A DNA stretch of 64,000 nucleotides from a virus: positions 25,997 to 89,996 of IMG/VR virus record IMGVR_UViG_3300020395_000002; one strand, given 5' to 3'. The notes under the pieces are model-generated. The model was not told the origin of the DNA. It saw nothing but the letters and a program-made list of their open reading frames with translations, and ran no database searches. A program made the position numbers and the translations under genes. Positions within the stretch are counted from its first letter, which is position 1. Every line of letters starts with the position of its first letter. Shown piece after piece: positions 1-64,000 of the stretch.

Positions 1-1
1 T

Positions 2-1585
2 GATACATCAACTACTAGTTCCTTTACCTATAGGACACAGGATGGAACTGCTAAGGCTACTGAAACTTATTGTCCTACCAACGGTTACATAGGATTTGGT
101 ATTGGAGAGACAGAAAAGATAATTGAAGTTAAGACTTTAAACAATGGAGTACGTGATGGATCTAAGTACTTCTTTATGAAGATACAACACGATGGTTGTG
201 GTAAAGTACTCAAAGATGTAGCACGTATATGGATCAAGGATCCTCTCGCTATTAAAGATATCCCAACACTAACTGTACCTGACGTTGGTTTGGTATCATC
301 TGCACCTAATATATCAACAACTAATCCTGTATACTATTTGACTAGTGATAAAGAGGTAGTGTATGAAGGATCAGAAGTTACCTTCACACTAGAGACAGAG
401 AATGTTTCTAATGGTGATGTAATTAACTATACTATTGGAAGAGAATCAACTGGTATTACATATGGAGATATCGAATATGTGATAGAGGATGGTGTAAAGA
501 GTTGGGTTACAGGTGAGACAGATCTACAACGTAGCTTTACTATTAATGATAAGAAAGCACAGGTTACTATCAAGTTACTTGATGATGGTATCGTAGAGGA
601 TACTAATCAAGTAGCAGAACAATTATATATTGAGTTGAATAATCTTAGCACGACTAAGGGTGTTGCAGTACTAGATGCAATACAACAGGTTGCTGATCCC
701 TCTGGTAGAAGTGTTACGATCACACCAGACAGAGCATCCGTACGAGAGGGTGGTTCTATTAAGTATCAGATTACGACTACTAACTTTGATCAAGGAGAAC
801 TACTAGCATATACTATCTTTGGTACTAATATAACTGCGAGTGATATTAAACAACCTCTTAATGGTAACTTATACATTGAAAATAATCAAGCAGAGATTGT
901 TATCGATGTGTTAGAAGATAATACAATAGAGGATCAAGAGAATTTGATCTTCTCTATCGATGAGTATGGTGCACAGGCTACTGTTATCATTTCATTGGAT
1001 CAAGAGACACCAGCAGAAGGTGAAACAGATATTCCTACTGTTGATGATGACCCAGAGTTTGACTTCCCAATCATAAATCCTGATACTGGTGGTATCATAG
1101 ACATTGAAGTTAAGAGATCTGGACGTAGATATATTGCTAAACCATTCATTACATTGGAGAGTAACGTAGGTTATGGTGCTTACGTTGAACCTATTCTTAA
1201 CAGTCAGGGTTATCTGTCACGAGTAAGAGTTCTCAATGGTGGGTTTGGATATACTGGACAGACTAGACCATCCAACACTGTCTGTCAGTTAGTTAATATA
1301 TTCCTCACTAATGTTGGTGGATTCTATACTGCACCACCTAGAGTACTAGTTGATGGTGTATCTGGCATCGCACGTGCTACAATAAGTGCACAAGGATGGG
1401 TTACTGGTATTGAATTGATCCGTAAGGATATGCAGTATCCTTATGTACCTAAGGTAGAAATCTTTGGTAGCAATGGATTCGGTGCAAGGGCAATCGCTGA
1501 TTTACAGTGTGTTCCTGCTGAGGAGTCCAATCTTATTCTTCAGGGACTTGCTGCTGACCCTGCTAATTATGTTGACTGTCCCTAA
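2..1585 (+). CDS. Large baseplate hub/gp5-region structural protein, C-terminal part (5'-truncated), with Calx-beta-like domains
   Basis: The frame of ORF 176..1585 is open back to position 2 (DTSTTSSFTYRTQDGTAK...GFGIGETEKIIEVKTLNNG, Calx-beta-like). It has further Calx-like repeats (VTIKLLDDGIVE, IDVLEDNTIEDQE) and GxGYxxP repeats. Its stop overlaps the next start (TAATG). Confidence 0.6.
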   Translation, partial: DTSTTSSFTYRTQDGTAKATETYCPTNGYIGFGIGETEKIIEVKTLNNGVRDGSKYFFMKIQHDGCGKVLKDVARIWIKDPLAIKDIPTLTVPDVGLVSSAPNISTTNPVYYLTSDKEVVYEGSEVTFTLETENVSNGDVINYTIGRESTGITYGDIEYVIEDGVKSWVTGETDLQRSFTINDKKAQVTIKLLDDGIVEDTNQVAEQLYIELNNLSTTKGVAVLDAIQQVADPSGRSVTITPDRASVREGGSIKYQITTTNFDQGELLAYTIFGTNITASDIKQPLNGNLYIENNQAEIVIDVLEDNTIEDQENLIFSIDEYGAQATVIISLDQETPAEGETDIPTVDDDPEFDFPIINPDTGGIIDIEVKRSGRRYIAKPFITLESNVGYGAYVEPILNSQGYLSRVRVLNGGFGYTGQTRPSNTVCQLVNIFLTNVGGFYTAPPRVLVDGVSGIARATISAQGWVTGIELIRKDMQYPYVPKVEIFGSNGFGARAIADLQCVPAEESNLILQGLAADPANYVDCP

Positions 1586-2490
1586 TGGCATACGACCCGA
1601 CAATTACTGACACCCAGACTCAAATATCTGGTAGTGGTCATATTAAACAAGAATGTGATCACGTTGATGACGCATATATGATCATCAAGCACAAGGAAGG
1701 ACATCATATCTTCCTAGATGCCGATGGATCTGTTCAAATATGTGCAGTAAAGGTACCTGCTGACAATAAAAATGCAGGTAAATTGAAGGTTAGTGTCTGG
1801 GGTGATGCTATGGTTAAGATTCGTCAAGACGCTGATATAGAAGTCGTTGGTGAAGCATCCGTAAAGGTTGATGGAGATATAAATGCACACACTCAGGGAG
1901 ATTTTAAGATTGGTGCAGCAGGTAATGTAAAGATTGTAGCTGATAAGAACATAGAGTTACAAGCTGGACAAGCAATAGGTCTAGGTGCTAAGGCAAAATT
2001 AGCTATAGACACTCCTAGGATAGAAGAGAACACAGATATGAAGAAGAGTACTGTTAGTGGTCCTGTTACTGATGAGATTCACGGTGAGAGAACTCTTGCT
2101 ATGACTGATACTAGAGGTACCTTCCACATTAAGAGTAAAGGTCATTTGGTAACTAATGTTCTTGGTGACTCTTATGAGATGATTACAGGTAAAAAGAATC
2201 TTAAAGTAATGGGTAATATATCTGCACCACCACTACCTGTTATGGCTGGTCAGAAAGCAGCATATGCAAGTATGATAGGTGTTGCAGGTGGTACAGGTAG
2301 AGATGAAAAGATTATGATAGGTAATGATGTCACTACTGTTACGGTAGGTAACAAAGTGACTAACGTAGCAGCAGGTAACCTTGTCAATACAGCAGGTGCT
2401 GGTACAATTACAATGGCAGCAGGAGTTAATGCTACTATAACAGCGTCCTCTAACGTAACTATTGCAGGAGCTACAGTTTTCTTGAATTAA
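1585..2490 (+). CDS. gp5/VgrG-like C-terminal beta-helix spike protein
   Basis: Val/Gly-rich ~8-residue repeats (VKVDGDINAHTQGDFKIGAAGNVKIVADKNIEL) and the C-terminus ...IAGATVFLN are typical of gp5/GpV/VgrG spikes. Confidence 0.65.
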   Translation: MAYDPTITDTQTQISGSGHIKQECDHVDDAYMIIKHKEGHHIFLDADGSVQICAVKVPADNKNAGKLKVSVWGDAMVKIRQDADIEVVGEASVKVDGDINAHTQGDFKIGAAGNVKIVADKNIELQAGQAIGLGAKAKLAIDTPRIEENTDMKKSTVSGPVTDEIHGERTLAMTDTRGTFHIKSKGHLVTNVLGDSYEMITGKKNLKVMGNISAPPLPVMAGQKAAYASMIGVAGGTGRDEKIMIGNDVTTVTVGNKVTNVAAGNLVNTAGAGTITMAAGVNATITASSNVTIAGATVFLN

Positions 2491-2510
2491 GTTGACAACT
2501 ATGCTATACT
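2482..2510 (+). promoter_or_regulatory. sigma70-type promoter
   Basis: TTGAAT-17 nt-TATACT with an extended -10 TG, just upstream of ORF 2521. Confidence 0.45.
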
Positions 2511-2520
2511 GTGAACACGT

Positions 2521-2724
2521 ATGGGAAGGTCAGAGATGACTGAGGACTATCTGAACAAAGTTGTTGTAGATGTTGAATCACGTTGCGTCAGGATTTATTC
2601 TGATGAAGGTGAGAGCAATACAATTGACTGTTCCGATGACTATGAAGCCTTTCTTCGAGTCGTAGAACTATGTCGCAACGAAGCGTCAGAGGAGACTGTC
2701 TACGCTCCACTCTCAGATAGCTAA
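2521..2724 (+). CDS. Small acidic cyanophage hypothetical protein
   Basis: ORF track. It resembles the small VVVD..R...LYS.EG....V.C proteins that follow gp5 in cyanomyoviruses (from memory). Confidence 0.6.
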   Translation: MGRSEMTEDYLNKVVVDVESRCVRIYSDEGESNTIDCSDDYEAFLRVVELCRNEASEETVYAPLSDS

Positions 2725-2837
2725 TCTGAGGGAAATTCGGGTTTCGATTCCCTGAAACTCGACAAAAAAACTCAGGCGGTTTTTACCCCCTTTAGTTTTT
2801 TTATGTTATACTATATACATCACCAGATTTCGTCGTT

Positions 2838-3683
2838 ATGGCTCAACAGACCAATAAACCAGACCAATACGGTTTATTTTCATTATTCCCGATGTTCGTC
2901 TATCGTGGAAAACTTCAAACACACGCAAAGTGGAAAGATTTAGTCGAACCGATACTTACTAGGAGATATAAGGAACAGAATTCAAATAGTAATACACGGG
3001 ATACTGGTGGTACAGCATCTTGGAATTGTGATTGCTATACAACATTTTTTGATGAAAGTATGGTAGATCATAGTAAGGATCCTGAGATTCCTTACGGTGA
3101 TTTGCTTCAAGACTGTTCACAGAACATTCAAGAAGCTATCAAAATGGCAGAGTTTTATCCTCACGCATTTCTGGTCGCACAACAGTGGTTTAACGTATAT
3201 GGTCCTGGACAAAATCAGGAACCCCATAATCACGTTCCTTCACATTTGTCTGGTGTCTATTATATGAAGTATGACAATGACATTCATAATTCGACCACAT
3301 ATATGAATCCTAATAAGATGTTTTTCGAGGCACCTCGTTATAACAAGCATTATTACGATCCTGAGTTATGTGGCTATGGATGCTATAAAGAGGAAATGAC
3401 TCTACAAGTCGAGGAAGGAGATATTGTTATTTTCCCTTCTCAGTTGGAACATATGGTTCAAAGGCAACCTGGTATTGTCAAGAATCCTAATGGTGAATTG
3501 TATATGTCATTCTCCTTTAATGTTGAATTGGTTACAGAAACTGAAGCACAGCAACGTCTAGGTGGTAACCCTAAGATGGAACAACAACCAGGTGATTATC
3601 CTACGACATCCATTCCTACAGAAGGAGGTCCGCCAGCTCCAGAAGGCAACCAATCAGGTGAATGGTCATCTGACTGGTTCTAA
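2838..3683 (+). CDS. 2OG-Fe(II) oxygenase (TIGR02466-like)
   Basis: LFPMFVY N-terminus, WFN, HNH..SHLSGVYY, EGDIVIFPSQLEHMV, SFSFN. Confidence 0.85.
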   Translation: MAQQTNKPDQYGLFSLFPMFVYRGKLQTHAKWKDLVEPILTRRYKEQNSNSNTRDTGGTASWNCDCYTTFFDESMVDHSKDPEIPYGDLLQDCSQNIQEAIKMAEFYPHAFLVAQQWFNVYGPGQNQEPHNHVPSHLSGVYYMKYDNDIHNSTTYMNPNKMFFEAPRYNKHYYDPELCGYGCYKEEMTLQVEEGDIVIFPSQLEHMVQRQPGIVKNPNGELYMSFSFNVELVTETEAQQRLGGNPKMEQQPGDYPTTSIPTEGGPPAPEGNQSGEWSSDWF

Positions 3684-3692
3684 TTTCAACAC

Positions 3693-3722
3693 ACAGGGGG
3701 AGACAAAAATCCCCCTTGTTTG
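3693..3722 (+). terminator. Intrinsic terminator-like hairpin
   Basis: GGGGGA-gacaaaaa-TCCCCC followed by TTGTTT, after the stop of ORF 2838..3683. Confidence 0.55.
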
Positions 3723-3758
3723 ATAATATAATAAGTATAACTAATCTTATTACCTACA

Positions 3759-3923
3759 ATGAACGGCAGATTAGACAAAGTTGCAATGACCTCCAAACTT
3801 ATGCAACTTAAAAGAGAGCTACACTACAAATGTGAAATTGGAGAAAAAGGAGAGTGGGAATGTAGAGGTGCAAATGAGTACCTAAACAGAACTCTCGATA
3901 TATTGGACGAGTACCATCAATGA
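3759..3923 (+). CDS. Small cyanophage hypothetical protein (54 aa, below the ORF-track cutoff)
   Basis: Hand-translated MNGRLDKVAMTSKLMQLKRELHYKCEIGEKGEWECRGANEYLNRTLDILDEYHQ; ATGA overlap with the next gene. Confidence 0.7.
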   Translation: MNGRLDKVAMTSKLMQLKRELHYKCEIGEKGEWECRGANEYLNRTLDILDEYHQ

Positions 3924-4258
3924 CACCAAACATACACGACATACCTGGAATAGGTGCCTTCTACACTAAATCAGAAGTAGATGACCTGATCAAGGCTGCT
4001 GTGGATGAAGCAAGGGCAATTGATGAAGAGTCGATGCGTAAACACAACCGAGACGCTACAATTATCTCTATGATACTCGGTTTTACCTGTTTAGCACTAT
4101 TTGTAGACGGATTACTAAGAATTTTAGGTATTATACCTCCATTTGCAGGTCTTGATGTTAATATCATCGATCAGATTGTAGAAAAGGTGGAAAAGGACGT
4201 TTTGCCATTAGTTGAACCTACTTTACAGAAAGGACTTCAATACATACCTGGTAGATAA
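3920..4258 (+). CDS. Hypothetical membrane protein
   Basis: One hydrophobic segment (IISMILGFTCLALFVDGLLRILGIIPPF); translationally coupled to the upstream ORF. Confidence 0.7.
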   Translation: MTPNIHDIPGIGAFYTKSEVDDLIKAAVDEARAIDEESMRKHNRDATIISMILGFTCLALFVDGLLRILGIIPPFAGLDVNIIDQIVEKVEKDVLPLVEPTLQKGLQYIPGR

Positions 4259-4266
4259 TATAAATA
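4259..4266 (+). promoter_or_regulatory. T4-type late promoter
   Basis: Perfect TATAAATA 33 nt upstream of the tail fibre start codon. Confidence 0.75.
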
Positions 4267-4299
4267 CCCAAAGGATATCCAAATACAGTATTATAGGTA

Positions 4300-7200
4300 A
4301 TGGCACTTACCAGATTAGAGAATCTTATATCCAGTAAAACTGGACGTTTCGTCTACGTTTCTCCTGATGACTTTAACGCATCTGATGACGTAAACAACAG
4401 AGGTAATTCTCCCACCCGACCATTTAAGAGTATACAGCGTGCGTTTCTTGAAGTTTCACGCTTTTCATACAAATCAGGACCAGATAACGACAGGTTTGAC
4501 GAGTTCACAGTCGTATTGTCTCCAGGAGATCATTATATTGATAACAGACCAGGTGTAGCTAGTGCCAGTCTTATACCTGATTTTAGTACCAATGTTAACT
4601 TTGATTTAGGTAACTCTCAGAACGACCTATACAAGTTTAACCCATTAACAGGTGGTGTAATTGTCCCTAGAGGTACTTCTCTAGTGGGTATGGACTTAAG
4701 AAAGACGAAAGTCCGTCCTTTGTATATCCCTAACCCTACTGATGATACTATACCAGAATCATCTATATTCAATGTAACTGGTGGATGCTATTTCTGGCAG
4801 TTCTCAATATTTGACGGTAAGCAGAAGGTATATTTCGACACTACAGGAAATAAGGCCAATCCTACATTCTCACACCATAAGATCACCAACTTTACTTTTG
4901 CTGATGCAGAAGATCTAACTCTTTATTATGATAAGATTGGTGATGCCTATGTTAATATGGTCACCGACATTGACGTTGACGGTGCTATTGAGGAGACTGA
5001 CCTAGAAAACAGAATTGTTGGTCCTCTATCAGATAAGAAGATTATTGAGTCGATTACACCTCAGACACTTGGTGGTAATGCGACAGAAATTAAAATTAAG
5101 ACAAAAGCACCTCACGGTTATTTTGTAGGGCAGTTTGTTACGATTGATGACACTGGTCTAACGAATGACCTTCACGGTTCATTCCTAATTACACGTTTAG
5201 ACCCTGCTGATAATACACTATTCTATTATCGTGTTAATGAGAGTATTACCTCTCTAATTTCAGGTACTACCTATACTACTGCATCTCTACCTCCTAACAG
5301 GTTGAATGAGAACGCTATTGTACAGGCAGAGATTGACACTGTTGACTCAGCGTCACCATATATGTTCAACCTGTCTATCAGATCCACTTGGGGTCTGTGT
5401 GGTATGCACGCTGATGGATCTAAGGTTACTGGATTCAAATCTATGGTTTGTGCACAGTATACTGGTGTATCACTACAGAAAGATGACAGAGCATTTACTA
5501 AGTTTAACGAAGAGACAGCACAGTTTGACTCAGCGTGGAATGGCGTAGCTGTAACAGATCCAGAAGAATTATCTACTGGTTCATTCGCTACTACACCATA
5601 TCATACTGATGGTAGAGCATACTTTAAGAATGAATGGCGTAACGCTCACGTTCGTCTATCTAATGATGCTTTCATTCAGGCAGTTTCGATCTTCGCTGTT
5701 GGTTTCGCAGATCACTTCCTAATTGAGTCTGGTGCTGACATTTCAATTACCAACAGTAACAGTAACTTTGGTAATACTGCTCTAGATGCTATTGGATACA
5801 AAGGATATTCATTCTTCCAAGATAAGCACGGATATATTACTGATATTGTTCCTCCACAGACAGTTGATTTAGAAGATACCACAGAACCTCCATACTACGG
5901 TATCGATATTATTGCGTCTAAAGAACCTTCTGGTCAGACACGTGTTTACCTATCAGGTGAACCAGAAGAGATTTCGGATCCAGATAAGACACCAACATAT
6001 ATTCTACAAGACTATAAGATCGGTTCTAAGCGTGATGACAGAATATACTCTAAATTAGAACCAGATATCGCTGGTGGTGAGGCAGGTCCACAAGAGAAGT
6101 CTGCTGAACTATCACCTAGTGGTTTCGATACTTTCACTATAACAACTCTTTCTACTGCATCACAGTCAGAACAGAACGCACAAGGTGAAACGATTACATA
6201 TCGTACCACAATCTTCACTTGTCCTGAAGCACACGGTTTATATACAGGTACTCCAGTTCGTTTAGTACCGAAGAGAACTAGTAATACTATTGCTGATGAA
6301 TTGGTACGTCTTCCTAAGGGATTGATACCTAATACTGTATACTACCTTATTTCTCCAGGTCGTCATACACAACCTGTACCACCAGATCAGACATTCCCCA
6401 CAGAGGATCTAAACACATTCTTGTTGGCAGCATCTGAAGATGACGCTGCTGCTGGTAACGCTATCTACATTCCAGAAGGTTTAAACTCTGGTGTTCAGAT
6501 ACAGATGTTCCAGTACATCTTTGATGTCATCCCAACACCTTACAAGTATAAGATCACTAATGCTGATCCTGCTACTAATGAGTTTACACTAGAGTCTCCA
6601 CACGTATTTGATAAGGGTTTTGCAACTAAAGCAGCAACACCTGTATTCTTCCGTGCTAAGCCTGGATCTCAACTTCCTGGTGGACTTGATAAGAATAAGA
6701 TGTATTACGTCATCTATGACAATACTGACGCTAATACTAATAAGTTTAAGATTGCAGAGTCTGCTGCACTAGCTATCCAAGGTGGTGGTGTTCCGTTTAG
6801 TATCACATCTAGTGGTACTGTTGGACAAGTAGGTCAAGATGAAATATTTGTCTTCTCCTGCAATAGTCGTCACCCACTAAGGTATGACCCAGAAATGACC
6901 GCATCTCCTCTAAGGAGTGGTCATTGGTATATGAATGTACTTAATACAGGTACACAACCTAACACAATATATCAAAGAATTTCATCTCTCACGGAGTATA
7001 CCAGTGAAGAAATTATCTCAACTTCAAATACATACATCAAACGTATCAACGATAGACGTAGGGAAGATGACCGTATCTATCGTCTCCGCTACGTCATCCC
7101 CAAGGAGGTTGATAACGTCAGGGAACCATTGCTCGGTTATGTCCTTAAGATCAGAACTGACGAGAATAGAAGACTAAGACCTCAGAAAGTTGTTCTTGAA

Positions 7201-10200
7201 GCACTTGATGGTACTTCAGATTTACCGACATTCTATGGTGGATCTCCTACTATAGATGGTCTTGGTAATAACTTACCTATTCAGAATGACTTTAACTATG
7301 ATCCATATCTAACTGGTAATAGTAAGGCTCTAGTAACTGACTCTGGTATTAAGTTTACAATTGAATCAGCAAGACAGAAGACAATAACAGGTATTAATAG
7401 AATTGAATTAACTGTTGTAGATCATACTATCAACACTAACATAGCTGCTGGTACTGCACTAGCATCTGGTACTATACTTACAGAATTTAAACTAACCAGT
7501 GTTGCTGGTGGTGGATTTATAACTGGTAACTCAGTTGCTTGGTCTGGATTCTCAAGTAGTGCTCCTATTAGTGGTACACTTCCTACTGTACATAAACAGT
7601 ATACTGAAGGTGGAAACACATATGTTGTTGTAGCTAGTGACTTCTCACTACTACCTTATATTAAGTACAATGCTGGTACAAGTACTATACTTGCTAGTGG
7701 TAGTGGTACTGGTATATTGGCAGAGAAGCCAAATGGTGGTAGAGATGACTTTAAGAATTATGATGATGATCTTGGTAGACAGTATGTTATCCAGAATGCA
7801 CCAGTATACACACTGACACCTGGCGATTTCGTTAGGGATGAAACTGACGGTAACCAGAAAGATTATAAGGTTGTATCTGTAGAAGATGTTGATGAGATTA
7901 CAAATACCTACTACATCTATCGTGTTAAGACTCTTCGTAAGAGAATTTACAATCAGCAAGATGGTATTTACTATCTAACTGCTCTACGTGGTGACTTTGC
8001 ACCATCTGTAAGTGAGTTTAACTCATTCAAGTTTGGTCATCCAACAGAGAGACTATATCCTGAATTATTTGCTGATGATCCACTATGGTTCGACCCTAAT
8101 GGTGACGGTTCTACTATTGCTGATGCTCCAGCAACTATCTCTGTTGCTGACAACTATGTTCACGGTCTTGTTGTTGCTGATGACAATAAGAATAGTATTA
8201 CGAGGGAGGCTACAGAAAGCATCCTAGGAAATATCGGTAGATTTGGTTCTGGTGCTGCTAATCCTGTTACTCTCGGAGCAATGGAAGGTAAGGCAGTTGC
8301 TTCTCGTGAAGACAGAGTTATTGGTATTGAAGGTAATAGTACTGATGTTGCTGATCGTAGGTTCTATGTTGAACTTAGACGACCTTCACAGGCAAGATCT
8401 GGTAACCATACCTTTGAATATACTGGTTTTGGTCCAGGTAACTACTCAACTGCATTCCCATCTAGACAGGAATACGTTCTATCTGATGATGAAGTCCTCT
8501 TCTCTCAGGCAAAACGTCAAGACGGTGGTGTTGTATTCTATTCTGGTCTAAACGCTAACGGTGATCTATTCGTTGGTAACCAAAGAATCAATGCTATCTC
8601 TGGTGAAGAGACTAAGATTGATGACTCTATTCTAAGGGTAGCTGGTGAGAACGTTGATGAGGAAGAGAATACTAATGACATCACGGTTGATACACTAACT
8701 GTTAATAATAAAGTTAAGTTCAATCTATCAAATGACTTCCTAATATCTGCTCTTGGTGGTACTAAGTTTACCTCACCTGTTGAGATAGCTCTATCAGAAG
8801 ATCCATTTGCTAATAGTAGTGATGATCCTCCTGCATTAAAGATTAAGAGTGTTGGTAATATTAGTAACCCATCTGTTGATGCATTCCTGACTACAACAGA
8901 TATGGAATTCAATCCAGTGTTCAAACCTAATAGTATTAAGTTTGCTCAATGGATAATTAACCCACGTAATGAAACTAGTGGACTTGAATATGCAATCAAG
9001 ACTTCTGTAGATAAGGTTGTACCTGCTTCAGAAAGTTTCAAACAAGAAGGTACAATTGAACTTCGTGGTACTCAGACAGTTGGTGAAGCACATAGAATTG
9101 CTAACGTCAACTATAACACTACACTAGGTTGGATATACACTCAGATTGGTGGATATCAAGGTGGTGAAACTCCTGAGTATGGATGGAGAGAATGGGGTGT
9201 AATTGGTGCTGATGCACTAACCACATATACTACAGGTGGTGGTTCTACTGCTAATGATCCTGGTAATGATATGAGGTTGGGTATTAACCTCAGAAACGTA
9301 CGTACTACTAATGCTAGTGTTATTCCAACACAGACATTAGATGTAGAAGGTTCTGGTATCTTCCGTAACTCTCTATGGGTTGGTGGTGATAACCTTAACC
9401 CAACTGGACAACATACACTACGTGTATTTGATGATGATGGTAATGGTATAGGACGTGTACACGTTAACAGTGGTGAAACAACAGAGACACTGGCTAATAT
9501 TGGTCTATGGGTTGGTGGTGACACTATCATTCGTGGATCTGGTGCTGGAACTGCTCCTGTTGAATCAGTTGGTGGTGGACAAGCACAAGGTAACTTGACT
9601 ATTGATGGTACCTTTACTGCTTTAAGTAATGGTTCTCACGAAATGGTGGGTGACCTAACAGTTACCAAGGACTTGTATGTCCGTGGTGGTAATATGAAGA
9701 TGTATCAGATAGATAGCGGTACTGATTTACGTATTGATGTACAACAAGCTAACACTGCTGCTTCTTCTAACTATATCTCTGCACACGGTCAGAACATTGT
9801 AGTTGGTGATGCCATCTATACTAACGATCATTTTGACGATGCATCAACTGCTAAGTTAGTTGCTCTCTCAGACGGATCTGCACGTATCGGTAATGCTAAT
9901 AGTGGTATTCAGATGACTGATACCAGTATGGTTTCTATCGGTTCTGCTACACCTGACATTGCACAAAGACTATGGGTTAAAGGTTCTACTAAGATTGAAC
10001 TTGATAGTGCTGAACTATTCTCAGTATACAACCAGACTACTCCTAGACTTACAATGAATAAGGATGGGCGTATTGATCTAGTTGGTTCTGGTAGTCTTAC
10101 TGATCCTACTGGACGTTGGGATGCTAATGGTGCATTATCTATTGGTAATGACTTCCTAATTGGTAAGACACACATCAATGATGATGCAACTTATAGCATT

Positions 10201-10809
10201 GACTCACAGACTGGTAATACAGTTATTGGTAATGATACAGATAACTCTGGTACATTAACAGTTCATAGTAACACTAACTCATCATCTAAAGATACTGGTG
10301 CAGTTATAATTGCAGACGGTGGTCTTGGAGTTGAGGGTAACATCAATGCTGGTGGAGACATCAATGCTGGTGGAAATATATCCTCTGCTACTGGTGCACT
10401 TGATATCAACAATGGTGGATCTAATAACTTCAAGGTTAATACTGACGGTAGTATTGACATCAATCAAGTTACTGGATACTTTACACCTACAGGTGGACGT
10501 AAGTGGGTTGGAACTGGTGTAGACGCTACTCTAGAAGTTAATACTAACTACTATGTTACTACATTTGGTGCTGCTACATTAACGTTGACATTACCTTCTG
10601 CTCCTCAGAAAGGAGATGAGATACGTATTCTAGATACTACAGATGGATTGACTTATAATAAGTCTATCATTGTACAATCACCTCAGGGTGGTACCGTCGT
10701 TCCTGTTCAAGGAGACTCTCAAGGTCAACTTGTTATTCAGACACCAGGTGCTGGCTTGGGTCTTGTTTATCTTACTGCTTCAATCGGTTGGAGACTAATT
10801 GAACTATAA
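4300..10809 (+). CDS. Large tail fibre / virion structural protein (2169 aa)
   Basis: The N-terminus MALTRLENL...VYVSPDDFNASD..NRGNSPTRPFKSIQRAFLE is characteristic of cyanomyovirus tail-fibre-like proteins. It has beta-helix segments, a GGLGVEGNINAGG repeat and a C-terminal LTLPSAPQKGDEIRILD...GWRL domain. Confidence 0.8.
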   Translation: MALTRLENLISSKTGRFVYVSPDDFNASDDVNNRGNSPTRPFKSIQRAFLEVSRFSYKSGPDNDRFDEFTVVLSPGDHYIDNRPGVASASLIPDFSTNVNFDLGNSQNDLYKFNPLTGGVIVPRGTSLVGMDLRKTKVRPLYIPNPTDDTIPESSIFNVTGGCYFWQFSIFDGKQKVYFDTTGNKANPTFSHHKITNFTFADAEDLTLYYDKIGDAYVNMVTDIDVDGAIEETDLENRIVGPLSDKKIIESITPQTLGGNATEIKIKTKAPHGYFVGQFVTIDDTGLTNDLHGSFLITRLDPADNTLFYYRVNESITSLISGTTYTTASLPPNRLNENAIVQAEIDTVDSASPYMFNLSIRSTWGLCGMHADGSKVTGFKSMVCAQYTGVSLQKDDRAFTKFNEETAQFDSAWNGVAVTDPEELSTGSFATTPYHTDGRAYFKNEWRNAHVRLSNDAFIQAVSIFAVGFADHFLIESGADISITNSNSNFGNTALDAIGYKGYSFFQDKHGYITDIVPPQTVDLEDTTEPPYYGIDIIASKEPSGQTRVYLSGEPEEISDPDKTPTYILQDYKIGSKRDDRIYSKLEPDIAGGEAGPQEKSAELSPSGFDTFTITTLSTASQSEQNAQGETITYRTTIFTCPEAHGLYTGTPVRLVPKRTSNTIADELVRLPKGLIPNTVYYLISPGRHTQPVPPDQTFPTEDLNTFLLAASEDDAAAGNAIYIPEGLNSGVQIQMFQYIFDVIPTPYKYKITNADPATNEFTLESPHVFDKGFATKAATPVFFRAKPGSQLPGGLDKNKMYYVIYDNTDANTNKFKIAESAALAIQGGGVPFSITSSGTVGQVGQDEIFVFSCNSRHPLRYDPEMTASPLRSGHWYMNVLNTGTQPNTIYQRISSLTEYTSEEIISTSNTYIKRINDRRREDDRIYRLRYVIPKEVDNVREPLLGYVLKIRTDENRRLRPQKVVLEALDGTSDLPTFYGGSPTIDGLGNNLPIQNDFNYDPYLTGNSKALVTDSGIKFTIESARQKTITGINRIELTVVDHTINTNIAAGTALASGTILTEFKLTSVAGGGFITGNSVAWSGFSSSAPISGTLPTVHKQYTEGGNTYVVVASDFSLLPYIKYNAGTSTILASGSGTGILAEKPNGGRDDFKNYDDDLGRQYVIQNAPVYTLTPGDFVRDETDGNQKDYKVVSVEDVDEITNTYYIYRVKTLRKRIYNQQDGIYYLTALRGDFAPSVSEFNSFKFGHPTERLYPELFADDPLWFDPNGDGSTIADAPATISVADNYVHGLVVADDNKNSITREATESILGNIGRFGSGAANPVTLGAMEGKAVASREDRVIGIEGNSTDVADRRFYVELRRPSQARSGNHTFEYTGFGPGNYSTAFPSRQEYVLSDDEVLFSQAKRQDGGVVFYSGLNANGDLFVGNQRINAISGEETKIDDSILRVAGENVDEEENTNDITVDTLTVNNKVKFNLSNDFLISALGGTKFTSPVEIALSEDPFANSSDDPPALKIKSVGNISNPSVDAFLTTTDMEFNPVFKPNSIKFAQWIINPRNETSGLEYAIKTSVDKVVPASESFKQEGTIELRGTQTVGEAHRIANVNYNTTLGWIYTQIGGYQGGETPEYGWREWGVIGADALTTYTTGGGSTANDPGNDMRLGINLRNVRTTNASVIPTQTLDVEGSGIFRNSLWVGGDNLNPTGQHTLRVFDDDGNGIGRVHVNSGETTETLANIGLWVGGDTIIRGSGAGTAPVESVGGGQAQGNLTIDGTFTALSNGSHEMVGDLTVTKDLYVRGGNMKMYQIDSGTDLRIDVQQANTAASSNYISAHGQNIVVGDAIYTNDHFDDASTAKLVALSDGSARIGNANSGIQMTDTSMVSIGSATPDIAQRLWVKGSTKIELDSAELFSVYNQTTPRLTMNKDGRIDLVGSGSLTDPTGRWDANGALSIGNDFLIGKTHINDDATYSIDSQTGNTVIGNDTDNSGTLTVHSNTNSSSKDTGAVIIADGGLGVEGNINAGGDINAGGNISSATGALDINNGGSNNFKVNTDGSIDINQVTGYFTPTGGRKWVGTGVDATLEVNTNYYVTTFGAATLTLTLPSAPQKGDEIRILDTTDGLTYNKSIIVQSPQGGTVVPVQGDSQGQLVIQTPGAGLGLVYLTASIGWRLIEL

Positions 10810-11576
10810 TGAAGAATCTAGCGTCAATAAGAGGCTTCAAGAATGCCTCTATAGGTACAATAATGTCGTGGACTGGTACCACAGGTGATTTGCCAAAGGG
10901 TTGGCTAGCCTGTGATGGTACGACATATAATGATGCTGATTATCCTGCACTAGTATCCGTTATTGGATATACCTACGGTGGTAGTTCAGGATCATCTACT
11001 TTTGTTTTACCAAACTTAAATGGATCAAATAGAGTACCAGTTCATAAAGGATCTGCATATGCATCCTCAACAGGTGGATCTACAACAACAAATATTACAT
11101 TGAATGCTGAATGGCTTATATTAAATAGACCAAACACAACTGTATCGTTTTCACCTCCACAAGCTATACAATCTACTGGACCAGGTGGATGTATCTGGGA
11201 ACAAGTAGCAACCATTCAACCAAGAACTTTACCTCACGATTGTTTACCAGCACACAACCACACATATACTATACAAAACTGTAATGACCAGAGAACTGGT
11301 ACTCCTAGTGGTGAGTCTGGTGGTGATAATACTCCTGCGTGTGCAATAGGTCACTATCCTAAACCATTTGATACAGTTGGTAGTGGATCAGCTCATAGTC
11401 ACGGAAGTGTTAAATATACTGTAGAGAGAGGAAGTATTCAAATAGCTCCTTATACTAGGGACTATGACTCTACTAATAGTACTGTTGCTCTAAATAATAA
11501 TCCAGGTGTAGGTAACTCTCAACTGGCTATGAATCCTCCATATCAATCAGCAATATACATCATTAAAGCATTCTAA
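10809..11576 (+). CDS. Tail collar domain protein (short-tail-fibre-like)
   Basis: IGTIMSW...PKGWLACDG...YPALVSVIGYTYGG...TFVLPNL collar motif; HxH motifs; C-terminal PPYQSAIYIIKA. Confidence 0.85.
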   Translation: MKNLASIRGFKNASIGTIMSWTGTTGDLPKGWLACDGTTYNDADYPALVSVIGYTYGGSSGSSTFVLPNLNGSNRVPVHKGSAYASSTGGSTTTNITLNAEWLILNRPNTTVSFSPPQAIQSTGPGGCIWEQVATIQPRTLPHDCLPAHNHTYTIQNCNDQRTGTPSGESGGDNTPACAIGHYPKPFDTVGSGSAHSHGSVKYTVERGSIQIAPYTRDYDSTNSTVALNNNPGVGNSQLAMNPPYQSAIYIIKAF

Positions 11577-12505
11577 TGGCAAAGGTATACGCAGCAATTA
11601 AAGGAGCACAAGGTGTTGCACCAGGAGTTATTGTACCTTTTTCTAGAGAAGTGCAGAACAGTAGTCAGCAGATGAATCGTGTACCTGCTGGATATTTGAG
11701 ATGTGATGGTACGACATATCAAGCACAAGATTATCCAGATCTTGCAAGAGTTTTAGGTGTAGGTTCTGCTGGTGGCAGTGGAATACCTGCGTGTAGATAT
11801 CCAACAGGACTTTCTGGCACTGCATTATTAAATCCTACACTAGATGCTAACGGTAATTTTACTGGTGGCACATTCTGTGTTCCTAATTTAGGATCAAAGC
11901 ATTTACAACCTAGTAATACAGCAGGTAGTCAGTATCTTGGCGATCCAGCAATGAGTGGTGGTGGTGTTGTAGAACGTGCTGGTATAGGATACAAAGCACA
12001 AATTCAAAATGCAGCATCCAGTTCTTATACAGGGATGATACGTGTTGAGGAGTATAAAGCTCCAGCAACAGGATCCCCAATACTAACAATAGATCAATCT
12101 GGTAATGCTTCTGCTACCATATCTATTGCTCAGATAGAAGCACACGATCACGGTCTGACAGGTGCTAATGCACCAACTATGACACATATTACAGGTATAG
12201 GTTTTGACACCGACTTAACAGAGTTTGATAAGTATGGTGTTAACCTCTGGAAAGGTCCGTCTATTGGTGTAGGTGGAGTTAACTTTCCTGGTTTCTTTGA
12301 GATCGATCACACTGGTGCAGATGTAAACCACACTCACAGTTGTGGTGGTGGTGCTGCTTCTAATCAGTTGGAGTTTACTCAACCAGCTATAGATTTGTCA
12401 TTCTCAGGTTCTACTGCCAGCTGTGGTTTAACTGCTGATAGTAGAGAACATCTAAATCACGTTACATCTCCATATATGATTATGGAATTCATCGTCAAGT
12501 ACTAA
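11576..12505 (+). CDS. Tail collar domain protein
   Basis: GVIVPF...PAGYLRCDG...YPDLARVLG...FCVPNL; HDH/HTH motifs; C-terminal PYMIMEFIVKY. Confidence 0.85.
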   Translation: MAKVYAAIKGAQGVAPGVIVPFSREVQNSSQQMNRVPAGYLRCDGTTYQAQDYPDLARVLGVGSAGGSGIPACRYPTGLSGTALLNPTLDANGNFTGGTFCVPNLGSKHLQPSNTAGSQYLGDPAMSGGGVVERAGIGYKAQIQNAASSSYTGMIRVEEYKAPATGSPILTIDQSGNASATISIAQIEAHDHGLTGANAPTMTHITGIGFDTDLTEFDKYGVNLWKGPSIGVGGVNFPGFFEIDHTGADVNHTHSCGGGAASNQLEFTQPAIDLSFSGSTASCGLTADSREHLNHVTSPYMIMEFIVKY

Positions 12506-15500
12506 TGCCAAAGTATTATTCCCAGACAGCACCTGATTGGACAGGTGTACAAGTAGGCACCATCTCAATGATGCCAAAGGATGATGCTGGTGCATATTAT
12601 GCTCCTGATGGATGGATGGAGTGTAATGGTAGATCTATTAATCCTAACGAATACCTAGGTTTGTATCAAGTTATTCAAAATACATACGGAGGTAGTGCTA
12701 GTGGTGATTTTCCTAACATTAGTGGAGATTTTAAGGTACCAGATCTTAGAGACAGACGGGTTGTTGGTACGGGAAGACTCAGACCAGACGGGTCTAGTCC
12801 AGCACTAGAAGGATTAGATGCTGGTACAGTTAACACGTGTGGAAGTTTTGGTGGTAAGAATAATATAACTTTAGCAGACGTATCTACAAGGGTACAACTT
12901 GTAACTGGAAGTGTACAGAGTGTATTCAATACATCCAGAGTACAACAGTCTTCAACTCAATTTACTGATGGAACCGTAGATGTTAACAGTGGTTTCCTAG
13001 CTAACCACACAATGCCTCACTGGCCAAGTCATAGTCACGGTAATTTCTGGGCAATTAATCCTGCTGGTACATTTACTGCTGACCGTACATCTCCTGGTGG
13101 CGGTGATACACAGGTTCAAGGTGGTGCTAGTTCAGGTCCAAACTCACACGATGGTTCTCAATGTCCAGCAGTAGGTGGTGCAGGTTCACCACACTCACAC
13201 TGGATTGGTTGGAATGTTTCAGGAAGTTCTTCGGGAACTGGGTTTGGTGACTCACAACCTGCTGATGGTGATCCAAATACAGCAGGTGTATATGATTCTA
13301 ATGGTAATGCTTTAATTAAACCAACCGCAGCTATGATGCAGTGGAACGTTCAATATTCCCCTGTAGATGCTACACAAGTAACATTTGGTCTAGACGTTGA
13401 CTTAGGATTAGATGGTACTCCAAATCTACAACCAGAGTATCAAGAGACATCATATATGATCTTTGCTGGAGTTAGTAGTTCTGCATACACTGCACCTCCT
13501 GTACCTCCTGCTGGTGATACTGTTCCAGATCAGGTTGGTCCTTTCAATATTGGTGTTACATCAGCTTCTGGTGATGGAGTGGTAACCTTTGTTCTAAATG
13601 GTGTTAGTTCCAACTATAGTTTTGATGTAGAAGTAATAAAATCTGGTGGACAATCTGTTGGTGCAACACCTATTAACCTTAATGGTACTGGTAATGCAGT
13701 TAACACTGGATATGTAAACGGTGATACTATTTCTATGACACTAGAAGCACCTTCTAGTGGTGGTACCACAGCAAATTACGAGATTAGAGTTAAGTACAAT
13801 ACAGCCACACAGATGACTGCTGTTGCTAATATCACATACGAGGCAGCACCTACTGTTGACCTATCTGTATTACCAACAACAGTGACCTCTGGTTCTGCTA
13901 TTAATGTTACTTACGAGGCACCTGGAGCAACTTCTGTTGTCGCATCTAACTTCGGTGCTTCTGTACCAACTGGTGCTACAATTGTTCAGAACCCAACTGT
14001 CACAACTACTTACACGATTACCTTAGGTAACACTTGGGGTGATACAACTGCTACTGCGGTATGTACTATAGCTGCTGCAAATGCTCCACAGATTAATATG
14101 AGTGCTACTCCAACATCCATAGATGCTGGATCCTCAGCAACTATATCCTATAGTTGTACTAATGCTGACACATTTGTAAGTTGTTCTTCTTCTCCTGTTG
14201 ACACTGCCTTTGATAGTGCTTGTGCAGCTGCTGGTAATATAGCATACTATACACAGACTGTATCTCCATCAGTAGACACAACCTATACCGTTACATTGAG
14301 CAATGCAAATGGTCAAGCATCTCAGTCAGCAACTCTAACTGTTGTAGCAGTTGCTGCACCTACGGTCACATTAACTACTGATGTCACAGTCATTGAGCAA
14401 GGTAACTATAATCCTAATGATGACACTGAAGCAACCTTAACTTGGTCTAGCACAGACGCTGACGATATTGGTGGAATTAGTGGAACATCAACACCAACAT
14501 ATAGTCAATGGAATCCTACCACAGACTCTGGTACCTTACCTGTTGGACCTCAAGAAGATACTACATTCACAATTACTGCTACTAACGCAAGTGGATCTGA
14601 TTCTGCTAGTGTTAATATTCAGGTATTCTTTATGCCTGAGATTACGTTGACTGTTACCAGAGGATACACACCTTCAGGTGGTAGTGCATCATACTCATAT
14701 ATTTCAGGACAGAGTACTGCTGCTCTACCTTGGTTGTACTTCTGTTGTGAAGAGCAAGTAACTGTTGGATGGGCTATCACAGGAACGGCTACAACTGTAA
14801 CTGGTGGAGTATTCTATGGTAACTTTGCTGATGATGGAACTAACCCAAGTGGAGATAGCACTAATAGTAACCTAGGTACAGTTAGTGGAAATGCAACCTC
14901 AGGTACTTGGAGTAGTATTAAGATAGCTCCTAGTGAAAATGGTAGTGCTGCTGGTGGATCTAATGCTGTCTCAGCGAATAAGAGACAGGGTGCGATCTTG
15001 ATCCAAGCATCTAACACAATGGGTCAAAGTGCTGCTGCTGCAATAAGATTTAAGATACTTACATTCCGTGTTGCTAGGTACAGTGACTATCAGGATATTG
15101 CATACTTTAACCAGTCTGGATCTACCAGTAATGTTGGTATGTACTTCGATGGAACTGGTAACCTAATAACCACTGGTAGTGGATCTGCTCAAGTCGTATT
15201 AAACTTCGGATGGAATGATCAACCCAACCAAGACGGTCAAGCACTTGGAAATTACTCTATCTCTGCTCTTGGTATATCATTCGATCAAGGAAATACAACT
15301 ACAGGTAGTGACACTGCAACTGTTACAGTTACTGGTGGTACAACATATACTGCTGTTGTAACTGGTGCTGCTGGCGTTGGTGGATACCACGTTGAGAACT
15401 CTAGTACTGGTGGAGTCAATCAGAAGTTCTGTGTTTGGGATAGTGATGGCACTGACTGTAATGCTTGGGTAGAAGTCGCAAGCATAACACAACAGGGTGC

Positions 15501-15858
15501 TACATTACAGTTTGGTCCTATCAGTACCAACGAGTCTTATGTTGATACATCACCAGCTACTATACCAGCAGGTTCAACTTGGAATTGCTCAAGTATTATA
15601 TGTCATATTGGTGCTGCAACAGGAGAACTATTTGGTAAGGTTACTAACGGTAAGTTTAGAGTTGAGGATATAACTGGTGCTGCCAGCGACAATGATTACT
15701 ATGACTTAACAGTTTCTTGTAACGTTGCTGACTTTACTGGTGCATCTACTAACGCTAACACTGCTGCTACAGGTAACTTTGCAATCGCACTACCAGCTGG
15801 AACGTTCACATCTTCTGACATCAACACATTATGGGAACCAGGTGACGGAAACCCATAG
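12505..15858 (+). CDS. Tail collar protein with Ig/PKD-like repeats (tail fibre)
   Basis: N-terminal collar (PDGWMECNG...LYQVIQNTYGG...FKVPDLR); HSH motifs; three Thr-rich repeats (P..TTTYTITL.N). Confidence 0.8.
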   Translation: MPKYYSQTAPDWTGVQVGTISMMPKDDAGAYYAPDGWMECNGRSINPNEYLGLYQVIQNTYGGSASGDFPNISGDFKVPDLRDRRVVGTGRLRPDGSSPALEGLDAGTVNTCGSFGGKNNITLADVSTRVQLVTGSVQSVFNTSRVQQSSTQFTDGTVDVNSGFLANHTMPHWPSHSHGNFWAINPAGTFTADRTSPGGGDTQVQGGASSGPNSHDGSQCPAVGGAGSPHSHWIGWNVSGSSSGTGFGDSQPADGDPNTAGVYDSNGNALIKPTAAMMQWNVQYSPVDATQVTFGLDVDLGLDGTPNLQPEYQETSYMIFAGVSSSAYTAPPVPPAGDTVPDQVGPFNIGVTSASGDGVVTFVLNGVSSNYSFDVEVIKSGGQSVGATPINLNGTGNAVNTGYVNGDTISMTLEAPSSGGTTANYEIRVKYNTATQMTAVANITYEAAPTVDLSVLPTTVTSGSAINVTYEAPGATSVVASNFGASVPTGATIVQNPTVTTTYTITLGNTWGDTTATAVCTIAAANAPQINMSATPTSIDAGSSATISYSCTNADTFVSCSSSPVDTAFDSACAAAGNIAYYTQTVSPSVDTTYTVTLSNANGQASQSATLTVVAVAAPTVTLTTDVTVIEQGNYNPNDDTEATLTWSSTDADDIGGISGTSTPTYSQWNPTTDSGTLPVGPQEDTTFTITATNASGSDSASVNIQVFFMPEITLTVTRGYTPSGGSASYSYISGQSTAALPWLYFCCEEQVTVGWAITGTATTVTGGVFYGNFADDGTNPSGDSTNSNLGTVSGNATSGTWSSIKIAPSENGSAAGGSNAVSANKRQGAILIQASNTMGQSAAAAIRFKILTFRVARYSDYQDIAYFNQSGSTSNVGMYFDGTGNLITTGSGSAQVVLNFGWNDQPNQDGQALGNYSISALGISFDQGNTTTGSDTATVTVTGGTTYTAVVTGAAGVGGYHVENSSTGGVNQKFCVWDSDGTDCNAWVEVASITQQGATLQFGPISTNESYVDTSPATIPAGSTWNCSSIICHIGAATGELFGKVTNGKFRVEDITGAASDNDYYDLTVSCNVADFTGASTNANTAATGNFAIALPAGTFTSSDINTLWEPGDGNP

Positions 15859-15918
15859 ACGTGATATAATAAACTTGGAAAAAAACTCGGCAAAATTTTT
15901 GCTCTTTTAGACTTCGTT

Positions 15919-16578
15919 ATGGCAGAGGACAACAATTTACCACCTATCAAGCCTCTAGAGTTGATGCTTGATGAAAATATAACAAAGGTTGATTTCTCAG
16001 ACTTCATTGGAGTCTGGGATAATTTTATGCCAGAAAATGTTTGTAATAAGTTTATTGATTGGTATAAAGACCTTAAAAATACAGCAGCTATAACTCAACC
16101 TCAAGATGATGGGGGTGTAGGAGATGGTAGGTTTCAATTTCAAGATGGTAATTTAGGTAGGTATGATAAACAGATACTGATTAATCATAATAACTATGAC
16201 TTGCAGAAATGTACAGTACAGTATATTAGAGCTTGTGTTGACCATTATATTTGGAAGTATCGGCAACTTGCATCACAACCATTGATGAGTACTGTGATTA
16301 AGTTTCAACATACTCCTCAAAGTGGTGGATACCATACGTGGCACTATGAAGCAATGGGTTTATCTTATGCTCATCGTGTATTGACTTGGATGATATATCT
16401 CAATGAAGATTTTGAAGGAGGAGAAACAGAGTTTCTTGATCAGACAAGAAGAATTAAACCTACTACTGGTACATTGTTAATCTGGCCAGCAGGTTTCACG
16501 CATACACATAAAGGGAACCTAGTTTTATCAGGTGATAAATACATATTGACAGGATGGTATCTATTAAATGGCTCGTAA
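15919..16578 (+). CDS. 2OG-Fe(II) oxygenase (prolyl-4-hydroxylase-like)
   Basis: GYHTWHYE, RVLTWMIYLN..EGGETEF, IWPAGFTHTHKG, KYILTGW. Confidence 0.9.
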   Translation: MAEDNNLPPIKPLELMLDENITKVDFSDFIGVWDNFMPENVCNKFIDWYKDLKNTAAITQPQDDGGVGDGRFQFQDGNLGRYDKQILINHNNYDLQKCTVQYIRACVDHYIWKYRQLASQPLMSTVIKFQHTPQSGGYHTWHYEAMGLSYAHRVLTWMIYLNEDFEGGETEFLDQTRRIKPTTGTLLIWPAGFTHTHKGNLVLSGDKYILTGWYLLNGS

Positions 16579-17245
16579 TTTTGCGGAAGCTGATTTTATC
16601 CTCTGGGTTCCCAGAAAAATTATCGGTGGTAAAAATCCAGATGGTACCCAACAGGGCTTTGAGATCTCTGATAGTGATTGGACTAATACTGTTCTACCTG
16701 CTATCAACGGGACATTCCACGTTGCTGGTGTGGATGAACTAACAACCATACACTATTGGAAAGCAGATAACCCTCTTGGTGAACCCGTTTGGTACCTTGC
16801 AGAGAATCAGGATCTACGTGGTAATACAGCAATTACTACAAATGATTCATCTAAAGTTGATGAAGCAACGGTCTTATACGAAACTTTATCACCTCTTCGT
16901 ACACAGTACAAAGATGCTTATGATGCTGAACAACAAGCAGCGTTGGATAAAGCAAATCGTGAAAAATATTTTGTTGACAATCAAATTCCAGAGAACTTGG
17001 GATCATTGCGTGCAATGAGAACTGATCTTCTTAAAGATACTGATTGGGTGATGTTAGAAGATGTTTGGGAAGCTGCTGCTGGTATGTCACTAGCTAGTGT
17101 CCCTGCTGCTGCTAAAGAGAAAGCTAACTGGAAGACCTATAGGCAAAGACTTAGGGATTTACCTGCACAACAGGCAGATCCGTATGAATATGCCAATTTC
17201 ACTGGTTGGCCAGTTAATCCCGCACACGCTGATTTCGTTCCCTAA
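16568..17245 (+). CDS. Phage tail-fibre assembly chaperone-like protein
   Basis: C-terminal LRAMRTDLLKDTDW...WKTYRQRLRDLP...WP motif of tail assembly chaperones. Confidence 0.8.
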   Translation: MARNFAEADFILWVPRKIIGGKNPDGTQQGFEISDSDWTNTVLPAINGTFHVAGVDELTTIHYWKADNPLGEPVWYLAENQDLRGNTAITTNDSSKVDEATVLYETLSPLRTQYKDAYDAEQQAALDKANREKYFVDNQIPENLGSLRAMRTDLLKDTDWVMLEDVWEAAAGMSLASVPAAAKEKANWKTYRQRLRDLPAQQADPYEYANFTGWPVNPAHADFVP

Positions 17246-17247
17246 CT

Positions 17248-17922
17248 ATGTTTTTTCGTTATGAATTGCTGAACAATGTTAATCTTAAACACGTACAAGA
17301 CTTCTACGACTTCTCTGAGTTCAATGATGGTGCACGCACTGGATCTGATGATAAGAGAATTAAGAATAACATTGAAATGCAAGTTGAGCAAGCAAATGCT
17401 GCTTGGAAGATAATTTGGGATAATTATCAAAAACACGAGATACCTATGTGGCAAATGTGGGTCTGTAATAGCACCACAGCTTTGTTTATTAGGTATACAG
17501 AAGGAATGCATTATGGATGGCACTGTGATTCGCCTATGATGGCAGGAGGAGTGCGATCCGATTTTAGTACTACAGTATTTTTAAATGATCCTTCAGAATA
17601 TGAAGGAGGTGAACTTGTATTACAGTATGGTACAGAGACTATTGAGGTTAAATTACCTGCTGGATGGGCGTTTAGTTATCCTACTGGGACTAAACATATG
17701 GTGAAAGAAGTAACATCTGGAGTAAGGGATGTTGCAGTCTTTTGGAGTAAGTCAATGTTCAGATGTCAAGAAGACAGACGAGTTGCGACATATAATTATG
17801 AAATAAAACAGGAGTTACTCAACCTTTATCCGAACGCAGAGGATCCTGATGATGATCATTATGGTATGACAAGAGGTCTTGATGAACAGTTACACTCGTT
17901 GATGCGTTCAAAAGCTTACTAA
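17248..17922 (+). CDS. PKHD-type (YbiX/PiuC-like) Fe(II)/2OG hydroxylase
   Basis: FNDGARTG, K.NIE, YGWHCD, RSDFSTTVFLNDPSEYEGGEL, VKLPAG, H.V.EVTSGVRDVAVFW. Confidence 0.9.
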   Translation: MFFRYELLNNVNLKHVQDFYDFSEFNDGARTGSDDKRIKNNIEMQVEQANAAWKIIWDNYQKHEIPMWQMWVCNSTTALFIRYTEGMHYGWHCDSPMMAGGVRSDFSTTVFLNDPSEYEGGELVLQYGTETIEVKLPAGWAFSYPTGTKHMVKEVTSGVRDVAVFWSKSMFRCQEDRRVATYNYEIKQELLNLYPNAEDPDDDHYGMTRGLDEQLHSLMRSKAY

Positions 17923-17925
17923 ATA
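17919..17925 (+). promoter_or_regulatory. Late promoter-like motif
   Basis: CTAAATA upstream of the 3263-aa gene. Confidence 0.55.
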
Positions 17926-17959
17926 ACCCTTAGGGAAAGTACCGTACCATTTTGGAATA

Positions 17960-20900
17960 ATGCAAATAGAGGAAGGCAGAATTATTGTCCAAGTCTCGAA
18001 AGAGATAGAGGTCGCTACTGTCATTGAACGTGCAAAGCAACGTTTCACATCACTAGCTAACACACACGACCTGACAAGGTTCAAAACACTATTCCTAGAT
18101 TTTCCATCAAGGGATCAGAATTTCATCACTATTTTAAAGAGTGACGAATTTCCAGAGGTTATTGGGGCACATTGGGATGCCAAAATGACCATTAAGAAAC
18201 AAGATTTACAAAACGAAGTCGGAGTAAAGCACGCTGATGCTTTCGAGATGGCAGAAGAGACGTATGATATATCAAATCCCCCAGCTGTTACCCCCAACGA
18301 TCCCTCCCGTGAAGATGTTGCTACATATTCCTCTACCTCTAGTGACACTGCTTCTGCATTAACTGCACAGGTCAAACCATTTTCCTATGGTAGTGTAAGA
18401 CCTTGGAACGGTAGTACTTCTACACTAACATACACAGGTATAGTTAACGTTGGTTCATATGGTCCTAAGTTAGCACTACTATCTGGTGGTGTGATATATG
18501 AGTCTATAGCATTAGACTATATGCTTCCTAACTTTACTATTGTCTTCAGTTTAGCAGATGCTAGTAATGCAGGATATAAGTGGTGCTTCTCTACCACACC
18601 AGACGGTACAAATAATGGTGGTACAGAGTATACAACAGGTGTAACAAGAGTAGGTACTCCAGGAACTGCTGGTTCTTCTGTAAGTATAGCACTTTCAGCA
18701 ACCACACCATTGGAGTTGTATATCTATGAGGATACCACACCTACTATGGGTATGTCTGGATCTTACATACCTTCAACAACATATTCATTTAAAATAACTA
18801 TCTTCAATAAGTGGCATCTACAAAGGATATCACAATCTACAGATAACCTAGGTTATGGTCTCTATTCACTGACTGAAGACGGAGAAAATTCAGATATTTA
18901 CATCCTTGATACTGGTGTTCGTGGTGCATCCCGTCCAGCAGATACTGCTGGTGCTAATTTACACCCAGAATTATATCACCCAGATTATATAAGTGACTTC
19001 AATGGTACTACAGAACAGGCAAACTATCGTGTATATGAGGTACCAGGATATAACTCAGGTATCACATTAAATGGTGAAGCAAATAGTAATGAGGATGACG
19101 ATGGTCACGGTACTCAGTGTGCTATCTGTGCTGCTGGTGTAACCTTTGGTGTAGCTAAGAAAGCACGTATCTTCGCAATGAAGGTATTTAATGAGACTGG
19201 TACTGAGTATACCACGTTTGCATCAAGATATATCAATTGTATGCTAGCTATTGCTAACCATAACGATTCTACTCACGCAAACTGGAAAGGTAATACCCGT
19301 CCAGCAATTGTTAATGCTTCATTAGGTGCTATTATACCTAACAGATACTGGCCATATGTTTATAAGAATGAGCCTGGATTTGATTCTGGTGCTGGTGAGA
19401 GTGATACACTCTTTGATGACTATGAGAACTATCTTATAGAATCTGGTGTTATCTTTGTAAGATCTGCTGGTAATGGATTTACTGATGGCACTTGGGCTGG
19501 TACTTACGGTGGATATCAAGGTAAGTACTTGGTAGGTGTTAGGACTGCTGGTCCTAAGGACAACCTACACAATATGGAAATACCTGATGCTAGTGACAAA
19601 GGTAAGATTACTGTAGGTGCTACTGCACATAATAATAATTTCTCTGCATTCTCTAATTACGGTACGATTACTACCAGTGCTCCTGGTGAGTCAATCTATT
19701 GCCCTAGATGGTATTGGAACAGTGCTACACCATACAACCAGATAAGTTCTTCTTACTACACAAATATTGATGGTACTTCATTCTCTGGTCCTATAACTGC
19801 TGGTGTACTAGCACAGTGGGCTACAAAGATGACATACCAACAGGGTGTTACCTATGAAGGTAAACCTCTACCACAGTTGGCAAAAGAATGGTTACGTAGA
19901 CCATTAGATTGGGATTATATTCGTACATATAATGGTGCGACTGCATCACCTGTTAGCTATGAGTTTGGTGGTGCTAGTGTCCAAACATATCCATCTAATA
20001 CTATCGATGAAATCGTATTCGATGGATTGAATACAACAGTTTCAACTGGTGCTGCTAGTAACGTTCTTACATTCAATTTAGGATCAGAGTTTTCTAGATT
20101 AAACCCTGTTCTTGGTGATCAGATACAGATACGTACACCTATTGGTATTATAGCACAAGATATAATCAGTGATGTATGGGTAACATCTGTAGCGTCACCT
20201 ACTGCTGCATATCATAAAGAGGGTGGACTATTTAATGTTGTTAGTGATAATCATCCAGCTCCAGGTCTTTACGGTGTATTCCCTAAAGCTGGAACATCTG
20301 GATATGTTTCTAACCTTACATTAAGTCAGCAAGGTTCTGGATACACTATAGCACCTGTTGTTTCATTCTCAGGTGGTGGTGGAACGGATGCTACTGCAAC
20401 AGCTCAGATCACACTAACTGGTGGTGGTGTTACAGGTATTAACGTAGATCAGTCTGGTAGTGGATACACAGAGGCACCAACAGTCACAATTAGTGGTGAT
20501 GGTAACGGTGCAACTGCAACTGCAAACATCTCACTTACTGGTGGTGGAATACAAACTGTTACCGTAACTAACGGTGGTAATGGTTACAACCCATTAAACG
20601 TACCAGCTGTTGCCTTCTCAGGCGGTGGTGGAGGTGGTGCAGCTGCAACCGCAGTTGTTACTGATGGTATTGTTACTGGTGTTACTATTACTAATCCAGG
20701 TTCAGGATATACACAGGCACCTTCTGTAACTATTGCAGCTGCAAGTCCTCCAGTTCAAGGAACGACATTTGATATTGCTAATATGTTTGTATCAGGTGGT
20801 GGATCTGTTACAACTGGATCTCTAAACATTGTTAACAATGCATTGACAACTGTTGCGGATAACTTACCACAACCTGCATTGTTTGGATCTTTCCCTAATG

Positions 20901-23900
20901 TCAACAACCCTTGGTCAATCCTACCTAAGTCCTATAACCACACATTAACATATCGTGGTGGTAGAAACGTTTCTAAGACTGGAACTCCTGACTCTGCTTT
21001 AGGTGCTGCATACGGATTTGTAGCCCTTACACTTAATGGTGTTACAATACAAACCTATAACTGGGGTCTTAATACTAATCTTCCTGATGGTACTAACTGC
21101 CCAACAGGATATAGTTTCGATCAAGTATACAACATTAATGCATTTGGTGGTGATAGTGGTAACGCTACTGTAGGATCTGATGGTGCATACTACTATACTA
21201 GTGGTAAGTTCTTCACTGAACTATGGAAAGGTTCCACAACAACTATGGTAGTTACTGTAGTCAATGTTGCTGGTTCAAACAAATACTTTATTGATACTAC
21301 ACAGACACCTAACTTGCAGGTAACTGAAGGTAATACATACTACTTCGATCAGTCTGATTCTAGTAACACAGGATACCCATTTAAGATATCTGAATCACAA
21401 GATGGTATTCATATTCAAGGTGGTACTGAGTATATAACTGGTATTAGATACCAAGGTACTCCTGGTGATGGTCAAGCTGGTACTGGTACTTACATACAGG
21501 TACAACCTGACTCACCAAACTTATTCTACTATTGCTCATTATATTCTGGATACGGTGCTGCTGCTTCTGTAACTACATTAGCAAATACTTCCGCACTTCC
21601 ATCCAATACAAGTGCTGATATTATAAATGCGACTCATCACTCACCTATCATAGGTATTGCTAAGGATGGTTATCCTGTCTATGGTCCTGTAGGTTATGAT
21701 AGTCCTGGATCTACAGCAAGTCTAGCTAGAATGCAATCTGGTTGGACATTAAGATCAACACGTACTGGTACACCTTATACTCCTCAAACATATACTTGGG
21801 GTGTTACTGCTGACGATAATTTAGATTTCGATTTTACAGGAGAAAGCACTGGATCTGATGTTACTATCAATGCTAATGTTGGTGACAACCTAGTATTCAA
21901 TGTTAATGCACAGTATAGCACAGGTGGAGGTGGTGGATCCACTCCACAAACTTACAACTTAGTTGTAACTGCTTCAGGTGCTAGTGATTACACTGTATCT
22001 GGTTCTGACAGAAATGGTAACGTCAATGGTGCAGACCCTACACTAACTTTCTACGAAGGAGATACAGTTAACTTTACAGTCTCTGCTTCTGGGCATCCAT
22101 TCCACTTGAAGACTCAAGCTGGCACTGGTACTTCTAACCAAATACCTGGCGTAACTAATAATGGTACACAATCTGGTACTGTTACTTGGGTTATTGGTAG
22201 TACTGCTGCTGGTACATACTACTACCAGTGCGAATACCACAGTGGTATGGTTGGAACTATGACAGTTCAAACTTCTGGTGGTGGCGGTGGATCAACAATC
22301 ACTCATCCTTTCTGGATCCAGAAAGTTCCAGCTCCTTACAACCCTGCACAGGTAGTAGCTACGGTTGTTAACAATGGTAGTTACAACGCTACTGTATTAT
22401 GGAACACAGCAACTGCTGCTGCTGGTACTTACTACTATGTTTGTGAGATGCATCAAGCAATGACAGGTACTATCACCTTGACAGAACCTGTTGGTTTCTC
22501 ACCAAACGTCAACACATATCCTATGGGATCGTTCATAGAAGACTATGAGTTTACAGATGCTGGTCATTTAGATAATCGTAACGGTAGATTCTGTATCACT
22601 CCTGATTATCCAGGTGGTACATACGCATACTTTATGACATTTGATAACCAAGCGAATCCTCAATTCCCTTATGCTATTGGAAATAGATTCTATGGTGACG
22701 CAGTAGAGTATGGTGAAACTGCATCATCAAACCCAGTGTTTGAGGAACCAGCAGCTGCTGGATCATCTATTGGTACTCAAACTGGTGTTGTTGATAGTAT
22801 AACAGTTGACACTCAGGGTGTTGGATATACAACTGCAACTGTAAGCTTTACTGGAGGAGGAGGTGTTGGTGCTGAGGCATCTGCAAGTCTATCTGTTCTT
22901 GATGGTTATGTCTCTGGATTAAATGTTACTGACGGTGGTACTGGATACTCAACTGCTCCTACTGTTACCATTGCTGCACCAAACGTAGCTGGTGGTGTAC
23001 AAGCAACTGCTGTTTCATCTATCGCAATTACAGCTGGTAACCCAAATAGTATTGTTGACCAATCATTCGATCAAGACTTTAACTGGAGAGGTGGTACCAA
23101 TTATGGTGCTACAACCAATCCTCCTACACAGACACCACTACGTAGCGTTAAACCATATGCTATAACAACAACTGGTGTGTACATATATCATTATAGTAAC
23201 GAGAGTGGACCAACTCCTGGTTGGACATTCAATGACGTTACTAACGAGAACTTAACTGGTGCTGACACATACGGTGGTTATCCTAATAGTCAAAATATAT
23301 ACGGATACAACTCTAGTAAGTTGCTAGAAGCATATCAAACTTCTGATGTACGAAATGGTTCTAATTACATTGGTCTAACATACTATGACCTAGGATATCA
23401 GACTATTACTTATGCAGTAACTGTTGCTGCTAAGACAGCAAGTAATAGCTACTACAACCAAGGTAGTACTGATTGTTACTACCTCCAACAGGCTGGTGGA
23501 TCTGCACAGGAAGCACCTGCATTAGCATTCACTAGAGGTAACACATACATCTTTAATCAAGATAACTCTTCAAACGATGGACATCCATTGTATATTTCTA
23601 CCACTGAGGATGGAATACACAATGGTGGTGTTAGATACACTGCTGGTATAACATACAGACTTAATGGTGTTGCAGTTGATGCTGTTTCATACCTTTCATC
23701 ATTTGATGCTTCAGTATTGAGATCAATTACTATCGTAGTTCCTCTTGATGCACCTGCTACATTATACTATGTTTCTGACGTAGGTATCAAAGAAGGTAAG
23801 GGTATAACCACTAACGATAATATTCAAGGTGACTACAGACGACACGCTAATGGACACTCTAAGATCTTAGGTATAGCATTTGATGGTTATCCTATCTACG

Positions 23901-26900
23901 GACCTTATGGTTATTCTGATGAGATGAATGATAGTAGTTCTGTTATTCGTCTTAAGCCTGGCTATATGTTGAAACTAACAGGTAGAACACCTGATGGATA
24001 TCTCAACCGTCCTTCTACTATTTCTTATCCATATAAGGCATTCGTTGAAGACTTTGAGTATCCTGGTAATGAGACAGATGATTTGACTACAACATTCTCA
24101 GTCTCTGTATCTACTGCTGTAAGTACTGGTAGTGGTGGTCGTTACTTCATTAGTGGTGGTGGACTAGATGGTACTCAAGAGAAACCATCATTCAACTTTA
24201 GAAAGGGTAGAAAGTATATCTTTAATCTATCTGATGCATCTCTAACTACTCACGCTATGCTCTTCTCCGTCTATGGTGACGGTACATCACAGGGCTGGCA
24301 CGTTAGTGGACAGAATGCACAGGATGTAAATGCAGTATACACTGCTGGTATTGTTTATAAGTTAGAAGATGTTGAAGTAGATTATGCTGCATACACTGCT
24401 GGCTTTGATACTGCAACTTTAAGATCAGTAGAGATTACTCCAGCGAGTGATGCTCCACAATCAATATTCTATTTCTGCTATAACCATAGTAATATGGGTG
24501 AGAGGATTATTATTGGTGACCTAGACAAGAGAAATGGTCGCTACTGTAAGACTCCTGACTATCCAAATGGTACCTATGCATACTTCATTACTGAAGATGA
24601 TAACGGTGATCCTGCGTTCCCATATGTTATGGGTAGTGAGTATAAGTCAGATCCTTTATTCCCTGGTGATACAGCATACGAGAGTGACTCATTTGTATAT
24701 GATGTTGGTGGTTTAGAATTAAATGTTCTACAAAATTCTTGGCATCAAATTACTGATGTAGATACTGCTAACACTAGCTTCCAGATCACAGCAAATGCTG
24801 CATCATTTACAGCATCAACAAGTGAAACTGGTGGTAATCTATTGAAGGTTGCTAAAATTACTGGTACACACCAAGAAGGTGATGGTATTGCGAAATGGCA
24901 AGCAATTAATCCTACAACTAACAAGTTGTGGTTCCAGACTGAACAGCAAGAGGATGCTGGTGCTGGTGAAGGATCACAGATAATGATCGTTCCAGTAGAT
25001 ACAAGTACAGATCATAATGCACCTGATCAACCTACATCTACAACTAGAGGTGTTATTACACCATACATTGATCTATTAACTACGTGGTACACACCAGCTG
25101 GTTCTCTAGGTACATTTAATATTGGTGAAACAGTTAACGTACAGTTAGGTGTATCATTCTTAAGAACATATGCTAATGAGACTATAGTTGATAGAGATTA
25201 TACTATTAGTTCTTCAGGACCATTTACTACCAGTGGATTGTCATTTGACACAAGTACTGGTGTATTCAGTGGTACCTTAACCAATACAGAAACGCTCGAC
25301 CTAACATTAACAGTCGAAGAAAATATTTCTGGCCAAACTCAGGAGTATACGATTCAACTAACCAACGTCACAACAACTGCTGCTGACCTTGAATTAGTTT
25401 ATGATGTAGGATCAAGAAACGTTGACTACAACTCAGTTAACAAGACCCACGGTCAACCAGATGATAATGTATCTTGGCTTACTGATAACTGGTACTCACG
25501 TCCTATGTTCTACAAGTCATTGTCTATGATGTTGACTCAGAGTGCATATGACAATGATAGATTTGAGTATGTACCATTCTGGCAGATCTATGCTGACAAG
25601 GGTGCTGGTAGTACTTGGTATAACTTGAATGAGTATGCTAATGCTTCTAGTTGTGCATATGAAGATGATGATTTCTTCGATAACAACGTTGATAACAGAA
25701 ATACACATTACTCATACGTTGAGAGATATGAGGATGTAACAGGACGTGAGATGGGATTTGCTCATCTAGTTCTTAACAAGTGGTGGAAATATGCTACTGC
25801 ATTCTTCCGTTGCAAGATGCGTTTCAGACTTAACTTTGACCTTGTAGCAGTTGGTGCTGACTATCAGGTACAAATTAATGCTGGTGGTTCTACAGTGTAT
25901 GAAGTACCTAAGGGAGCATTCTATCGATTTGATATTAGTGATGCATCTTGGGCTGGTAAAACACTAGAGTACAGACTATCAGCAAATGGACTAACATCTA
26001 CTACTAATGTACGTACTTATGGTACTCCAGGTCAAGCAGGTGCTTGGTCTGAGGTTTATATACCTGAGTCATATAGTGCAGCAAGTATCTTCTTTGGACA
26101 GTCTGGTGGTACTACATTTGCATCACAGCATTTAGACTTTACCACTACTTACACTGCTATTGTAAGTTCTACTGCACAGTTAACAGTTACTAACCTACCA
26201 GCATTACCTGCACAGCCAGCATTGACTCTGTATAGTGGTGCTAATTCAATCACTGCTAACTTATTCTCTGCAAATACTGAGTATGGTGGAGAGACACATT
26301 ATCCAAACACAGTTCCTTATCTAACTGCTGGTAAGTCACCTAAGGAAGGTCGTTTCCCTGTTGTCTTGACCTGTACTGACCAGAACATCGAGTACATTTG
26401 GTTTAGTAAGTCATTCTCTTATGATACTGCTGCTGGCACCAAGTCATTTGCTTGGAAGACACAGTACGAGACATATCCTGACTACATTCCTTTAAGTTCT
26501 CCATACTTTAAGTCTAGAAAGGATGCACGTAATAGTACTTCTACAGTATACGATTGTAACTTAGAAGGTAAAGGAATCTATGTAGGTAACTATATTAACA
26601 CTACTGAAGAGTTCCCAGTACGTAATGATTACGGTGGATATAATATTGAGATACCTATTCAAAACCCATCAGCTTTAGCACCACCTAAGGATGCTTCTGG
26701 TAACGTTATGCGTGCCACTGACCTCCCTTGTAATGGTATACCAGCTGGTGTGAACGAACCATATTCATTCCAGTTGTATGTTTACAACGGAACATACTCA
26801 TCACTATCTAATGAGATTAGTGTTATCTCTAACCCACCTGAACTAGGTATGTGGTGGTATGAGTATTCTAATGGATGGACTGGTACTCTATCTAATGGAT

Positions 26901-27751
26901 ACCTACGTCACGATCAGGGATTTGTAGATACTACATTAACCTGTGGTGATTACTTTGGTAATATCCTAGTAAGATCATTTGTTATTGACGTTGCTGGTGC
27001 ACCATTGAATGCACTACCATACATCGATATCAATACCTTACAGGTTCAGGACTACTATAAGGGTGCACAGAACTTTACTGTTACTGACAACCAGACACAG
27101 GACGTACAGGTATCATATACAATTGATGCTGGCCAGTTCACTTGGAGGTTACGTATCATTAATGAGTTCCCATATATGGAGACGAAAGATGGTGCTAATA
27201 GAACTATCTTCACTCTTAATAATGCTACTCACGCTAATGGTCCTACAGTAGTTAACACTGGTGACTTTAGCACATATACTGGTCAGTTAGCAGCAGCTAC
27301 TGGACTCTTACGTGAGTGTCCCTTCCGTGGTGACACTAATATTAATATGCCAGTTGACTTCTCTGTTAAGAATGATATTCAACCTGCTATCTTCCCTGCA
27401 CGTGGTACACAGAAGATGTATTCACTATGGGTAGAGTTAGTTGAGTCACCATTCACATTGACTGACTTGATTAACCTTACAGCAGTTGCTGATCCTTGTC
27501 AGGATCATACATATGATTTCGCATACACCCAGAACGGTGCTTGCGTCACACCATCTAATGATTACTTCTGTAACTTCATCAAACCATTGAGAGATCGTAA
27601 TCATCCTGAACAACCTATTGTAGGTATGGATGGTATCGCACAGATCAAGGTAACTGATGGTATCACACCAAGAACACTGGACTTCCAAGTTCCAGCACCT
27701 TGGCCAATTCTTTATTCATACTTAGGTGATTGTAACCCCACTTGCTCATAA
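17960..27751 (+). CDS. Giant multidomain virion-type protein with subtilisin-like S8 peptidase, cupredoxin-like and YHYH-like domains (3263 aa)
   Basis: Catalytic motifs ILDTG, HGTQCA, SAGN and GTSFSGP. Also H...CxxHxxM motifs, HSPIIGIAKDGYPVYGP / LDxxNGRFCxTPDYP modules and GSGYTxAPTV repeats. Confidence 0.85.
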   Translation: MQIEEGRIIVQVSKEIEVATVIERAKQRFTSLANTHDLTRFKTLFLDFPSRDQNFITILKSDEFPEVIGAHWDAKMTIKKQDLQNEVGVKHADAFEMAEETYDISNPPAVTPNDPSREDVATYSSTSSDTASALTAQVKPFSYGSVRPWNGSTSTLTYTGIVNVGSYGPKLALLSGGVIYESIALDYMLPNFTIVFSLADASNAGYKWCFSTTPDGTNNGGTEYTTGVTRVGTPGTAGSSVSIALSATTPLELYIYEDTTPTMGMSGSYIPSTTYSFKITIFNKWHLQRISQSTDNLGYGLYSLTEDGENSDIYILDTGVRGASRPADTAGANLHPELYHPDYISDFNGTTEQANYRVYEVPGYNSGITLNGEANSNEDDDGHGTQCAICAAGVTFGVAKKARIFAMKVFNETGTEYTTFASRYINCMLAIANHNDSTHANWKGNTRPAIVNASLGAIIPNRYWPYVYKNEPGFDSGAGESDTLFDDYENYLIESGVIFVRSAGNGFTDGTWAGTYGGYQGKYLVGVRTAGPKDNLHNMEIPDASDKGKITVGATAHNNNFSAFSNYGTITTSAPGESIYCPRWYWNSATPYNQISSSYYTNIDGTSFSGPITAGVLAQWATKMTYQQGVTYEGKPLPQLAKEWLRRPLDWDYIRTYNGATASPVSYEFGGASVQTYPSNTIDEIVFDGLNTTVSTGAASNVLTFNLGSEFSRLNPVLGDQIQIRTPIGIIAQDIISDVWVTSVASPTAAYHKEGGLFNVVSDNHPAPGLYGVFPKAGTSGYVSNLTLSQQGSGYTIAPVVSFSGGGGTDATATAQITLTGGGVTGINVDQSGSGYTEAPTVTISGDGNGATATANISLTGGGIQTVTVTNGGNGYNPLNVPAVAFSGGGGGGAAATAVVTDGIVTGVTITNPGSGYTQAPSVTIAAASPPVQGTTFDIANMFVSGGGSVTTGSLNIVNNALTTVADNLPQPALFGSFPNVNNPWSILPKSYNHTLTYRGGRNVSKTGTPDSALGAAYGFVALTLNGVTIQTYNWGLNTNLPDGTNCPTGYSFDQVYNINAFGGDSGNATVGSDGAYYYTSGKFFTELWKGSTTTMVVTVVNVAGSNKYFIDTTQTPNLQVTEGNTYYFDQSDSSNTGYPFKISESQDGIHIQGGTEYITGIRYQGTPGDGQAGTGTYIQVQPDSPNLFYYCSLYSGYGAAASVTTLANTSALPSNTSADIINATHHSPIIGIAKDGYPVYGPVGYDSPGSTASLARMQSGWTLRSTRTGTPYTPQTYTWGVTADDNLDFDFTGESTGSDVTINANVGDNLVFNVNAQYSTGGGGGSTPQTYNLVVTASGASDYTVSGSDRNGNVNGADPTLTFYEGDTVNFTVSASGHPFHLKTQAGTGTSNQIPGVTNNGTQSGTVTWVIGSTAAGTYYYQCEYHSGMVGTMTVQTSGGGGGSTITHPFWIQKVPAPYNPAQVVATVVNNGSYNATVLWNTATAAAGTYYYVCEMHQAMTGTITLTEPVGFSPNVNTYPMGSFIEDYEFTDAGHLDNRNGRFCITPDYPGGTYAYFMTFDNQANPQFPYAIGNRFYGDAVEYGETASSNPVFEEPAAAGSSIGTQTGVVDSITVDTQGVGYTTATVSFTGGGGVGAEASASLSVLDGYVSGLNVTDGGTGYSTAPTVTIAAPNVAGGVQATAVSSIAITAGNPNSIVDQSFDQDFNWRGGTNYGATTNPPTQTPLRSVKPYAITTTGVYIYHYSNESGPTPGWTFNDVTNENLTGADTYGGYPNSQNIYGYNSSKLLEAYQTSDVRNGSNYIGLTYYDLGYQTITYAVTVAAKTASNSYYNQGSTDCYYLQQAGGSAQEAPALAFTRGNTYIFNQDNSSNDGHPLYISTTEDGIHNGGVRYTAGITYRLNGVAVDAVSYLSSFDASVLRSITIVVPLDAPATLYYVSDVGIKEGKGITTNDNIQGDYRRHANGHSKILGIAFDGYPIYGPYGYSDEMNDSSSVIRLKPGYMLKLTGRTPDGYLNRPSTISYPYKAFVEDFEYPGNETDDLTTTFSVSVSTAVSTGSGGRYFISGGGLDGTQEKPSFNFRKGRKYIFNLSDASLTTHAMLFSVYGDGTSQGWHVSGQNAQDVNAVYTAGIVYKLEDVEVDYAAYTAGFDTATLRSVEITPASDAPQSIFYFCYNHSNMGERIIIGDLDKRNGRYCKTPDYPNGTYAYFITEDDNGDPAFPYVMGSEYKSDPLFPGDTAYESDSFVYDVGGLELNVLQNSWHQITDVDTANTSFQITANAASFTASTSETGGNLLKVAKITGTHQEGDGIAKWQAINPTTNKLWFQTEQQEDAGAGEGSQIMIVPVDTSTDHNAPDQPTSTTRGVITPYIDLLTTWYTPAGSLGTFNIGETVNVQLGVSFLRTYANETIVDRDYTISSSGPFTTSGLSFDTSTGVFSGTLTNTETLDLTLTVEENISGQTQEYTIQLTNVTTTAADLELVYDVGSRNVDYNSVNKTHGQPDDNVSWLTDNWYSRPMFYKSLSMMLTQSAYDNDRFEYVPFWQIYADKGAGSTWYNLNEYANASSCAYEDDDFFDNNVDNRNTHYSYVERYEDVTGREMGFAHLVLNKWWKYATAFFRCKMRFRLNFDLVAVGADYQVQINAGGSTVYEVPKGAFYRFDISDASWAGKTLEYRLSANGLTSTTNVRTYGTPGQAGAWSEVYIPESYSAASIFFGQSGGTTFASQHLDFTTTYTAIVSSTAQLTVTNLPALPAQPALTLYSGANSITANLFSANTEYGGETHYPNTVPYLTAGKSPKEGRFPVVLTCTDQNIEYIWFSKSFSYDTAAGTKSFAWKTQYETYPDYIPLSSPYFKSRKDARNSTSTVYDCNLEGKGIYVGNYINTTEEFPVRNDYGGYNIEIPIQNPSALAPPKDASGNVMRATDLPCNGIPAGVNEPYSFQLYVYNGTYSSLSNEISVISNPPELGMWWYEYSNGWTGTLSNGYLRHDQGFVDTTLTCGDYFGNILVRSFVIDVAGAPLNALPYIDINTLQVQDYYKGAQNFTVTDNQTQDVQVSYTIDAGQFTWRLRIINEFPYMETKDGANRTIFTLNNATHANGPTVVNTGDFSTYTGQLAAATGLLRECPFRGDTNINMPVDFSVKNDIQPAIFPARGTQKMYSLWVELVESPFTLTDLINLTAVADPCQDHTYDFAYTQNGACVTPSNDYFCNFIKPLRDRNHPEQPIVGMDGIAQIKVTDGITPRTLDFQVPAPWPILYSYLGDCNPTCS

Positions 27752-27765
27752 AATAGACTAAACTA

Positions 27766-29730
27766 ATGGCACTAGTATTCCCACCAGCCTTGGGTAATAT
27801 CCCTTCACCTAGTTCGTTAACACCTACGATTTTAGGTACTGCATTTTATGCAGTAACGACTGGTGGGGTTGCTCCTGGCACACATCAATCAACTGATTGG
27901 CAGATCAATACCTCTAGTGGTTTTGAGTCTGCTAATTTTGTATACAACCAAAATGATACAGTTAATCTGACATTTATAACCATACCAGCATCAACACTGG
28001 TATTAAAAACCAAATATTATATACGTTTCCGTTTCCGTGATACGCTTGGTAATATATCTAACTGGTCTCAGACTGGTGAATTTAATACAGGATTGCAGAT
28101 TGAAACACCTTCAATCACTATAAGTTCTCCAACACAATTACAACCTATCATTTCATCATCTGCATATGTTGGTGTTAATACACACAGTAGAAGTGATTGG
28201 CAAGTATCCACTGATTATTATTTCAATACAATAAATCAACAACTGATAGATTCTCCATCATCACTGACTCAGTATTCTGAGGCTAGTGGGTTGTCATACA
28301 GTACATTATATTATGTACGTGTAAGATATAAAGATAATCTAGGTCAGTATTCTGAGTGGTCTACACCAGCATCATTCTATACTGATACATCAACTAATGT
28401 TAACCCACAGATTGATAGACCATCTATCATCAATCCAGCTGATGCATCAAGCAACTCATCATTAACTCCTACATTGACTGGTGGAGCATTTAGTGGTAGT
28501 AATAATGCTACTCACGTGTCATCTACGTGGCAGATAGCATTCTCACCTACATTTGGTAGTAGTTCAACTACTGCACCAGGTGCCACAGGTACTACATCAT
28601 CACAGATAAGTAATACTAGTGGTCTAGTGTATGAAGCATTAAATGATATTAACAATAAGACAACTCTTACAATTAATCCTGGTATTTTAGAGGAAGGTAA
28701 GACATATTATGTACGTGTGAGATACCAGTACGTTGATCTACAGAGTGTACAGTGGAATTCAGAATGGTCTGAACCTATCTACTTCACAACTGTTGATGTT
28801 CCTGGAGAGATACAGTGTCCATTTATCAGTAGTATTACAGAATCTACGATCTATGATAGAATGGACGTAGTTTCCTCAGCATATGTGGCTACACAGGCTG
28901 CTGGACAATCACACGTTCATAGTGATTGGGAGGTATCAACTGATATTGGATTTACTAACGTTGTTATTACTGCACAAGCAGACACTACGAACAAAACTAC
29001 ATTCCCAATTCCAACTGACTCTATCCGTCCATCAACTAATTACTACGTTAGAACAAGGTATTATAATGGAAGTATCTGGTCTGCATACTCAGCAGGTTAC
29101 TTATTCCAGTCTCCTGCAACTTCAACTGGTACTCTACAGGACTTCACAAGAGTCCAGACGGATACGCTTGATGACTTGTCAGTCTCAACTAATAAAATTA
29201 TTAATCTATCAGTCACAAATGAGAAGTTAGCTGATAATACACTAACATCACAGAAGATGGCCATAGGTGGTATCGATGCTAATGCGTCACTTGCAGATGA
29301 TTCTGTAACAGATACTAAGTTAAATAGTGGTACAGGTGTTGAAGCAGTAGTAACTAATACTATTCGTAACCTGAATGTCACAACTCCTAAGTTGGCTGAT
29401 AATGCAGTGACATCAGATAAGATAGACATATCTGGTGCAGTAGATCCTTCTACTCCTATTAACGGACAGATCTTCTATAATACTGCTGAAGATACATTCA
29501 AAACATATAATGGTAGTAACTGGAAAGAGTCAGGTGATGCTGGTGATTACTACATCATTCAGAAACCAACTTCAGCTCAAACTAACCTGACTGTTATTAA
29601 GTCTGGTAGATCTACCAACGTATCATATGCTGAGTATTCAAACCCACTCAATACTCATCAATTCTTTGCACCTGCGGGTTTGCAATTCAATATAGATAGT
29701 AGTGGGCATCTCATCGTCACTGTAAGGTAA
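27766..29730 (+). CDS. Virion structural protein with FN3-like repeats
   Basis: Four repeats H..(S/T)DWQ(I/V)...YYVRVRY...SEWS; C-terminal SVT..KLAD repeats. Confidence 0.75.
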   Translation: MALVFPPALGNIPSPSSLTPTILGTAFYAVTTGGVAPGTHQSTDWQINTSSGFESANFVYNQNDTVNLTFITIPASTLVLKTKYYIRFRFRDTLGNISNWSQTGEFNTGLQIETPSITISSPTQLQPIISSSAYVGVNTHSRSDWQVSTDYYFNTINQQLIDSPSSLTQYSEASGLSYSTLYYVRVRYKDNLGQYSEWSTPASFYTDTSTNVNPQIDRPSIINPADASSNSSLTPTLTGGAFSGSNNATHVSSTWQIAFSPTFGSSSTTAPGATGTTSSQISNTSGLVYEALNDINNKTTLTINPGILEEGKTYYVRVRYQYVDLQSVQWNSEWSEPIYFTTVDVPGEIQCPFISSITESTIYDRMDVVSSAYVATQAAGQSHVHSDWEVSTDIGFTNVVITAQADTTNKTTFPIPTDSIRPSTNYYVRTRYYNGSIWSAYSAGYLFQSPATSTGTLQDFTRVQTDTLDDLSVSTNKIINLSVTNEKLADNTLTSQKMAIGGIDANASLADDSVTDTKLNSGTGVEAVVTNTIRNLNVTTPKLADNAVTSDKIDISGAVDPSTPINGQIFYNTAEDTFKTYNGSNWKESGDAGDYYIIQKPTSAQTNLTVIKSGRSTNVSYAEYSNPLNTHQFFAPAGLQFNIDSSGHLIVTVR

Positions 29731-30986
29731 TGGCAGAATTTTTTATCGACGTAGGTAAGATTAAACTTACTTGGAAAGACCAATGGTCTAGTAGCGTTGA
29801 CTACGTAGCGGATGATCTTGTTCGACACGACGATGGATCAACTATTAGTTCATATATTGCTGTAGCTACCAGTACAAACCAAGCACCATCAACAACAGGT
29901 ACAGTCAATACATCTTATTGGCAACTGTTTGCATCTGGTGGTCTTGCTGGTGGACTACAGCCAGGTGGTAATGCTAGTAATCAAGTACAGTGGAAGGATG
30001 GATTAGCACTGGGTGGTGATTCAACATTCACATATGATGATACAACAGATTTACTTACAGTTCCCTCAATTTCTGTATCAGGTACAAGTACAACGTACGA
30101 CGTTGATGTAACTGGTACTGTACGTGCTACATCATACTATGAAGGTGCTAATCAACTAACATATAATATATCTGGAGCACAGATAACATCTGGTACTGTT
30201 GGTAACTCATATCTACCAACAGATATATCAGTCACTAATCTTACAGCATCTACTGGTCTTAATATTAAGACAGGTGGATTGATATTTGATGACACTACAA
30301 ATCGAGTTGGTGTTAATACAGCAGTACCTGGTACTTCTCTTGATGTCAAGGGAACATCAAGTGATGCTGATATAGTAGTTGGTAGGTTTAGAGCAGACCA
30401 TACTACTGCCAAAGGTACGTACATAGAGGTACAACCTAACAGTGCACAAGCACAGAAGTCTGGTGTACATCTACATAAGAATTCATTACGTACAGAACCA
30501 TTTACCATTGAGAATGATGGTGGTGCTGTAAGTATGCACAATTCTTCTGTAAGTGCACCTAGTATAGATTTAAAATTAAATGGTACTAGTACATTTAACT
30601 TAACACCAACTGTATCACATCTCACTAATTCATTGAGAATTGATGGATGCTTTGATGAAGCAGTTACTGCTGTGACTATTAGTGGTACTAACGTATTAAG
30701 CATAGATGCAACTGTTGCTTCAGTATTTACTGTAACACTAGATAATGCTATAACCACATATAATGTCACACTTCCTACATCGGCACGTTCAGTCACGTTG
30801 ACATTCTTGTTTACTAATACAACAGGTTCTAACCATACTATTAACTGGCCATCTAATACCAAATGGCCAGGTGGAACGTCACCTACAATGACATCGCTAC
30901 AAAATGCTACTGATATTATATCACTATCTACTGTTGATGGTGGTAGTTCTTGGTATGGATTCTTAGGCGGTGCGGAGTTTACCTAA
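29730..30986 (+). CDS. Tail-fibre adapter-like structural protein (paralog 1)
   Basis: N-terminal IDVGKIK.W...Y..DD.V (carbohydrate-binding-module-like); C-terminal KWPGG..PT......DI...T.DGG..WYGF. Paralogous to 32714..33631. Confidence 0.7.
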   Translation: MAEFFIDVGKIKLTWKDQWSSSVDYVADDLVRHDDGSTISSYIAVATSTNQAPSTTGTVNTSYWQLFASGGLAGGLQPGGNASNQVQWKDGLALGGDSTFTYDDTTDLLTVPSISVSGTSTTYDVDVTGTVRATSYYEGANQLTYNISGAQITSGTVGNSYLPTDISVTNLTASTGLNIKTGGLIFDDTTNRVGVNTAVPGTSLDVKGTSSDADIVVGRFRADHTTAKGTYIEVQPNSAQAQKSGVHLHKNSLRTEPFTIENDGGAVSMHNSSVSAPSIDLKLNGTSTFNLTPTVSHLTNSLRIDGCFDEAVTAVTISGTNVLSIDATVASVFTVTLDNAITTYNVTLPTSARSVTLTFLFTNTTGSNHTINWPSNTKWPGGTSPTMTSLQNATDIISLSTVDGGSSWYGFLGGAEFT

Positions 30987-32674
30987 TGCCAATAGGATTC
31001 GCTAAAGCAATAACTACATCTGGTGGTGGAGGTTCTACTCTAGTAGCAGGCCAAACACATTTTGATGGTACCATTCACACTTATGATGGTGGTACTAGTA
31101 CTTACTGGTGGACTGTACCAGAAAATGTTTTCGCTGTCTCTGTACTTTGCATAGGTGGTGGTGGATCTGGTGGTGGAGGAGGAGACGGACACTGCGGAGG
31201 TGGTGGTGGAGGTCTCACGTGGGGTAATGATATTCCAGTGACTCCAGGTGAACAGATTTATATTTCAGTTGGATCTGGTGGTAATGCAAGTGGTACAAAC
31301 TATGACCACGGTAGGGACGGTGGTAGATCATATTTTAGGAACACAAGTACTATCTACGCTGATGGTGGTAGAGGTGGTGGTAATGGAAATAACAGCAACA
31401 ACCTAACTTGGGGTGGTGGCTACGGCGGTGCTGGTGGTAATGGATATGGCACGTACGGAGCTGGCGGTGGTAATGGCGGTCAAGGAGGTACAAACTACAC
31501 TGGTAGCCACGGTGACGAAAATGGTGGCGGTGGTGGAGGAGCTGGTGGATATACAGGTAATGGATTCCAAGGAAATAACAACACTAACACCTCAGGAGAA
31601 TACTGTGCAGCAGGTGGTGGTGGAACAGGAATGTATGGAGGCACAGGAACAGGTGGTGGAGGTGGAGAACACGGAGCAAGTGGATGGAGAGGTGGTGGAT
31701 TTGGAGCATCGGGTGGTGCAACAGCAACAAATATTCAAGGAAGTGGTAGCCAAGCTGGTGCTGGTGCTATCTACGGTGGTGGAGGAGGTGGAGGAGAAGA
31801 AACCGATAAAGCAAATAATGATGGTGCACCAGGCGTTGTAAGAATTATTTGGGGAGCAGGTAGAGCATATCCGAACACTGCCACAACTGATGTAGCTGAT
31901 GGTTCTAGTGGACAAGCAACATATACAGCTGCTGGAACCTTCAATTGGATTGCTCCTAGTGGTGTTACCTCTGTATGTGTGGTAGCAGTTGGTGCTGGTG
32001 GTAACGAAAGCACAGCAGCAGGAGATGGAGGTGGTGGACTTGGATGGAAGAATAATATCTCAGTATCACCAGGTCAGTCATACCAAGTTAAAGTTGGTGC
32101 TCGTATAGGTGGTGCTCAAGGTCACGGTGATGAGTCGTGGTTTATAAACAATAGCACTGTTTGTGGTGAAGGTGGATATATGGGTGACAGTATCACTGGT
32201 GGAGCTGGTGGAGGATACACTGGAGACGGCGGTGGTAATGGTGGTACAGGTGGAGCAGCGAATGGAAATAGAGGAGGTGGCGGTGGAGCTGGTGGATATT
32301 CTGGAAATGGTGGAGCAGGTGGAGCTGGAGTAAATTCTGGGGCAAGTAATGGTAGCAATGGATCTGGTGGCGGTGGAGGAGGTGCTGGCGGTGCTTCTTG
32401 GGAAGGCGGTGCTGGAGGAGGCGTTGGTCTTCTAGGTGAAGGTTCCAATGGTCTAGGATGTCCTGGAACATATCAAGGTACTGCTGGTCAGGCATACGCA
32501 CATTGTGGATTGGGTGGATCTGGTGGTCTACCACAATCGTGGGGTACCTTCATTGGTCTCGGACCTGGTTCAGGTGGAGGTGGAGGTAATGGTATATCTG
32601 GATCTATTGGGGCAGTAAGAATAATCTGGGGTCCTAATAGAGCATTCCCTAGCACAAATACAGGCGATCTGTAA
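30986..32674 (+). CDS. Glycine-rich adhesin-like protein with two tandem Gly-rich domains
   Basis: Start placed at the ATG overlapping the previous stop (MPIGFAKAI). Two units run from W..P..V..V.V...G.GG and GGGL.W.N.I.V.PG to G.VRIIWG..RA(Y/F)P.T. Confidence 0.75.
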   Translation: MPIGFAKAITTSGGGGSTLVAGQTHFDGTIHTYDGGTSTYWWTVPENVFAVSVLCIGGGGSGGGGGDGHCGGGGGGLTWGNDIPVTPGEQIYISVGSGGNASGTNYDHGRDGGRSYFRNTSTIYADGGRGGGNGNNSNNLTWGGGYGGAGGNGYGTYGAGGGNGGQGGTNYTGSHGDENGGGGGGAGGYTGNGFQGNNNTNTSGEYCAAGGGGTGMYGGTGTGGGGGEHGASGWRGGGFGASGGATATNIQGSGSQAGAGAIYGGGGGGGEETDKANNDGAPGVVRIIWGAGRAYPNTATTDVADGSSGQATYTAAGTFNWIAPSGVTSVCVVAVGAGGNESTAAGDGGGGLGWKNNISVSPGQSYQVKVGARIGGAQGHGDESWFINNSTVCGEGGYMGDSITGGAGGGYTGDGGGNGGTGGAANGNRGGGGGAGGYSGNGGAGGAGVNSGASNGSNGSGGGGGGAGGASWEGGAGGGVGLLGEGSNGLGCPGTYQGTAGQAYAHCGLGGSGGLPQSWGTFIGLGPGSGGGGGNGISGSIGAVRIIWGPNRAFPSTNTGDL

Positions 32675-32676
32675 GA

Positions 32677-32683
32677 CTAAATA
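32677..32683 (+). promoter_or_regulatory. Late promoter-like motif
   Basis: CTAAATA 30 nt upstream of ORF 32714. Confidence 0.55.
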
Positions 32684-32713
32684 GGTAAAGAGAACAAGTA
32701 TCTTCTGAGTTAA

Positions 32714-33631
32714 ATGGCACTCACAATTGATGTTGGTAAGATAAAAATCAAGTGGTTAGGCACGTACAATAGTGGTACTGCTTATGAACCTGATGATGCA
32801 GTTAGTTTCTATGATGGAGCAACCACGTCTGCATATATCTGTGTAGCTAACAGTACAGGGAACGACCCTGCAAACAATAACACACCACACGCAAGTTGGA
32901 ATTACTTGGCACGTGGTACAGAGTCAGCTTCAGGTGGTAGTGCTGACGGACAAGTCCAGTATAAAACTGGCACAGGTTTTGGTGGAGAGACAGGGTTCTC
33001 ATATGATGCTGCAACAGACACACTGACAGCACCTAATGCCACGATCACGGGTAATCTTACTGTACAAGGCACTCAGACCACAGTAAATACAACGAATACT
33101 ACCATCTCAGATAATACTATTGTTCTCAACTCTGGTGAAACTGGTGCTGGTATTCAACACGCAGATGGTGACTCTGGTATTGAAATTGAAAGAGGTACTG
33201 AACTCAACGCTAAGTTCTCATTTAAAGAGACAGAAGATTACTTTACTGCTGAAATAGGATCCAACCCTGCTAGACTACACGTACCTTCATACTCAGAGAA
33301 GGTTCAGAGTGAAAGTATATCATCTGGTAGTGTACCAATCGACCTTACACAGGCCGCTATTTTTATGGTCACACTCACCGAGAACATTACTGGGTTTGCT
33401 GTAACTGGTGAGCAAGCAGCAGCATCAACTAGTTTTGTACTTGTTCTGACACAGGATGGTGTAGGTGGTAGGACTGTTGATCTAACTAACTTTGTAGGTC
33501 GTACAGTTAAATGGGCTGGTGGTGTTGTACCAACAGTATCTACTAACCCTAACGCTATCGATATTTTCCTATTCACTACCTTTACAGGTGGTACAATTTA
33601 CCACGGATTTACATCTGGTCAAGAGTTCTAA
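32714..33631 (+). CDS. Tail-fibre adapter-like structural protein (paralog 2)
   Basis: MALTIDVGKIKIKW N-terminus; GNLTVQGTQTTVNT..DN.IVLN..GIEIERGT fibre motif; C-terminal KWAGG.VPT..GG..HGF..GQEF. Confidence 0.7.
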   Translation: MALTIDVGKIKIKWLGTYNSGTAYEPDDAVSFYDGATTSAYICVANSTGNDPANNNTPHASWNYLARGTESASGGSADGQVQYKTGTGFGGETGFSYDAATDTLTAPNATITGNLTVQGTQTTVNTTNTTISDNTIVLNSGETGAGIQHADGDSGIEIERGTELNAKFSFKETEDYFTAEIGSNPARLHVPSYSEKVQSESISSGSVPIDLTQAAIFMVTLTENITGFAVTGEQAAASTSFVLVLTQDGVGGRTVDLTNFVGRTVKWAGGVVPTVSTNPNAIDIFLFTTFTGGTIYHGFTSGQEF

Positions 33632-33634
33632 ACA

Positions 33635-36600
33635 ATGGCATTATTCTCTGGAAAGATGATGGCCTCTGGTGCAGGAGGCAATTTCTATACATTACTAGAA
33701 GCTAAGCGTGCTACATTAAATGACGCTAGTTACCGTAAACCTACTGGAATGTTCGATGTAGCTACATCGAGTTCTGGTGAGGTTTATACTCTTAATGGAG
33801 AAAGAAACCCTTTAACTGGTTTATACAATGCAGTTATTGCTAAGATAGGATCCATTGGTGGTGTGTCGTGGCAATATACTATATCGTCAGCAAAGAACTG
33901 CTACCCTTGTGCACTCGGATGTAATACAGCAGATAATAGTGTATACATTGTAGTAATGGAGACCACTGATCTTAGTGGTGCAAACAATTATAACGGTAAG
34001 AGATCAGACGATTCAACTGCTGCTTGGCAAGATGGTACTAACGATGCGAGGTACCATTTCGTTAAGTTTAGTGCGTCAGGTACTAGAGTATGGGAGAATG
34101 AATATGTTAGTTCAAATGCTACCAGTTATCCATCTGCAATAAGCAAAGTAGAAGGAGGAAATACTGCACACACATATAGTAATGTATTCTTTAATAGAAG
34201 TCTATCACAAGCAGATGCAGCATTAATGGGTGCACCTGACCTTCAGTTGTTTAGAAATGTAGGTCATCCAGGTAGAAACCCAACAGATAATACTCCTTGG
34301 AATCACATAATTTCTACAAGACCTAACAATGAAACATTTGCTACTCTTGGTGTAGATTGTCAGGATATAAGATCACACGACGTATATTCATTAGATGGTC
34401 CTCACTTCGGTGGTAGACCACAGTCAACATCCAACATTGTAATGGATGTACCTAACTTGTGCTTCTACATACTGGTTGCTGCTAATGCTACTGGTACTGA
34501 CTTCTCATTGTCTAAGAGCACAATGCATATCCTTAAGGTACCTTTTACTGGTGTCTCTATCAATGCTAGAGAGATAGTATATCCTGGTAGCTGGGATCAG
34601 AATGCTAAGATCACACTGGATAGTAGTGGACACCTATGTATACCTTGGACTAGTACAACTAAAGAGCGTAGATATCATAATTCAGCTGGTAGTGTAGGTG
34701 GTGCTGCTGGTAACCAGTGGTACTATATGTTCTGTGATACAGGAAATACTGCTAACCGTGACACTGAGAACTTAGGTGCTTACTTAAGGTATGATTTCAG
34801 TCAGTCAAATGACTTTGAACTAGTACGTTATGGTCAGTCAACTGAAGTTGTGGTACCTAAAGTATGTAAGGTAGAGAAAGAATGGGGTGCTGGTACAACC
34901 TATGAGTATGTTACCACTGCTGGACTATCACCTGCGTCAACATCTCAGATGGGTGGCACAGGTATGGGTAGAAGTAATAACTCAGAGTATGGAAAGTTTG
35001 GTAGATACCATAACTTTGTAGGACTCCAGAAAGTAACCAAGGCAACAGGTGCATTTGAATGGGTTCGTAACTTCTTTGCTATCCCTAATGACCTTGTTAA
35101 GATGGGAGGTGGAGAAGGTTCAGACACTAGTAGTCATAGAAGGAGTGTAGGACTACCACAGATATCAGTTTCTGATAGTAAGGTATTTGCCAATGGAATA
35201 TATTATGTTGGCAATGTAGTGTATCAAACTCAAAAGATACCAACGAGTGCACCATATAGAAATCAGAATAGTTATATTGGATGGATAGCTAAGGTTAATT
35301 TTGATGGATCCATAGACTATATCAGAGAGGTTAGAAGTTTAGTAGATAATATTCTAGAGTATACTAATAATAATGCAGGAGAGTTCCCTCCATATTATTA
35401 TAACTCAGAGCAGAATGGTGGTGTATTGTTAGATAGCATCAACTTCGATGCATTCAACAATATGATAGTCACTGCACGTCACGTTAGTGATAGTAATGTT
35501 GGATCATCTGGTCATTTTGTTGATAATATGGTATTGAAACTACCTCACAATGGTGACTTGATTGGACCAATTGAGGTAAGAGATCTATTCCCACCAGTAG
35601 GAACTACTGATCTTAGACTCAGGAGATTTACATACACTCCATCATCATTGATTAGATGTTGGGAAGAAATGTTATATGATAACAATGTAACTGCTAGTCA
35701 GTACACTGAGCCATATGGACTATTGAGACTATGTACTGGTTGGAACAACTATACAGGTCAGGAAGTAAATCCATCACAGATAGGTCCACAACAAAAGGAT
35801 GCAACATATCAAGCAACAACTGGTATTAGTCCTCTTAGACTAGCCACGTTAGATAATGGTACATATACTGGTAGATTCTTATGGCAGACACCAACACAGA
35901 ATCTACAGTTAGATACTACTAGCACTAGAGCGTGGGATAGAGCAGAGCGTCGTAGTTCTCAAGGTATATTCTTACAGACACTAGAAGAAACAACTGGTGT
36001 TAATAAAGTAATTGAACCTAAGGCATCTTGCCCTGCTTGGGTGTTTGTTGATCAGACAGTTAATACTGACAACGCACAAACAGACTTTGATGCTGCTAGC
36101 TACACTAAACTGATAGGTACTGGAGACCTAGAACCCTCAAGAATTAAGAAACAAGAGCATCCTAATGGTATTACTACTATATCACAGTATTGGGATGGAA
36201 CAGGATTACGCAAACAGATTCTCAGCCGTCACGGTCCAACTGGTGGTGTTGAGACTAGAATATATGATACAGGGTATAACACATATCCTAAAGATGTGGT
36301 AACAGATGAGGTAGGTAACATATACACAGTTGGTTGGACTGCTGATACAACTGGTAGTAACAACTATGGTGTAGGTTATATCGTTTGTTATGATAAGAAT
36401 CTATCATTCCAATGGGATTACAGATTTACTATCAATGATACAACATCACTAGTTGATGCAGTTGCTAACTCTCAGTTACACTGTGCAGCAGTCACAATGA
36501 CTAGTGCCAACACTGCTAAACTATATGTTGGTGGACATTATACCTCAGTATCATCCACAGTACCAACACAACACGCAATAGTAACTGCTATTGCTTTGGA

Positions 36601-37858
36601 CGTAGCTGGTAGTGGTGCATCTACATTAAACAACACATCATTTACTGGTGCTACTGTTGAGGTTGGTGGAGGTACATCAAACAACGCAATTGATGGTGTA
36701 TTTGGTTTAGATGTTAAACAAACAGACTCAGATGATGGAAATAAATGTTACGTAGGATATGCAGGAGCACTCTATGACACGACAGGAGCTACTACTCGTG
36801 GAATGTATGGTATTATTGAATATAATGGTACTGTTCCTAATGTCACATACCAATCATCTAACTCTTCAGGATATATCATCGGTGATGATCTTAAATTAAG
36901 TTCGTTTAGTTTCAGAAAGGCAGTTGATGCATATCAGGATACAAATAAGTATTCTAGTCAATGGGGTCATACATTTGCAGTTGGTGGAGAAGAAACACAG
37001 TCAAGTAAAACTAATGCTGTAGTTCTTATTGCTTCACAGGAACAGAATAGAGGTTCATACACAGTAACAGCACATAATAGTGCTAACTATTGGAATCATC
37101 CATTCTCACAGACATCATTTGTTATCAACAACTCTCAAGGTGCTGATATAGTTAAAGATCTACGATGGGGATTCATTGAAGTTCCTGGTACAGATGCTGC
37201 ATACTCTGATCTTGGTGGTAGTGTATACAACTATGGTGAACAGAGGTTCTTCCAACAAGGATGTTGGGAGGATAGACTATTTGTTCTCACCTCTATAACT
37301 AATCAGTTCTCACAACTTGATAGTTATATTGTTGAGGTCACATCAGGTCTATTAGGACACGATATTGGTAGTGGTGGTACACCATATAATAAAACACCTG
37401 ACAAAGCTAATGTTACACGTATTGGTAAGATAAGCACATCAGGTATCACTGAACCTGCTGGTCTTGTTATCAATGGTCCTGAACACGGTACTATAATGAC
37501 ATCATCTACTGCTGCTAACAGTGGTACTCCTAATGATCGTCAGTGCTTGACAACGAAGATCCCACTGGATATGAGTAAGCAAGATGCTAGCTACAGAGAA
37601 GTAGGATCGCAGTATGTTTACTGGTCTAAACCAGATACATCGATGGCAATCATAGCTCGTGGTACATTTAATGTAGAGTTTACTACTATTGACTCTAATA
37701 CATCATCATACCGTGATGGTACAAGATTCTGGTTTGCAGTAGACAGTGCTGTAACTGATCTAGGTGCTTGGACTGGATCTACTAATATGAATGATATTAG
37801 TGTTGCTGGTACATTCTCTATCGTAACTAAAGACCTACAACAGTTCAAACAGTCTTAA
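33635..37858 (+). CDS. Large beta-propeller-like structural/adhesin protein (1407 aa)
   Basis: Blade-like motifs DVATSSSGEVYT, IAKIGSIGGVSWQ, VKFSASGTRVWE, DVVTDEVGNIYTVG. Confidence 0.6.
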   Translation: MALFSGKMMASGAGGNFYTLLEAKRATLNDASYRKPTGMFDVATSSSGEVYTLNGERNPLTGLYNAVIAKIGSIGGVSWQYTISSAKNCYPCALGCNTADNSVYIVVMETTDLSGANNYNGKRSDDSTAAWQDGTNDARYHFVKFSASGTRVWENEYVSSNATSYPSAISKVEGGNTAHTYSNVFFNRSLSQADAALMGAPDLQLFRNVGHPGRNPTDNTPWNHIISTRPNNETFATLGVDCQDIRSHDVYSLDGPHFGGRPQSTSNIVMDVPNLCFYILVAANATGTDFSLSKSTMHILKVPFTGVSINAREIVYPGSWDQNAKITLDSSGHLCIPWTSTTKERRYHNSAGSVGGAAGNQWYYMFCDTGNTANRDTENLGAYLRYDFSQSNDFELVRYGQSTEVVVPKVCKVEKEWGAGTTYEYVTTAGLSPASTSQMGGTGMGRSNNSEYGKFGRYHNFVGLQKVTKATGAFEWVRNFFAIPNDLVKMGGGEGSDTSSHRRSVGLPQISVSDSKVFANGIYYVGNVVYQTQKIPTSAPYRNQNSYIGWIAKVNFDGSIDYIREVRSLVDNILEYTNNNAGEFPPYYYNSEQNGGVLLDSINFDAFNNMIVTARHVSDSNVGSSGHFVDNMVLKLPHNGDLIGPIEVRDLFPPVGTTDLRLRRFTYTPSSLIRCWEEMLYDNNVTASQYTEPYGLLRLCTGWNNYTGQEVNPSQIGPQQKDATYQATTGISPLRLATLDNGTYTGRFLWQTPTQNLQLDTTSTRAWDRAERRSSQGIFLQTLEETTGVNKVIEPKASCPAWVFVDQTVNTDNAQTDFDAASYTKLIGTGDLEPSRIKKQEHPNGITTISQYWDGTGLRKQILSRHGPTGGVETRIYDTGYNTYPKDVVTDEVGNIYTVGWTADTTGSNNYGVGYIVCYDKNLSFQWDYRFTINDTTSLVDAVANSQLHCAAVTMTSANTAKLYVGGHYTSVSSTVPTQHAIVTAIALDVAGSGASTLNNTSFTGATVEVGGGTSNNAIDGVFGLDVKQTDSDDGNKCYVGYAGALYDTTGATTRGMYGIIEYNGTVPNVTYQSSNSSGYIIGDDLKLSSFSFRKAVDAYQDTNKYSSQWGHTFAVGGEETQSSKTNAVVLIASQEQNRGSYTVTAHNSANYWNHPFSQTSFVINNSQGADIVKDLRWGFIEVPGTDAAYSDLGGSVYNYGEQRFFQQGCWEDRLFVLTSITNQFSQLDSYIVEVTSGLLGHDIGSGGTPYNKTPDKANVTRIGKISTSGITEPAGLVINGPEHGTIMTSSTAANSGTPNDRQCLTTKIPLDMSKQDASYREVGSQYVYWSKPDTSMAIIARGTFNVEFTTIDSNTSSYRDGTRFWFAVDSAVTDLGAWTGSTNMNDISVAGTFSIVTKDLQQFKQS

Positions 37859-37871
37859 GATAATATAAAAT

Positions 37872-37892
37872 TGAGGTTAGACCTCATAAATA
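37872..37892 (+). promoter_or_regulatory. Late promoter-like CATAAATA adjoining a small hairpin
   Basis: TGAGG-ttaga-CCTCA overlapping CATAAATA, upstream of ORF 37926. Confidence 0.45.
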
Positions 37893-37925
37893 TGTGTTAA
37901 GATCAACACAACTACGCAGGAACCA

Positions 37926-38186
37926 ATGGGAGCACATTCAAATCCATCATTACACACTCAGAATAGTACTGTTGACCTAACAGACCACCGTGATTTGGTG
38001 CTCAGTAGGGATGAGAGAGGATACCTTAAAGAAATGTTACACACCTACAGACATATGTTTGCAGAGGTGATGACAGCACAGAAATTCAATAGCTGTACTG
38101 ATACAACAAAGAGACAGCAGTTCCACGAGTTGCAAAAGAATCTAGGAAGTGGTATACTTGAGAAGATCCGTAATGTTGAACGTTGA
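37926..38186 (+). CDS. Hypothetical protein
   Basis: ORF track; AGGA RBS; overlaps the MTase start. Confidence 0.6.
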   Translation: MGAHSNPSLHTQNSTVDLTDHRDLVLSRDERGYLKEMLHTYRHMFAEVMTAQKFNSCTDTTKRQQFHELQKNLGSGILEKIRNVER

Positions 38187-39130
38187 GAGACACAGTATTA
38201 TTTGGTGATTGTAGAGATACACTCAGCACACTCAAAGCACAAATAACAACTGGTATTGCTGAGAGACCACGTATGTGTGTCACTTCTCCACCTTACTATG
38301 GTCTAAGAGACTATGGTGGTGAAGAGAATCAAATTGGTATGGAGCAGTCACCTGAAGAATTCGTACAAGAATTAGTAGATGTATTCAGTAAGGTACGTGA
38401 TGTACTGACTGATGATGGTACACTATGGTTAAACATAGGTGATAGCTACTATAACTATCGTAGTGATGGTAATTACCCACAGCAATCAGTATCTAAGACT
38501 AGACAGGATTTACCACAGAGCACACCAGTAAGAGGTAATAAACTCAAAGGATATAAGAGTAAAGATCTAATTGGTATACCTTGGATGCTTGCATTTGCAT
38601 TACGTGCTGATGGATGGTATCTAAGGCAGGATATTATATGGCATAAACCAAATCCAATGCCTGAGTCAGTCAAGGATAGGTGTACCAAGTCACACGAGTA
38701 CATATTCCTATTAAGTAAGAGTAAACAGTATTTCTATGACAATGACGCAATTAAAGAACCAGTTAAGCAAGATTGGGGTACTAGAGATCGTACTAAAGGG
38801 AAGTATCATAATCCTGGCACTGGCCTATCCCCTCACACTGGTTTAACTAAATCATATACAAAGAAGAATAAACGCTCTGTCTGGTCAGTAAATAAGAAAC
38901 CATACAAGGGTGCTCACTTCGCTACGTATCCACCTGAGTTGATCCGTCCTTGTATTCTAGCAGGTTCAGAGCGTGGTGACATTGTACTTGATCCATTTCT
39001 AGGAAGTGGCACAACAGCGATGGTAGCCAAGGATCTAGGTCGTTCGTACATAGGGTGTGAGTTGAACGAGGACTATGCCAGTTTACAAAGTGCACGTATT
39101 TCCACCATTCCCAACAAACTACCCTTATAA
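38183..39130 (+). CDS. DNA methyltransferase, N4-cytosine/N6-adenine, beta class
   Basis: Motif IV TSPPY precedes motif I VLDPFLGSGTT; also WHKPNPMP and HFATYP. Confidence 0.92.
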   Translation: MRDTVLFGDCRDTLSTLKAQITTGIAERPRMCVTSPPYYGLRDYGGEENQIGMEQSPEEFVQELVDVFSKVRDVLTDDGTLWLNIGDSYYNYRSDGNYPQQSVSKTRQDLPQSTPVRGNKLKGYKSKDLIGIPWMLAFALRADGWYLRQDIIWHKPNPMPESVKDRCTKSHEYIFLLSKSKQYFYDNDAIKEPVKQDWGTRDRTKGKYHNPGTGLSPHTGLTKSYTKKNKRSVWSVNKKPYKGAHFATYPPELIRPCILAGSERGDIVLDPFLGSGTTAMVAKDLGRSYIGCELNEDYASLQSARISTIPNKLPL

Positions 39131-39156
39131 TAGTATCACGTTCGCAAGTTTCGCAC

Positions 39157-39423
39157 TTGACCACATCCTCAACTCGTCGTCGTACACGCAAGGCACCTGC
39201 TAAGAAGGCAGCACCAGCAGCATCTAAAGCAGTGTTAAATACTACACCAGTAGTAGAGGCACCTAAAGTGACCGAGACACCTAAAGTAAAACCACCAGCA
39301 GACATCACAAAATTACGTGGGTTTGACTTCGTGGTATTACCTCTGATATTCCTTGAGGCATTTATAGTGAACATTGTACAGAATGCTGGATTCAAAGTTC
39401 CAGACCGAGTAGCAGTTCAGTAA
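39157..39423 (+). CDS. Small protein with a basic Lys/Ala/Arg-rich N-terminus and a hydrophobic C-terminal segment
   Basis: RRRTRKAPAKKAAPAASK; FVVLPLIFLEAFIVNIV; follows a cassette promoter. Confidence 0.6.
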   Translation: MTTSSTRRRTRKAPAKKAAPAASKAVLNTTPVVEAPKVTETPKVKPPADITKLRGFDFVVLPLIFLEAFIVNIVQNAGFKVPDRVAVQ

Positions 39424-39432
39424 GTGTCACAC

Positions 39433-39457
39433 AACCCCCTTCACAGGGGGTTTTTTA
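39433..39457 (+). terminator. Terminator-like hairpin inside a promoter cassette
   Basis: AACCCCCT-tcac-AGGGGGTT followed by TTTT; near-identical hairpins occur at ~42026 and ~48434. Confidence 0.7.
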
Positions 39458-39488
39458 ATGCTATAATGAATCTATTAATGAGGTATCA

Positions 39489-39668
39489 ATGGAATTTCCT
39501 AAGGTCACAAGATACACAAGAGCACCAAGAGAAGGCAAGTATGTCATTTGTCCTCATTGTGAGGGTGCTATGAGAGTATTCAACTTCTCATTCTCTGCAC
39601 TAGGTTGTATGTACTGTAACAGGATGGTTAATAAGTATGATTTAACTTGTGCCCCTGTGTTACAATGA
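39489..39668 (+). CDS. Small zinc-ribbon protein (59 aa)
   Basis: Hand-translated MEFPKVTRYTRAPREGKYVICPHCEGAMRVFNFSFSALGCMYCNRM...; two CxxC motifs; GAGG RBS. Confidence 0.7.
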   Translation: MEFPKVTRYTRAPREGKYVICPHCEGAMRVFNFSFSALGCMYCNRMVNKYDLTCAPVLQ

Positions 39669-39738
39669 TAGTACCAATATTATTCTGGTCGTACGTTGCA
39701 TTTGCAGCGTCTGTAGCTATCTACCTTAAAGTAACTGA

Positions 39739-40365
39739 ATGAACTTTGAACGCTACGACATCTTTCCAACACCAGTATTTGAATTAGATGTGCCATCTGA
39801 CTTATATGCTCAGTTGTTATCCCTCTGCAATGTTGTAGACTGGGATACTGCTGAGACATATGCAGGTGGTTCTTCTAGTTGCAATGTACTAAACTTTCCA
39901 CAACAAGATGGTATACTATCATACTCTGACTTCACACCATTTCGTAAGTGGGCAGAGGACAGGCTAGAAGACATTAGTAATGGTATACCAGGTAATTACA
40001 GCAGTAATGTTAAGATAAATGCTGCTTGGATTAACAGATATAAGAAGGGTGACTATAATAGAGCACACAACCATCCGTGGTCATTGTACAGTGGTGTTGT
40101 GTTCCTGACAGGGAACTCAGGTAATATGGTATTCATAAAACCTAACCCATACAATGAAGAGGTCTTAAAGATCAGTAATGTGCACGATACTGTACCATTT
40201 CAGTCACAAGGTGGTAAAATGGTCGTGTTTCCCTCGACTCTCAAGCACTTTGTGACTGAGAATCAGAATGAAACAATTCGTTATACTCTAGCATTTAATG
40301 CTATGCCTGACAAGGTGGATGATGGACACACTGTCCAGTTTAAAAACTGTCACACAGATGGTTGA
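39739..40365 (+). CDS. 2OG-Fe(II) oxygenase (TIGR02466-like)
   Basis: IFPTPV, AWIN, HNHPWSLYSGVVF, VFPSTLKHFV, RYTLAFN. Confidence 0.88.
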   Translation: MNFERYDIFPTPVFELDVPSDLYAQLLSLCNVVDWDTAETYAGGSSSCNVLNFPQQDGILSYSDFTPFRKWAEDRLEDISNGIPGNYSSNVKINAAWINRYKKGDYNRAHNHPWSLYSGVVFLTGNSGNMVFIKPNPYNEEVLKISNVHDTVPFQSQGGKMVVFPSTLKHFVTENQNETIRYTLAFNAMPDKVDDGHTVQFKNCHTDG

Positions 40366-40416
40366 GTCGGTACCGATAAGGACTATAATAGGTACATAAC
40401 ACACACAGGAGTTTAA

Positions 40417-40800
40417 ATGAGTCTTGAATCTGTATCTGCATCTCACGAGATCACAGTTGATGAGTTCGTCTCTGGTAAGGTTACTCCATTGAGTATGGAA
40501 GACAGAGTGTACGAATGGACTCAGAAACTCGTTGAGTGCTTACAAGCAAACTATGACCAAAATGGTTATTGTGACACTAAGTTTGAGATCCGTAGAGGAC
40601 GTAAGTTCCTTAAGATCGTGATGATTAACAATCAAGAGTCTGTTCACGCATTTATTGACAAGAAGACTGGTGAGGTATACAAACCAGCATCTTGGAACAA
40701 AGCAGCACAGCACGTTAGATATGATCTACGCATCATTAACTCACGTATGGAGTGTTATGCACGTGCTGACTGGGCAGGTGGCTATCTTTATATGAGGTAA
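40417..40800 (+). CDS. Conserved phage hypothetical protein
   Basis: GRKFLKI...SVHAFIDKKTGEVYKPASW...RY motif, recalled from T4-like phages; AGGAG RBS; follows a cassette promoter. Confidence 0.75.
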   Translation: MSLESVSASHEITVDEFVSGKVTPLSMEDRVYEWTQKLVECLQANYDQNGYCDTKFEIRRGRKFLKIVMINNQESVHAFIDKKTGEVYKPASWNKAAQHVRYDLRIINSRMECYARADWAGGYLYMR

Positions 40801-40877
40801 CCATCTATGCACGCTCTAATTGTCCTTTTTTCGTGCATTTTAATTTGCACGATCGTCCTAATCTACACTCTTTACAA

Positions 40878-41126
40878 ATGGAATCCTCATTAAATCAGTT
40901 AATTTCCGACCTTTCATACAGTATAGATACACTTGGTATGAAAGACGAGCATATGGAAGAGTTCTTCTCCATATGTGACAAGTATCAGACAACTCCAGAG
41001 TATTTTGCAGAGGAGTTTATGTGTATGTCAATAAGTAGAGATCAAGGTGCTGTACACGATGATGACTACTTAGAACTCGATGCGTTCAACGCATACCACG
41101 GCATTTACTTCGAGGAAGTTGAATGA
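40878..41126 (+). CDS. Small acidic hypothetical protein
   Basis: ORF track 40833..41126; start moved to the ATG (MESSLNQL). Confidence 0.55.
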   Translation: MESSLNQLISDLSYSIDTLGMKDEHMEEFFSICDKYQTTPEYFAEEFMCMSISRDQGAVHDDDYLELDAFNAYHGIYFEEVE

Positions 41127-41350
41127 AGTTTCACATAGGGGATCACGTGAAGTGTGGTGATGATGAAGGATTCATCACATTTGTGGGTGACCCCTATTTT
41201 ACTCTCTGTGTACGTCAGTGGGAAGATCCCAACTCTATGCACGGATTTCGTCAATGTAATGTATTAATCTATCGAAATGACTGGACTAAATGTACCATCA
41301 CACGCAGAAATGATTCATCTTCAACTGCAAGCGATGTTGAGGGAACATAG
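41123..41350 (+). CDS. Hypothetical protein (SH3/KOW-like N-terminus)
   Basis: F.IGDHV....EGFITFV; ATGA coupling. Confidence 0.6.
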   Translation: MKFHIGDHVKCGDDEGFITFVGDPYFTLCVRQWEDPNSMHGFRQCNVLIYRNDWTKCTITRRNDSSSTASDVEGT

Positions 41351-41489
41351 TTTCCCACCTAATGAACTGTTCTATCTTGGTGAAGAAACAGTTGAAGGTA
41401 TTAAAGACCATTATTATCTCATAGGAGGACTACACACTGTACCTGCTAGAGATATACACGACCTTGAGGGCATTGAAACAGATGACTAA
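41310..41489 (+). CDS. Hypothetical protein
   Basis: ORF track 41277..41489; likely start MIHLQLQA. Confidence 0.55.
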   Translation: MIHLQLQAMLREHSFPPNELFYLGEETVEGIKDHYYLIGGLHTVPARDIHDLEGIETDD

Positions 41490-42003
41490 GTACACACCAC
41501 AAGAAGCACGCAAGAAGTATGAGGAATGCTTCAAAGGATTGTATGATGTGTGTATAGATCAGGGGTGGGGTGACCCATTCTCTTATGCTAGGTCACGTGA
41601 AATACATATGGCTATTGCACTAGATCACGATGTGGCAGACACATATAGTGGTGCAGATGCATATGATAAGGGTGAACCAGTAGAATACAAGTCAACAATA
41701 GGTAAAGACATCAACGCTACGTACAATGGTATCAGTGTTAAGGATACGTGGGAGGAGCAAGATCAGTATTTAAGAGAAGAAAAGCTCTTGAAATATGATG
41801 ATCATTACTATGCACGCTATGAACACGGAGATATAGTAGAGTTGTGGCACCTTAAAGGTCAACAAGTATACGATTATCTACGTCCTAGACTGGAACAGAA
41901 GTATGATAGACTCAAGAAGAGAGCTAAGCAACCCGCAGATCCCCGCTTAGGTGATAATATATGTGCATCATACATCAGAAAGTGCGGAAAAGCGATCAAG
42001 TGA
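41482..42003 (+). CDS. PD-(D/E)xK endonuclease, PvuII-like
   Basis: QGWGDPF...GADAYD..EPVEYKS resembles R.PvuII HGINDIF...GNDAVD..QEYELKS as recalled, with similar length and C-terminus. Confidence 0.6.
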   Translation: MTKYTPQEARKKYEECFKGLYDVCIDQGWGDPFSYARSREIHMAIALDHDVADTYSGADAYDKGEPVEYKSTIGKDINATYNGISVKDTWEEQDQYLREEKLLKYDDHYYARYEHGDIVELWHLKGQQVYDYLRPRLEQKYDRLKKRAKQPADPRLGDNICASYIRKCGKAIK

Positions 42004-42088
42004 ACCACATTACAAACTGTCACAAGCCCCCCTTTACAGGGGGTTTTTTAATGCTATACTACTAGAGTAGTCAAGGGAATTCAACCCA

Positions 42089-42331
42089 ATGCAAATTCGT
42101 AACTCTTCTGGTCAGCAAGCAGATTATTATCCTGTACGCTTACCTTTTGGTGAGGTATCATACCGTTACTTGCTAGAGGTTCTATCTCTTAATGGACGGA
42201 CGGTGAACAAAAGGTTCATCAACACTAACGAGTTGGACAGTGAAGTTCAAGAGCGAGTCAACTTCGGTTGGGACGTGACTGATTTCAACACTATTCCTCA
42301 GTTAGGAAATCCTGTTCTAGGGGCTGCATAG
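42089..42331 (+). CDS. Hypothetical protein
   Basis: ORF track; directly follows the cassette promoter at 42005-42060. Confidence 0.65.
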   Translation: MQIRNSSGQQADYYPVRLPFGEVSYRYLLEVLSLNGRTVNKRFINTNELDSEVQERVNFGWDVTDFNTIPQLGNPVLGAA

Positions 42332-42374
42332 CCCCAAAATACTGTATATACTTACAGTAGTTGTACAAAATTCA

Positions 42375-42563
42375 GTGAAACTTCTTAAAGTGCTGCTTAA
42401 TCAATCCGAAATCGCTGTTCTTACCGATGCCTTACAACACCTCAGCTCAAGCCAACAATTCACCTCAGAAAAACACAGTGGAGTCAAATGTGGTGATCTC
42501 TACTCCAAACTTGAGAGAGCTGCCCACCGTCTTAACGATGGATGGTGCGACTCAGAGATATGA
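42375..42563 (+). CDS. Hypothetical protein
   Basis: ORF track; GTG start. Confidence 0.45.
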   Translation: MKLLKVLLNQSEIAVLTDALQHLSSSQQFTSEKHSGVKCGDLYSKLERAAHRLNDGWCDSEI

Positions 42564-42831
42564 ACATCTACGTCAAGTAGTTGAAGAATATCTCAGTGGT
42601 GGATCATCTGATGTTGAATCGGATGTTAAGCACGCACTTTATGAACTTCAGGATTTTCACAAGACACAATTACATCGTGTCGATGATCTAATTGGACGTT
42701 TGCATCAACAACAACATACTTACGAGTATCCTGTTCGTGATGTAGGCAGTAGTCAAGAAGATTGGGAGGATTTCTGGGTAAATGATTATCCAGAAGTTGA
42801 ACCGCTTGAACATACTAGTGAGGGGTGCTAA
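42538..42831 (+). CDS. Hypothetical acidic protein
   Basis: ORF track 42427..42831; probable start MDGATQRY. Confidence 0.5.
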   Translation: MDGATQRYEHLRQVVEEYLSGGSSDVESDVKHALYELQDFHKTQLHRVDDLIGRLHQQQHTYEYPVRDVGSSQEDWEDFWVNDYPEVEPLEHTSEGC

Positions 42832-43013
42832 TGGCAGCAAAGAAGAAGAAATGGGAAGTCAATGTACTAGCTAAGATTGACCATAAATTACAATGGAGTA
42901 AGTTTGAACATAGTTGTGTGGATCCTGCTACCGCAGTTAAATCAGCATACTCAAAGTATCCAGACTTAACAACCATTTTAATTAACCTATCAACTGAACC
43001 ATTTACAGGATGA
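42825..43013 (+). CDS. Hypothetical protein
   Basis: ORF track; coupled to its neighbours. Confidence 0.55.
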   Translation: MLMAAKKKKWEVNVLAKIDHKLQWSKFEHSCVDPATAVKSAYSKYPDLTTILINLSTEPFTG

Positions 43014-43225
43014 AAGATCAGCGAACCTTAGACGATTCACCCACATCATATGAGAAGTGGGATCGTGCTAAATCAATAGTACTTGAATCATTACACAAAC
43101 CTGACCCTGCATTACGCTCTTGTGCACATAATCAACAATGTTATGATGATGTGCTGCAAATACGAGAGCAAGTAATAGAGTTAGTCAGTCGAATGATTAA
43201 TCCAAGGAAGTTTATAGAGGACTAG
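43010..43225 (+). CDS. Cyanophage hypothetical protein
   Basis: ORF track; ATGA coupling; ends at a terminator. Confidence 0.65.
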   Translation: MKDQRTLDDSPTSYEKWDRAKSIVLESLHKPDPALRSCAHNQQCYDDVLQIREQVIELVSRMINPRKFIED

Positions 43226-43241
43226 AAATAGTCCTCTTTTT
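43216..43241 (+). terminator. Intrinsic terminator between convergent genes
   Basis: AGAGGACTA-GAAA-TAGTCCTCT then TTTT: a perfect 9-bp stem with a GNRA loop. Confidence 0.8.
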
Positions 43242-43246
43242 AATGG

Positions 43247-44038
43247 TTAAAACTTCTTATAATATTTTACAATCTGTTCACTAGGTGCAATACATTCTAC
43301 TTCATCACGTCCTTGTGTCTCTTCATCAATACGTGGTAGTCTACTAGCCCACGTTGTAGCAATATACTTCTTACATCCTAGTGGTGGATTACCACGGTGC
43401 ATATGTGTGTAGGATGCTGGAAATATAATTGTAGTGCCCTTCTTTGGTGCAATTCTAATACCTTGATACAAGAACTCAGTTTCACCACCAGCAGGTACAT
43501 CATTTAAGTATGTAATGAATACAAACTCACGTAGACCAACAAAGAAACCACTATTATCATAGTGCCATCCGTGAAATCCCTCGGATGGATTTGTCATTTG
43601 TACCTTAGCAGCACTCATCCAGAAATCATTTGCACCTAACTGACTAAACTCTTCAATATAATACTGTGATGCAAGTTTAGACCAACCAGTCAACATAGTA
43701 TTGCGTAGGTTGGGTGATGTACCCTCAGTAAGAAAGAAGAAGAAGTCTTTACGATTAAATTCACCAGCACCACCACCTTGAGCAGCCATCTCAGGTGTCT
43801 TTTCATTTGCATCCTTACGCTCCTTGAGATTATTAGCATAACCCATTAACATATCACAGAAGTTATCAGGTGCGTGATTAGGATACTCACGAATGAATGT
43901 TTCAATTCCACCTTCAGTGAAATGTTTAATCACCTCACGTCGTTGACCTCGTTCATTAGGATCACAGAACTCACGAATCTCCTGCTTGTTAGCACGGTTC
44001 TTCATTACATTGGGATCTAATTGCTTGTCAATGTCCAT
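43247..44038 (-). CDS. 2OG-Fe(II) oxygenase (prolyl-4-hydroxylase-like)
   Basis: GFHGWHYD, FITYLNDV..GGETEF, IFPASYTHMHRGNPP, KYIATTW. Confidence 0.9.
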   Translation of the reverse strand: MDIDKQLDPNVMKNRANKQEIREFCDPNERGQRREVIKHFTEGGIETFIREYPNHAPDNFCDMLMGYANNLKERKDANEKTPEMAAQGGGAGEFNRKDFFFFLTEGTSPNLRNTMLTGWSKLASQYYIEEFSQLGANDFWMSAAKVQMTNPSEGFHGWHYDNSGFFVGLREFVFITYLNDVPAGGETEFLYQGIRIAPKKGTTIIFPASYTHMHRGNPPLGCKKYIATTWASRLPRIDEETQGRDEVECIAPSEQIVKYYKKF

Positions 44039-44213
44039 CTTGTACTCCTCCCATAAAAATAAACTCCTTGGCTGCAGTGTGTGATTTAAACTCCTTTATT
44101 ATACCACTATCTGTACGAACATACCACTTACCACGTCGCTCTGTTATTAAATGAGCAAACATAGCATTCTCGTAGTCCTCTAGTGACACATTGTCACAGT
44201 TTTTACATCCCAT
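44028..44213 (-). CDS. Small hypothetical protein
   Basis: ORF track 44028..44261; probable start MGCKNCDN overlapping the upstream stop. Confidence 0.5.
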   Translation of the reverse strand: MGCKNCDNVSLEDYENAMFAHLITERRGKWYVRTDSGIIKEFKSHTAAKEFIFMGGVQDGH

Positions 44214-44715
44214 TGTACTGTAGTTTAATATTACCTGATATTGTTGTACCTTCATTGCCATTGTTCACGTGATGTGCAATGAATGAAGGGAACACGACCA
44301 TAGAACCAGCACTCAATTTAATATTATGAATACAGGGCATAGATTTACTTACACCCATATGATTCTGTATTAATAGCCACGCTGGATTATATAACACAGT
44401 TTTACTATCAACTGTCTCATATATTATGAATGACCATTGTGACTGTGCGTGGATATGATAGCCCTGATAATCAGTAGCTACGTATCTATTACGCCAGATG
44501 TCAGTGAACTGTAAATTGATGTAAGGATCATACTCCAATAGAAATGGAGAGATAATACCATACAAATAATTGTAGGTGGACTCAGGACACTGTTGTTTAC
44601 CATAAGTCCAGTTCACTTCACCATTATAATACTCATCACCATCACCAAGAGAGACCTGATTCAGATCCACCTCAGTCTCTAGTATGGGTATTGAAAATAA
44701 ATGTGATACTGACAT
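44203..44715 (-). CDS. 2OG-Fe(II) oxygenase (TIGR02466-like)
   Basis: LFSIPI, IWRN, HIH..SQWSFIIY, VFPSFIAHHV, TISGN. Start moved to MSVSHLF, just downstream of a - strand cassette promoter. Confidence 0.85.
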   Translation of the reverse strand: MSVSHLFSIPILETEVDLNQVSLGDGDEYYNGEVNWTYGKQQCPESTYNYLYGIISPFLLEYDPYINLQFTDIWRNRYVATDYQGYHIHAQSQWSFIIYETVDSKTVLYNPAWLLIQNHMGVSKSMPCIHNIKLSAGSMVVFPSFIAHHVNNGNEGTTISGNIKLQYNGM

Positions 44716-44786
44716 AGAATATAGTATAGCATTAAAAAACCCCTCTGTCGAGGGGTTCTGTGGGCGGTATGTTAACTGGACTATGC

Positions 44787-44951
44787 TTATTGTAGTAACC
44801 GACTGCAACGTCTTGCAGTATACGTATCATCACCAGCATCAATTATACACTCGTAGTAGTTGTTGAGGTAATTGTCCACTTCGTAGACAGACTCAGTTGA
44901 TTCTTTCCAATCTGCTAATTGATTACTGCTGATGACGTTGTGATTTAACAT
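44787..44951 (-). CDS. Small Cys-containing acidic protein (54 aa)
   Basis: Hand-translated MLNHNVISSNQLADWKESTESVYEVDNYLNNYYECIIDAGDDTYTARRCSRLLQ; GAGG RBS upstream. Confidence 0.7.
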   Translation of the reverse strand: MLNHNVISSNQLADWKESTESVYEVDNYLNNYYECIIDAGDDTYTARRCSRLLQ

Positions 44952-45081
44952 AAATGTTTAACCTCTAATGGAATGATCCTCATAACAAGGAAGTTTGGGT
45001 TCATCTGACCTCGCTCATTCTACTACTATTTATGTCCTGGATCCCTGTTACAGACAATACTCTTAGCCATCTGTAAACGAG

Positions 45082-45089
45082 TATTTATA
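45082..45089 (-). promoter_or_regulatory. T4-type late promoter
   Basis: TATTTATA on + (TATAAATA on -); a second CATAAATA lies at 45027-45034 (-). Confidence 0.55.
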
Positions 45090-45095
45090 CCGAGG

Positions 45096-45124
45096 TTTAC
45101 ACATCACCACCCGTATGGTATAAT
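45096..45124 (+). promoter_or_regulatory. sigma70-type promoter
   Basis: TTTACA-17 nt-TATAAT with extended TG, before ORF 45145. Confidence 0.65.
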
Positions 45125-45144
45125 AACTTATCGTCTCAAATATT

Positions 45145-45336
45145 ATGACATCTAATGATCACCAGATAAAGACTCAGTGGTATTATTGGTTTTGGGCTGT
45201 GTGTGCGGTTGCGGTCGTCGGCGGTCAGGTCTATGTTGGTAGTGGCTACCGTCATATGGCACAAGAACTAATGAACACATTCCAAACATCTTGCCAACGC
45301 ACTGGTCCTAAACTAATGCCAGTCCAACGCCCATAA
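45145..45336 (+). CDS. Small membrane protein
   Basis: Hydrophobic WYYWFWAVCAVAVVGGQVYVG segment. Confidence 0.65.
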   Translation: MTSNDHQIKTQWYYWFWAVCAVAVVGGQVYVGSGYRHMAQELMNTFQTSCQRTGPKLMPVQRP

Positions 45337-45363
45337 ATCATTACACACCTTTGGTATAAAACA

Positions 45364-45624
45364 ATGAAAGAAACTGAATCATACGAACAGTTGCTACAAC
45401 GTTTCACGAAGAGAGTGACACAACTGGAAATGAGACAAGTGGAACTGGAAGAAGCACATCTAGAGTATGTGAAACTAGACAGAGAACTTGATCGCCTTGA
45501 AGGGAGTGTACAAGCAGTTGAGTATCTTGCCTTTGGTAAGATGCCTGGTGATGGTAACCACGATGGATTTAAAGCACATAAACCAAAGCCCCAACAGATC
45601 AATGATCTTGGATCACTGGACTGA
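45364..45624 (+). CDS. Small coiled-coil protein
   Basis: Heptad-rich LLQRFTKRVTQLE...LDRELDRLEGSVQAVEYL. Confidence 0.65.
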   Translation: MKETESYEQLLQRFTKRVTQLEMRQVELEEAHLEYVKLDRELDRLEGSVQAVEYLAFGKMPGDGNHDGFKAHKPKPQQINDLGSLD

Positions 45625-45735
45625 TGTTACCAATACCTATATTTGAATTAGTAACACTCATCCTAGCATTGTTGTGGTTGTGGACACTGCTAGGTATACT
45701 ACCAACCAAAAACATTGTATCATTTAAAGAGGACG

Positions 45736-45912
45736 ATGACAAGGATTAAATTACTACTACTAGCCCCCTTGTTAGTAGGATGTACTAATGCAGGTATGGG
45801 TAGTATCAACTGGAGTAATCCAGGAGTAGCAGACACATATACTTGTGAAGAAGTAACAGATCCAGCATCATATTGTGCAACAGGTGAACATCCTAACCTA
45901 TGTGACTGCTAA
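45736..45912 (+). CDS. Small lipoprotein
   Basis: MTRIKLLLLAPLLVGC signal peptide with lipobox LVG-C; four further Cys; GAGG RBS. Confidence 0.65.
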   Translation: MTRIKLLLLAPLLVGCTNAGMGSINWSNPGVADTYTCEEVTDPASYCATGEHPNLCDC

Positions 45913-46088
45913 TGGCAATGAATGAACAAACTAAACTGTACTTTGCAATGGAACACATCCTTCATTTGGGTGATTTGTTTGAAGGTAATGAGTACCAACA
46001 GTACTTAGAGGGACATCTTGCTTCAATCAGGTATGAGGTAGAGAGACAGACCAAATTGGTAGAAGATAGGAAGGGCATCCGCACGTAG
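45912..46088 (+). CDS. Small hypothetical protein (58 aa)
   Basis: Hand-translated MAMNEQTKLYFAMEHILHLGDLFEGNEYQQYLEGHLASIRYEVERQ...; TAATG coupling. Confidence 0.65.
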   Translation: MAMNEQTKLYFAMEHILHLGDLFEGNEYQQYLEGHLASIRYEVERQTKLVEDRKGIRT

Positions 46089-46110
46089 CTCTCACTGATA
46101 TGACTCAGAG

Positions 46111-46185
46111 TTTTCCACAGGGTTGTGGATAACTTGTGGAAAACCTGTGGAAAACTACGTCAATTAATAAATGTTAAATAAACCA
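46111..46185. promoter_or_regulatory. Cluster of four DnaA boxes plus an AT-rich tract (oriC-like element)
   Basis: TTTTCCACA 46111-19 (+); TGTGGATAA 46124-32, TGTGGAAAA 46135-43 and TGTGGAAAA 46146-54 (reverse orientation, 11-bp spacing); then AATTAATAAATGTTAAATAAA. Confidence 0.65.
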
Positions 46186-46229
46186 TAGTAGGGTGTTCTA
46201 TACCTTGGTTAAGGTTGAGGGATTTGGGG

Positions 46230-46258
46230 GTCTTAGCCCGCAGTCTAGCATTTGTCAA
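46230..46258 (-). promoter_or_regulatory. sigma70-like promoter facing the DnaA-box cluster
   Basis: On the - strand, TTGACA-17 nt-TAAGAC. Confidence 0.4.
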
Positions 46259-46325
46259 CCAAAAACCTCAGAAACTTCAAAAAGTGTAACAATTCGGAAA
46301 TTACGAAACTCAAAAAGTTAAAAAG

Positions 46326-46354
46326 TTGACTTTTTAAGAATAATAAGTTATAAT
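46326..46354 (+). promoter_or_regulatory. Strong sigma70 promoter
   Basis: TTGACT-17 nt-TATAAT upstream of ORF 46375. Confidence 0.75.
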
Positions 46355-46374
46355 AGAATTAAATAATTACTAAA

Positions 46375-46920
46375 ATGCCCGAATTAACCAGTTTAGTAGG
46401 TTACACAGAAGTGCCATCCAGTGCAATTGAGTATTTGGAGTTAGATTTTGACCATAATTATGTTAAAATTACATACAAATCTAACCTAAATGTCCAATAT
46501 TCTTACAAATGTGAAGATTTAGAGGAATTTCAATCATCATTTATGGAACTCAGTGGTAGATTAGAGGCTGAGCAAGACAGAAACGAAGAGGAGGAGCTGG
46601 TAGAAGATGTAAGTACCACTATAGAGAGGGAAGATGCATCTATTGGTAAGTTTATTAACGAACGTATCCAGTCTGGTAATCTGAAGGTTGAATCTAGACT
46701 AGAACAAAACGAGCATATGCTCAATAGGGGTTGGGACGCTTTCCAAGGTAGCACAATGCCCGAAGGTGCCGTGGTCCTGGGTGAGGATGATATCAATTTT
46801 TCACAGCCAGTGGAAACCAGTTCACAAAGTGGCACAAACACGTTCGACATCGATGCTGGAGGGACTATAATAGAAGAGTCAACACCACCAGACCTACCAA
46901 TTCCATATGAGAAAGATTGA
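46375..46920 (+). CDS. Acidic protein with a KTSC-like N-terminal domain
   Basis: VPSSAIEYLELD..HNYVKITYKS...YSY...SIGKFIN resembles KTSC (V.SS.I..V.YD...L.V.F...Y.Y...S.G.YF). Confidence 0.5.
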   Translation: MPELTSLVGYTEVPSSAIEYLELDFDHNYVKITYKSNLNVQYSYKCEDLEEFQSSFMELSGRLEAEQDRNEEEELVEDVSTTIEREDASIGKFINERIQSGNLKVESRLEQNEHMLNRGWDAFQGSTMPEGAVVLGEDDINFSQPVETSSQSGTNTFDIDAGGTIIEESTPPDLPIPYEKD

Positions 46921-47224
46921 TGCTCAACTTCTATCTGCAATCCAGTACGGCACATCATTTGCCAAGGGTAACAGATCAGTAATACACACTGACGAAGGAG
47001 TAGAGGTAAGATTCCACGGGCACCACATTGCAACAATTGCAAAGGGAAGGTCCAACGTTTCAATCAACAACTGTGGGTACTGGACCAACACCACTAAGCA
47101 AATCTTAAATGAGATCTTACGTGATGTGCTTGGCTACGGTTTATTCCAAAGGCAGTTTGATTGGTTCGTAAGCACACCCCAGGGAGATGTTGAGTACTTA
47201 GGAGCTTGGCAAGAGTTCGCCTAA
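46907..47224 (+). CDS. Conserved phage hypothetical protein
   Basis: MRKID...VRFHGHHIA...TNTTKQILN...FQRQFDWFV; follows a cassette promoter. Confidence 0.7.
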   Translation: MRKIDAQLLSAIQYGTSFAKGNRSVIHTDEGVEVRFHGHHIATIAKGRSNVSINNCGYWTNTTKQILNEILRDVLGYGLFQRQFDWFVSTPQGDVEYLGAWQEFA

Positions 47225-47250
47225 ATACCATCAGCATTGGTTTCTTTTAT

Positions 47251-47436
47251 ATGTCAGGTCTAAGGAATTTTATTAGTATACCTCACATCGAGGTTGCACC
47301 TTCTGAAACTACACGTTACAGAATTACCTTAGACCTGACATTGGAAGACGACCCAACCCAGTGGGACTGGGAAGATTTACTAGAAATTGAAAAACCTGAA
47401 AACGTCGAAATTGTCGGTTTTGAGGAATTAAATTAA
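47251..47436 (+). CDS. Small acidic hypothetical protein
   Basis: ORF track 47206..47436; probable start MSGLRNF. Confidence 0.55.
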   Translation: MSGLRNFISIPHIEVAPSETTRYRITLDLTLEDDPTQWDWEDLLEIEKPENVEIVGFEELN

Positions 47437-47509
47437 ATCAATTTCTATTAAGTCTTCCTTTTAAGTTTAATAACATTAATAGGGTATGCTGTAGAGTATA
47501 CAAACTAAA

Positions 47510-47728
47510 ATGACTCACACTAAAAAAGACTTAGTTAAGAAATTAGTAGCTACCAGGATGGCTAAACTAGTAGAGAGTACACCTGGAATAGACTATCAAA
47601 AGGTATTAGATAATCTATACAATGAGTTTGGAAGTAAGACAGTAGAGGATATAGTATTATACTACAACACCACAGCCCCATCGGGGAGTGAGAAGGTGAC
47701 AGTTGAACAAGTGTCTGATTTGATCTGA
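47510..47728 (+). CDS. Hypothetical protein
   Basis: ORF track. Confidence 0.55.
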   Translation: MTHTKKDLVKKLVATRMAKLVESTPGIDYQKVLDNLYNEFGSKTVEDIVLYYNTTAPSGSEKVTVEQVSDLI

Positions 47729-47776
47729 CATTGGTATCAGATCTGTTATAATAGATATGTCCACAAAGGAGAATCT

Positions 47777-48235
47777 ATGCCAAATTGGTGTCAAAACAGA
47801 GTTTCTTTCTATTCTGAGGATACATCAGCATTAGAGAAACTACTCAATATATTTCAATCTGACGAACCATTCAACTCAATAGTTCCGTCACCCGATTGGA
47901 AGACTACACCAAATGACAAAGGTGAACTCCCAGTATTAAGAGAGATGAAATCTCCTAAGACTGGCGAAGTATTTTATCGCACTTATGACTTTCCAGATGG
48001 TACGAATGATGATCGTTGGTACGATTGGAATATCCAGAACTGGGGTACTAAGTGGGAAGTAAGTCAAGTAGAATGTGATCATTGGGACGACAACTCATTT
48101 GAATGTGAGTTTGAAACTGCGTGGTCACCACCTGAGGGAATATTCTACGCATTGCGTCAACTATTTCCTGATGTTGATGTCACGTGGTTCTATGACGAAC
48201 CTGGAATGATGGTTGCTGGATACCTAGGACAATGA
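47777..48235 (+). CDS. DUF1281/YubB-like ferredoxin-fold protein
   Basis: MPNWCQN, WYDWNIQNWGTKW, FETAWSPP, YDEPGM; AAGGAG RBS. Confidence 0.8.
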   Translation: MPNWCQNRVSFYSEDTSALEKLLNIFQSDEPFNSIVPSPDWKTTPNDKGELPVLREMKSPKTGEVFYRTYDFPDGTNDDRWYDWNIQNWGTKWEVSQVECDHWDDNSFECEFETAWSPPEGIFYALRQLFPDVDVTWFYDEPGMMVAGYLGQ

Positions 48236-48423
48236 AATCATTTCTAATCGAGTGTGCAGAGATTAACTACTTCACAATAGAAGTAGATGCTGAGTCCGAG
48301 GATCAGGCAATCGAGAAGGCACGTGCAGACATTAATTCATTTGATGTCATAGACGAGTACGTCTCAGAGTGGGATGTTAACACGATCCGAGAGTTAGATG
48401 CTGGTGGCTGTGCCATTGGTTAA
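48232..48423 (+). CDS. Small acidic hypothetical protein
   Basis: IEVDAESEDQAIEKAR motif; ATGA coupling. Confidence 0.65.
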   Translation: MKSFLIECAEINYFTIEVDAESEDQAIEKARADINSFDVIDEYVSEWDVNTIRELDAGGCAIG

Positions 48424-48471
48424 ACTGTCACCCACCCCCTACTCAGGGGGTTTTTTATTGCTATAATGAAT

Positions 48472-48611
48472 ATGTTGAGGGAAAGTTTAGACGCTAGGCA
48501 GGGGTGAGCAACAATTCAGATGCCGAATGCGTGCACGCTGTGGAAAACTGCTCTTTATGTTTGGAGACCTCTAGTACTCATTGCGAGTTTTGAAGTCGCT
48601 GCCCTCAACAT
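48472..48611 (+). ncRNA. Candidate structured RNA (~140 nt)
   Basis: Perfect 10-bp closing stem ATGTTGAGGG/CCCTCAACAT starting just after a TATAAT. Nested stems AGGGGT/ACCTCT, GAGCA/TGCTC, ATTC/GAAT and ACTC/GAGT. Confidence 0.5.
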
Positions 48612-48630
48612 CCATTTTATAGGAGAGTCT

Positions 48631-48810
48631 ATGTCATTTTTCAAGCACGTTCAACTTCACGAGTACGACATCACCGACAAAGGTATTAGTCAAGCGTGTT
48701 ATGATGAAATGAAGCGTGACGGGTACATCCTACCAGAGGATGAACTCAGAGTCCTAGCAGATTACAAGCGTGAGCAGTTCAAAGAGTATATGCGTCCACT
48801 GTTCGCATAA
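48631..48810 (+). CDS. Small hypothetical protein
   Basis: MSFFKHVQLHEYD..., with an AGGAGAG RBS right after the structured leader. Confidence 0.7.
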   Translation: MSFFKHVQLHEYDITDKGISQACYDEMKRDGYILPEDELRVLADYKREQFKEYMRPLFA

Positions 48811-48885
48811 ATTCAGGCTGCCAACCAGTTCAAGAACTGGCACACACTGACCCCATTCTGACGGATGGGGTCTTATAATTTGTAT

Positions 48886-49047
48886 ATGACACACAGAAAT
48901 CTACCACTCACCGAGGCAACTGAAACCGCATTGGTTGACGCACTCGTAATGCTCCGTGACCTCGGTTGCCCTGATCACATTGATGAGGAGGCATTTGACG
49001 AACTCTGTGACAGAGTTTTTGAACCTACACCTTGGGATTACAACTGA
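48886..49047 (+). CDS. Small acidic hypothetical protein
   Basis: MTHRNLPL...; ATG 6 nt after the cassette TATAAT (possibly leaderless). Confidence 0.6.
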   Translation: MTHRNLPLTEATETALVDALVMLRDLGCPDHIDEEAFDELCDRVFEPTPWDYN

Positions 49048-49235
49048 TGTACGGCGATCTCTATCCTCAGCATTTCTATGCTTCATTCATCAGAGCGAAC
49101 GGGTACGATCTCAAGACAGATAAACCCAAACCCGAACCAGTTAAGGAAGTGCCACAATGGTACTTGAAAAGATACCCTGATTCGAGTTATGATGATTACA
49201 TCAACGAACTTCACGAGTATTTAAACGGACTATGA
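49047..49235 (+). CDS. Hypothetical protein
   Basis: MYGDLYPQ...; TGATG coupling; contains a cassette copy internally. Confidence 0.45.
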   Translation: MYGDLYPQHFYASFIRANGYDLKTDKPKPEPVKEVPQWYLKRYPDSSYDDYINELHEYLNGL

Positions 49236-49372
49236 GCGTATTACACCACGAAGACATTTTAGAGGATTGCTACTGTGAGATCCTCGAAGAGTTTAGAACT
49301 GATCTACTCTTTATGTCTCAAGAACAGATAGACAAAATGGTCTATCAAAGATTCGAGGATAAGTGCCAGTGA
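49232..49372 (+). CDS. Small acidic hypothetical protein (46 aa)
   Basis: Hand-translated MSVLHHEDILEDCYCEILEEF...RFEDKCQ; ATGA coupling. Confidence 0.6.
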   Translation: MSVLHHEDILEDCYCEILEEFRTDLLFMSQEQIDKMVYQRFEDKCQ

Positions 49373-49410
49373 GCACTATCCTCTTTTTTATTCACTTCTT
49401 TACTGTTATT

Positions 49411-49728
49411 ATGCCCGAAGCGAACGACTGCACATTTGATGCACTAGTCGAGAACTATACAGACATCGTTCTTGATCGGATGGACAACAAAGATCTAGAA
49501 CAATATGTGTGGGATAGTCTCACGGACTACTATGAGAAAATGACTGAGCACGAACTCATAGAACATATAAATGAAATGGAAGACCCAGAAACCGCAGATG
49601 ATATTATAGGGTCTTGTTATGGTACGAATCCACCCGACTGTTTCATTGTAGGACGGGATGACGTACCCAAAGTGACAGCTAGTGCCAGTCCACAAACTGA
49701 CTACTCACGCATCCCATCACGCTATTGA
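49411..49728 (+). CDS. Acidic hypothetical protein
   Basis: ORF track 49363..49728; probable start MPEAND. Confidence 0.6.
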   Translation: MPEANDCTFDALVENYTDIVLDRMDNKDLEQYVWDSLTDYYEKMTEHELIEHINEMEDPETADDIIGSCYGTNPPDCFIVGRDDVPKVTASASPQTDYSRIPSRY

Positions 49729-49765
49729 GTGGTTATAATAAAAGAGTAAAGCAAACAACTCTTTT

Positions 49766-50077
49766 ATGATCCGACTTGAACTGATGATGGGACTGGACAT
49801 CCCCGATGCTGGTACAGTCACAGACGCAATGTTTGATGATTTTATCCGCACCGAGATTGCACCACATCTTGACTATGCTACAATTATTGACGGTGTTGGT
49901 CTTTGGAAAGGCACCCGTGAAGATTGTAAAATCTTAGTCATTATGGCAGCAGAGTCTGACCAATCAAATCTTGAATCAGTTCTTAGATCAATCGGCAAGG
50001 CATATGCTCAGGCATTCCGTCAAGACTCGGTTGGTTTAGTTTGCACACCCAATGTTCCTATGGAGTTAATTAAGTGA
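49766..50077 (+). CDS. DUF3574-like protein
   Basis: EL.MG.DIP..GTV...F..FI..EI.P....TIIDG.G.WKG..E...L.I...I..AY...FRQDSV. Confidence 0.7.
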   Translation: MIRLELMMGLDIPDAGTVTDAMFDDFIRTEIAPHLDYATIIDGVGLWKGTREDCKILVIMAAESDQSNLESVLRSIGKAYAQAFRQDSVGLVCTPNVPMELIK

Positions 50078-50424
50078 ACGAATTCGACACAAACGCAGTT
50101 GATGATTTGATCCGAGACTCTCTCGGATCAGATGAGAATCTTGAAATCTATCTTGCCGACGTGCCAGAAGATGAAAAGGTAATTGCCCAACTTATGAAAG
50201 AGGTTCTGTGAATGATCCGAATCGCAAACCTCTTTCTAAAACCATTCAATCGCAAACTCGTTCTATTTCATCACAAATGACTCAAGAGACTTACGACCTA
50301 CTTTGCAATGATCCTTACATCAAGTATTATTTCACAGTAGAGACCAATCAACAAGTAGCTAAGACAGTTTAAGAACTGTCACTATACACCCCCATTCTTA
50401 GGAGTGGGGGTTTATAATTTAAGT

Positions 50425-50685
50425 ATGAACAAAAACATCTTCATCACAAACGAAGCAGCACGCAAAGACCCCGTTGTCGTTGCTGCTATGAAATCCATCC
50501 TACGTCAGATGGAAATCGAAACAATGAGGGATGCAACTGTGCAACCCCACACCCGTGAAGTCTCACCCGTCAATTTCTTACAAGATGTGATGGACGACCT
50601 CGGAGATCCAGTTCTAAGAAATCGTGAGCGTGATGAGTATTACGCTAACGGTTGGGCAGATTCTCACAACGGAGTTTGGCAATGA
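50425..50685 (+). CDS. Hypothetical protein
   Basis: MNKNIFIT...; starts 6 nt after the cassette TATAAT. Confidence 0.6.
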   Translation: MNKNIFITNEAARKDPVVVAAMKSILRQMEIETMRDATVQPHTREVSPVNFLQDVMDDLGDPVLRNRERDEYYANGWADSHNGVWQ

Positions 50686-50816
50686 GAATCGTATTAGTCC
50701 TCGGAGTATTAGCATTTGGTGCCGTCATTGGCACCAACCTAATCAACTCAGTTGATCAGATCCAACAAGACAAGATGGATCAGATTTGTCAAATCGACCC
50801 TAGCTATTGCCAATGA
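50682..50816 (+). CDS. Small membrane-anchored protein (44 aa)
   Basis: Hand-translated MRIVLVLGVLAFGAVIGTNLINSVDQIQQDKMDQICQIDPSYCQ; ATGA coupling. Confidence 0.55.
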   Translation: MRIVLVLGVLAFGAVIGTNLINSVDQIQQDKMDQICQIDPSYCQ

Positions 50817-51103
50817 CTTTTAAAGACAAGCGTTGGGGATCTTATAAGAAGTGGGAGGACCACTCCTACATCTATTTTGATAAGATCGCCAGAGGTCTAA
50901 TGATCTTTAGACCCAAACCCGAACCAGTCCTACTATCCAAACTACCAATCATTGCTTATGAACACTTCAATTAGATTCTGGACACCCCAAGACCAGAAGT
51001 GCAGGTATATGAGTTTCTCAACCTATGCACTCGCCGTCCAAATGATTGAAGAGTTTATGAAGATCGGAGTCAAGGCAGAGATCAAACTCTACTAAGGACA
51101 GCA

Positions 51104-51137
51104 CCCCTCTAGGACAGTTAACCTAGGGGGGATTTTT
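51104..51137 (+). terminator. Intrinsic terminator closing the small-ORF island
   Basis: CCCCTCTAGG-acagttaa-CCTAGGGGGG followed by ATTTTT. Confidence 0.7.
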
Positions 51138-51233
51138 ATATGAGAATTCGGCAATGCTAATCTATAACGAACCGATCTAGCGAGATAAATATTTTTTTGA
51201 GAAAAAATTTCTCTTCTTAGAAAATTTTCTATT

Positions 51234-51449
51234 ATGGCTAACAAGAAACCTTTTTGGACTGTATCCCGTGTACACGAGGGTAGCAAATTATCTTCGGGTG
51301 TGATATACTGGAGAAAAGACAGTATCTGGACAAGCACCGTCGAGGACGCTCATAAATTCCGTTCCACGTCTACTGCTGAGAAAGAACTCGATAACCTTAA
51401 ACTAAGTAACCCCGATGCCAGAGTCGAAAAAATCACCCCAAGAGGATAA
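51234..51449 (+). CDS. Hypothetical protein
   Basis: ORF track; GATAAATA late-promoter-like motif upstream (~51185). Confidence 0.55.
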   Translation: MANKKPFWTVSRVHEGSKLSSGVIYWRKDSIWTSTVEDAHKFRSTSTAEKELDNLKLSNPDARVEKITPRG

Positions 51450-51456
51450 TACCAAA

Positions 51457-51684
51457 TGGATGGAGAGTGTAGTCAATGAAACTGTAATTCGCTCAGACAA
51501 TAAGATTCTCGAAGATAAGATCGATAAGTTACAGAAGGAAGTGGATGCACTCAAAGCAAGACCTATTGCAAAGATTATGTACCGCCCACCAGGACATACG
51601 AAGCACTTACAACTTGCTGAGTACTTAGATGACCTTGAAAATAGGTTAAATACAATAGAGCTAAGAATAGAACTTGACGTGTAA
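51457..51684 (+). CDS. Coiled-coil hypothetical protein
   Basis: ORF track 51415..51684; start uncertain; MYRPPG....L..YLD motif. Confidence 0.55.
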   Translation, partial: WMESVVNETVIRSDNKILEDKIDKLQKEVDALKARPIAKIMYRPPGHTKHLQLAEYLDDLENRLNTIELRIELDV

Positions 51685-54196
51685 TTTTCAAGCAGGTTTA
51701 TCCATTACTAGTCCATATGGTAGTAACTTTACCTATGATGCGACTGGACAGGATCCTGATGACAATTTGTTGGGAGGTAATGATGATGAGAATTATTTTG
51801 AATATGTCTTTACGTTAAACACTGTCACTTGTGGTGATGATGGTAGTTGTGATACGATGACACCATCCAGTATAAGGGTTACTGGTACCGAGCAATATTT
51901 TACGTTATGGATATGCGATAGCACGACTGAACGTATATCAGTGCGAAACAGCAGTGGGCAGTTTAAGGTAGGTGAGACGATCACAGCACCTAATGGTGCT
52001 ACTGGCACTGTAAAGGAATGGCATAACTTCCGAGAGGTCAATGGTTTAGATATTATAGAGTTAGACAATCCCTCTGGTAACTTTCCGAGTGAGACTGTAA
52101 CAGGGTCTGAATCGGGCGTGACCGCCGACTGTGTTGCAGGATGGTTCGATAGTCCTGGTAGTACGTTAGTAGGAGGGGTAGCAGTAACTACAGAACCTGT
52201 GATAGCTACGTTATCTGGGTTCTATGCCTACCCGAAGAAGGTATCATATACAAAGTACCTCAGTCCGAAGTGCGATACTCTTGTGGACGTGTGCGGACCG
52301 ATTGCCGAGACGCACGACGAGACAAAGGGATGGATGGAGATGTTTGAAGATGGTCCTGATACCTGTGACTTCAAACAAATTAATAAACAGAATAGAGAAC
52401 TACTACAGGATGAATGGGGAAAGACCACTACTGCTTGTAGTAGAGAGAGCACGTGGCCGATTAATGCTGATACAGGTATATACGTTGCAGTACCATTACT
52501 AGGAGAAGATGAGAATGGTAAACCCTTAGGAATGCAAGAGTATATTCATCCTGGTTTACAGGAGACTATGCAGAAGAGTCTAGACAATTATAATAAGCAA
52601 ATGTTGAGTATGTGTGATAGTGGGGGTGTCACAGATATGCAGCAGTGGGTACAACTAGAACAATCACTTACAGATCCAGTAAACCTAGAGTTCCAAGCAG
52701 ATTATATCATCGATGGTGCCCAACAAACCTATGTTAACCAGATGGATGCTAACCTGAACAATACTTCAGGTAATAGTGCTGAGTTCTGGAGGGAGGTAAG
52801 GACATATAACTGCGAATTTAATGATCTAGTTGATGGGGCTATAGCAGCAGAGGAGCACGCTATGGCAATAGAGGCGAATCAACAGACGATAGTACCTCAA
52901 AACTGGTATACAGAGAAGATGCAAGAGTGGTCTACCTCTTCTTTTAGGGGAGTACCCTCTGCTGGACCTAGAATTAAGTGGAATATCTTTGAATATGTCC
53001 CTCATAGTAGAGGAAGACAGGAATTTCCTTACACTATAGTGGGTGGATGGTACTGTTCTGACCTATTAGGTACTAATGTAGGTACTACAGATACCTTTAC
53101 ATACAATATTAACCTTGAAATCAACTCAAATTGGTCTACTTATAGGGATTTACTAGCAGAAGCAGTGGAAAGACAAGGTAATCCTTATGATGATGTCCTC
53201 ATTGCACAGATAAAAGCGTTTGTTGACCCCTCTCATAGTACTATTACACTGTTCGATTACGATATTGCGAACTTCCCTGAGTATGGATACCTAGAATTGA
53301 ACAACTATGAGTATGCTGGACAAGGAATAAGTGCCATTACAGCACTAGATCCTGGTTTAGGGTATATGAATACACCTACTGTTACCTTTAGTGACCCTGA
53401 TTTACCTGGTGGTACAGTAGCTACAGCAGAGGCAGTGGTGACAGGAGGACGTATATACGGTTATAAGCTCCTTAATGGAGGTAGTGGTTACATACAAAGC
53501 CCAACGATTAGTATCTCTGCACCCAATCCTGACCTCAGTGCGGTAGCTGATGTGGTTACAGGGAGCAGTTATATGATCAATATCGATATGGAAGCGTACC
53601 CATTACTCTTTATGGGAGTAAGAGTGCAAGATGATCTAGGTCAAATGGACATAAGGGGTGTTAAAAGGAGTATACCTGGTGTAGAATTCCAGTGTACTGC
53701 GGATGGTACGAACGTACTAGTAGTAAATACGGTGTATATTGAGTCGAATCAGGAAGCAAATGACATTGACCTAGACGATATACAAGCTGGTATGATCATT
53801 GAAGGGTTTGATGACCCTACAATTTACGTACAACAGGTTACTTTAGCGGGTGCACTCATCCAAGTAAGTCAAAATATAGCTGCTGGTGTGTATCGAGTGA
53901 ACACAAAGACCGCAATTCAGATGGATGCTTCCTCAAATACGACACTTACTGGTGTAGATTTCACTTTTACCGCCCCTCAAGTGTCAAATGCGACCGCATA
54001 TACCCGTTTATTCCTCCAATCGGAGACTGGTAGCTCCTTTACATACGAAAATTCACGTGAAATTGCTCATTTTGACGGAAAAACGCAAAATGAAGACGGA
54101 AGTGTCACTCTAAATAACCTATTAAGGACTAGAAAGCAGACGGAAGGCAAACAACACCTCCGCAATGACCATACTTTCTTACATATTTACATATAA
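51674..54196 (+). CDS. Virion/baseplate-associated structural protein (840 aa)
   Basis: G(L/S)GY...PT(V/I) repeats shared with other structural genes here; FKVGETIT..GATGTV motif; located before PAAR, gp25 and gp6. Confidence 0.65.
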   Translation: MTCNFQAGLSITSPYGSNFTYDATGQDPDDNLLGGNDDENYFEYVFTLNTVTCGDDGSCDTMTPSSIRVTGTEQYFTLWICDSTTERISVRNSSGQFKVGETITAPNGATGTVKEWHNFREVNGLDIIELDNPSGNFPSETVTGSESGVTADCVAGWFDSPGSTLVGGVAVTTEPVIATLSGFYAYPKKVSYTKYLSPKCDTLVDVCGPIAETHDETKGWMEMFEDGPDTCDFKQINKQNRELLQDEWGKTTTACSRESTWPINADTGIYVAVPLLGEDENGKPLGMQEYIHPGLQETMQKSLDNYNKQMLSMCDSGGVTDMQQWVQLEQSLTDPVNLEFQADYIIDGAQQTYVNQMDANLNNTSGNSAEFWREVRTYNCEFNDLVDGAIAAEEHAMAIEANQQTIVPQNWYTEKMQEWSTSSFRGVPSAGPRIKWNIFEYVPHSRGRQEFPYTIVGGWYCSDLLGTNVGTTDTFTYNINLEINSNWSTYRDLLAEAVERQGNPYDDVLIAQIKAFVDPSHSTITLFDYDIANFPEYGYLELNNYEYAGQGISAITALDPGLGYMNTPTVTFSDPDLPGGTVATAEAVVTGGRIYGYKLLNGGSGYIQSPTISISAPNPDLSAVADVVTGSSYMINIDMEAYPLLFMGVRVQDDLGQMDIRGVKRSIPGVEFQCTADGTNVLVVNTVYIESNQEANDIDLDDIQAGMIIEGFDDPTIYVQQVTLAGALIQVSQNIAAGVYRVNTKTAIQMDASSNTTLTGVDFTFTAPQVSNATAYTRLFLQSETGSSFTYENSREIAHFDGKTQNEDGSVTLNNLLRTRKQTEGKQHLRNDHTFLHIYI

Positions 54197-54744
54197 TGTC
54201 AGCTTTTGGACTAACAACAGGCGTTTGTACGGGTCACGGGTGCTGGCCACCCCAAGGATACGCCCCTTCACCCGTTACAACTGTCAAAGTAACTAAAATT
54301 GCACCTCTTGTAAGCACACAAATAAGAAATGTGCACTGCAAACCGTGTGGAAAGAACCCTGCGTGCCATCCAGGCACTGTTTCAGTGGGTTGTGCTACAG
54401 TTGATTGCGGAGTAGGTGCTCCTTCTGTACCACTTCCTGTCGCTAAGACAGGTAATGCGGAGACAGATGCGGTATTAGCGAAGATTGGACCTAAGATATG
54501 TCCTACAGGATTCCCTCCTGCAAAAATTGGAACAAGTATCAGTTGCGGATCAAAGGTTGCGGTAGGTGCCCCTAATGTGCTATTATGTACGGGAGGCAGT
54601 TCGATCTCTAAACTTGCTGCTCTCGCTGCTGCAATGGCAGCTCTGGGTTCGTTCCCTATACTATCAATTCCTTCTATTGGAGGAGGTGGTGGTTCAGGGT
54701 CACAATCTCCAGGTGATAACTCTGTAACCGATTGCTCTAACTAA
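54196..54744 (+). CDS. PAAR-like spike tip protein (T4 gp5.4-like)
   Basis: CTGHGCWPP, HC..C....CHP, PPAKIG..ISCGS.VA.G..NV. Confidence 0.75.
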   Translation: MSAFGLTTGVCTGHGCWPPQGYAPSPVTTVKVTKIAPLVSTQIRNVHCKPCGKNPACHPGTVSVGCATVDCGVGAPSVPLPVAKTGNAETDAVLAKIGPKICPTGFPPAKIGTSISCGSKVAVGAPNVLLCTGGSSISKLAALAAAMAALGSFPILSIPSIGGGGGSGSQSPGDNSVTDCSN

Positions 54745-54881
54745 TGGCACTTTACAACAACTCGACTAAAAAAGAAGCAACTCCCAAAAAAACTCGTCAA
54801 GGTATGGGTGCACATTCTAAGTACTCTGCTACTTCTAGGAATGGTGCTAAGAAAAGATACCGTGGACAAGGAAGAAAGTGA
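54744..54881 (+). CDS. Tiny Lys/Arg-rich basic protein (45 aa)
   Basis: Hand-translated MALYNNSTKKEATPKKTRQGMGAHSKYSATSRNGAKKRYRGQGRK; TAATG and GTGA overlaps on the two sides. Confidence 0.75.
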   Translation: MALYNNSTKKEATPKKTRQGMGAHSKYSATSRNGAKKRYRGQGRK

Positions 54882-55177
54882 CTTATCAAGCATTACCTAA
54901 GTGTTTGCACGTAAAAGATAGCCCTGTCGCTGGACAGGGTTTATTTGCCACTGAGGATATACCTGATGATGTTTATCTGGGTATATCACACGTAGTTGTA
55001 GACAGCACCATTATGAGAACCCCTTTAGGTGGGTTTGTGAACCATAATGAGGAACCTAACTGCACAAAGGATCTAGAGATGGAAGAGTGGGGACAAATAT
55101 ATCATATGAGAACTCTTAGACCTATTAAGAAGGGTGAAGAGTTGTTTTTAAAGTATACATTCTATAAGGTAAGTTAA
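54878..55177 (+). CDS. Minimal SET-domain protein-lysine methyltransferase
   Basis: S.VAGQGLFATEDIP, GGFVNHNEEPNC, TLRPIKKGEELFLKY match the SET signature motifs GxG, NHSxxPN and ELxxDY. Confidence 0.85.
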   Translation: MTYQALPKCLHVKDSPVAGQGLFATEDIPDDVYLGISHVVVDSTIMRTPLGGFVNHNEEPNCTKDLEMEEWGQIYHMRTLRPIKKGEELFLKYTFYKVS

Positions 55178-55183
55178 AAGTCG

Positions 55184-55190
55184 CTAAATA
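55184..55190 (+). promoter_or_regulatory. Late promoter-like motif
   Basis: CTAAATA upstream of gp25. Confidence 0.6.
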
Positions 55191-55215
55191 AAGTCACGAC
55201 CTCGTGTATTAGTGT

Positions 55216-55614
55216 ATGCCGAAGGCTATTGACTTTAAAGACGTATCTATTTCTTTAGGTATCAACCCTGTCACTGAAGACGTTCTTACTACCACAGACG
55301 AAATTGCGGTAAAAAGAGCGTTATATAATATTGTGATGACAAGAAAGGGGGAGAGGTTCTTTAAGCCAGATCTCGGTAGTAATGTTGCTGATTTGTTATT
55401 TGAACCTCTTGACTCTGCTACTGCGTCTCTTCTAAAGGAGGAGATCGAGTATGTGATCACAAAGTACGAGCCTCGTATTAATCTTCTTCGTTGCGACATA
55501 TCTGCCAATTACGATAGTAATGGCTTTGATTGTGCAATATCATTTGAGATCATCGGAATTCAATCCGATGTCCAAGTACAGGATGTAGAATTCTTCCTAG
55601 AAAGAACCAGATAA
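55216..55614 (+). CDS. gp25: Baseplate wedge subunit gp25
   Basis: FKDVSISL..NPVT.D, AVKRALYNIVMTRKGERFF.PDLGS..LLFE, YEPRI. Confidence 0.92.
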   Translation: MPKAIDFKDVSISLGINPVTEDVLTTTDEIAVKRALYNIVMTRKGERFFKPDLGSNVADLLFEPLDSATASLLKEEIEYVITKYEPRINLLRCDISANYDSNGFDCAISFEIIGIQSDVQVQDVEFFLERTR

Positions 55615-57429
55615 ATGTCTTACGTTCAAGTTGCCAATTTAGACTTTACAGAGATTAAATCATCTCTGAAAGAGTATCTTCGATCTAATAGTGATTTCAC
55701 TGATTACGACTTTGAGGGTTCAACTCTTAGTACCCTGTTAGACGTACTCGCTTATAATACGTACTACACGGCGTTTAACGCCAATATGGTAGTAAATGAG
55801 GCATTCCTTGAATCAGCGACCCTCAGGGACAATGTGGTGTCTCTGGCTAAGCAAATAGGTTATCTTCCCAAGTCTTCAGTATCTCCCACAGCAGTTTTAA
55901 ACATCGATGCTGATTTTAGTACGCAGAATAATATTCCAGCAATCGTTAAGATGCCTAGAGGGTCACAATACCTTACTAGGATCAATGGAACTACATATTC
56001 ATTCATTACAGCCAAAGATTATGTGGTTGGATTGAATAGTCAGTCCGTAGCAAAATTTGAAGGTGTTGAAATTAAGGAGGGAAACTATGTTATTGAAACA
56101 TTTACATTTAATGCTGCCATTCCTCAAAGGTTTATCCTACAAAACGCAGGAATCGACACCAGCACTCTCAAGGTTACTGTTAGACCAACATTTAATAGTA
56201 CTAGTGTGGTTGAGTATCGTCTAGCTGATAACATTATTGGGTTTGATGGTACATCACAGATCTTTTTCTTACAGGAAGGTGAAGATGAGCGTTATGAGAT
56301 CATCTTTGGAGATGGTACCCTAGGTAAGAAACTAGATACTAACAATTATATCGAAGTTTCATATATCACCACTAATGGTGCTGCTGCAAACGCTGCTAGA
56401 GTCTTCTCTTACGGTGCTGTATTGGAGGATCAGGTAGGTGGGAATGATTATGCACCTACGATTACTTTAACAACTACTACAGCAGCGTCTGGAGGTGAAT
56501 CCCTTGAAACGGTTGACTCAATTAAGCGTAATGCTCCGAAATTTTTCAACACACAAAATAGAGCAGTTACCGCAGATGACTACGAATCCATTATCCGTCG
56601 TATTTTCCCTGCGATTGCTGACATCGTTTGTTATGGTGGAGAAGATGCTAGCCCTCCAGAATACGGAAAGGTTAAAATCGTCGTAAAGCCTAGCTACGCT
56701 ACTAAATTAAGTGCGTACACTAAGAATTTGATTGCTACAGACCTTAAAAAGTATGCTGTGGTATCAGTTACCCCTGAAATCGTTGATCCTTCTATTACAT
56801 ACGTTGAATTAAACTCAAACATCTTCTATAACAAGTCTAAAACGACTTTGAATGAGTCTGAGTTGAAAGCAGCAGTAATTAATTCGTTAACTACCTACAG
56901 AGGTACCTCAGATCTTGAGAAATTCAATGGTAGGTTTAAATATAGTCGTATCGTTGGTATTATTGATGCTACCGATGAATCGATTACATCTAATGAAACA
57001 GAAATCAAACTAAGGAAGGATTTCATTCCTGTATTGAACACTGTTACTCAATATGAGATTTGTTATCAGAACGTAGTTAAGAGTGGATGCTCAAATCCTT
57101 CTGTACAGAGCAGTGGCTTTGTAGTAGCTGGGTATCCAAGTGATATCGTCTACTTAGCAGACGATCAAAAAGGTAATGTTTACCTATACAAGATCGATCC
57201 TACAACACAAAGTCGATTTGTCCTCAATGCACAGCAAGGAACCATCGATTATAGTAAAGGAGAGGTAATGTTGAATCGGTTAAATATAATCAAAGGAACT
57301 TATGATGATGGAAGGATTGAACTTCGTGTCAGTCCAACAAACAAAGATATATACGCATATCGGGAAGCATATCTAAGTCTTGATTTGCAATCTAGCGTAT
57401 TCCTGATCACCCAAGAAGCACTTATCTGA
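55615..57429 (+). CDS. gp6: Baseplate wedge subunit gp6
   Basis: NLDF..IK.SLK.YLR.NSDFTDYDFEGS.LS.LLDVLAYNTYY.AFNANM; FGDG; QNRAVTADDY; PPEYGKV. Confidence 0.93.
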   Translation: MSYVQVANLDFTEIKSSLKEYLRSNSDFTDYDFEGSTLSTLLDVLAYNTYYTAFNANMVVNEAFLESATLRDNVVSLAKQIGYLPKSSVSPTAVLNIDADFSTQNNIPAIVKMPRGSQYLTRINGTTYSFITAKDYVVGLNSQSVAKFEGVEIKEGNYVIETFTFNAAIPQRFILQNAGIDTSTLKVTVRPTFNSTSVVEYRLADNIIGFDGTSQIFFLQEGEDERYEIIFGDGTLGKKLDTNNYIEVSYITTNGAAANAARVFSYGAVLEDQVGGNDYAPTITLTTTTAASGGESLETVDSIKRNAPKFFNTQNRAVTADDYESIIRRIFPAIADIVCYGGEDASPPEYGKVKIVVKPSYATKLSAYTKNLIATDLKKYAVVSVTPEIVDPSITYVELNSNIFYNKSKTTLNESELKAAVINSLTTYRGTSDLEKFNGRFKYSRIVGIIDATDESITSNETEIKLRKDFIPVLNTVTQYEICYQNVVKSGCSNPSVQSSGFVVAGYPSDIVYLADDQKGNVYLYKIDPTTQSRFVLNAQQGTIDYSKGEVMLNRLNIIKGTYDDGRIELRVSPTNKDIYAYREAYLSLDLQSSVFLITQEALI

Positions 57430-57432
57430 TAA

Positions 57433-60400
57433 ATGGCAGGTCCAAGTCTAGCAGCACTGATTGAAAGTCAGTTACCTGATTTTGTTGTCGAGGATTATCC
57501 CCTCGTTACGAATTTCCTGTCCAAATATTATGAAGCATTATCAATAAGTGAAGGACCACAGGATATTCTTAACAATTTCGAGAGATATCTTGACGTAGAT
57601 ACATTCTCACCTGAGATTCTTGTTAAGACAGCAAGTTTAGATATAGAAATACCTCTAGGTACTGATAATATTCATATTACAGTCGATTCGACTGATGGAT
57701 TCCCTGATAGTAACGGGATGATAATGATTGATCAGGAAATCTTCCTGTATGAATCTAAAACAGACACACAATTCACTAATTGTGTCCGTGGCTATAGTGC
57801 AAAGACCAAAGTTGGTGACTTATACGAACCAATCAACTTTGTAGAGTCAGTTGCTGCTGTTCATAAGCAGTTTGCAGTTGTCAACAACCTAAGCAACCTT
57901 CTACTGGCTGCTTTAATCAAGAATTACGAAGAACAGTATACTAGCGGTTTCCCATATCCTTATCTTAGAGACACAACAAACAAGAACCTCTTAGTTAAGA
58001 GGATAAAGGACTTCTATAACGTCAAAGGTACACCACAGTCACTGGAGTTCATCTTCCAGATGCTGTTTAGTGTCAAACCTGACATCATCTATCCAAAAGA
58101 GAATGTTTATAAGGCATCTGAGTCTGGATGGAACAATAAAGAGTTATTAGTATGTGAAGTTATATCTGGAGACATTAGAAAGATCGTTGGTAATGAGGTT
58201 ATTCAATCTCCTGATCCATATAACCCCGAACTGACTGCTGCAACTGCTATTATTGACAATATAGTCGGTGAACCTTATCAAGGTAGTCTACAGTACACTT
58301 TAACTATCTCACCTGGTAGTAAAGAGGGTGTATTTGCTATTGCACGTCGTACATTCTTAATGAATGACATTTCTGCCAATGCAGGTCTTGGAGATCGCAT
58401 CGATGTGTTCTCTACTATTGGATTTCCAGAGAAAGATGGTCGTGTAGTCATTGGTACTGAAGAAATTACATATAGTAGTAAGACTGCGACTCAATTTGTC
58501 ATCAAAGAGAGGGATGCAGTCAATTCTGACAACAAACAACTCTATAACCACGAGAAAGGTGTAAGAGCATTTACAAAAAACAACCTTTCAGGTTTTTATA
58601 CTGAAAATGGAGTCCGTAATGAAATAGAACTTCGTATCTATGGTCTTGTATCAGGATTAACCTCTGAAGGTATCGAACCAGAGGCAAGTTCTGGTCTAGA
58701 GTACGATGAAACCGCAGACAACTACTTTGATGTAGCTAGTGGTGGTATTCCTTATGTCTCATTCAACAATATGGTTGAATTTAAGGCATCTGGATTCCAA
58801 GATGACCTTCCATTGTCAAATGAGTGGATTGTCAATCAAAACTTTAGTAAGTTATCAGGTTCTGACCCTAGTAACGTAGGAACTAACAATATTAAGGATA
58901 AAATTCTTTCAGATGTCTCTGCAATCTATAGAGATACTGATAATTACTATATTGCGTCTTCTGGATTCCCATCTTATGCTATAGGACCATTTGACAACAT
59001 AAAAGTACCTGAAGATCAAGAGCATTTAAAGATTCTTCCTAGAGAACCAGTAAATGCAAGCACAAAAGAATTAACAACCTCAGAAGAGGTTGGTGTAATG
59101 GTTAATGGAGTTCCATTATACAATTACAAGTCATCAAGAGGTCTAGATTTCGGTTTACTCGAAAAAATCGAGATTACAGACAGAGGAAGGAATTATAGCG
59201 TACCTCCAAAGGTTATTGTTGAAGGAAATGCCACAGCAGAAGCACAGATTAATGGAATTGGAGAAGTCATAGCTGTAAACGTCACAAATCAAGGTTCTGG
59301 ATACACAACTGCTCCTACAGTTGAATTTACCTCTGGAACTGGTGGAGAATTTACTGTTTTGATTCAGCAAGGTCAAATTGCGAACATTTATCTTTCTGTA
59401 AACCAAAATGCTGAAGTTATAGACGCTGGAACCGATTACACGGAACCACCTGATGTTTTTATCTACGATGCGAGTGGAAAAGGTAGAGGTGCGTTCTATA
59501 CTTGCCAAATAGACACTGTAACAGGTAAGATCACTGGATTCACTCAACAATCTGGTGGATTTGACTATGAGGAAGGTTCTACAACTATTACACTAGTACC
59601 TAAGTCTAGAACTGCTTCAGCAACTGCTGTTTTGACTAGATGGCAGTATAACAGGTACTTAGAGATGTCTGTTGACAATGGTAATGCTGGTGGTATCGTA
59701 GAAATTGCAAATGACCCTAATTATGGTTATTCATATGGTCATATCATTGCTCCTACCTCTTTAAAGATTTTAAGACAGGATAATGTTGATGGTCAGGGTA
59801 ACCCACTCTCTAATAACAGTCATTCTCCAATATTAGGTTGGGCGTATGACGGAAATCCGATATATGGTAGTTTTGGCTATGAAGATCCATATCAAGATGT
59901 TACTGCTGCGAATCCTACTATTAAAAGGATGGAATCCAGCTGGAGACTTAAAGCATCAAGAGGATCTAATGCTCCAGACACAAATACTTACTCATTAGGT
60001 CGTTTTACTAATGATTTCGAGTTTATCGAAAGATTAGGAACACTAGATTCTAATAATGGTCGTTTTTGCACTACACCCGAATTTCCAAACGGTGTATACG
60101 CTTATTTCTTAACTACAGACGATAGTGAGTCTCCTACGTTCCCATATTCGATCGGAGAGGCATTTTACAATGTTCCTGTTGAAGAAAACTGGAAAACTAA
60201 GTCTAAACAAAAATATTTGCCAGATGGAGTCCGTAGAAGAACTGTAAACGCTACAGCAGACACTGGAGAGCTCTTAACGTCTAGAGTTAGTGGAATTGAG
60301 TATGGACCGATCACAGATATCGAAGTTCATCAGTCTTCCTTCAATTTCACGAATGAAGACGTTCTATATGTTGATAATTCCATTAATGACAATGGAGATG

Positions 60401-63400
60401 GATTATTTGCTGCTGTAGACCAAATTCAAGGTCAGCAAGTTGCATCTTTGTCTTGTAACACTCCAAAGAACAATTATTTCACTTGTGACAGGAATGTTTA
60501 CTTAAATCACAATTCTCAACTAACTCAGAACAATACTGGTGCTATAGCTACAGTAATTGGTCTAATTGAAGAGACATCACAGTTTGTTGTAAAAAATGTT
60601 ACAGGTACATTCAATCTTACTGATACAGTTGATTCTACAACTGAGATTTACAATATCACCTTTGATAACACTGTATTAGCAGCAGTTGGTGATAATGTCG
60701 TATTCACTGAACAATCTGGTGGTGTAGCACACGAAGTAGCTATTGGTAAGGTTTTACGTAATGTTGTAGACAAGAATACTGTTATTGTCGAATTACAGGT
60801 TGCTAACCCCAATAAACTCACTACAGTAGACGATGATGGTAATACAGTTACTATACCAAGCACATCATACGCTGAATTGGGATTCTTTGCAGTTGGTAAT
60901 GGTTGTCAAGTCAATACTAGTGCTGCAACCATCGTTAACGTTAGATCTCTATCTAAAGGATTTAAACTTCTAGAAGTTGAAGACAATATTGCAGTTTTAA
61001 AGACAGATAACGTCAGACACGGTTTAGCAGTCGGTGATGATGTCATTGTTACGGTTCAACCTGATTCTACTATCTCTACTCAGAAGTATTATGTTGAGAC
61101 TAAGAAGTATCATACTGTACAATTAAACGAACCTTCAAAAGTCAGTCAGATCAATGGATCTGGGATAGCTAGAGTTAGCATTATCAATGCTGGTAGTGGA
61201 TTTACTCCTAGTACAACCTTTAATGGACTTAATGTTACCAATCAATCTGGTACAGGATCTGCTGGAACCCTTACTGTTACTACTGATGCTGGTGGACACG
61301 TTGTTAGTGCTCAGATCATTACTAAAGGAGATGGATACGAGTATGGTAATATAGTAACTATACAATCTAGTCTTCTAGGTGGTAATGTCAATAGTCAAGA
61401 GGCTACATTCTTTGTAGATGCTGCTGGTTGTGCCAAAACTGATACCATCATAACAGTAACCAGTGGTTCTGGCTACTCTAGAGATGATGTTATTAGAATC
61501 ACTGATGAAGAGTGTCAGATCACTAATGTTACAGGTAATTTCCTAACTGTTATACGTGGTGTTAATGGAACTGAAGCAGAAGATCATATTGAAGGTGTTG
61601 ATGTCGAACTTATAACAAATATTTACAGATTCACTAAGGATTCCAATGTATCATTCAGTGGAAACAATGCTTGGATTGATTCATATGATTCTGAGACTCA
61701 TAAGTTAATTGTTTATTACTTAAATGAAGGAGACACAACAATTGACACTAATTCCACCTTCTTAGATGGTAGTACACCTAATAAACAGGTTTCTATAGCA
61801 AGTGTCGAACCTACTTCCTTAAGATTTAGATTTAGGAAGGATGGACTAACAGAATGGAATAGAAATATCAGTATTGAGTGTCAAAAGACTTATCGTTATC
61901 TTTTTGATACTTCTGATCCATCATTAGTCAATAGAAATCTTAAATTCTACGAAAACGTCTATAGAACTACTGAACTAGTACAAGCGTACCAGTCAACTGT
62001 AAAACCTGGTAATACTGGGTCATTTAGTACGTTCCAACTTGGATATGGTATACCAGTAGACGGTACTACTTGGAAGAGTACACCTGTACTAGACATTCCT
62101 ACCAAAATTTACTATGGAGAGGTATCTGCGAAGATAGATGCTGAAGATCAGTTCTTTACTCTTGTAGAAGACCCATTTGCAGGTAAGCACGCTGTATTCT
62201 ATGGCTATGAGTACGAATTTGCTTATAGGTTAAAGCAGACTCCTCAAAATGAAGGATTTACAAATGTTCAATATTATACCGACTCTCTATACGCTGTAGG
62301 AGCGATTAAGAGGGTTAAAGTCATCAGTGGTGGTAAAAACTATACGATGCCACCTCAAGTGCCTGGTGTCTTCTTAAACAAGCGTTTTAGAGGTGCATTT
62401 ACTGTTAATCTTACTGAAGGACGTATTACATCAGTTACAGTTACAGATACTGGATTAAATTACTCTAAACCCATTGTATTGCTTGAAAATAGGGGTGATG
62501 GAGCAAATGCTAAGTTTACAATCGAATTAAGGGCAGATGGATCGGTTTCTCGTATTATTCCGATTGATGAAGGAGTTAATTACGCAGATACGACTACTTT
62601 ACGACTTTATGAGTCAGATACTAAGTTATTTGCTCAAGGAACTGATATTGGTAAGTTGGCAACCCTAGAAATCATATCTTCGGGTAAAGACTTCAATAAT
62701 GACCCAACTTTAGCACCTCAAGTCAATCCACCCATTGTTATGACTCTAAGAGATATGCCCGACAAGGCATTCTTGAATGGAGAGCTAATAACGCAAAGAA
62801 ACTTAGCTGGAGATATGATTGCTTCTGGTAGAGTTGATTACTGGGTTGATGGAATGAATATTCTTCGTTTGAAGGGTATCTACGGAAAATTCGATTCTAG
62901 GTATCAAATCTACGGTGAGACACTTCGTGCTACTGCAAGTATCCAAGTTATCTACGTAGCTAACATAACTCCGCAAATTGGACCTACAAGTACTTCAGTT
63001 GGTTCATATTCGAGTGATAGAAGTAAATTAAGTGCTGTTTCACAGAAAGTCCAAGATGGAGTCTATTATCAAGATTATTCTTACGTAGTTAAGTCTACAG
63101 TCTCTATTAACGATTGGAGAGACTTTGTTAAGCGTTTTACCCATCCAGCTGGATTTAACCTCTTTGGAGAAGTCTTAATTGAGTCTCAAGGTGATGGAAC
63201 ACAACCAGAGACCATAGACACTCCTCAAAGTGGCACAAAGGACAATGGATACGGTGCGGTGATGAGTATCATCGAACCTGGCGTTTTAGGTGTTACTTGT
63301 GCTCATAAGTCGAGAAGAATCACTCAATCTCACGTTAGAGTCGATTCTATGTCGAAACAACGTGGTACAGGAACTATTAACTATAGTGAACAGAATAACG

Positions 63401-64000
63401 TTGAAATTGAAGTATTTGACCTAGCAATCTCACCAGCCTTCGATGGTGCTGTTCAAGCAGATGGTACAATCACTGGTACGACTCAATTTACATTATTCAA
63501 GAAAGATATCAATGAGGTGCTTGTTCCGTTCAGAGCAACTCAATTAGTCGTTACATTGGACGGTGTTCTTCAGGATCCTGATACTGCGTATACAGTTGCT
63601 GGATCTACCATTACATTCGCTTCTGCACCATTAGGACCATATACTGATCCTAGTACTGGTATATTTGTACCAGGCGTGACTTTCTACGGAAAGTCGATGA
63701 AATTCCAAGATGATGCGAATAATGCCGAATATATGCGAGAAGCGAACAATATCACTTCTCTATTCGATGGTACTACTGTAGAATTCGATTTAGGCATTCC
63801 TATTGTAGATGGAGACCATTTATACGTTTCTTTAGATGGTGTTATCCAGGAACCCGATGTTGCCTTTACTTTAACAACTAATCCTGGAAATGGTAAAATA
63901 ACCTTTACAGAACCACCTAGACAGGTTGGTAAGATTGTAGAACTTGAAATTGGTGATGCAACCAACTGGCTAGTAAATGACTATGTTGTTGGACAAACTT
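57433..64000 (+). CDS. gp7: Giant baseplate wedge initiator, gp7-like (3'-truncated; absent from the ORF track because no stop falls in the window)
   Basis: Starts MAGPSLAALIESQLPDFVVEDYP..TNFLSKYYE right after gp6. Motifs KRIKDFYNVKGT, HSPILGWAYDGNPIYG and YYQDYSYVVKS...HPAGFNLFGE. The frame is open at the points I checked, including the window end. Confidence 0.8.
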   Translation, partial: MAGPSLAALIESQLPDFVVEDYPLVTNFLSKYYEALSISEGPQDILNNFERYLDVDTFSPEILVKTASLDIEIPLGTDNIHITVDSTDGFPDSNGMIMIDQEIFLYESKTDTQFTNCVRGYSAKTKVGDLYEPINFVESVAAVHKQFAVVNNLSNLLLAALIKNYEEQYTSGFPYPYLRDTTNKNLLVKRIKDFYNVKGTPQSLEFIFQMLFSVKPDIIYPKENVYKASESGWNNKELLVCEVISGDIRKIVGNEVIQSPDPYNPELTAATAIIDNIVGEPYQGSLQYTLTISPGSKEGVFAIARRTFLMNDISANAGLGDRIDVFSTIGFPEKDGRVVIGTEEITYSSKTATQFVIKERDAVNSDNKQLYNHEKGVRAFTKNNLSGFYTENGVRNEIELRIYGLVSGLTSEGIEPEASSGLEYDETADNYFDVASGGIPYVSFNNMVEFKASGFQDDLPLSNEWIVNQNFSKLSGSDPSNVGTNNIKDKILSDVSAIYRDTDNYYIASSGFPSYAIGPFDNIKVPEDQEHLKILPREPVNASTKELTTSEEVGVMVNGVPLYNYKSSRGLDFGLLEKIEITDRGRNYSVPPKVIVEGNATAEAQINGIGEVIAVNVTNQGSGYTTAPTVEFTSGTGGEFTVLIQQGQIANIYLSVNQNAEVIDAGTDYTEPPDVFIYDASGKGRGAFYTCQIDTVTGKITGFTQQSGGFDYEEGSTTITLVPKSRTASATAVLTRWQYNRYLEMSVDNGNAGGIVEIANDPNYGYSYGHIIAPTSLKILRQDNVDGQGNPLSNNSHSPILGWAYDGNPIYGSFGYEDPYQDVTAANPTIKRMESSWRLKASRGSNAPDTNTYSLGRFTNDFEFIERLGTLDSNNGRFCTTPEFPNGVYAYFLTTDDSESPTFPYSIGEAFYNVPVEENWKTKSKQKYLPDGVRRRTVNATADTGELLTSRVSGIEYGPITDIEVHQSSFNFTNEDVLYVDNSINDNGDGLFAAVDQIQGQQVASLSCNTPKNNYFTCDRNVYLNHNSQLTQNNTGAIATVIGLIEETSQFVVKNVTGTFNLTDTVDSTTEIYNITFDNTVLAAVGDNVVFTEQSGGVAHEVAIGKVLRNVVDKNTVIVELQVANPNKLTTVDDDGNTVTIPSTSYAELGFFAVGNGCQVNTSAATIVNVRSLSKGFKLLEVEDNIAVLKTDNVRHGLAVGDDVIVTVQPDSTISTQKYYVETKKYHTVQLNEPSKVSQINGSGIARVSIINAGSGFTPSTTFNGLNVTNQSGTGSAGTLTVTTDAGGHVVSAQIITKGDGYEYGNIVTIQSSLLGGNVNSQEATFFVDAAGCAKTDTIITVTSGSGYSRDDVIRITDEECQITNVTGNFLTVIRGVNGTEAEDHIEGVDVELITNIYRFTKDSNVSFSGNNAWIDSYDSETHKLIVYYLNEGDTTIDTNSTFLDGSTPNKQVSIASVEPTSLRFRFRKDGLTEWNRNISIECQKTYRYLFDTSDPSLVNRNLKFYENVYRTTELVQAYQSTVKPGNTGSFSTFQLGYGIPVDGTTWKSTPVLDIPTKIYYGEVSAKIDAEDQFFTLVEDPFAGKHAVFYGYEYEFAYRLKQTPQNEGFTNVQYYTDSLYAVGAIKRVKVISGGKNYTMPPQVPGVFLNKRFRGAFTVNLTEGRITSVTVTDTGLNYSKPIVLLENRGDGANAKFTIELRADGSVSRIIPIDEGVNYADTTTLRLYESDTKLFAQGTDIGKLATLEIISSGKDFNNDPTLAPQVNPPIVMTLRDMPDKAFLNGELITQRNLAGDMIASGRVDYWVDGMNILRLKGIYGKFDSRYQIYGETLRATASIQVIYVANITPQIGPTSTSVGSYSSDRSKLSAVSQKVQDGVYYQDYSYVVKSTVSINDWRDFVKRFTHPAGFNLFGEVLIESQGDGTQPETIDTPQSGTKDNGYGAVMSIIEPGVLGVTCAHKSRRITQSHVRVDSMSKQRGTGTINYSEQNNVEIEVFDLAISPAFDGAVQADGTITGTTQFTLFKKDINEVLVPFRATQLVVTLDGVLQDPDTAYTVAGSTITFASAPLGPYTDPSTGIFVPGVTFYGKSMKFQDDANNAEYMREANNITSLFDGTTVEFDLGIPIVDGDHLYVSLDGVIQEPDVAFTLTTNPGNGKITFTEPPRQVGKIVELEIGDATNWLVNDYVVGQT

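Follow-up and report, generated by a model that had tools for sequence, protein, structure and literature searches.

Phages of the T4 type are the textbook case of replication that is independent of the host initiator, and to our knowledge no cyanomyovirus has a mapped replication origin. Origins of the iteron type, as in plasmids and phage P1 oriR, are built from DnaA boxes, an AT-rich region, an array of three or more iterons, and an adjacent gene for a Rep initiator. In T4, oriF (uvsY) and oriG (gene 34) are R-loop origins in which a promoter is followed, within about 100 bp, by an AT-rich unwinding element that requires no specific sequence (PMC3016281). The T4 origins with greater activity are found close to sites where transcription diverges (Kreuzer and Brister 2010, PMC3016281). 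Host DnaA boxes in a strictly lytic phage have been described in the injection-stop (iss) region of T5-like phages, where eight boxes, in pairs 3 bp apart, are located in the terminal repeat, and a halt of injection at the membrane has been proposed (bioRxiv 10.1101/866236).

Several host elements that bind DnaA are also relevant here. A DARS contains two opposed boxes, I and II, with 5 bp between them, and a box III that runs in the same direction as box II, to which a box III' may be added (PMC6868365). The ColE1 origin is a mobile element that bears a DARS, and added DARS copies lower the initiation mass, while datA, which acts by hydrolysis of DnaA-ATP, has an essential IHF site between its DnaA boxes (PMC5835720). 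In cyanobacteria, TTTTCCACA is described as the 'species-specific' DnaA box (PMC4674748). DnaA-trios, 3'-[G/A]A[T/A]-5', are found in runs of more than three after a GC cluster beside the boxes (PMC7561715). DnaA is in addition a known transcription factor (PMC8203912). A full-text search combining DnaA terms with cyanophage found no published description of a DnaA-box array in cyanophages, and a term search of a comparative paper on cyanomyovirus genomes found no mention of DnaA or of a replication origin (PMC3037559). Here, we describe such an array in a T4-like cyanomyovirus and compare it with these systems.

Results

The sequence analyzed, called the window below, is a 64,000-nucleotide stretch of an 89,996-bp viral contig with a CheckV completeness estimate of 47%. 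The source genome is a T4-like cyanomyovirus, with genes for tail-fibre, baseplate, and 2OG-Fe(II) oxygenase proteins in the window, and the closest database relatives of the window are phages of Prochlorococcus and Synechococcus. The array lies in a gene-free gap of 286 bp (46089–46374) within an island of small genes, and on a crude ORF map this gap is the longest of the island, in agreement with the original prediction. A conserved gap of this size is unusual, since the median intergenic length in S-PM2 is only 6 bp (PMC5931967). The neighbours of the array are small phage genes, and gene orientations diverge about 1 kb to its left. The stop codon of the upstream 58-aa ORF is 22 bp from box 1. 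Known RNA families and tRNAs were searched for in the 64-kb window and none was found. Two short reading frames inside the gap were rejected as genes: the minus-strand frame of 32 aa has an in-frame stop in the L029 clade, with the nucleotides still conserved in an alignment read by eye, and the plus-strand frame of 42 aa stops after three codons in S-PM2. GC skew, which had been proposed earlier as a check for an origin at this site, tracks gene orientation alone and shows no switch at the boxes. The features of the gap and its borders are given in Table 1.

Table 1. Features in and around the gene-free gap, in window coordinates.
Feature	Position	Strand	Remarks
Upstream small ORF, 58 aa	45912–46088	+	No PHROG or Pfam match
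Nested palindrome spanning the array	46109–46156		Box 1 and flank pair with box 4 and flank
DnaA box 1, TTTTCCACA	46111–46119	+	Sole box of this orientation; invariant in 14 unique homologues
DnaA box 2, TTATCCACA	46124–46132	-	4 bp from box 1, CACA ends facing; only the W position variable
DnaA box 3, TTTTCCACA	46135–46143	-	2 bp past box 2
DnaA box 4, TTTTCCACA	46146–46154	-	2 bp past box 3; invariant in 14 unique homologues
AT-rich tract, 1 G/C in 21 nt	46162–46182		Among the easiest-melting sites of the window
Conserved AT motif, AAATGTTAAATAAACCATA then GTGTTCT	46170–46199		Related forms in S-PM2, S-RIM32, Syn9, P-RSM6, and box-less cassettes
Promoter-like TTGACA-17-TAAGAC	46230–46258	-	Points to the AT tract and boxes; single-copy in the contig
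Two direct repeats, GAAACT(T)CAAAAAGT	46271–46285, 46305–46318	+	Found by repeat search
Inverted repeat, TTAAAAAGT/ACTTTTTAA	46318–46326 / 46329–46337	+	Overlaps the early-promoter -35
Sigma-70-type early promoter, TTGACT-17-TATAAT	46326–46354	+	11/12 consensus matches
Downstream gene, 181 aa, phrog_4357	46375–46920	+	Predicted KTSC-like fold (weak matches), acidic insert, C-terminal extension

Four perfect DnaA boxes are packed into 44 bp (46111–46154), and the starts of the three minus-strand boxes are exactly 11 bp apart; both the boxes and their spacing are as originally predicted. A count of TTWTNCACA against expectation, which had been suggested as a check, gave no excess in the window (6 found vs 8.8 ± 2.7 expected) but did reveal extreme clustering, with 4 of the 6 sites inside these 44 bp. 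The whole 89,996-bp contig has five TTWTCCACA sites, four of them in the array, and by our own arithmetic about 1.4 sites per 90 kb would be expected by chance on both strands. A lone box at 48539 was considered as part of the system and rejected; it has no partner and is at chance level. The arms of the palindrome that spans the array are 16 nt long and 94% complementary. As a single strand, the array folds as a 13-bp hairpin with z = −4.1 relative to shuffled controls (DNA), and for a minus-strand RNA of 131 nt the fold has z = −3.2. An intrinsic terminator at this hairpin was rejected, as no T-run follows the stem on either strand.

Beside the boxes is the AT-rich tract, which carries the single G/C that had been noted for it. 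For low stacking energy, a 20-bp segment of this tract comes 28th among the 63,981 such segments of the window, but over 60 bp the region is only among the least stable 2.3%, the 21-nt tract itself being short. The distance from the end of the array to the TAAATA core of the conserved AT motif is 20 bp, and in other lineages (locus L366) a box abuts the motif. On the far side of the tract, and aimed back at the boxes as predicted, is the minus-strand element TTGACA-17-TAAGAC, with the −35 sequence at 46258–46253, a 17-nt spacer, and the −10 sequence at 46235–46230. TAAGAC matches the −10 consensus at 3 of 6 positions and is without the final T, which is usually essential. For this reason the element is missed by a consensus promoter scan; we call it promoter-like because it is conserved and not for its score. 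The AT tract is 41–61 nt downstream of the predicted start of this motif. The sequence TCTTAGC was considered as a Pho box and rejected, the locus being absent from the 14 up-regulated genes reported in a phosphate-stress study of S-PM2d (PMC10976474). Further to the right, the two direct repeats and the inverted repeat over the −35 of a divergent promoter were likewise found in place. The boxes are 170–215 bp upstream of this strong plus-strand early promoter.

A BLAST search of the gap against 50,697 phage records matched 117, of which 73 are labelled Synechococcus, 13 Cyanophage, and 2 Prochlorococcus. The cyanophage matches listed align to the box region, nearly all in unannotated DNA, the annotated exceptions being tRNA features in two S-PM2 records and one hypothetical protein of Syn1. 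The array is located at 19231–19264 in S-PM2, at 60807–60841 in S-RIM32, with a further pair 1 kb away, and at 52565/52589 in Syn9. All three phages have boxes, the AT motif, the promoter-like block, and a plus-strand early promoter. Their AT motif has the form AAATGtTAAAtAAAcCATAg followed by GTGTTC, and the block that they share, GTCTTAGCnCG, a spacer, and TTGTCAA, is the minus-strand TTGACA-17-TAAGAC. There is one copy of this block each in our contig, in S-PM2, and in S-RIM32, always adjoining the array; the pattern used for this copy count was stricter, and the variants of Syn9 and P-RSM6 are not matched by it. We therefore rejected a repeated regulatory cassette, since the promoter-like motif is single-copy in three genomes and the palindrome at the early promoter occurs only once in the window. 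A synteny comparison with P-SSM7, P-SSM4, and P-RSM4 gave a small mobile gene, in differing contexts, as the sole shared piece.

When IMG/VR was scanned with the promoter-like block alone, at least 123 rows were obtained, representing 115 unique segments (80 low-GC and 35 high-GC), and perfect boxes were counted within 220 nt on the transcribed side. Among the matches listed, the 80 low-GC segments comprise 32 with at least two perfect boxes, 2 with a single one, and 46 without any, while none of the 35 high-GC, chance-type matches has two. Ten isolates were searched as whole genomes. A cluster of perfect boxes was found in S-PM2, S-RIM32, P-SSM7, and Syn9, and not in P-RSM6, P-SSM4, S-RSM4, P-HM2, P-SSM2, or S-SSM7. 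In P-RSM6 and in the uncultured loci L376, L392, and L419, the AT motif and the minus-strand promoter-like element are kept with zero boxes. The boxes are thus best described, on these comparisons, as an optional module on a single-copy conserved intergenic cassette of T4-like cyanomyoviruses. Their position in the cassette and their layout vary by lineage, the common denominator being an opposed pair with the CACA ends facing. Among the matches listed, the most frequent arrangement is two opposed boxes separated by 14 bp, alone in 9 of 32 unique cassettes and with further boxes in 8, and the layout of the window, with spacers of 4, 2, and 2 bp, is found in 3 of the 32. Conservation in related phages, on which the original prediction was made to depend, is thus real in S-PM2, S-RIM32, Syn9, and many uncultured relatives, but it does not extend to six of the ten isolates or to the layout.

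A second scan of IMG/VR used the adjoining 19-nt AT motif, with the boxes not in the query, and gave 20 loci, 14 of them homologous to the window; the other six (L125, L128, L130, L134, L135, and L138) were judged unrelated and left out. All 14 have four perfect boxes. The 14 loci and the window were aligned (15 sequences, 14 of them unique), a set that is selected independently of the boxes. In this alignment, only 2 of 36 box columns are variable, both at the degenerate W position, as compared with 7 of 8 spacer columns, 14 of 25 columns of the left flank, and 10 of 14 columns between box 4 and the AT motif. The type of box is also informative. In the cassettes picked by the promoter-like motif alone that have two or more boxes, TTTTCCACA, the cyanobacterial form, accounts for 78 of 82 perfect boxes among the matches listed. 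Because the boxes are conserved while spacers and flanks drift, are of the cyanobacterial variant, and recur beside the same cassette in many cyanomyoviruses, the evidence supports the view that the 9-mers of the array have the properties of genuine host-DnaA binding sites maintained by selection, the identity first proposed for them. Host DnaA is the most likely reader of the array.

The gene that follows the gap in the window is also found after the S-PM2 and S-RIM32 cassettes, and other genes follow the cassettes of Syn9 and P-RSM6. Of 72 array-bearing IMG/VR loci, 26 have a phrog_4357 homologue at a distance of 230–460 bp from the array, and identity between the proteins falls as low as 27–45%; the other 46 have no such ORF within reach, some of them being clipped by contig ends. 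A Pfam search of the 181-aa protein gave no match. A model of the phrog_4357 protein built from 13 sequences has a mean pLDDT of 69.8, with a high core, and its best structural matches, which are weak, are members of the KTSC family: 7x8c (target TM-score 0.70, E = 0.28) and 4rgi. The protein may tentatively be called KTSC-like. Family and structure searches gave no likeness to a Rep initiator. The predicted complex of this protein with DnaA of Synechococcus WH7803 has a score of 0.00, which weighs neither for nor against an interaction.

Metatranscriptome contigs from two studies cover the sequence from 46221 or 46235 rightwards, through the early promoter and into the gene, and one contig of 1,424 nt ends at about 46215; these are assembled, strandless contigs in which carry-over of DNA is possible. 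The region 46130–46220 is outside all of the metatranscriptome contigs, which, as contigs only, do not imply that RNA is absent there. The contig ends are a weak hint that a plus-strand transcript begins near the AT motif.

Discussion

What is the function of the four 9-mers? We consider it very probable, from their sequence and its conservation, that they form a docking array for the host initiator DnaA. DnaA oligomers in E. coli oriC are supported by head-to-tail boxes 2 bp apart, a spacing that aligns the bound DnaA along one helix face. The three head-to-tail boxes of the window would seat DnaA molecules on one helix face in the same way, and the inverted fourth box would close the array. 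The fixed place of the array beside a single-copy promoter-like cassette is more in keeping with an origin or a control element than with a plain sink for DnaA. If the boxes do dock DnaA, this conserved, single-copy candidate site is a concrete place to seek the origin of a cyanomyovirus, and docking would suggest a route by which such abundant ocean viruses could read the replication or diel state of Prochlorococcus and Synechococcus. Because S-PM2, Syn9, and S-RIM32, which carry the element, can be cultured and are genetically tractable, the idea is directly testable. We rank the possible functions in the order of an early origin, DnaA-controlled transcription, manipulation of the DnaA pool, and a hairpin or phage-protein site.

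The original prediction described the element as oriC-like, a label that the evidence does not support. A box cluster that matches the host consensus, as in oriC, is present, with four perfect boxes in 44 bp, three of them TTTTCCACA. In this box, its clustering, and its non-coding location, the array resembles the cyanobacterial oriC described next to dnaN (PMC4674748). Unlike that oriC, the array has neither dnaN nor dnaA as a neighbour, and there is no Bac_DnaA match in the contig. It also has no DnaA-trio run of three or more on either strand in 46040–46270, and it is optional among relatives, with a lineage-dependent layout. Lacking DnaA-trios and a dnaA or dnaN gene close by, the cassette is not a copy of oriC, and opening of the DNA by DnaA in the manner of oriC is unlikely because no DnaA-trio run lies beside the boxes.

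Our preferred reading, which we hold tentatively and at somewhat less than an even chance, takes the cassette to be an early origin of the T4 oriF/oriG type, primed by a transcript and assisted or timed by DnaA. We infer a role in replication because the cassette is single-copy and joins a promoter-like element to an unusually meltable tract, a pairing that would match the build of the two best-studied T4 origins (PMC3016281). As described for oriF and oriG, it is a compact non-coding unit of about 100–150 bp in which a promoter-like element is apparently directed into a meltable AT tract, in a T4-type genome and with transcriptional divergence close by. However, the T4 origins have MotA-dependent middle promoters and use no host initiator, whereas the cassette has a sigma-70-type motif with a poor −10 and DnaA boxes. 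The AT motif of the cassette is conserved in sequence, whereas the T4 unwinding element needs no particular sequence (PMC3016281).

In the proposed mechanism, the minus-strand promoter-like element would send a transcript into the AT tract, the RNA would stay annealed as an R-loop, and it would prime the phage DNA polymerase. DnaA bound beside the tract might help to bend or open the DNA, or might tie firing to the replication state of the host. Several observations stand against an origin. The array is dispensable, given the six isolates without a cluster and the box-less cassettes, the TAAGAC sequence is a poor −10 that the consensus scan does not call, and both the DnaA-trio run and a switch in GC skew are absent at the boxes. 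The conservation of the AT motif in sequence, and not in composition alone, points to a protein or a promoter as its reader. Furthermore, the RNA contigs run rightwards and leave the region of the predicted minus-strand RNA uncovered; strandless as they are, they agree no less well with a plus-strand start close to the AT motif.

DnaA-controlled transcription is, in our view, a less probable alternative to an early origin. Here, the AT motif and TTGACA-17-TAAGAC would be back-to-back promoters, with DnaA as repressor, activator, or roadblock, and the target would be the transcript of the KTSC-like gene, a short antisense RNA, or the insulation of two blocks of early genes. Expression of the phage would then follow the level of host DnaA and hence the cell-cycle or diel state. 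The 20 bp between the array and the TAAATA core, and the box that abuts the motif in L366, are classical positions for a regulator, and a role of DnaA as a transcription factor has precedent (PMC8203912). The RNA contigs that begin at about 46215–46235 and continue through the early promoter into the gene are consistent with this reading, as is the phrog_4357 ORF that follows the array in the window, S-PM2, S-RIM32, and other loci. However, other genes follow the cassette in Syn9 and P-RSM6, most of the 72 loci have no phrog_4357 ORF in reach (with the clipping noted above), and the strong early promoter is too distant from the boxes for direct control.

Manipulation of the host DnaA pool, either by a datA-like sink, as the original prediction also allowed, or by DARS-type stripping of ADP and recharging of DnaA, seems unlikely. 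The arrays would multiply with the phage genome and would shift host initiation to the benefit of the phage. The likeness to DARS is nevertheless real. The DARS1 core of E. coli, in the bioD–uvrB spacer of MG1655, reads TTATCCACt, 5 bp, TGTGGATAA, 3 bp, TGTGtATtA, and the window has the same order and orientation, with one box opposed to direct boxes and the CACA ends facing. The spacers are 4, 2, and 2 bp in the window, 4 and 3 bp in S-PM2, 5 and 3 bp in S-RIM32, and 5 and 3 bp in DARS1. The boxes of the window are all perfect, whereas boxes I and III of DARS1 have one mismatch each. The ColE1 origin provides a precedent for a mobile element that carries a DARS, and for a lower initiation mass with more copies (PMC5835720). 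The DARS-type layout of the window is not kept among relatives, where, among the matches listed, the opposed pair 14 bp apart is commonest. We know of no demonstration of DARS, RIDA, or datA in cyanobacteria. A sink, moreover, need not have a constant neighbour or be limited to one site in each genome, and, unlike datA, the window has boxes only 2–4 bp apart, with no room for an IHF site between them. Thus, because most related cassettes are laid out otherwise, a phage-borne DARS-type element that regenerates ATP-DnaA from spent host DnaA during infection is a minority reading, which we judge quite improbable despite the resemblance. If it were true, a strictly lytic T4-like phage would reset the initiator cycle of its host, for the purpose of firing its own cassette or of host-type initiation outside the normal diel phase.

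It is similarly improbable that the 9-mers are read by a factor other than DnaA, such as a phage protein, or serve only as a hairpin that may be a transcript end or a recombination site, their likeness to DnaA boxes being incidental: the 13-bp hairpin does exceed shuffled controls and the array directly follows the stop codon of the upstream gene, but one opposed pair would suffice and would tolerate compensated changes, yet the DnaA consensus is preserved in each of the four 9-mers, with variation only at its degenerate position, the tandem boxes, 2 bp apart, contribute nothing to the hairpin, no T-run follows its stem, and the box variant tracks the host phylum.

Two further systems may be compared with the preferred reading of a DnaA-assisted early origin. 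An iteron-type origin such as P1 oriR is similar in that its boxes adjoin an AT tract and short direct repeats and a small gene comes next. It is a misfit because the gap has only two direct repeats and the gene that follows is the putative KTSC-like gene and not Rep. Among lytic phages, the closest parallel is the set of DnaA boxes at T5 iss, whose role is hypothetical. Injection in T4-like phages does not occur in two steps, and their genomes lack fixed ends. As described for the T5 iss region, the boxes of the window are conserved and precisely arranged host DnaA boxes in inverted repeats, in non-coding DNA of a strictly lytic phage (bioRxiv 10.1101/866236).

Phased triple arrays of DnaA boxes are also present in no fewer than 119 other viral contigs, which differ greatly in base composition, and in 99 other unique viral loci with triple arrays TTATCCACA accounts for 253 of 300 boxes. 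The use of DnaA by viruses may for this reason be far wider than the few cases that have been studied.

Phased DnaA-box arrays in other viruses

A scan of IMG/VR for sets of three perfect DnaA boxes phased at 11 bp, the arrangement seen in the four-box array of the window, found at least 119 viral contigs (loci L001–L119), whose GC content, among the matches listed, ranges from 0.27 to 0.68. Arrays of phased DnaA boxes thus recur in many unrelated viral or plasmid-like contigs. Several groups of these loci have common flanks, as in those of GC 0.6–0.68, and another flank-sharing group comes from a single sample, with GC of about 0.5. Furthermore, array-bearing BLAST matches were also obtained in the T7-like phages phiEap-1 and P483, and among Microviridae records.

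The original S-PM2 record, AJ630128 (L140), has tRNA-Asn and tRNA-Leu features annotated directly on the DnaA-box array, at 2451–2607. The re-sequenced S-PM2 record, LN828717, is without any feature at the array. These tRNA calls of AJ630128 look doubtful.

The first two boxes of the array face each other with their CACA ends, and the 4-nt spacer between them (window 46123–46124 and homologues) is GGGT in some relatives and the complement, ACCC, in others. The spacers differ as if a small loop between the two opposed boxes had been inverted. The 19-nt AT motif, the conserved AT-rich motif near the array, is also present in four contigs unrelated to the cassette in which the array sits (L125, L128, L130, and L134). 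There, it directly follows a GC-rich hairpin, and DnaA boxes are absent from these four contigs.

Other genes and sites in the window

These features are collected in the table. The isolated DnaA box at 48539 stands without a partner, its occurrence is what chance would give, and it was rejected as a meaningful site.

Location of features in the window
Feature	Window position	Remarks
Small gene	45364–45624	phrog_10366; T4-like gene cluster 415
KTSC-like gene	46375–46920	phrog_4357; beside DnaA-box array
Single TTTTCCACA box	48539–48547	About 90 bp past terminator-like hairpin with T-run (48430–48458)
Open reading frame	57433–63999	>2,189 codons; extends past window end

The phrog_4357 family consists of small KTSC-like proteins, typically of 74–83 aa, and in several cyanophage lineages (the window and 26 IMG/VR loci) its genes are found close to the DnaA-box array. 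The protein encoded in the window contains an acidic insert and is extended at its C terminus. The phrog_10366 gene is the sole part of the array neighbourhood with DNA matches in isolates, and its contexts differ strongly among P-SSM7, P-SSM4, and P-RSM4, as would be expected of a mobile small gene. The long open reading frame matches gp7 baseplate genes and structural genes over short stretches of DNA.

What the first reader, a model, noticed from the sequence alone, without database searches (positions are those of the whole stretch)
54744..55177. SET-domain methyltransferase coupled to a tiny histone-tail-like basic peptide inside the baseplate operon
Seen: a 45-aa ORF missed by the track (...STKKEATPKKTRQGMGAHSKYSATSRNGAKKRYRGQGRK; 8 Lys, 5 Arg, 1 acidic residue). 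It overlaps (GTGA) the start of a 99-aa protein that is essentially a bare SET core, and the pair sits between PAAR and gp25. Established: SET domains methylate Lys in basic unstructured tails, and chlorella virus vSET is a similarly minimal enzyme. Inference: a writer-substrate pair in which methylation tunes a DNA-condensing or virion peptide. A second candidate substrate is the H1-like ORF 39157..39423.
Basis: partly seen in the sequence, partly recalled or inferred. Interest (0 to 1): 0.7.

Follow-up and report, generated by a model that had tools for sequence, protein, structure and literature searches.

The report
Mobile SET gene beside conserved peptide
A tiny lysine-methyltransferase gene lies next to a small basic protein gene in a marine cyanophage, but comparison with related phages shows they are neighbours because of a gene-insertion hot spot, not a demonstrated enzyme-substrate pair.

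Summary
A 45-aa basic ORF (54744..54881) overlaps by GTGA a 99-aa bare SET domain (54878..55177), between a PAAR-like gene and gp25.

Both are real genes:
- The peptide belongs to phrog_516. It occurs in 442 cyanomyovirus records and is under coding constraint.
- The SET keeps every catalytic motif and folds like vSET and MLL.

The writer-substrate reading is not supported by comparison:
- The peptide is near-universal, whereas the SET is sporadic (5 isolate phages).
- The peptide-to-gp25 slot carries unrelated cargo in other phages, and a published hot spot covers it (PMC3037559).
- Of 80 SET-bearing viral contigs, 70 have the SET in this slot. It is always 31-84 nt before gp25, but 0 to about 970 nt from the peptide.
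- Eight contigs and P-SSM7 carry the SET elsewhere.
- SET genes at least 88% identical sit beside peptide genes only 59-80% identical.
- A sister SET clade in 71 non-cyanophage contigs has no peptide nearby.

New lead: the peptide's C-terminal half weakly resembles the H-NS/StpA DNA-binding loop.

This scan noted the same pair before on other DNA. One earlier follow-up reached the same verdict.

The parts
51674..54196 (+). 840-aa late structural-type protein. Its stop overlaps the start of the PAAR-like gene.
   Evidence: ORF. Weak PHROG matches to virion and tail-fibre repeat domains at residues 543-631. No Pfam hit above cut-off.
54110..54116 (+). CTAAATA motif, read as late-promoter-like, 86 nt before the PAAR-like gene
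   Evidence: 6 matches in the window, all on the + strand, against 14 expected by chance on both strands. Five of the 6 lie within about 90 nt upstream of an ORF start (my reading). Reading it as a cyanophage late promoter rests on recall of the T4 late-promoter consensus and was not tested.
54196..54744 (+). 182-aa PAAR-like protein, joined to the peptide gene by a TAATG overlap
   Evidence: phrog_281 'PAAR motif' at E 1.4e-9. No Pfam hit.
54744..54881 (+). 45-aa basic protein, a near-core gene of marine cyanomyoviruses (phrog_516; 'T4-GC 394' in the P-SSM4 and P-SSM7 records). Function unknown. It carries a C-terminal GQGR motif.
   Evidence: Weak StpA/H-NS similarity. AlphaFold2 gives pLDDT 58 and no structure.
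54878..55177 (+). 99-aa minimal SET-domain protein, a putative protein lysine methyltransferase. GTG start, with a purine-rich ribosome-binding-like stretch inside the peptide's last codons.
   Evidence: Pfam SET E 4.1e-11. phrog_28741 E 6.5e-52. Invariant GQG, NH, PNC and EL..Y motifs. AlphaFold2 pLDDT 88.7. Foldseek hits: 4rz0, MLL1, and vSET 3kma at TM 0.70.
55184..55190 (+). CTAAATA motif in the 38-nt gap between the SET and gp25, read as late-promoter-like
   Evidence: The promoter reading is inferred.
55216..55614 (+). gp25 baseplate wedge subunit, the right-hand border of the cargo slot
   Evidence: PF04965 E 1.9e-14. phrog_261 E 3.1e-46.
55615..57429 (+). gp6 baseplate wedge subunit
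   Evidence: PF21379 and phrog_219 E 4.5e-200. The best isolate match is 51% identical (S-PM2).

Best explanation
The locus holds two unrelated genes that share a gene-insertion hot spot.

(1) The 45-aa basic protein is a near-core gene of marine T4-like cyanophages. It marks the left edge of a variable slot that ends at gp25.

(2) The 99-aa protein is a catalytically intact, minimal SET-domain protein lysine methyltransferase. It is an independently mobile accessory gene. It is exchanged between divergent cyanomyoviruses as a cassette whose left joint lies at the stop codon of the peptide gene and whose right joint lies just before the gp25 promoter region.

The GTGA overlap arises because the peptide's conserved last codons supply a ribosome-binding-like stretch and a start/stop overlap for whichever gene lands there. 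In this phage the SET is probably expressed late, together with the PAAR-like gene and the peptide (inferred from motifs).

Its substrate is unknown. I think a conserved host protein, or another broadly shared target, is more likely than the neighbouring peptide. The reasons are that the same SET family works from early-gene and metabolic islands in other cyanophages, and that it occurs in phages of other hosts that lack the peptide.

Shown here: gene reality, SET motifs and fold, distribution, slot variability, and transfer of the SET without the peptide. Inferred: enzyme activity, timing of expression, and class of substrate.
For: - Peptide distribution: 442 phage records, all Synechococcus, Prochlorococcus, Cyanophage or Marine virus. 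For comparison, 374 Synechococcus-phage and 61 'Cyanophage' records carry gp6.
- SET distribution: only 8 records, which are 5 phages.
- Slot cargo in isolates: none in P-SSM7; two small ORFs in Syn9; a 2OG-Fe(II) oxygenase plus two ORFs in S-CAM4; a ferredoxin plus one ORF in S-CAM9; a 'hemagglutinin', denV and one ORF in P-SSM4; an endonuclease plus two ORFs in ACG-2014f.
- Generic overlap: in Syn9 and P-SSM4 the next gene overlaps the peptide stop by 4 nt, as the SET does here.
- Position in IMG/VR: 216 SET loci were confirmed and the best 80 examined. Of these, 70 of 80 have the peptide upstream and gp25 downstream. The SET-to-gp25 gap is always 31-84 nt. The peptide-to-SET gap is at most 10 nt in 30 loci, 11-300 nt in 22 and over 300 nt in 18. 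The intervening genes include 2OG-Fe(II) oxygenases.
- Other contexts: 8 of 80 loci, and P-SSM7, where the SET lies between nrdB and talC.
- Horizontal transfer without the peptide: 26 locus pairs have SET nucleotide identity of at least 88% but gp25 identity of at most 65%. Their peptide-core identity is 59-80%, mean 69.6%, against a background of 68.1%.
- No SET-specific signature: the conserved peptide residues are the same in SET-less phages.
- Sister clade: 71 loci related to the SET of Pelagibacter phage Kolga. None of the 71 has a peptide-profile hit, against 70 of 80 in the positive control.
- The SET is probably active: the GQG, NH, PNC and EL..Y93 columns are invariant in 22 sequences, and the fold matches SET enzymes.
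Against: - The SET sits in this one slot in 70 of 80 examined contigs, across backgrounds whose gp25 is only 32-45% identical to the window's. It directly abuts the peptide in 30 of those 70, and also in P-RSM6 and AG-345-P14, where the SET is only 55-66% identical to the window's. A recurrent adjacency like this could reflect selection as well as recombination mechanics.
- Every cyanomyovirus that carries the SET also carries the peptide somewhere, so methylation in trans cannot be excluded by co-occurrence.
- Only the best 80 of 216 loci, with flanks of 3-4 kb, were examined. The pairs are not independent, because several loci are near-identical.
- There are no biochemical data. The proposal of a host substrate is inference only.
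Confidence: 0.6

Rival explanations
1. Writer-substrate pair. The SET methylates one or more lysines of the basic peptide, in cis-encoded or trans fashion, and so tunes the peptide's binding to nucleic acid or to the virion.
For: The two genes overlap here. They abut in 30 of 70 slot loci, in P-RSM6 and in AG-345-P14. The peptide has three invariant lysines and AlphaFold2 predicts no structure for it alone. One contig from an RNA library spans the whole peptide gene and the first half of the SET (run X15, record 2). DNA carry-over in that library is not excluded.
Against: The peptide is conserved with the same lysines in phages without a SET. In 40 of 70 slot loci other sequence or genes separate the two. 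The SET lies elsewhere in P-SSM7 and in 8 of 80 contigs. The SET transfers without the peptide allele. The sister SET clade has no peptide nearby. Unrelated cargo genes overlap the peptide stop in the same way.
Confidence: 0.15
2. Virion-linked SET. The enzyme is made late with the baseplate genes. It either methylates virion proteins such as baseplate or tail parts, or is carried in the particle and delivered to the next host.
For: The SET lies 31-84 nt before gp25 in all 70 slot loci. Late-promoter-like CTAAATA motifs stand before the PAAR-like gene and before gp25. In Rhodoferax phage P26218 a SET-like stretch forms the C-terminal part of a 291-aa protein annotated as similar to a tail fibre protein, inside the tail module (33% identity over about 80 residues). 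phrog_34170 matches the window's SET at E 2e-7 over positions 194-275 of its 296-position profile.
Against: In P-SSM7 the gene lies between nrdB and talC. In 8 of 80 contigs it lies in small-ORF islands with DNA methyltransferase or oxygenase genes. In Kolga-type phages it follows a large protein annotated 'AAA protein' and appears in several other contexts. The P26218 protein has no Pfam SET hit at E 0.01 or better. No virion proteomics was available.
Confidence: 0.15
3. The SET domain is not an enzyme here. It would be a degenerate, structural or binding module.
For: It has no pre-SET, SET-I or post-SET regions and ends six residues after the motif tyrosine. Activity was not tested.
Against: All motif columns are invariant across 22 sequences of 65-87% identity. 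The model is confident and superposes on active minimal SET enzymes, including the 119-aa vSET.
Confidence: 0.05

Closest known systems
vSET (A612L) of Paramecium bursaria chlorella virus 1, a 119-aa H3K27 methyltransferase
   Same: It is a virus-encoded bare SET core without pre- or post-SET domains. It was detected by sequence (1n3j, E 0.013) and by fold (3kma, TM 0.70 normalised by query and 0.66 by target, rmsd 3.2).
   Different: The phage protein is shorter, at 97-100 aa across the family, and only 23% identical in the structural alignment. Its hosts are bacteria without histones, so the substrate must differ. That vSET acts as a dimer on host chromatin is recalled and was not tested here.
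Minimal SET proteins and the MLL/KMT2 and SETD7 SET domains (for example P. falciparum PFL0690c, 4rz0; MLL1; MLL3)
   Same: These are the best fold match (4rz0, TM 0.75) and the best sequence match (MLL3 SET, E 8.8e-5, with the NH..PNC and GEEL..Y motifs aligned).
   Different: Those enzymes are eukaryotic, carry accessory regions or partner proteins, and act on histone or other defined targets. Nothing of that kind is encoded here.
H-NS and StpA of Escherichia coli: the linker and the DNA-binding loop of the C-terminal domain
   Same: Peptide residues 24-44 align with H-NS 94-114 and StpA 88-114. The KY, NG, K, aromatic and GQGR positions coincide at identical spacing (hhalign E about 5e-4, probability 30-31%). 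NCBIfam reports StpA at E 0.023 and H-NS at E 0.21 as the only matches. StpA is matched by 15 of 25 family members. Shuffles reach the real score in 3 of 5000 and 1 of 5000 trials.
   Different: The peptide has no oligomerisation domain and none of the segment that follows the GQGR loop in H-NS. No Pfam H-NS hit was found for any of 25 members. AlphaFold2 predicts no hairpin. Divergent family members keep the C-terminal basic-YRGQG end but lose the KYS part. This is a resemblance, not membership. That the QGR loop of H-NS enters the DNA minor groove is recalled.
Hyperplastic regions (hot spots) of T4-like cyanophage genomes
   Same: [quoted passage not shown] 2010 list as a hot spot (PMC3037559, passage seen). 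Cargo differs from phage to phage.
   Different: The passages I saw do not mention the SET gene, the peptide or the exact joint at the peptide's stop codon. The paper's supplementary tables could not be opened.

Membership tests
SET-domain protein lysine methyltransferases (Pfam PF00856) | Profile match above the curated cut-off | tested here: met
   43.7 bits against a cut-off of 22.4, E 4.1e-11. Only profile positions 49-104 are aligned.
SET-domain protein lysine methyltransferases (Pfam PF00856) | N-terminal GxG cofactor-binding motif | tested here: met
   G19, Q20 and G21 are invariant in 22 sequences. The motif definition is recalled.
SET-domain protein lysine methyltransferases (Pfam PF00856) | NHxxxPN motif and ELxxxY motif with the catalytic tyrosine | tested here: met
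   N55, H56, N61, C62, E88, L89 and Y93 are invariant and P60 is nearly so. They align with the same motifs of the MLL3 SET.
SET-domain protein lysine methyltransferases (Pfam PF00856) | SET beta-fold | tested here: met
   AlphaFold2 pLDDT 88.7. Foldseek finds 226 PDB matches at E 0.001 or better. All 50 listed are SET-domain proteins or complexes that contain one, with TM 0.63-0.75 normalised by the query. The pseudoknot itself was not inspected.
SET-domain protein lysine methyltransferases (Pfam PF00856) | SAM-dependent methyl transfer to a protein lysine | not testable with these tools
   Needs a recombinant enzyme assay.
Dedicated enzyme-substrate gene pair (SET plus peptide) | The two genes co-occur: one is not found without the other | tested here: not met
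   The peptide is in 442 records and the SET in 8. The sister SET clade shows 0 of 71 loci with the peptide.
Dedicated enzyme-substrate gene pair (SET plus peptide) | Adjacency is kept wherever both genes occur | tested here: not met
   They abut in 30 of 70 slot loci and are separated in 40. In P-SSM7 they lie about 113 kb apart. In 8 of 80 loci neither the peptide nor gp25 is in the flank.
Dedicated enzyme-substrate gene pair (SET plus peptide) | The two genes are inherited or transferred together | tested here: not met
   In 26 pairs with SET identity of at least 88% and gp25 identity of at most 65%, the peptide core is 59-80% identical, mean 69.6% against a background of 68.1%.
Dedicated enzyme-substrate gene pair (SET plus peptide) | The peptide is methylated by the SET | not testable with these tools
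   Needs mass spectrometry or a labelled-SAM assay. No tool here folds two chains together.
H-NS / StpA family | N-terminal coiled-coil oligomerisation domain | tested here: not met
   The protein has 45 aa. Family members are 42-50 aa, and longer forms are read-through or over-extended calls.
H-NS / StpA family | Complete C-terminal DNA-binding domain recognised by family profiles | tested here: not met
   The NCBIfam match scores 14.9 bits against a cut-off of 202. No Pfam H-NS hit in 25 members. Only H-NS 94-114 aligns.
H-NS / StpA family | GQGR-type loop motif after an aromatic residue | tested here: met
   Y39, G41, Q42 and G43 are invariant and R40 nearly so. They align to the corresponding H-NS and StpA stretch.

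The most novel reading that the evidence does not exclude
The near-universal cyanomyovirus peptide would be a minimal H-NS/AT-hook-like minor-groove DNA binder: half of an H-NS DNA-binding domain, ending exactly at the GQGR loop. In the lineages that have acquired the SET cassette, its invariant lysines would be methylated, giving a phage-encoded 'chromatin mark' on a phage nucleoid protein in a bacterial system.
Probability: 0.07. Interest if true: 0.8.

Novelty: new member of a known kind. Interest (0 to 1): 0.35.

Why it matters
Protein lysine methylation by bacteriophages is almost unstudied. My searches of the paper library found no paper on a cyanophage or phage SET enzyme.

This roughly 99-aa SET is shorter than the 119-aa vSET chain in the PDB. 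It is widespread in ocean viruses: 216 cyanophage-type loci and 71 pelagiphage-type loci in IMG/VR. The window's stretch is held by at least 14 marine DNA runs. Finding its substrate would show what abundant marine phages methylate in Prochlorococcus, Synechococcus and SAR11-type hosts.

For the finding itself the result is sobering. Adjacency and a translational overlap in a hot spot are not evidence of functional coupling.

The peptide is worth attention on its own. It is a 45-aa gene present in nearly all marine cyanomyoviruses and has no assigned function.

Tried and rejected
- A megablast of 3 kb around the locus against isolate phages found nothing. The phage has no close cultured relative; the best gp6 identity is 51%.
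- Peptide against PDB sequences: only a chance-level match (CidB, E 0.97).
- Peptide in the ESM Atlas: only unnamed look-alike clusters and no structure.
- Peptide profile against the whole E. coli K-12 chromosome in six frames: the first look found no candidates, so no genome-wide rank for H-NS or StpA could be obtained.
- AlphaFold2 of the peptide: pLDDT 58 and no secondary structure, so no fold comparison was attempted.
- Fused or longer forms. The 125-147-aa 'SET' proteins are N-terminal over-extensions in the SET frame across the peptide gene. The 90-115-aa 'peptide' proteins are read-throughs or upstream extensions. None is a real fusion.
- A P-SSM7-type context (nrdB, talC and neighbours) was looked for in the 10 contigs without the slot arrangement and not found. 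These have other contexts.
- Literature. Searches for 'cyanophage' with 'SET domain', 'SET domain' with 'bacteriophage' and 'lysine methyltransferase', 'SET domain' with 'phage' and 'Prochlorococcus', 'cyanophage' with 'H-NS', and 'Syn9' with 'gp96' gave nothing relevant (listings seen). For PMC2938197 I read passages only; it concerns cyanophage dioxygenase arrays, not SET. Supplementary tables, such as the T4-GC lists and per-gene expression or virion proteomics of Syn9, P-SSM4 and P-HM2, were closed and may bear on when the peptide is expressed and whether it is in the virion.
- RNA runs. Six RNA runs hold only 0.10-0.15 of the sampled words. Four were laid. They are contigs at 90-99% likeness from RNA libraries in which DNA carry-over is possible. 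They show presence across the peptide-SET and SET-gp25 junctions but no transcript ends, strand or level. Stretches without cover mean nothing.
- The sigma-70-type promoter scan was at chance level, 14 found against 12.7 expected.
- The weak NCBIfam line for the SET (AnkI/LegAS4 model, E 0.0092, 14.8 bits against a cut-off of 550) only reflects the shared SET motif and was not followed.
Full report
**What is there.** The window is part of an 89,996-base uncultured virus record, estimated 47% complete. It has no close cultured relative: megablast finds nothing, and its gp6 is at most 51% identical to isolates.
- An ATG ORF at 54744..54881 encodes 45 aa with 8 K, 5 R and 1 E.
- Its TGA stop overlaps the GTG start of a 99-aa ORF at 54878..55177.
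- Upstream, a 182-aa PAAR-like ORF (phrog_281, E 1.4e-9) ends in TAATG on the peptide's start. It is itself overlapped by the stop of an 840-aa ORF.
- Downstream, after 38 nt, come gp25 and gp6.
- The motif CTAAATA occurs 6 times in the window, always on the + strand. One copy lies 86 nt before the PAAR-like gene and one lies in the SET-gp25 gap. I read these as late promoters from recall of the T4 late-promoter consensus. That is inference.

**Both ORFs are real genes.**

The peptide:
- It matches phrog_516 (E 2.5e-20).
- tblastn finds it in 442 phage records, all cyanophages or marine viruses.
- The word-indexed protein search finds 566 clusters of 24-79 aa.
- The exhaustive profile search of 1.84 billion representatives finds 176 proteins at E 0.001 or better. 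Of the best 150 listed, 149 are 34-115 aa. One is a 623-aa repeat protein that matches only 13 profile positions, which I take for chance.
- An alignment of 25 members shows about 34 residues conserved almost position by position. Invariant residues include P14, K15, T17, Q19, G20, K26, S31, N33, A35, K37, Y39, G41, Q42 and G43.
- Across 40 distinct nucleotide versions, variability at the third codon position is 0.407, against 0.163 and 0.106 at positions 1 and 2. Synonymous codon differences outnumber nonsynonymous ones 9859 to 4958.
- It is annotated as a hypothetical protein, 'T4-GC 394', in P-SSM4 and P-SSM7.

The 99-aa protein:
- It passes the Pfam SET cut-off and matches phrog_28741.
- It has 270 database clusters. 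The best 120 are listed and are mostly 94-111 aa.
- The GQG, NH, PNC and EL..Y columns are invariant.
- It gives a confident AlphaFold2 model (pLDDT 88.7).
- The best Foldseek matches are all SET-domain proteins or complexes that contain one, among them the 114-aa Plasmodium protein 4rz0, MLL1 and vSET. HMMER against PDB sequences agrees.

**The pair hypothesis against comparative data.** The two genes have very different distributions. The peptide is near-universal in marine cyanomyoviruses: 350 Synechococcus-phage records carry it, against 374 that carry gp6. The SET is found in only 8 isolate records, which represent 5 phages.

The interval between the peptide gene and gp25 is a cargo slot:
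- P-SSM7: empty.
- Syn9: two small ORFs.
- S-CAM4: a 2OG-Fe(II) oxygenase and two ORFs.
- S-CAM9: a ferredoxin and one ORF.
- P-SSM4: a 'hemagglutinin', denV and one ORF.
- ACG-2014f: an endonuclease and two ORFs.

In Syn9 and P-SSM4 the first cargo gene overlaps the peptide's stop by 4 nt, exactly as the SET does here. The overlap is therefore a property of the slot, not of the SET. Sullivan et al. [quoted passage not shown]

**Where the SET sits in uncultured phages.** IMG/VR holds 216 confirmed loci, of which the best 80 were fetched.
- In 70 of 80 loci the peptide lies upstream and gp25 downstream of the SET. This holds in backgrounds whose gp25 is 32-100% and whose gp6 is 33-100% identical to the window's, while the SET stays 75-99% identical.
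- In all 70, the SET ends 31-84 nt before the aligned start of gp25.
- The distance from the peptide to the SET varies: at most 10 nt in 30 loci, 11-300 nt in 22 and over 300 nt in 18.
- The intervening ORFs include two kinds of 2OG-Fe(II) oxygenase (Pfam PF13640), a recurrent His-rich 49-aa ORF and others.
- Eight loci show neither the peptide nor gp25 in the flank. Four of them were inspected by ORF listing. L018 and L041 are small-ORF islands followed by an SPPY-type DNA methyltransferase. L058 and L059 are islands with other enzymes.
- One locus starts at the SET itself. One has no peptide within the 826 nt available upstream.
- In P-SSM7 the SET (74% identical) lies between nrdB and talC, about 113 kb from the peptide, which sits in its usual place directly before gp25.
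- P-RSM6 and the single-cell virus AG-345-P14 have the same abutting arrangement as the window.

**The SET moves without the peptide.** Among 2346 pairs of 69 slot loci, SET nucleotide identity reaches 90% where gp25 identity is 40-55%, and 95.5% where gp25 identity is 55-65%. In the 26 pairs with SET identity of at least 88% and gp25 identity of at most 65%, the conserved core of the peptide gene is only 59-80% identical. The mean is 69.6%, no different from the 68.1% of all pairs with divergent gp25. Some of these pairs, for example L047 and L055, have the SET directly abutting the peptide in both members. The left recombination joint therefore lies at the peptide's stop codon. The pairs are not independent, because several loci are near-identical, but the pattern is the opposite of co-transfer. 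Peptides of SET-less phages keep the same conserved residues as those of SET-carrying ones.

**Outside cyanophages.**
- Pelagibacter phage Kolga carries a 102-aa homologue, 45% identical. It lies after a large protein annotated 'AAA protein', with no basic small ORF nearby.
- IMG/VR holds 71 loci related to the Kolga SET. The window's SET detects 70 of the 71. None has a peptide-profile hit or a gp25, gp6 or PAAR match within 3 kb, whereas the same profile finds the peptide in 70 of 80 cyanophage loci.
- Their contexts differ from one another. Some follow that large protein, some lie among oxygenase-like genes, and others lie among further phage genes (the functional labels are my reading of ORF N-termini and were not tested).
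- In Rhodoferax phage P26218 a weak SET-like stretch forms the C-terminal part of a 291-aa protein in the tail module. Pfam does not confirm it.

**What the peptide might be.** AlphaFold2 predicts no structure for it alone (pLDDT 58). It matches nothing in the PDB by sequence and no Pfam family. The only library matches are to StpA (E 0.023) and H-NS (E 0.21) of NCBIfam. StpA is matched by 15 of 25 family members and H-NS by 3 of 25. The members are related, so these are not independent hits. Profile comparison with the E. coli proteins aligns peptide residues 24-44 with H-NS 94-114, and residues 16-44 with StpA 88-114. It shows 48% identity, with the invariant peptide residues K26, N33, K37, Y39, G41, Q42 and G43 facing K, N, K, W, G, Q and G (E about 5e-4, probability 30-31%). 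Shuffled H-NS and StpA reach the real score in 3 of 5000 and 1 of 5000 trials. From recall, this stretch is the hairpin and GQGR loop with which H-NS contacts the DNA minor groove. The peptide ends exactly at that loop and lacks everything else of H-NS. Divergent members keep only the basic-YRGQG end. I treat this as a lead. I give about 30% to DNA binding of that kind, and about 60% to nucleic-acid binding of some kind.

**Expression and occurrence.** The stretch is held nearly complete by at least 14 marine DNA runs. Four of them may be the source of this DNA. Contigs from RNA libraries cover 54703-55038 (the end of the PAAR-like gene, the whole peptide gene and half of the SET), 54939-55201 and 55108-55277. 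This is compatible with transcription. It does not prove it, and it says nothing about strand or timing.

**The second candidate substrate.** The ORF 39157..39423 (TTG start, 88 aa) has no PHROG family. It is found in only 8 viral contigs and in P-RSM6, and in P-RSM6 only residues 28-88, the non-basic part, match. It cannot be the general substrate of a SET family with hundreds of loci.

**Verdict.** The SET is a new, very small member of a known enzyme kind and is an independently mobile accessory gene. The peptide is a conserved cyanomyovirus gene of unknown function. Their adjacency and overlap are explained by the architecture of a known hot spot. A writer-substrate relation is not excluded, and I give it about 15%. 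The same pair was noted by this scan on at least seven other genomes, and one earlier follow-up reached the same conclusion. I had formed my reading before seeing those notes, and I tested it independently.

Noticed in passing
window 54744..54881 (peptide residues 24-44): The C-terminal half of the peptide aligns with the linker, hairpin and GQGR loop of E. coli H-NS and StpA at identical spacing. The peptide ends exactly at that loop.
   Followed up: partly
window 11490, 17919, 32677, 47221, 54110, 55184: CTAAATA occurs 6 times, all on the + strand, against about 14 expected on both strands. Five of the 6 lie within about 90 nt upstream of an ORF start. It looks like a late-promoter motif.
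   Followed up: no
L021:3807-3956, L026:964-1113, L080:394-543, L035:3774-3956: A recurrent 49-60-aa His-rich small ORF with a conserved C-terminal half sits between the peptide and the SET in several contigs, sometimes together with a 2OG-Fe(II) oxygenase.
   Followed up: partly
L058:1590-1799, L059:2794-3003, L018:3263-3505, L041:1397-1651: In contigs where the SET lies outside the baseplate slot, a conserved 69-84-aa ORF stands a short way upstream. In L058 and L059 its end overlaps the SET start. It has no Pfam family.
   Followed up: no
L018:4402-4689 and L041:3198-3977; window 38183..39130: In two of the off-slot contigs the SET is followed by an SPPY-type DNA methyltransferase whose N-terminus resembles the window's own methyltransferase at 38183..39130 (phrog_67, E 5e-69).
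   Followed up: no
L093:2416-3291 (Rhodoferax phage P26218, P26218_30): A 291-aa protein annotated as similar to a tail fibre protein carries a weak SET-like stretch at its C-terminus, inside the tail module. phrog_34170 has the same layout. Pfam does not confirm a SET there.
   Followed up: partly
window 39157..39423: An 88-aa ORF with a basic Ala/Lys/Pro-rich N-terminus and a hydrophobic C-terminus. It is conserved in only 8 viral contigs and P-RSM6, where only the C-terminal part matches. A 157-aa antisense ORF overlaps it.
   Followed up: partly
window 54196..54744: The PAAR-like protein has a long C-terminal extension with an Ala/Leu-rich hydrophobic stretch and a Gly/Ser run. It has no Pfam PAAR hit, only phrog_281.
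   Followed up: no
window 39739..40365: A 2OG-Fe(II) oxygenase (phrog_81, E 4e-35) lies in the small-ORF island. It is the same enzyme class that appears as cargo in the peptide-gp25 slot of other phages.
   Followed up: no
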